Source of the DNA: an uncultured archaeon | GTDB lineage: Archaea > Asgardarchaeota > Thorarchaeia > Thorarchaeales > Thorarchaeaceae | DNA length: 17,545 nucleotides | Assembly: GCA_964590575.1 (NCBI GenBank) | Contig: CAZPWM010000065.1 | Coordinates: forward strand, 1 to 17,545 | Reading direction: 5' to 3' | Shown here: positions 1 through 17,545 of the stretch, piece by piece | Position numbering within the stretch: position 1 is the first letter of the stretch | How the letters are laid out: every line of letters begins with the position of its first letter | Position numbers and translations under genes: made by a program | The notes under the pieces: model-generated | What the model saw: only the letters and a program-made list of their open reading frames with translations | Told to the model about the DNA's origin: nothing | The model's database searches: none

Positions 1-68
1 ATCTTGAAAGAGAAAGTCAGAAGACGTATGATAACAATAACACCATCTTTTGAATTTAGCTCGGGCAG

Positions 69-1019
69 CTATGCAACTCTGGTCCAGACTCCATTGCCCA
101 GCTCTTTGACGAGCCCAGCTTCTTGTAATCCCTCAAGCGTGACATGTATTGTTGTTGTGAGCAGGGCTTCATAGCTCTGAGGGATGGGTACACTTCGTGT
201 CTGTCGAATGTCAAAGACGAACTGTTCAATGTCAGCATCGCCTCGAGCGTTTAGTAGTGTGAGTAAGGTGTCTTGTAGGTGTACCACTCCATCTTTCACT
301 GCTTCGAACTGAAGACGAGCATCTCCAAAGATATGGGGGGTATCATGAGAGGGAAATAAATGGTCAGCTCCAAGTTTAGATAGAGCCTCCAAAGCTGCTA
401 ATTTTGCCACAATACTCCCAGTCTTGTCAACGTAGAATTTTCGAGGATCGTTAGGAAAATTATTCACCTCATCCCCTGAGAACAATGCTTTGCGTTTGAC
501 ATCATAGAAAGCACAATGTCCAGCTGAGTGTCCTCCTGTGTGAATTACTGTGAGTGTCGTATCTCCAACTGAGATGTTTTGTCCATGAGTGATTAACTCA
601 TCAGCCTCAATTCCGCGATAGTTGACTCGAAGAGGGCCCTTATCGAACTTCATGGAAAATCGCTCAGCTTTATCCATAATGAGACGCTTATTCAGAAATG
701 CCGCAGGTGTATGAAGAAGCTCTGCATCACCTTCGTGAATCATTACTGGTGCGTTAGTTGCCTTTTTCAGCCGTCCAGCGCCTGCTGAATGATCAGGATG
801 TCCATGTGTACAAACAATTCCGACAAGGTCAGTCTTGGGGTCGAAACCAAGATTCTTGATTGTTTTCTCAAGCCGGTTTCCTGGATCTCCTGCGGTTCCC
901 GGATCAATCACAAGAACCTCATCCTCGTCAGTAATCAGGTAGCTGGCAATGAAACCAAACTCACCTGCAAACTTTCCTCGCACAACATGTATTCCAGGGA
1001 TAATCTCAGCTGATGCCAT
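69..1019 (-). CDS. MBL-fold metallo-hydrolase (glyoxalase II/LACTB2-like) with probable C-terminal winged helix
   Basis: Metal motif THGHPDH plus GHSAGH, FSGD and PSHD ligands. The C-terminus LEGLQEAGLVKELGNGVW looks wHTH-like. Confidence 0.9.
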   Translation of the reverse strand: MASAEIIPGIHVVRGKFAGEFGFIASYLITDEDEVLVIDPGTAGDPGNRLEKTIKNLGFDPKTDLVGIVCTHGHPDHSAGAGRLKKATNAPVMIHEGDAELLHTPAAFLNKRLIMDKAERFSMKFDKGPLRVNYRGIEADELITHGQNISVGDTTLTVIHTGGHSAGHCAFYDVKRKALFSGDEVNNFPNDPRKFYVDKTGSIVAKLAALEALSKLGADHLFPSHDTPHIFGDARLQFEAVKDGVVHLQDTLLTLLNARGDADIEQFVFDIRQTRSVPIPQSYEALLTTTIHVTLEGLQEAGLVKELGNGVWTRVA

Positions 1020-1132
1020 GGGTCTAGCTGCAAATATTCCTCCAACACTTATGATGATATCGTCTATGTGTGAAACCCGACAACAAACACTAAATCGAGC
1101 TAATCAGCATGGAGTTTTACCGAGGTCAGTCG

Positions 1133-1612
1133 ATGAAAGGAGCCTACATACTCGTCATCAAGGTCAAACAACCGACCAGTATTCAAATCAAATCGTTGGG
1201 AGAGGTTTCGTTTAAGTCGGGTTTATGGGTTTATGTTGGATCAGCTAGAGGGAAGGGTTCAACGAGTCTTGAGAACCGATTACGTAGACATTTTCGGAAA
1301 GAGAAAACAATCTATTGGCATATCGACTATTTACTTGCCACAGGCACTGAGATTGTTGAGGCTATTTGGACAGAGAGCATAGAACCCATAGAATGTGACT
1401 TAGCACAATCTATTGCAATGCATGATAAATTCAAGCCAGGTCCAAGAGCATTCGGATCTTCCGACTGCAGAAAAGGGTGTTTTACGCACACTTATTCCTA
1501 CGAGGGCAAAGAACAGATACGCAACCCTCTTATCCAAGTTTTTTGCAAATTAGGCCACCAGCCTTATGTGACCCTAAATGGTGAATTGCTGACCAAATCT
1601 CCTAAGCAGTAA
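1133..1612 (+). CDS. DUF123 / GIY-YIG nuclease family protein
   Basis: KGAYIL...GLWVYVGSA...RLRRH...WHIDYL...EC...FGSSDCxxGCxTH pattern. Start moved from 1109 to ATG 1133, which follows a GAGGT RBS at 1122-1126. Confidence 0.88.
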   Translation: MKGAYILVIKVKQPTSIQIKSLGEVSFKSGLWVYVGSARGKGSTSLENRLRRHFRKEKTIYWHIDYLLATGTEIVEAIWTESIEPIECDLAQSIAMHDKFKPGPRAFGSSDCRKGCFTHTYSYEGKEQIRNPLIQVFCKLGHQPYVTLNGELLTKSPKQ

Positions 1613-1662
1613 GTATTAAATGGCCACACCATTCATCTTTCGCAATCCGGAGGAAATCTAGA

Positions 1663-1896
1663 GTGCCAGATTGGAAGAGCATCTTTCAAGATTTGAAAAA
1701 CACTGGACAATCATTCACAGTGTACTTACGATATCAACAAAAAGACACACTTGCGAAGATTCCAAATGTAAGGGTCCAAGACGTTTACGATGACCACGTA
1801 AAATTGGAAAATCCAAGTGGTTATGGAGTTCTAGGATTTGAAGACATTCTCTACGTATCGATACCAAGACAGTCAATGACGGAATCAATGCAGTAA
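1663..1896 (+). CDS. Small 77-aa hypothetical protein, possible Sm-like/SH3-type beta-barrel
   Basis: GGAGG RBS at 1649-1653 before GTG and TATA-like TATTAAAT at about 1614-1621. N-terminal helix followed by about 5 short beta strands ending in 'FEDILYV'. Fold call is inference. Confidence 0.75.
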   Translation: MPDWKSIFQDLKNTGQSFTVYLRYQQKDTLAKIPNVRVQDVYDDHVKLENPSGYGVLGFEDILYVSIPRQSMTESMQ

Positions 1897-1988
1897 AGGA
1901 TCGGTATTAGCCCCTACGGCTAAGGTTTAATTGGCTATCGCGGTTTTCTTACGTATTCAGACCAGATGATTAGTTGGTGTGATTTGCA

Positions 1989-2948
1989 GTGTCATCGTTA
2001 GTATACATTCCAATTGAAAACGAGCGTGTCCTTAGTCAGCATCAAGAATACATCCTGACTAATTACAGGTGGATTCAATTTTGTAGAGCATCACGAGCTT
2101 GTGGTAGCATCCCGCTACACATTATAAAAGAGTACAAGTTGACTGCCAATTCAGCTATGTGCAAAGTCGTAAATGGAATAGTCAACCTTGTAGGAGCAAT
2201 GCCGAGGAGAGAAGAGTTACGAGCTGCTCTTGGACTTCGTGAATTCGATGATCTTAGGGCGGGAGGACAGAGAAAAATCTGTGAAGTCAGTGGTGTTCCT
2301 TTTGTACATCCAGAACATCCATACAATCGATGGATCTCAATCGGGTATCACAGACCATTTTCAAGACATTTCTATCAGACCTTTGCATGGTTGAAAGGAG
2401 AAGAAGTCTTCACGTATCACCCAGGAAGTTTCATCCTGACCAATTATCGTCTATATCAGTATGATGTTGGCGGCAAGAAGATGTTCATCTTTCCACTCCA
2501 TATGGTTGAAACTTTCGAAGCAAGAAAGAACGAACTCAAGATTAAAGGGACCTCTGGAAAATTCAAAATCAAGGGTAGAGTTCCTCGACAAGACCACCTT
2601 GTTAGTGTATGGCAGATTCGTGCGTGGAGTTCGATTTCAAAAGAGCATCTTGACTGGTTAGTACGGCCATTCAGCTACATCGCACCTCATCATCCGTTAT
2701 CACAATATATGGTCAGTGACGCTGCTACAGTGACACCAAGACCTGTGGCACAGGAAACAACACAAGAGATGCAGACATCTGCAGGAAATGGCGGTGCGGG
2801 CACAATATTTGTCAAACCAGTCATCAAAGACAGATGCACACATTGCTCTGCTCCAATGTCTTGGGAGCAAATAGATTGGGTGGGACCGGATCAGTACGCG
2901 TGCCCATCATGTGGTGCTACTCACAGGGTTGATTACATTAGAATGTAA
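1989..2948 (+). CDS. Protein with two tandem PH/GRAM-like domains and a C-terminal CxxC-CxxC zinc ribbon
   Basis: Internal repeat ILTNYR..Q...PLH...G..PR...L at aa ~10-81 and ~135-208, then a low-complexity linker, then CTHC...CPSC. Confidence 0.8.
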   Translation: MSSLVYIPIENERVLSQHQEYILTNYRWIQFCRASRACGSIPLHIIKEYKLTANSAMCKVVNGIVNLVGAMPRREELRAALGLREFDDLRAGGQRKICEVSGVPFVHPEHPYNRWISIGYHRPFSRHFYQTFAWLKGEEVFTYHPGSFILTNYRLYQYDVGGKKMFIFPLHMVETFEARKNELKIKGTSGKFKIKGRVPRQDHLVSVWQIRAWSSISKEHLDWLVRPFSYIAPHHPLSQYMVSDAATVTPRPVAQETTQEMQTSAGNGGAGTIFVKPVIKDRCTHCSAPMSWEQIDWVGPDQYACPSCGATHRVDYIRM

Positions 2949-2954
2949 GCCTCG

Positions 2955-4847
2955 TTAGGAGTGGGCTTTGGTCCACTCCAATGAGAGTCTCTTAATTGTT
3001 TTTTCAGTTGGTAGCCCTGTTTCTAAGTCCCATCCTCGGAGTTTGTAGTAATCATCAAGCATTGGGTCAAGATTCACGGTCTGACCCTTGCCTGGACCCT
3101 CAGGCATTGGCTCTTTGGTGAATCGGTCAGGAAGATTATCATCCTTACGGGTGATTCCCTCTCGATTATTGAAGAGACGCTTTAGTGTGACTTGGCGTTC
3201 CGCAATCTCTACCAAATTCTCAACCTTGCCCAAGTACTTCTCTCCTGTTGCAAGTGGCAACATTTCCGCAAAGTCTTCCATCCAGAATATTGGAGGCCAA
3301 GATACTGAATACCAACAAACAATCAGCGTATCACGGATACAGTAAGAATTCTCGCTCTCAAAGACAGCGTTAGCCTTATGCTTCTCGGTATAGGGATCAA
3401 TGATTTCAGGAAGTTTGTCAGCGCCCCAACGTTTTGCAGCTACATCTTCATAGCCAAGCTGGTCTACCACAACCAAGCTTCTAAGATGGTCAGCACCTCT
3501 TGCAGCTGTTGCGTGCCCTAGTCCGATGCTTCGATGAGTGCGACCATCCTGGCCAGAAACTTCCATTCCTTTGACATGAATTGCATACTTCTCGGAGCTT
3601 TTTCCAATCGAGTCAGAAGCTCTTTTGCTTCCCTCAGCAAGTAGGTCTCCAAAACCCTCACGTTCTGCAATCATCTCTAATAGACGAATTGTTTGTTCTG
3701 GATTTCCCCATTCAAGGTTGAGACCCTTTGTATCCTTCTCGGTAATGAGACCATGCTCAAAAGCCTCGATAGCGAAACCAATGGTTGCTCCTGCGGAGAT
3801 TATATCCATCCCATAACGGTTGCAAATCTGATTCGCCTTCAATGTAGTAGCATAGTCATCAATACCAAGCAAACTTCCAAATGCCATTAGGCCCTCATAT
3901 TCAGGACCTTCCTCAAGCGTACCAGCAAATGGTCCAGTTTGGACATAGTTGACCTTCTTACATCCAAGACTGCATCCAAAACAAGCCCTGTCTGAGATTG
4001 TGAATCTCGGTCGTATATAGTCACCAGTCAGTTTCTCATATCCAGGAAAAACACCAGTACGATGGTTGTAGGTGGGCAATTCGCCAATTTCCTGTTTGAC
4101 TGCTGTCAGGATCCATGTCCCCCACTTACCCATCTCTTTAGCTTGTGGATTCTCACGGACGCGTGAATGTGCATTCTTTGCAAGCTCAAGGAATCCATCA
4201 TGGTCATGGACATCCACTCCGCCATGACCTCGAATCGCAATTGCCTTCACATTCTTAGAACCTAGAACAGCACCCATTCCTGTACGTCCAGCAGCTCGTG
4301 CATGGTTCACCAACACGGCAGCATACCGAACTAAGCGTTCACCAGCAGGACCAATAGCAGCTACCTGGATATCAGGGTCGTGATGTGCTTTTTTGATATT
4401 GATGGTTGTCTGATCAGTGGTCGTTCCCCATAACTCAGATGCATCACGAAGTTCGAGATGAGAATCTTCAATGTTGATATAGACAGGGCAATCTGATTTC
4501 CCTTCTACGACTAGCATGTCGTATCCAGCGTACTTTAACTCGGGACCTAGGAACCCTCCAACGTGACTCTCACCCCAGATTCCAGTCAGGGGGGCTTTCG
4601 AAATGAATACAGTCCGTCCGCTCATCGGCCACATAGTCCCTGTGATTGGGCCTGTAGCCACAATCAGTTTGTTATCTTCCCCCAGGGGGTCAGTACCGGT
4701 TGGTACTTCCTCATAGAGAAGCTTGACGCCAAAACCATCACCGCCAATATAGTCCTTCACCCACTCCTTTGGAAGAGGGTCTACATGGAATTCGTTAGCA
4801 CTTAGGTCAACTCGTAGGATTTTTCCCTTATAGCCACCAGCAGTCAC
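2955..4847 (-). CDS. aor: Tungsten-containing aldehyde:ferredoxin oxidoreductase family protein
   Basis: GKILRVDLS, KAPLTG, IGPAGE, AAGRTGMGAVLGSKNVKAI, CFGCSLGC, EGPEYE, GMDIISAG, RGADH, YYKLRGWD. GTG start lies 1 nt after the ferredoxin stop. Confidence 0.95.
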   Translation of the reverse strand: MTAGGYKGKILRVDLSANEFHVDPLPKEWVKDYIGGDGFGVKLLYEEVPTGTDPLGEDNKLIVATGPITGTMWPMSGRTVFISKAPLTGIWGESHVGGFLGPELKYAGYDMLVVEGKSDCPVYINIEDSHLELRDASELWGTTTDQTTINIKKAHHDPDIQVAAIGPAGERLVRYAAVLVNHARAAGRTGMGAVLGSKNVKAIAIRGHGGVDVHDHDGFLELAKNAHSRVRENPQAKEMGKWGTWILTAVKQEIGELPTYNHRTGVFPGYEKLTGDYIRPRFTISDRACFGCSLGCKKVNYVQTGPFAGTLEEGPEYEGLMAFGSLLGIDDYATTLKANQICNRYGMDIISAGATIGFAIEAFEHGLITEKDTKGLNLEWGNPEQTIRLLEMIAEREGFGDLLAEGSKRASDSIGKSSEKYAIHVKGMEVSGQDGRTHRSIGLGHATAARGADHLRSLVVVDQLGYEDVAAKRWGADKLPEIIDPYTEKHKANAVFESENSYCIRDTLIVCWYSVSWPPIFWMEDFAEMLPLATGEKYLGKVENLVEIAERQVTLKRLFNNREGITRKDDNLPDRFTKEPMPEGPGKGQTVNLDPMLDDYYKLRGWDLETGLPTEKTIKRLSLEWTKAHS

Positions 4848-4848
4848 T

Positions 4849-5349
4849 TCATTCAGCTCCGCTGGACTCCTGAGCAGTCCTCTCTATCTCTCTTAGATAA
4901 CTCGAAATCTTGCTATGTCGGTCAATTGAGGGAGCAATAGAAACATCGGTGTATGTTATTGCTCCGGTTGGACAAACCTTTGCACACTCAGGATCACCAC
5001 CGCAGTGATCACACTTTATTATCCTCATTCTAAGGGTGTCTAGTAGAATAACTCCGTTCACGCAAGCTCCAACACAGGACTTACAGAGTATGCACTTACT
5101 CTCATCGAGAAAGGTCATCTTTGAAACCGGGTCTCGGCGGATTGCATATACCGGGCATATATCAACACAGGGTGCTGTTTCACATGGACCACAGACATTG
5201 GGTAAGTCTATTCCAAGATCATCGTAACGGACTATCTTTAACCTAGCAAGACTTGGTTGGAACCGACCCTCGTTTTTTGCGGTGCATGCAAGTTCACATA
5301 TTCGGCAACCTGTGCATTTTGTGAAATCAACGACCAAATGTGATGGCAG
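4849..5349 (-). CDS. 4x[4Fe-4S] ferredoxin-like electron-transfer subunit (DmsB/HydN-like), AOR partner
   Basis: CTGCRICELAC, CGPCETAPCVDICP, CILCKSCVGAC, CDHCGGDPECAKVCP. Start is uncertain: GAGGTGG RBS at 5361-5355 points to CTG 5349 (or TTG 5337) rather than TTG 5382. Confidence 0.9.
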   Translation of the reverse strand: MPSHLVVDFTKCTGCRICELACTAKNEGRFQPSLARLKIVRYDDLGIDLPNVCGPCETAPCVDICPVYAIRRDPVSKMTFLDESKCILCKSCVGACVNGVILLDTLRMRIIKCDHCGGDPECAKVCPTGAITYTDVSIAPSIDRHSKISSYLREIERTAQESSGAE

Positions 5350-5458
5350 GAAAACCACCTCGACACTATGGCATTCTTGCAATTCTACACTAAAATGCTT
5401 CGGACCATCTATACGTTTTATTAGGTATCAAGTTCTACGAAGGAACGGGTTGAATACC

Positions 5459-5839
5459 ATGTCAGAGGAAGAAATAGTCGAAGCTGACAAAGGCAAAAAG
5501 AAGGGGAAAAAAGCTGATTACTGCGAGGTCGAATTCGAAATTGGCAATATCGAGTTTGAAGCAAAGGGTCGGAGTGTTGTCGTTGAACGCATGTTTAGAA
5601 TGCTTCTAGAGAAAATCGAAGAAGGGAAACTTGTAGCTGAGTTCAGATTACAAGATTCTGATGAGAATGATGAAGAGGAGGATGAAGAATTCCCTGAGGA
5701 GGAAATCTTCTATGAACCTGAGGTTCCAGAACCTCCAGAAGAAGAACCATCCTTAGACTCACCGCCAGAGTGGGACAGTCTAGAAACTAAAGAACCAGAA
5801 GTTTCAGATGCTGAACGCGAAGAATTAGGAATCGAGTAA
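5459..5839 (+). CDS. Hypothetical protein with a small beta-beta-alpha domain and a long acidic/Pro-rich tail
   Basis: The ORF track start at 5282 overlaps the ferredoxin gene, so ATG 5459 (MSEEEIVEADKGKKKGKK) is more plausible. Composition is strongly protein-like. Confidence 0.75.
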   Translation: MSEEEIVEADKGKKKGKKADYCEVEFEIGNIEFEAKGRSVVVERMFRMLLEKIEEGKLVAEFRLQDSDENDEEEDEEFPEEEIFYEPEVPEPPEEEPSLDSPPEWDSLETKEPEVSDAEREELGIE

Positions 5840-5852
5840 TTGTTGTGTAGAG

Positions 5853-6950
5853 TCATTCCACAGGAACTACCCAGTCATGAGGGTCATCTCGCTCTCCTGA
5901 CTGGATTCCAATCAGGTCATCAAATAGACGTTGAGTTAGTTCCCCAGTTTTCCCATTTGCAATTTTATGAGGTTGGTTCTTGTACCATAGTGACCCAACT
6001 GGAGCAATTATAGCTGCAGTCCCACAGCCAAACATTTCTTTAACTTTTCCAGATTGAATCCCTTCAATCACCTCATCGATTGATATCGGCCTCTCGTTTA
6101 TGGTGTGACCATAATCATTGCAAAGAGTAAGAACTGAATCTCGTGTGATTCCTGGAAGAATCGAACCTGAGAGCGGTGGCGTAGCAACTTCATCATCAAA
6201 TCGTATCGCTATGTTCATTGTTCCAACTTCTTCGAGCCATCTATTCTCAAGTGCATCTAACCAAAGAACTTGAGAGTAACCCACTTTTGTGGCATCTGTC
6301 CCTGCAAGTAAACTAGCAGCGTAATTACCGCTTGCTTTTACTGCGCCAGTTCCACCCCTAACTGCTCGGACATATTTGTCACTGACATATATCTTGACAG
6401 GAGCGAAACCTTCCTTAAAATAAGGTCCAACTGGACTGAGTATAACATAGTAGAGATACTCCTGTGAGGGCCGAACACCAAGTTTAGGCTCAGTTGCTAT
6501 CATTGTAGGACGGATGTAAAGAGAACTACCTGGCACCTGAGGTACCCATTCAGCGTCAATTTTTATCAGTTCTATCAACGACTGTAAGGCGAAATCGACA
6601 TCTATGGTAGGCATTACCATTCGTTCTGCAGAAACATTGAATCGTCTGAAGTTCATTTCAGGTCTGAATAAAAGGACTTTATCACCTCTTCTGTATGCTT
6701 TCATTCCTTCGAAAATTCCTTGACCGTAATGCAGACATAGGGCTGCCGGAGAGAGCGAAAGTGATCCATATGGACGAATCCGGATGTCAGTCCAATTGCC
6801 ACCTTTATGGCGCATAGAGAACATATGATCAGAAAAAACTGTGCCAAAAGACACCTGTAGAACGTCAATTGGTTTTTCCTTTCTTTCATCCTTGGGAACT
6901 AAATCGATTTCGATATTCATTCTCAAGCACATCATCTCAGAGAAATACAC
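5853..6950 (-). CDS. ilvE: Branched-chain amino acid aminotransferase (PLP fold type IV)
   Basis: FGTVFSDHM, LHYGQGIFEGMKAY, LYIRP, catalytic K in VKASGNY, EEVGTMN, ILPGITR, GTAAII. Alternative start ATG 6920. Confidence 0.95.
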   Translation of the reverse strand: MYFSEMMCLRMNIEIDLVPKDERKEKPIDVLQVSFGTVFSDHMFSMRHKGGNWTDIRIRPYGSLSLSPAALCLHYGQGIFEGMKAYRRGDKVLLFRPEMNFRRFNVSAERMVMPTIDVDFALQSLIELIKIDAEWVPQVPGSSLYIRPTMIATEPKLGVRPSQEYLYYVILSPVGPYFKEGFAPVKIYVSDKYVRAVRGGTGAVKASGNYAASLLAGTDATKVGYSQVLWLDALENRWLEEVGTMNIAIRFDDEVATPPLSGSILPGITRDSVLTLCNDYGHTINERPISIDEVIEGIQSGKVKEMFGCGTAAIIAPVGSLWYKNQPHKIANGKTGELTQRLFDDLIGIQSGERDDPHDWVVPVE

Positions 6951-7087
6951 TATTACCTCTTAAGCGGATAGGTTCTCAAAGATTTCAAAACGCGATGTAG
7001 AAATATCATCTTAGAAAACACCATAAGTCAGATAAAATACCTTAAGTCAGCTAACATTTGATGAATATACAACAGGAGATACAAGGA

Positions 7088-7693
7088 ATGAGCCATCATG
7101 AAGGAGTTCCATCAGAAGATGAATACTATTTAGACCCGAAAGAGGTCTTGGCTCAATATAGCGTGGAGTGGGTATCTCTCCGGAAGTCCTATGATGAGAT
7201 AAAGAAGCAACTCCAAGAAGTTCAAGATGAACTCACTCAAATAGACCGAAAATTAGAGAATGGTAAAATCACAGACCAAGAACATATCACTCTTTATCGA
7301 GAGAAGTGGGCTGAATCTACCCAAATTGTTCAAGTAAAACGAGAGGTGGAGAGTCGACTTTATGAGATTCAGAAAGAGATTCGTGCTGCTAATAGGCAAT
7401 TGAAGCAAGCGGAACAAGAACGTCACAGAAGAGAGAGAATGGAACAAGAACGATCAGTGGCGATGATTGAATGGATGTCCCTCAAACAAGGTTTTGACTT
7501 AGTTATTGATAGAAGAAAAGAAATCAATGCAGAATCTGATAAACTAGAGATTCAACGGCGAAATGGCAGTATTTCTGATGAAAAATACAGGGAAAATCGA
7601 ATCGGTCATATCCGACAATTAGCAGAGCTTAGTACGGTAGAATCAGATGTAAAGCGTAGACTAGCAGAGCTGTTAGAAATTATTAGAAAGTAA
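7088..7693 (+). CDS. Coiled-coil protein made of two ~73-aa repeats, each with an NG.I[ST]D helix-turn (CdvA-like/SHOCT-like)
   Basis: Repeat EW.SL...D...E...E...NG.I.D...V...V..RL.E...IR. The GGAG RBS near 7074 favours ATG 7088 over 7058/7061. Confidence 0.8.
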   Translation: MSHHEGVPSEDEYYLDPKEVLAQYSVEWVSLRKSYDEIKKQLQEVQDELTQIDRKLENGKITDQEHITLYREKWAESTQIVQVKREVESRLYEIQKEIRAANRQLKQAEQERHRRERMEQERSVAMIEWMSLKQGFDLVIDRRKEINAESDKLEIQRRNGSISDEKYRENRIGHIRQLAELSTVESDVKRRLAELLEIIRK

Positions 7694-7694
7694 A

Positions 7695-7750
7695 CTCTTT
7701 TTTGAGGCTCGAAAAAAGGAGAGGTGCAGAACCCGAAGCAGGGTCCTGCA
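7695..7750. terminator. Bidirectional terminator region between the coiled-coil gene and gdhA
   Basis: Minus-strand hairpin UGCAGGACCC-UGCUUC-GGGUUCUGCA (7750-7725, 10 bp with one G-U) followed by CCUCUCCUUUUUU. On the plus strand a T6 tract (7698-7703) follows the 7693 stop. Confidence 0.75.
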
Positions 7751-7759
7751 AATGTCAAT

Positions 7760-9130
7760 CTATACACGATGACCTTGTTCAATCATGGCATTGGCGACTT
7801 TTAGGAAACCTGCGATATTTGCGCCCACGACATAGTTGCCTTTCTTTCCAAACATCTCAGATGTCTTGTAGGCATTAGCATGAATGTTCTGCATGATTTG
7901 GTGTAGCTTTGCGTCAACCTCTTCACGAGTCCAGAAGAAGCGTTGACTGTTCTGAGCCATCTCAAGTCCAGAAACTGAGACTCCACCAGCATTGGCTGCT
8001 TTTCCAGGTGCAAAGAGAACGTTGTTCTCTAAGAAAATCTCAACGCCCTCTGGAACAGTGGGCATATTAGCGCCTTCACCGACAGCTATTACTCCATTGT
8101 CAACAAGCATCTTTGCTTCCTTTGCATCAACCTCGTTTTGGGTTGCGGCCGGGATTGCGATGTCGCACTTGAGACTCCATGGAGTCCCTTTAGCAGTTTC
8201 AGTGTAATCCACCTTGAAGTGTTCAGCGTATTCTTTGATACGACCTCTACGATTATTCTTCAAGTCCATAACCCATGCCAGTTTTTCCTCATCGATGCCA
8301 TCGGGATCGTGAATCCAACCACTTGAGTCACTAAGAGCGATGACCTTAGTACCAAGTTGGATGCATTTCTCAGTAGCATACTGAGCAACGTTGCCAGAGC
8401 CAGAAACAACAGCGGTCTTGCCCTTCATGTCTTCACCACGAGTTTTGAGCATCTCCTTAACGAAGTAGACACAACCATATCCGGTTGCTTCTGGACGAAT
8501 CAGCGAACCACCCCAACCAGCGCCCTTACCAGTAAGGACACCAGTTCCATGATTGTTTGTGATCTTCCTATATGCACCGTAGAGATATCCAATCTCACGG
8601 CCACCAACACCAATGTCTCCCGCGGGTACGTCTATAAACTGACCAATGTGCCGATACAGTTCAAACATAAGACTCTCGCAAAAGCTCTCCACCTCTGCAT
8701 CTGTCTTACCCTTTGGATCAAAATCAGAGCCGCCCTTGCCACCACCCATTGGGAGAGTTGTCAGGCTGTTCTTGAAAACCTGCTCAAAGCCAAGGAACTT
8801 CAGCATACCTTGTGTAACTGTAGGATGAAAACGGAGACCACCTTTGTACGGTCCAAGGGCTGAGTTGAATTGAACTCTGAATCCGCGGTTGACCTGAATC
8901 TTACCATCTCTATCTTTCCATGGAATACGGAACTGAATTATTCGCTCAGGCTCTGTTATCCTTTCAAGGATAGAATTTTCCTGATACTTGGAATACTTCT
9001 GGATTGCAGGTTCCAAACTCTCCAGAACTTCCAACGCTGCTTGATGAAAGACCGGCTGATCCGGGTCTTTCTCAATGAGGCGATTGTAAACACTTTCTAT
9101 ATACTTGTGCAATTGGTACACACTCACCAC
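7760..9130 (-). CDS. gdhA: Glutamate dehydrogenase (NADP-type GdhA family)
   Basis: GPYKGGLRFH, MGGGKGGSDF, DVPAGDIG, RPEATGYG, SGSGNVA, EGANMP, KAANAGGV. The start may be 9127 or TTG 9112. Confidence 0.96.
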   Translation of the reverse strand: MVSVYQLHKYIESVYNRLIEKDPDQPVFHQAALEVLESLEPAIQKYSKYQENSILERITEPERIIQFRIPWKDRDGKIQVNRGFRVQFNSALGPYKGGLRFHPTVTQGMLKFLGFEQVFKNSLTTLPMGGGKGGSDFDPKGKTDAEVESFCESLMFELYRHIGQFIDVPAGDIGVGGREIGYLYGAYRKITNNHGTGVLTGKGAGWGGSLIRPEATGYGCVYFVKEMLKTRGEDMKGKTAVVSGSGNVAQYATEKCIQLGTKVIALSDSSGWIHDPDGIDEEKLAWVMDLKNNRRGRIKEYAEHFKVDYTETAKGTPWSLKCDIAIPAATQNEVDAKEAKMLVDNGVIAVGEGANMPTVPEGVEIFLENNVLFAPGKAANAGGVSVSGLEMAQNSQRFFWTREEVDAKLHQIMQNIHANAYKTSEMFGKKGNYVVGANIAGFLKVANAMIEQGHRV

Positions 9131-9294
9131 TAGTTATACGCGAACGGGGCGCGTGAAGGCTTCTACATAAATCAATCGATTATGACCTTGCCTCATAAAA
9201 CCTATAGAATAGTCAGTTCTATCCATACTACAATATAATTGTAAGACAAACAGTCATTAGCCAAGTCAGTTATCAAAAATCCGGGCAAGAAACC

Positions 9295-9936
9295 ATGCCA
9301 ACATTCGAACAGGAATGGATATCGCCAATCCTTGAAGTCTACAAGAAGCGCAAAATAACTGAGAGCTATTCAGTCATTCTAGGACTCAATCCGGTCGGTC
9401 AATCTCTCTGTCGAAAAATGTATGAGAACAACGAGTTCGAAACAGTTCTTCTGTTCAACTCCCCAGCATTTTCAACATGGAACAGGTATCCTGTCGATCT
9501 AAAACCACCGGTTGTTCCAGTGCATGGAATGATTGCAGAAGACCTAATGATTATCTTTGGAGATGTCATGATCAAGGAATATGAGTGGATGACAGACTTA
9601 CTATTCTACCTCAGAGGAAATATCCCAACGAGGTTCGTTATCTCTGTAATGACCCATGATGGGCTAACATGCGGCCAAGTATTGTCGAAAAAAGGAGATA
9701 GGCTATTGAACCGAATGGAAGTTCCTCTAGGCCGATCTGATTTCTATGATGGTGTCACAGCGTCACTCATCAGTGCAGGAAGTGCTGCAGGCTTGGATCC
9801 AGTTATCCTATTCCTGGAGGAATCTAGGGACAAGGAGGTTATCCTTCAAGTTGATGAGATTACTGTCACTCAAGCAGACGTGGATGAAGCATATATGCTT
9901 CTCAAAAAAGGACTAGATTTTCAATTTGTTCCTTAG
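9295..9936 (+). CDS. Divergent PAC2-family (proteasome assembly chaperone/PbaA-B-like) protein
   Basis: Order of motifs ILGLNPVG...FNSPAF...PPVVPV...DLMIIFGD...YEW...RFVISV...DGVTASLI resembles PAC2 proteins, by recollection only and not by search. Confidence 0.6.
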   Translation: MPTFEQEWISPILEVYKKRKITESYSVILGLNPVGQSLCRKMYENNEFETVLLFNSPAFSTWNRYPVDLKPPVVPVHGMIAEDLMIIFGDVMIKEYEWMTDLLFYLRGNIPTRFVISVMTHDGLTCGQVLSKKGDRLLNRMEVPLGRSDFYDGVTASLISAGSAAGLDPVILFLEESRDKEVILQVDEITVTQADVDEAYMLLKKGLDFQFVP

Positions 9937-10658
9937 TCATCGTGCTCTTCTGAGAAAGTTCTTCCATAACCAGATCGGTTTCTTCCTGCTAATTGATCGA
10001 ACCTTTGGTGAATGTCACTCCGTGAGATACTGTTATCACAATCAATGCACATGAGTGCTCTTGTTTCTTTGACATTTACTATGTCACCGCATGAGATACA
10101 TGACCAGAGTCCACCTTGGAGTAGCTTGGTTTTTCTGAAGACTGCCTTTGCTATGTCTCGAAGAGAAGCGGGACAGTCATTAGCTACTCCTACAACTCCT
10201 TTTTCAGACCAATCACAAAGAACAGACACCAAAGTTGTCATCAATTCGATTATCCGAGTTGTCCGGTCTTCAATCTCAGTAGATGATTCTGATCTGGTGT
10301 CCCTAGGAGCATCTGGAATTCTTGACAACATTTCAATGAAAGCAAAGAACGCTGGTGCGGGCAATTTCTCCTTCCCGCGAGCTTCAAGCATTTGACCCAA
10401 AACCGCAGATATCATCAGTGTCTGAGTATAATCCTCACGAAGAATTTTCTCAGTTTCTTGAACTATTTTATTGGCATTGATTTGGTACTTTGTTCCGTCG
10501 AGCCCATTCTCTTCTGCAATCTTTCTGACAGACTCAAGAAGACCCATTCCTTTTACCATCATTCTATTGACCTTTTTTGCAATGGTTTGGTAGGGAATTC
10601 CAACATCATTAGCAAGGTGTTGCAATAAATCTCTAGCAGTCAGACTCAACCGTAGCAC
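9933..10658 (-). CDS. Hypothetical helical protein with a C-terminal zinc ribbon
   Basis: 241-aa ORF with CISC-x12-CIDC. Its stop overlaps the stop of the convergent gene. Confidence 0.75.
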   Translation of the reverse strand: MLRLSLTARDLLQHLANDVGIPYQTIAKKVNRMMVKGMGLLESVRKIAEENGLDGTKYQINANKIVQETEKILREDYTQTLMISAVLGQMLEARGKEKLPAPAFFAFIEMLSRIPDAPRDTRSESSTEIEDRTTRIIELMTTLVSVLCDWSEKGVVGVANDCPASLRDIAKAVFRKTKLLQGGLWSCISCGDIVNVKETRALMCIDCDNSISRSDIHQRFDQLAGRNRSGYGRTFSEEHDD

Positions 10659-10785
10659 GTACCTGTAGTGGCATGATTCAATGACATGACAACCATTTTA
10701 GGTTACCGTAGAACTTTGATATTCAGAAATTGATTGGGAACAAATCTCATAAGGAGAAACTTGCCGCCAGAAACGGCGGTCTACC

Positions 10786-11772
10786 ATGAAAGATTATGAT
10801 GTCGTCCTAGCAAGTGGAGCAGAACACTTGAAGGAGAGCTTTCAAGAAGAAGGGTTTCGCGTGTTCACATCTTCTTTGAACTATGATAGAAGAAGACTCT
10901 TCCCAAATGCAGACATATACGCTAAGCTTGAAGATGTTTCTGAATTAGCAAACAGGCGAGTGGCCATCATTCAGAGTTGCTCTGGATCAGGTCCTGCAGA
11001 AAACGAGCAATATACGACATCAGACCGAGTGGTCGAACTCCTTCTTCTACTAGATCTTCTCTCAAGACCCGTTGCTGTTCGAGAAACGAGACACAAATGC
11101 TATGAGAGTAAACCAATCGCGCCTCCCTCTAGCGTTGAGGTGGTTCTAACTTTTCAGCCATTCGCGTTGCAGGATAAATCTTTCAGGACTGGAGAAGCCG
11201 TATCAGGAAGATGGGCTATTGAAACCATAGTAAAAGCATGTAACAAGGTCTGGGTTGTAAATCCACACGCTCCAGATAGTCTCGAATGGGTGCAAGAATT
11301 ACGTGATAAGAACCTCTACGAAACAATAGATGTAATCCCGGACCTGGTCGATTTTGCTAAGAAGCAGTTTGGCTTTGGTGATTGCATTCTCGTCACTCCC
11401 GATGAAGGAGCTCAGGAGAGATACAAAATAAAGGGCTTTGGAAAGAACAGAGAGAACTCATTCAAAGTTGACCTTCATGGAAAAATCGGCGTTGAGGGCA
11501 GAGAGGTCATTCTAATAGACGACCTAACGAAAAGTGGCAGTACTCTCTTGAAGGCTGCTGATAGGCTAAGAAATCAAGGAGCATCTGATGTCGGAATGGT
11601 AGTTGCTCATGTACTCCCATTGATAGAGAGAGGAGAAGAACTTCTTGAAGAACTTCTCGAGAAAGCTCGTGGCATGATTGTGACAACAAACACCATTCAT
11701 ACTGAAATATTTGGCGAACAGAACCCACAGCTAACCTATAACATAGTTCAGACGTTAGTCAAGAATCTATAG
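10786..11772 (+). CDS. Divergent ribose-phosphate pyrophosphokinase-like protein (type I PRTase fold)
   Basis: FPNAD, IIQS, PFALQDK, GEAVS, NPH, TPDEG and the PRPP-binding loop VILIDDLTKSGST follow the Prs layout with substitutions. Confidence 0.8.
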   Translation: MKDYDVVLASGAEHLKESFQEEGFRVFTSSLNYDRRRLFPNADIYAKLEDVSELANRRVAIIQSCSGSGPAENEQYTTSDRVVELLLLLDLLSRPVAVRETRHKCYESKPIAPPSSVEVVLTFQPFALQDKSFRTGEAVSGRWAIETIVKACNKVWVVNPHAPDSLEWVQELRDKNLYETIDVIPDLVDFAKKQFGFGDCILVTPDEGAQERYKIKGFGKNRENSFKVDLHGKIGVEGREVILIDDLTKSGSTLLKAADRLRNQGASDVGMVVAHVLPLIERGEELLEELLEKARGMIVTTNTIHTEIFGEQNPQLTYNIVQTLVKNL

Positions 11773-11787
11773 TGGGTTATTGAAAAT

Positions 11788-12021
11788 TTAGTCAACGTAC
11801 TCCTCGGCTTTGCCTTTCGCGGTCCATGCCTTAGCACTAAGCTTCTCAACAAGATTTCTCTTTTCGAGGTCAAGAAGAGCTTGTATAACATCGTTCTGAT
11901 CACAGGCGATATTTCGCTTTCTCAAGATAGAAGATATGGCACTTGGTCTACGGGAATCTGCTAAGATTAGTCCCAAGATTTTTCGTTGAAGCTCGGTGAT
12001 TTCCTCACTCATTGTAACCAT
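11788..12021 (-). CDS. Small winged-helix protein (~77 aa)
   Basis: GGAG RBS before ATG 12021 (alternative 12012). ITELQRKILGLI...PSAISSIL...VIQALLDLEKRNLVEK...W is a typical wHTH pattern. Confidence 0.75.
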   Translation of the reverse strand: MVTMSEEITELQRKILGLILADSRRPSAISSILRKRNIACDQNDVIQALLDLEKRNLVEKLSAKAWTAKGKAEEYVD

Positions 12022-12121
12022 GCAATTCGCTCCTGTAGGGTTCTTAAGCCTATCTCTAACTCTATGTGCTTTGTGTCGAAACCCTTTTGTTGTGAAGGTC
12101 AAGTGTGCCATAAGATTGCAG

Positions 12122-12865
12122 ATGACAGATAACAGAGAGTATCACATTGGAATCGCACCTGGAGAAATTCCTGAACTTGTATTATTACCAGGTGACCCTG
12201 ATCGTGCCCGTGATATTGCCATGAAATTCTTCGAAGACCCCGAAGAAATCGCTAAGAAAAGGGAATATTGGAGTTTCAAAGGAAAATGGAAAGGTGCACC
12301 TGTTGCTGTATGTTCGACAGGTATAGGTTGTCCATCAGCCGCCATAGCTATAGAAGAGCTTGTGAAGGTAGGCTGTAAACTTTTCATCCGTGTTGGTACA
12401 TCTGGTGCGATTAGCCGTTCTGTCAATACTGGTGACTTGGTCATTTTCACAGGTTCTGTTAGAGACGACGGAACTTCACGACAATATGTTCCAATCCAGT
12501 TTCCAGCCGTAGCAAATCCAGAAGTGGTGGTAGCACTAACAAGGGCGGCTCAAAGCTGTGGTGTAAAATACCATGTCGGAATTGGACACAGCAAAGATGC
12601 ATTCTATAGTGAACATCCAAATTATGTTTCAGACCCAGAGGGAACCCGGAGAAAATGGGAGATGATGAGAAATTCTGGAGTCTTGGCAACAGAGATGGAA
12701 GCATCTGCACTTTTTGTCATAGGACATCTACGAGGTGTCAAGGTGGGTGCTGTTTGTGTTGTCATAGGGGAAAATGTGGAGAAGGAAGCAAAAATAGTAG
12801 GGAAACCCCCCATCGATGATATGATATCAGTGGCACTAGATGCGATAACCTCATTTAAAGGATGA
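12122..12865 (+). CDS. udp: Nucleoside phosphorylase, NP-I hexameric (uridine phosphorylase-like)
   Basis: YHI, LPGDPDRA, REY, STGIGCPSAAIAIEEL, IRVGTSG, DAFY, EMEASALF. Start moved to ATG 12122. Substrate specificity is uncertain. Confidence 0.85.
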   Translation: MTDNREYHIGIAPGEIPELVLLPGDPDRARDIAMKFFEDPEEIAKKREYWSFKGKWKGAPVAVCSTGIGCPSAAIAIEELVKVGCKLFIRVGTSGAISRSVNTGDLVIFTGSVRDDGTSRQYVPIQFPAVANPEVVVALTRAAQSCGVKYHVGIGHSKDAFYSEHPNYVSDPEGTRRKWEMMRNSGVLATEMEASALFVIGHLRGVKVGAVCVVIGENVEKEAKIVGKPPIDDMISVALDAITSFKG

Positions 12866-12874
12866 AGGAACTTC

Positions 12875-13672
12875 TTAAATTCCACCAAACCAGATTTTCT
12901 TCTGAACGGCCATATGGAGATCCTCAGCTGTTCTCCTATCTATGCCGGTAATTGTCGATAACTGCTCGGGACTGGTTGCTACCAAATCCGTTGTTGTAGC
13001 AATTCCAGCATTAAATATCAGGTTAATGGTGGGTTCAGGTGTTCCTAATTCAGTTAAGAGACCTCTGAGATCAGCCATTGTGTCAGCACTTGCTTTTGGT
13101 GGTACGACTTCAGGCATCTCATACTCAATCGGGTCTTCTGAATCAATTTCAAGGAGTTCTGAAGATTCAGTTTCGGTTGTTACAATTGGTTTAGCAGATT
13201 TCTTCAACTCACGAAGTTCCGTAGTTTCACTGGGTGCACCATGTTTTGCGATGAATGAAGGTCGTAGAAAAATAATACCAATCAAGATACAAAGAACCAA
13301 GATTGGAATTAGAATAACATTGCTGATGTCAACTCCAATAATGGTACCTGAGGGTCCTGGACCTATCAGCCCGTCATAAATTCCCTCCAAGAATAGAACT
13401 GTCCATGAATCGCCGGAGAGATCTGTAAAGAGAATTATCCAAAGAGGTGAGAAGAAACCAAAACCACCAGCCTCATAAATCAGGAATTCACGTATTGCAT
13501 CCTTGTTGGCGACGTAAGCCAGGATCGGGGGTATGAGTCCAATCCCTATAGACACAAAGAACCAGACCACATAGACGTCCCATGGTAGGGTTAGTATCCT
13601 GATGATTGCAGCACCGAGAAATATCATAAATGGAAGTATTGCTCCTAGAATAATACCAAATGCATATCTCAT
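12875..13672 (-). CDS. Membrane protein (~4 TM) with an acidic linker and a C-terminal helix-hairpin-helix domain (HHH_5/RadA-N/NusA-AR-like)
   Basis: Hydrophobic segments at aa ~3-27, 33-55, 63-82 and 118-136. C-terminus has AGIATTTDLVATSPEQLSTITGIDRRTAEDL. Strong GAGGTGAG RBS at 13688-13681. Confidence 0.85.
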   Translation of the reverse strand: MRYAFGIILGAILPFMIFLGAAIIRILTLPWDVYVVWFFVSIGIGLIPPILAYVANKDAIREFLIYEAGGFGFFSPLWIILFTDLSGDSWTVLFLEGIYDGLIGPGPSGTIIGVDISNVILIPILVLCILIGIIFLRPSFIAKHGAPSETTELRELKKSAKPIVTTETESSELLEIDSEDPIEYEMPEVVPPKASADTMADLRGLLTELGTPEPTINLIFNAGIATTTDLVATSPEQLSTITGIDRRTAEDLHMAVQKKIWFGGI

Positions 13673-13861
13673 ATCTCAAACTCACCTCAGTGGTCTTTGG
13701 GTATCTCAACAGTGTGAGAGAATCTTTTAGGTGTTTGTAGGATTTAATCGCTGAATCAATAGTAGTTACTTAGAGAATTGCAGTGAGCAATTCAAACCGG
13801 AAAGAACACTCATCATTGATGTAGAATGCGCAAATGGATTAAAATGAGGTGAAGCGCGCTA

Positions 13862-13910
13862 TAGAAACGGTTTCTAAGCTAAGTCTTATAAGGGTCTAGA
13901 GGCACTTCTA
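13862..13910 (+). promoter_or_regulatory. Putative histone promoter: TATA box TTATAA (13886-13891) flanked by inverted repeats
   Basis: TAGAAAC-G-GTTTCTA (13862-13876, perfect 7-bp arms) and TAGA-N6-TCTA (13897-13910). GGAGG RBS at 13923-13927. Confidence 0.55.
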
Positions 13911-13937
13911 AAGCACCCTTTTGGAGGAGTATAAAAA

Positions 13938-14108
13938 ATGACTTTCATTGTAAAGAAGGCAGTGCAAGACTATGCAAAGAAGAAGAACGTCCAAGTAAGT
14001 GGAGACTTCTACAACGCACTTGACAAGCAAATCGAAATGCTTCTTGATAAAGCTGCCAAAAGGACAGCCGATAACAAACGTAAGACGCTCAAAGCTTACG
14101 ACCTGTAA
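13938..14108 (+). CDS. Minimal histone-fold protein with truncated alpha3 (face-to-face/HTkC-like, DUF1931-related), 56 aa; missing from the ORF track
   Basis: Hand translation: MTFIVKKAVQDYAKKKNVQVSGDFYNALDKQIEMLLDKAAKRTADNKRKTLKAYDL*. It has the VS..F...L and A..R....RKTL...DL histone signature, a GGAGG RBS, a TATA box and a terminator. Confidence 0.93.
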   Translation: MTFIVKKAVQDYAKKKNVQVSGDFYNALDKQIEMLLDKAAKRTADNKRKTLKAYDL

Positions 14109-14129
14109 TCGAGTCTGATGATGCCGGGA

Positions 14130-14166
14130 GTGGGAGCACAGGAAAAGTGCTTCCACAATCTTTTTT
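14130..14166 (+). terminator. Hairpin plus T-tract terminator after the histone gene
   Basis: GTGGGAGCAC (14130-14139), loop AGGAAAA, GTGCTTCCAC (14147-14156); 10 bp with one G-U. TTTTTT at 14161-14166. Confidence 0.75.
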
Positions 14167-14239
14167 CTAACTCCAAACACCATTCTTATCAAGAAGTGAA
14201 AATGTAACCAAGTGCTGGAATTTTTAGGAGCTATACTAA

Positions 14240-15019
14240 GTGTATAAGATTTGTCTTACTAATGATGATGGGCCTCGTAGTGAGGGGATGCTAAACCTCG
14301 CAGAATTTCTGAGAAAAGAAGTAGAGCTGATTGTAGTAGTACCAGATGCACAGCGCAGTGCTACAGGAAAATCGTTGACTCTGACGAGACCAATAAGAAT
14401 TACTGAGAAACATGAGAAGTATGGATACCAGTTCGTATCTCACGATGGTGCACCTGCAGACTCTGTAATCCTTGCTCAAGCTTTCTATGAGGATATCGAT
14501 CTGGTGATATCAGGAATCAACTCAGGAGCCAATGTTGGGTATCAGAGTATGCTTACAAGCGGAACCGTAGGTGCTGCATTTGAAGCTGCAATCAGAGGTT
14601 TACCCGCAATCGCTGTATCTCGCCAAGCATCACCAAGTGATTGGTTTGGAGCTACGGGTTCAAACGGTGATTGTGAAAAAGCGTGTAGAATCACAAAGGA
14701 CCTTGTAATGAAAGTCCTTGAGAGAGGTATGCCTCAAGGGATAGATATGCTGAATTTAAACTTCCCACGTAATATCACAGAGAAATCAGAAGTGATAGTT
14801 ACAATACCAACGAAAGTCCGAATGCACAATGAGGTTGAACAACGTACAGATCCGAATGGTCGTCCCTATTACTGGTATCTGGGAATCGAGAGAGACCCTC
14901 AACCAAAGACAGACGCCTATGAAGTGTTTGTAAACGGGAACATTTCTCTCTCACCTGTTATACTTAATTGGATAGGTGAGAAGGAAGTCAAAATACTCGA
15001 AGAGTTCATGAAAGATTGA
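14240..15019 (+). CDS. surE: 5'/3'-nucleotidase SurE
   Basis: LTNDDG, QRSATGKSLT, GAPAD, VISGINSGAN, SGTVGAA, LNLNFP, DPNGRPYYW, ISLSP. GTG start with a GGAG RBS. Confidence 0.95.
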   Translation: MYKICLTNDDGPRSEGMLNLAEFLRKEVELIVVVPDAQRSATGKSLTLTRPIRITEKHEKYGYQFVSHDGAPADSVILAQAFYEDIDLVISGINSGANVGYQSMLTSGTVGAAFEAAIRGLPAIAVSRQASPSDWFGATGSNGDCEKACRITKDLVMKVLERGMPQGIDMLNLNFPRNITEKSEVIVTIPTKVRMHNEVEQRTDPNGRPYYWYLGIERDPQPKTDAYEVFVNGNISLSPVILNWIGEKEVKILEEFMKD

Positions 15020-16016
15020 TTTTCTTCAAAGCATCCCACAAAGCATCTACTGTCGGTCGCCGAAGAGAGAGTCCATCGGAATCAGTTATCATTATTCTGT
15101 GGTTAGGATTCTCTACAATCGTACCAATAACACTCGCAGAAACACCTCTCGATTGGATGGTGTTCACTACTTCAGTAGTGTTTTCTTCATTGCAGCAGAT
15201 AATCATGCAACCACTACTGATCAACTCCATTGGATTGATATCTAGTGCATCGCAGATTGTTTTTGTAATATCATAAATGGGAATTGCATCCTTGTAAATC
15301 TCAAATCCAACGTTACTAGCATCACATATCTCATGCAATCCCCCAGATAATCCTCCTTCAGTAGGATCATGCATTGCAGTCACAAAACCAGTCTTGTATG
15401 CAGCAACTCCTTCAGCAACTACACTAATCTCTGCTCGCAAAGCCATTGCTTTCGCAACAACTTCAAATCCAACCTTAGGAATAAGATAGTCTTTACCTTC
15501 GGTGGCAAGTATTGCTGTACCCTCAAGCGCTATTGATTTTGTCAGTATGATTGAATCTCCAGGTCGTGTACCACTCGAAGTAACGTATTCCCCTTGTTCA
15601 GCTATTCCAATCATGAACCCTGCAATTATAGGACGATTTATTCCCTTTGTCACCTCGGAGTGGCCTCCTGCAACAGCAATGCCAAGGATTTGCGCAGCAT
15701 CATCAATTTGTTTCATGATATGTCCTAGCTCTTCAGGAGTGGTTTTTTCGGGTAATATTATCGAAACCAGGAACCATCGCGGCTGAACTCCAAACGTCGC
15801 GATATCATTTGCATTGACATGAACTGCAAGCCAACCAACATCTGCGACAGATCCTGTTATGGGATCGGTTGCTGTTATGATGACCTTGTTACCAACACGT
15901 ATTACTGAAGCATCTTCGCCTATACTAGGACCAAGCAGGATGTCAGGGTCTTTCGTTCCCAGATTTGCAAACACTATCTTCTGAAGGATTTCGGGGGGTA
16001 CTTTGCCTGAGAGCAT
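15006..16016 (-). CDS. AIR synthase (PurM/HypE/ThiL/SelD superfamily) related protein of unknown substrate
   Basis: GKV, GPSIGEDASV, ATDPITG, VNANDIA, GGHSE, AMHDPTEGG, LISSG. GAGGTGA RBS (16031-16025) places the start at ATG 16016 rather than 16082. Confidence 0.9.
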   Translation of the reverse strand: MLSGKVPPEILQKIVFANLGTKDPDILLGPSIGEDASVIRVGNKVIITATDPITGSVADVGWLAVHVNANDIATFGVQPRWFLVSIILPEKTTPEELGHIMKQIDDAAQILGIAVAGGHSEVTKGINRPIIAGFMIGIAEQGEYVTSSGTRPGDSIILTKSIALEGTAILATEGKDYLIPKVGFEVVAKAMALRAEISVVAEGVAAYKTGFVTAMHDPTEGGLSGGLHEICDASNVGFEIYKDAIPIYDITKTICDALDINPMELISSGCMIICCNEENTTEVVNTIQSRGVSASVIGTIVENPNHRIMITDSDGLSLRRPTVDALWDALKKINLS

Positions 16017-16019
16017 GCC

Positions 16020-16150
16020 AACCATCACCTCAATGGTAGGTGCGCACAGCTCCTGTGCCTGATGCATGAAAAGCAGATTCATAGTAACCCAATACTGGGC
16101 GCTCCTCGCTCACTATGACACCAGGTATTTTTCGGATCTTGTGCGCATAT
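16020..16150 (-). ncRNA. Candidate structured cis-regulatory RNA in the 5' leader of the AIR-synthase-family gene
   Basis: Nested stems of 8, 7, 9 and 4 bp, with G-U pairs valid only on the minus strand. Alternative hairpins overlap the RBS. Confidence 0.5.
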
Positions 16151-16205
16151 CAGAAAACGAGTGTGTACTAATAACATAATCGAGAGAGGCAGCTTCGTTG
16201 TGCAA

Positions 16206-17545
16206 TCACTTAGGGAGATAATCTTCAACTTGGCGTATGTCCTGTTCACGTAACCTACTTCTTGAAAGACTGGAACTAAGTATTGTACTAAGTATAGAGG
16301 TTTCTTTCAATAGCTCACGTGAAAGGTATGCTCGACCACCTGCTGCTCTAGCGACAAGATAAGCACCAAATGTCTTTCGAAATTCATCAACCATGAGGAT
16401 GGTTTCAATAGGGTCATGCAGTCCTTCCTTTTTCATCCTTAGCATGGAAGCTAACTCAAGGGCTTCGTGATATGGACGTTTTAAGAACTGCGGCCATTTC
16501 GACTGTTCTGGATCAACATTCACTGCAGCTAACCGCACTTTTGCTTTCCTGACCAAACGTGCGGTGCGGACTAGGTCTTGAACTGGAGTGAATCTATCAT
16601 GACCAGGACCAACGGATTGAGCAAGTGGGATATTTGGAGAGAAATCTGAAATAAGTATCAGGAGTGGTTCGATGTCATTATTCCTCATTCGTTCTCGTCG
16701 AATAGTTTCAAGCGACTTCTTCAGTGCTTCTGCCAGTGGTGTAAGTCCAGAAATCTTCAATCTGCCTAATGCACGATAGATCTTATTCCAGTTTGTTGTT
16801 GGTGCCTGTATCTCAACTGCGCCACTATCCTTGAATGCGACAATTCCAGTACGGTCTTTGGACCCCCGGGTTTCACTCTCTAAGCGTTCTAGAAATTCTC
16901 GAACTTGGTCCATGCTCCCTTTCATTGATAGACTTACATCGATAACTAGAATGATTGTCAATGGAGTCCTACCTGTGAACACACTTTCGCGAAGATCAGC
17001 TTTTGTGATTTCTATGGAACCCCCGGATGTGAAACCGGTTCGTGCAACAGCAGCCAGTACAGTGGATGGAATATGAAGACTTCCAGGTTCTCTGGTAGGA
17101 ATTCGTGACCGAATAGGTCTGCCATGTTTCATTGTGTCGGATGACTTCAGAGACCCGGCTGCTCTAGAGCTAACTCTCTTTTTTACCCAACCTCCTGATG
17201 AAACCCGAGCTCGAATCATCGCTCTCTTTCTTAGCTTATCAAGGTCGAATAGCTCTTCTCCGGTGTCGATGTCAGGCATCTTAACAAAGAAGCTATCTGC
17301 CAAACCAAAGGGAGCTTCTCTTATCTCTGATTTCGAACCAGACACCATATCGGGAGTCTGAGGTGTATAAGGTCTCGTGGCTAAACCCCATTCATCACCA
17401 GGCTCTGGTTTTCCACCCCCAGGTTCTACTGTGTCAATACCAGCAGCAGGTCCACTGTTTCTTCGTGTCATAACATTAAGCCATTTTCTCACGAGATACC
17501 AAATCACGGGTGTAATGACTATTGTGTCGATAATCAGAGCGGGTG
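16206..17545 (-). CDS. vWA (MIDAS) domain protein, ChlD/BchD C-terminal-like, with an upstream hydrophobic segment; 5'-truncated by the window
   Basis: VIDVSLSM (DxSxS), GLTPLA, LISD. The frame stays open to the window edge (PALIIDTIVITPVIWYLVRK...), so 17507 is probably not the real start. Confidence 0.85.
   Translation of the reverse strand, partial: PALIIDTIVITPVIWYLVRKWLNVMTRRNSGPAAGIDTVEPGGGKPEPGDEWGLATRPYTPQTPDMVSGSKSEIREAPFGLADSFFVKMPDIDTGEELFDLDKLRKRAMIRARVSSGGWVKKRVSSRAAGSLKSSDTMKHGRPIRSRIPTREPGSLHIPSTVLAAVARTGFTSGGSIEITKADLRESVFTGRTPLTIILVIDVSLSMKGSMDQVREFLERLESETRGSKDRTGIVAFKDSGAVEIQAPTTNWNKIYRALGRLKISGLTPLAEALKKSLETIRRERMRNNDIEPLLILISDFSPNIPLAQSVGPGHDRFTPVQDLVRTARLVRKAKVRLAAVNVDPEQSKWPQFLKRPYHEALELASMLRMKKEGLHDPIETILMVDEFRKTFGAYLVARAAGGRAYLSRELLKETSILSTILSSSLSRSRLREQDIRQVEDYLPK

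Follow-up and report, generated by a model that had tools for sequence, protein, structure and literature searches.

The 17,545-nt stretch of DNA analysed here (the window) carries, on its minus strand, a spacer of about 190 nt between a gene for a VWA-domain protein (16206–17543) and a gene of the PurM superfamily. The sequence-only reading had singled out this spacer as long, and as the site of a multi-stem leader preceding an orphan PurM-family enzyme. The length holds when it is counted from the upstream stop (16206) to the start codon, all the strings that had been listed were found on the minus strand at the coordinates given, which were derived anew, and the leader proved to be conserved on the mRNA strand with the support of covariation. 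The conserved element was delimited as a 114-nt RNA (the motif; window positions 16149–16036, minus strand). The downstream end of the PurM-like gene abuts a convergent SurE gene, and the order AAA+, VWA, leader, PurM-like gene and convergent SurE is the synteny of the family, with the VWA adjacency kept in 68 of 74 loci and AAA+ seen in one locus. The VWA gene was not found beside the orthologues in seven loci from other lineages of the phylum, inspected with 1.5-kb flanks. A functional connection with the AAA+ and VWA genes upstream, considered because of their adjacency within the family, was therefore dropped, and the enzyme gene is treated as a unit of its own.

Comparison of orthologues places the conserved start of the PurM-like gene at the ATG at 16016–16014, and neither at ATG 16082 nor at ATG 16025, since upstream of the conserved ATG the orthologous leaders carry stop codons and frame-shifting insertions and deletions. 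In the window, the longest open reading frame shares the frame of the gene and opens within the motif, at ATG 16082. Many of the database homologues are 336 residues long, and many others are annotated as 353, 358 or 373 residues long. These longer annotations, together with the position at which the longest reading frame of the window begins, suggest that gene callers extend the open reading frame into the leader, thereby masking the RNA.

Of 41 related genomes, counting that of the window, 37 have an orthologue of the PurM-like gene. The product scores below the cut-off of every NCBIfam equivalog, among them hypE TIGR02124 (129 bits, cut-off 251.6), selD (101 bits, cut-off 125), thiL (100 bits, cut-off 184) and purM (42 bits, cut-off 236), the last value leaving an identity with PurM itself unsupported. 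Its nearest solved relatives are HypE proteins (E 4e-22). HypE requires a C-terminal cysteine. The present protein ends in ...KKINLS, with no terminal Cys; on these grounds, and with a separate true HypE (367 bits) encoded in the same genome, the HypE identity was rejected, and so were ThiL and SelD, both because of the sub-cut-off scores and because ThiL and SelD have genes of their own in the genome. The paralogues of the genome thus comprise, as separate genes, ThiL, HypE, SelD, PurL and an sll0787-like protein, while a search of the genome for a canonical PurM or PurF found neither. A protein atlas search returned only ‘AIR synthase family’, and at least 6,039 database proteins matched at E 1e-20 or lower among 8,000 candidates scored. 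The neighbours of orthologues in other lineages (DFP, arginine decarboxylase, HMG-CoA reductase, HAD, tRNA synthetase, methyltransferase, GHMP kinase, TldD and aminotransferase) gave no consistent hint of a pathway. The gene downstream of the motif belongs to an uncharacterized branch of the PurM superfamily.

The secondary structure of the motif was evaluated by covariation on 83 distinct sequences, which are related rather than independent, with shuffled alignments and slid structures as controls. Overall, 91.6% of the cells are paired and 26 of the 36 pairs change on both sides; none of 500 shuffles matched any of the four measures used, and all slid controls were far lower. The same covariation signal is already present in a structure-blind MAFFT alignment of the genus. 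The covariation in orthologous leaders that had been named as a check of the initial proposal is therefore present (26/36 pairs, 0/500 shuffles). The coordinates of the helices and of the other features of the locus are collected in the table below. The three outer helices of the initial proposal were borne out, with changes on both sides in 12 of the 13 pairs of P0, in 7 of the 9 of P1 and in 4 of the 5 of the P3 hairpin. In P3, positions 16100–16096 pair with 16091–16087, with 93.7% of cells paired and a loop of varying sequence. Conservation in P0 concerns the sequence in addition to the pairing, a sign that it may be recognized in a sequence-specific manner.

Table. Features of the leader and of the adjacent gene (window coordinates; counts refer to the 83 aligned sequences).
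Feature	Position	Strand	Remarks
Promoter-like box, read as an archaeal BRE/TATA pair; consensus CTCGATTA-nn-TTATTA	16165..16185	-	
P0, 5' strand, UGCGCACAAGAUCC	16134..16147	-	Pairs with 16053-16041; 12/13 pairs change on both sides, 95.7% of cells paired
Internal loop 1, 5' side, GAAAAA	16128..16133	-	G in 79, next A in 76, A two further on in 73 of 83
P1, 5' strand, UACCUGGUG	16119..16127	-	Pairs with 16064-16056; 7/9 pairs change on both sides
Core strand, UCAUAGUGAG plus variable stretch; 5' strand of the irregular and non-canonical (NC) helix	16105..16118	-	
Kink-turn, non-bulged strand: G2n, A1n, -1n G, -2n	16101..16104	-	GAG in 83/83
P3 hairpin, GCCCA-GUAU-UGGGU; outer part of the kink-turn C helix	16087..16100	-	4/5 pairs change on both sides
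Kink-turn, bulged strand: UAC end of the C helix, 3-nt bulge, G1b, A2b	16079..16086	-	Bulge UAU in the window
NC and irregular helix, 3' strand, AUCUG-CUUUUCAUG	16065..16078	-	
P1, 3' strand, CAUCAGGCA	16056..16064	-	Pairs with 16127-16119
Internal loop 1, 3' side, CA, part of invariant ACA	16054..16055	-	A, C and A each in 83/83
P0, 3' strand, GGAGCUGUGCGCA	16041..16053	-	Pairs with 16147-16134
C-rich tail after P0, CCUAC	16036..16040	-	First C in 83/83, second C in 70/83
Shine-Dalgarno-like GAGGUG	16026..16031	-	Purine run between motif and start in nearly all listed orthologous loci
PurM-superfamily gene, 336 aa (putative regulated gene)	15006..16016	-	Pfam AIRS + AIRS_C

By itself, the 186-nt spacer has an ordinary folding energy (z, −0.33 for the mRNA strand and −0.70 for the other strand), so that the single sequence proves nothing. 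For the delimited 114-nt motif, the z value with respect to dinucleotide shuffles is −1.8 in the window, and the mean minimum free energy z over 82 relatives is −4.0. A scan of mutual information over all pairs of positions gave no convincing additional tertiary pair.

The core of the motif differs from what had been drawn from the single sequence, where a helix P2 (UCAUAGUGA/UUACUAUGA) and a possible pseudoknot (GAGGAGCG/UGCUUUUC) had been proposed. None of the six P2 pairs covaries, and two of its positions are broken in 9 and 53 of 70 sequences; in the pseudoknot one of seven pairs covaries, and two others are broken in 21 and 18 of 70. Natural variation thus breaks these pairs without compensation, and P2 and the pseudoknot were rejected as the conserved core. 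The segments CAUAGUGAG and CUUUUCAU, each invariant or nearly so (82–83 of 83 sequences), instead face each other with invariant A.C and U.U mismatches and G.U pairs, in what is best described as an irregular helix, and this is followed by a short inner helix that covaries (at one pair, UA in 35 and CG in 25 of 83).

Beyond the inner helix, the two strands have the composition of a kink-turn. On the bulged strand a C and, after one variable base, AUGA are invariant or nearly so (82–83 of 83). The bulge reads N-A-U, with GAU as its form in 42 of 83 sequences. The tandem G.A and A.G are opposed in 83/83, and the −1b:−1n pair, which closes the C helix, is C:G in 83/83, so that the bulge has the Watson–Crick closure expected of a C helix. 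The next C-helix pair is A-U in 56/83, P3 following after a bulge of 1–2 nt, while at 3b:3n an A.G opposition is found in 56/83, with 3n being G in 72/83. The motif pairs 48–79 (AU in 56 and UA in 8 of 83) and 47–80 (formed in 62/83) both fit the kink-turn register. A plain continuation of the inner helix (‘register A’), tried in its place, was better than the kink-turn register in 13 cases, worse in 34 and tied in 36, and was rejected. The bulge and the G.A/A.G pairs by which a kink-turn is defined in PMC6298567 are thus both present, as a sequence signature. According to the same paper (Huang et al. 2019, PMC6298567), G at 3n and C:G at −1b:−1n enable a kink-turn to fold when only metal ions are present, a behaviour typical of architectural kink-turns. 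By these rules, metal ions should suffice for the kink-turn of the motif to fold; the kinked conformation itself, and tertiary docking, are inferred. Taken together, the sequence data appear to be better fitted by an irregular helix joined to a sequence-perfect kink-turn than by P2 and a pseudoknot, and the kink-turn model should replace the detailed core, as well as the switch model discussed below, of the sequence-only reading.

About 45 positions of the motif are invariant or nearly so by column counts. Unpaired and non-canonical positions are those that do not vary, and the helices covary, a pattern that is typical of aptamers. Across 21 other species of the genus, in which the proteins are 58–82% identical, conservation is higher in the leader, which contains long invariant runs, than in the coding sequence.

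A search of the whole window with the covariance models of Rfam 15 at gathering thresholds gave no match, TPP, ZTP, fluoride, SAM, cobalamin and FMN riboswitches included, in agreement with the earlier failure to match the leader to a known riboswitch consensus. At E values up to 10 within 15900–16300, the sole match, on the other strand, was an irrelevant one of 7.4 bits to a model of a vertebrate lncRNA. In the available portions of the literature on Asgard riboswitches, Thorarchaeota non-coding RNAs and archaeal RNA motifs, no such element was found, and those portions likewise yielded no riboswitch described as specific to Asgard archaea. The RNA family is real and, by Rfam 15 and this literature, undescribed.

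With a covariance model built from the genus, one copy was found in the window's own genome. Of the 28 genomes of the genus, 25 have the motif, and at the level of the class it is found in 74 of 87 genomes, from 15 of the 17 genera of the family (f1), and always as a single copy. The family-wide model, applied to a sample of the phylum, recovered it in 22 of 26 genomes of the family, the window's own excluded, and gave only one chance-level match of 20 bits among 124 other genomes of the phylum. The exact pattern of the invariant core, scanned over 185,579 species genomes, was found in 67 stretches, nearly all titled Thorarchaeota, Promethearchaeota or uncultured archaeon, with one Hermodarchaeota; 41 metagenome contigs carry the same kind of core pattern. 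The names given to the database homologues likewise place the organism among the Thorarchaeia, an Asgard lineage. Dispersed copies, as of a MITE or other repeat, had been named as an observation that would speak against a leader RNA; both BLAST and the covariance model gave a single genomic copy, ruling out such a repeat. In one genus (g28; three genomes, 96–99% complete) the gene, the synteny and a recognizable promoter box are kept and the motif is absent, so that there it is dispensable.

The association of the motif with its gene is narrow (one gene family, one copy per genome, one taxonomic family) and positionally strict. In 73 of the 74 loci the motif ends 14–30 nt before the start codon (ATG, TTG or GTG) of the same gene, the 74th being cut by a contig end, and a GGAG, GAGG or GGUG run lies between motif and start in nearly all the orthologous loci listed. 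Among 108 further loci from the pattern scan, the PurM-like gene is directly downstream in 102; four of the remaining six are cut by contig ends, and two (L210 and L218), to which the covariance model gives no match, are chance matches to the pattern.

Upstream of the motif, CGAT[TG]NNNTT[AT]T is found 32–35 nt before it in 62 of the 74 loci, most of the other 12 having variants, and a stricter 14-nt pattern (CTCGATTANNTTAT) has one match in the 3.4-Mb genome. The box is exact in two of the three g28 genomes, and a variant in the third, though the RNA motif is absent from them. From its sequence and placement, this box would act as the promoter. With archaeal TATA geometry, its TTATTA, TTTATA or TTATAT part would let transcription begin at the base of P0. 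Thus, transcription probably starts about 25 nt after the TATA-like box, and it is from this putative promoter that the position of the motif relative to the transcription start would follow.

The pairings by which the leader had been proposed to switch fared less well than the helices. The alternative hairpin GCACAG/CUGUGC, which excludes P0, can pair in 77% of cells; none of its pairs covaries, and it equals the shuffles. The anti-RBS pairing of CACCU with AGGUG can form in the window and in its close relatives, but over the family it is only marginally above shuffles. Hairpins joining the 3' strand of P0 to the ribosome-binding region have shuffle-level stability (71 sequences, mean z −0.12). 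The duplex of the C-rich tail with the Shine–Dalgarno sequence is slightly better than in shuffles (−3.9 versus −3.35 kcal/mol), and at least four contiguous pairs are available in 51 of 82 sequences versus 43 expected, a difference whose significance is overstated by its p-value, the sequences being related. A role of the C-rich tail as an anti-Shine–Dalgarno element is thus possible, the pairing signal being weak. In some clades, a copy of GCGCA is found after the Shine–Dalgarno sequence, which could compete for the 3' strand of P0. Among the anti-RBS hairpins, the alternative hairpin and the tail-to-Shine–Dalgarno duplex, no conserved expression platform was found.

The motif is probably a cis-regulatory leader of the PurM-like enzyme gene. 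Invariant loops within covarying stems, the size of the element, an enzyme gene as its target and a position adjacent to the ribosome-binding site all fit cis-control by a riboswitch aptamer, and the element is, as riboswitches are, a conserved and structured RNA, with covariation, in the 5' leader of the gene that it would regulate. On this basis, a small-molecule riboswitch is put forward as the leading reading, tentatively and at something approaching even chances. In its most specific form, to which still more reserve is attached, the motif would represent a riboswitch class confined to Asgard archaea, the first such class, with a kink-turn aptamer sensing the substrate, the product or a cofactor of a PurM/HypE-like ATP-dependent enzyme.

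A mechanism may be envisaged in which the effector, and the way in which it would change expression, are both inferred. The transcript would begin about 25 nt after the TATA-like box, at the foot of P0, and would fold as a long rod in which P0 (about 13 bp), a conserved asymmetric internal loop and P1 (about 9 bp) are continued by the irregular helix CAUAGUGAG/CUUUUCAU, the short covarying helix, the kink-turn and the P3 hairpin. The kink would fold P3 back along the invariant helix, thereby making a compact pocket, and the effector, in all likelihood a small molecule if the leading reading holds, and one connected with the pathway of the enzyme, would bind the folded core. Binding would stabilize P0, whose 3' strand ends about 19–35 nt before the start codon, and this may alter the access of the ribosome to the adjacent Shine–Dalgarno sequence, possibly by way of the conserved CACC(U) tail.

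Full commitment to a riboswitch is withheld because no conserved switch helix emerged, because the motif serves one gene in one clade, because the fold combines a rod with a kink-turn, because P0 is conserved in sequence and because the motif was lost from genus g28. Most validated riboswitch classes control several genes. Several of these features, namely the kink-turn, the rod-like shape, the association with one gene and the narrow distribution, make a protein effector a serious rival, albeit one that is held to be less likely than the riboswitch: a bound protein would set the translation or the stability of the mRNA. It could be L7Ae bound to the kink-turn, the PurM-like enzyme acting as its own regulator, or some other RNA-binding protein that recognizes the invariant irregular helix. 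The kink-turn signature is invariant, an archaeal rod-like RNA with a kink-turn would be expected to bind L7Ae, the genome encodes two L7Ae-family proteins, and both the one-to-one association of motif and gene within a narrow clade and the conservation of the P0 sequence would suit such a partner. However, conservation extends far beyond the kink-turn, to the roughly 45 invariant or near-invariant positions, the kink-turn is more than 50 nt from the Shine–Dalgarno sequence, the G at 3n and the C:G pair at −1b:−1n predict folding without protein, and the gene encodes an enzyme rather than a component of an RNA–protein particle.

Distinctly less probable is a constitutive structural leader that responds to no effector, that is, an mRNA stabilizer, a processing or translation-enhancing element or a thermometer. 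The stable fold (mean z −4.0), the lack of a conserved alternative pairing among those searched for and the fact that genus g28 does without the motif would all be accounted for, but simple stabilizers and thermometers need neither some 45 invariant positions, mostly in loops and non-canonical pairs, nor a kink-turn. It is more improbable still that the motif is an independent small RNA gene, possibly part of a kink-turn ribonucleoprotein, even though its compact size of 114 nt, the kink-turn, as found in many archaeal small RNAs, and the conserved promoter-like box at a fixed distance would be in keeping with a gene having its own promoter; the lack of a U run after P0, the 3' end falling 14–30 nt from the start codon of one gene in 73/74 loci, the lack of an evident second promoter for that gene in the gap and the fact that the motif never occurs elsewhere in a genome argue against it. 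Scarcely any weight is given to a coding origin or an artefact, be it an N-terminal extension of the protein, a small upstream open reading frame (MNLLFMH...) or a chance fold. The in-frame reading frame from ATG 16082 and the annotated lengths of 353, 358 or 373 residues, suggestive of starts upstream of that of the 336-residue form, are what speaks for it; an upstream open reading frame or extension is contradicted by the in-frame stops and frame-shifting indels of the orthologous leaders, by helix substitutions that are compensatory, not synonymous, and by the conserved gene start at ATG 16016.

The motif is thus a promising candidate for a new RNA switch of archaea, either a riboswitch or one responsive to a protein, and the unusually clean comparative support makes it ready for biochemical testing. 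The effector of the leader would give a direct lead to the chemistry of the enzyme and, should the reading as an Asgard riboswitch be true, the ligand would reveal the function of a protein family with a wide occurrence among archaea and bacteria. The riboswitch classes known from archaea are few.

Among the metabolite riboswitches, the SAM-I and lysine riboswitches contain an architectural kink-turn. Unlike them, the motif is an unbranched rod rather than a multi-helix junction, serves one gene in one clade, has no match in Rfam and has shown no expression platform among the pairings considered. Like them, it is a structured 5' leader of an enzyme gene in which covarying helices surround invariant unpaired nucleotides, with a ribosome-binding site close by and a kink-turn that is predicted to be independent of protein.

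A second comparison is with the SECIS-like elements of Asgard archaea, which, according to PMC11227280, occupy the 3' UTRs of selenoprotein genes and have their AUGA in the 5' strand. The motif shares with them the occurrence in Thorarchaeia and a hairpin with an AUGA...GA kink-turn quartet; unlike the elements described there (PMC11227280), it is a 5' leader and has AUGA on the 3' strand. A SECIS element was ruled out by this location and by the finding of no in-frame UGA after the conserved start of the downstream gene.

The third comparison is with the leaders through which archaeal L7Ae is reported to repress translation by way of GAU-bulge kink-turns (Daume et al. 2017, PMC5539422; Huang et al. 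2019, PMC6298567). In PMC6298567 these switches are short weak stem-loops with the Shine–Dalgarno sequence next to the kink-turn, and are predicted to be unfolded without protein. In contrast, the kink-turn of the motif is apical in a conserved 114-nt fold and, by the rules of that paper, is predicted to fold with ions alone; its GA (16080–16079) is separated from the Shine–Dalgarno sequence (16031–16026) by strands of P1 and P0, so that neither a Shine–Dalgarno sequence beside the kink-turn nor protein-dependent folding is what the motif presents, and its gene codes for a PurM-family enzyme rather than for l7ae or a particle-assembly factor. What the motif has in common with the L7Ae-responsive switches (PMC5539422, PMC6298567) is its place in an archaeal 5' leader, the N-A-U bulge, the tandem G:A/A:G pairs and translation as the likely stage at which control is exerted.

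Annotation of the orphan PurM-like gene may be affected by the RNA that precedes it. The longest open reading frame of the gene opens with an ATG at position 16082, which is the AUG within the invariant AUGA of the kink-turn of the conserved leader, and homologues deposited in the databases are annotated as proteins of 353, 358 or 373 residues, besides those of 336. Taken together, these annotated lengths and the location of the upstream ATG suggest that the start codon is often placed too far upstream by gene callers, inside the leader.

In genus g28, represented by three high-quality genomes (loci L117-L119), the VWA gene, the promoter box (a BRE/TATA-like sequence with an inferred promoter role), the PurM-like gene and SurE are all retained, the box being recognisable throughout and exact in two of the three. 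The leader of the orthologous gene is of similar length, about 115 nt, and differs from the motif, and no match was found on searching the three leaders with both covariance models of the motif. Several ATGA repeats are present within it. Four loci of genus g25 (L056, L057, L062 and L067) carry, between the motif and the start codon and directly 3' of the Shine-Dalgarno sequence, a GCGCA or GUGCA copy for which the 3' strand of P0, the outermost helix of the motif, is a potential partner in a possible clade-specific alternative pairing.

With respect to purine biosynthesis, the whole 91%-complete genome to which the window belongs gave no hit above the cut-off for canonical PurM (TIGR00878) or PurF (TIGR01134), and a PurL-like gene of 735 aa is present. 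Conceivably, the orphan PurM-like enzyme could fill a gap in this pathway.

The alignment of the SelD homologue of the same genome with the NCBIfam model begins only at approximately profile position 42-45, which is consistent with loss of the N-terminal part during ORF calling at a selenocysteine UGA. Selenocysteine use has been reported for Thorarchaeia (PMC11227280).

Coordinates of the features discussed
Feature	Location	Strand
Longest ORF of the PurM-like gene, 5' part from ATG 16082	window 16014-16082	minus
VWA gene, upstream of the leader	window 16206-17543	
Aldehyde:ferredoxin oxidoreductase gene and adjoining 4Fe-4S ferredoxin-like gene	window 2955-5382	minus
SelD homologue (L107)	G000:C4:61888-62721	
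AAA+ and VWA genes	L109:8258-11244	

The oxidoreductase and ferredoxin-like pair looks like ordinary anaerobe metabolism. The VWA gene, which is similar to the C-terminal portion of chelatase subunit D, keeps its adjacent position within the motif-carrying family (68 of 74 loci). At L109, the single locus examined for the gene before it, a gene for a ChlI/MoxR-like AAA+ ATPase stands upstream, and the two form an ATPase-plus-VWA pair.
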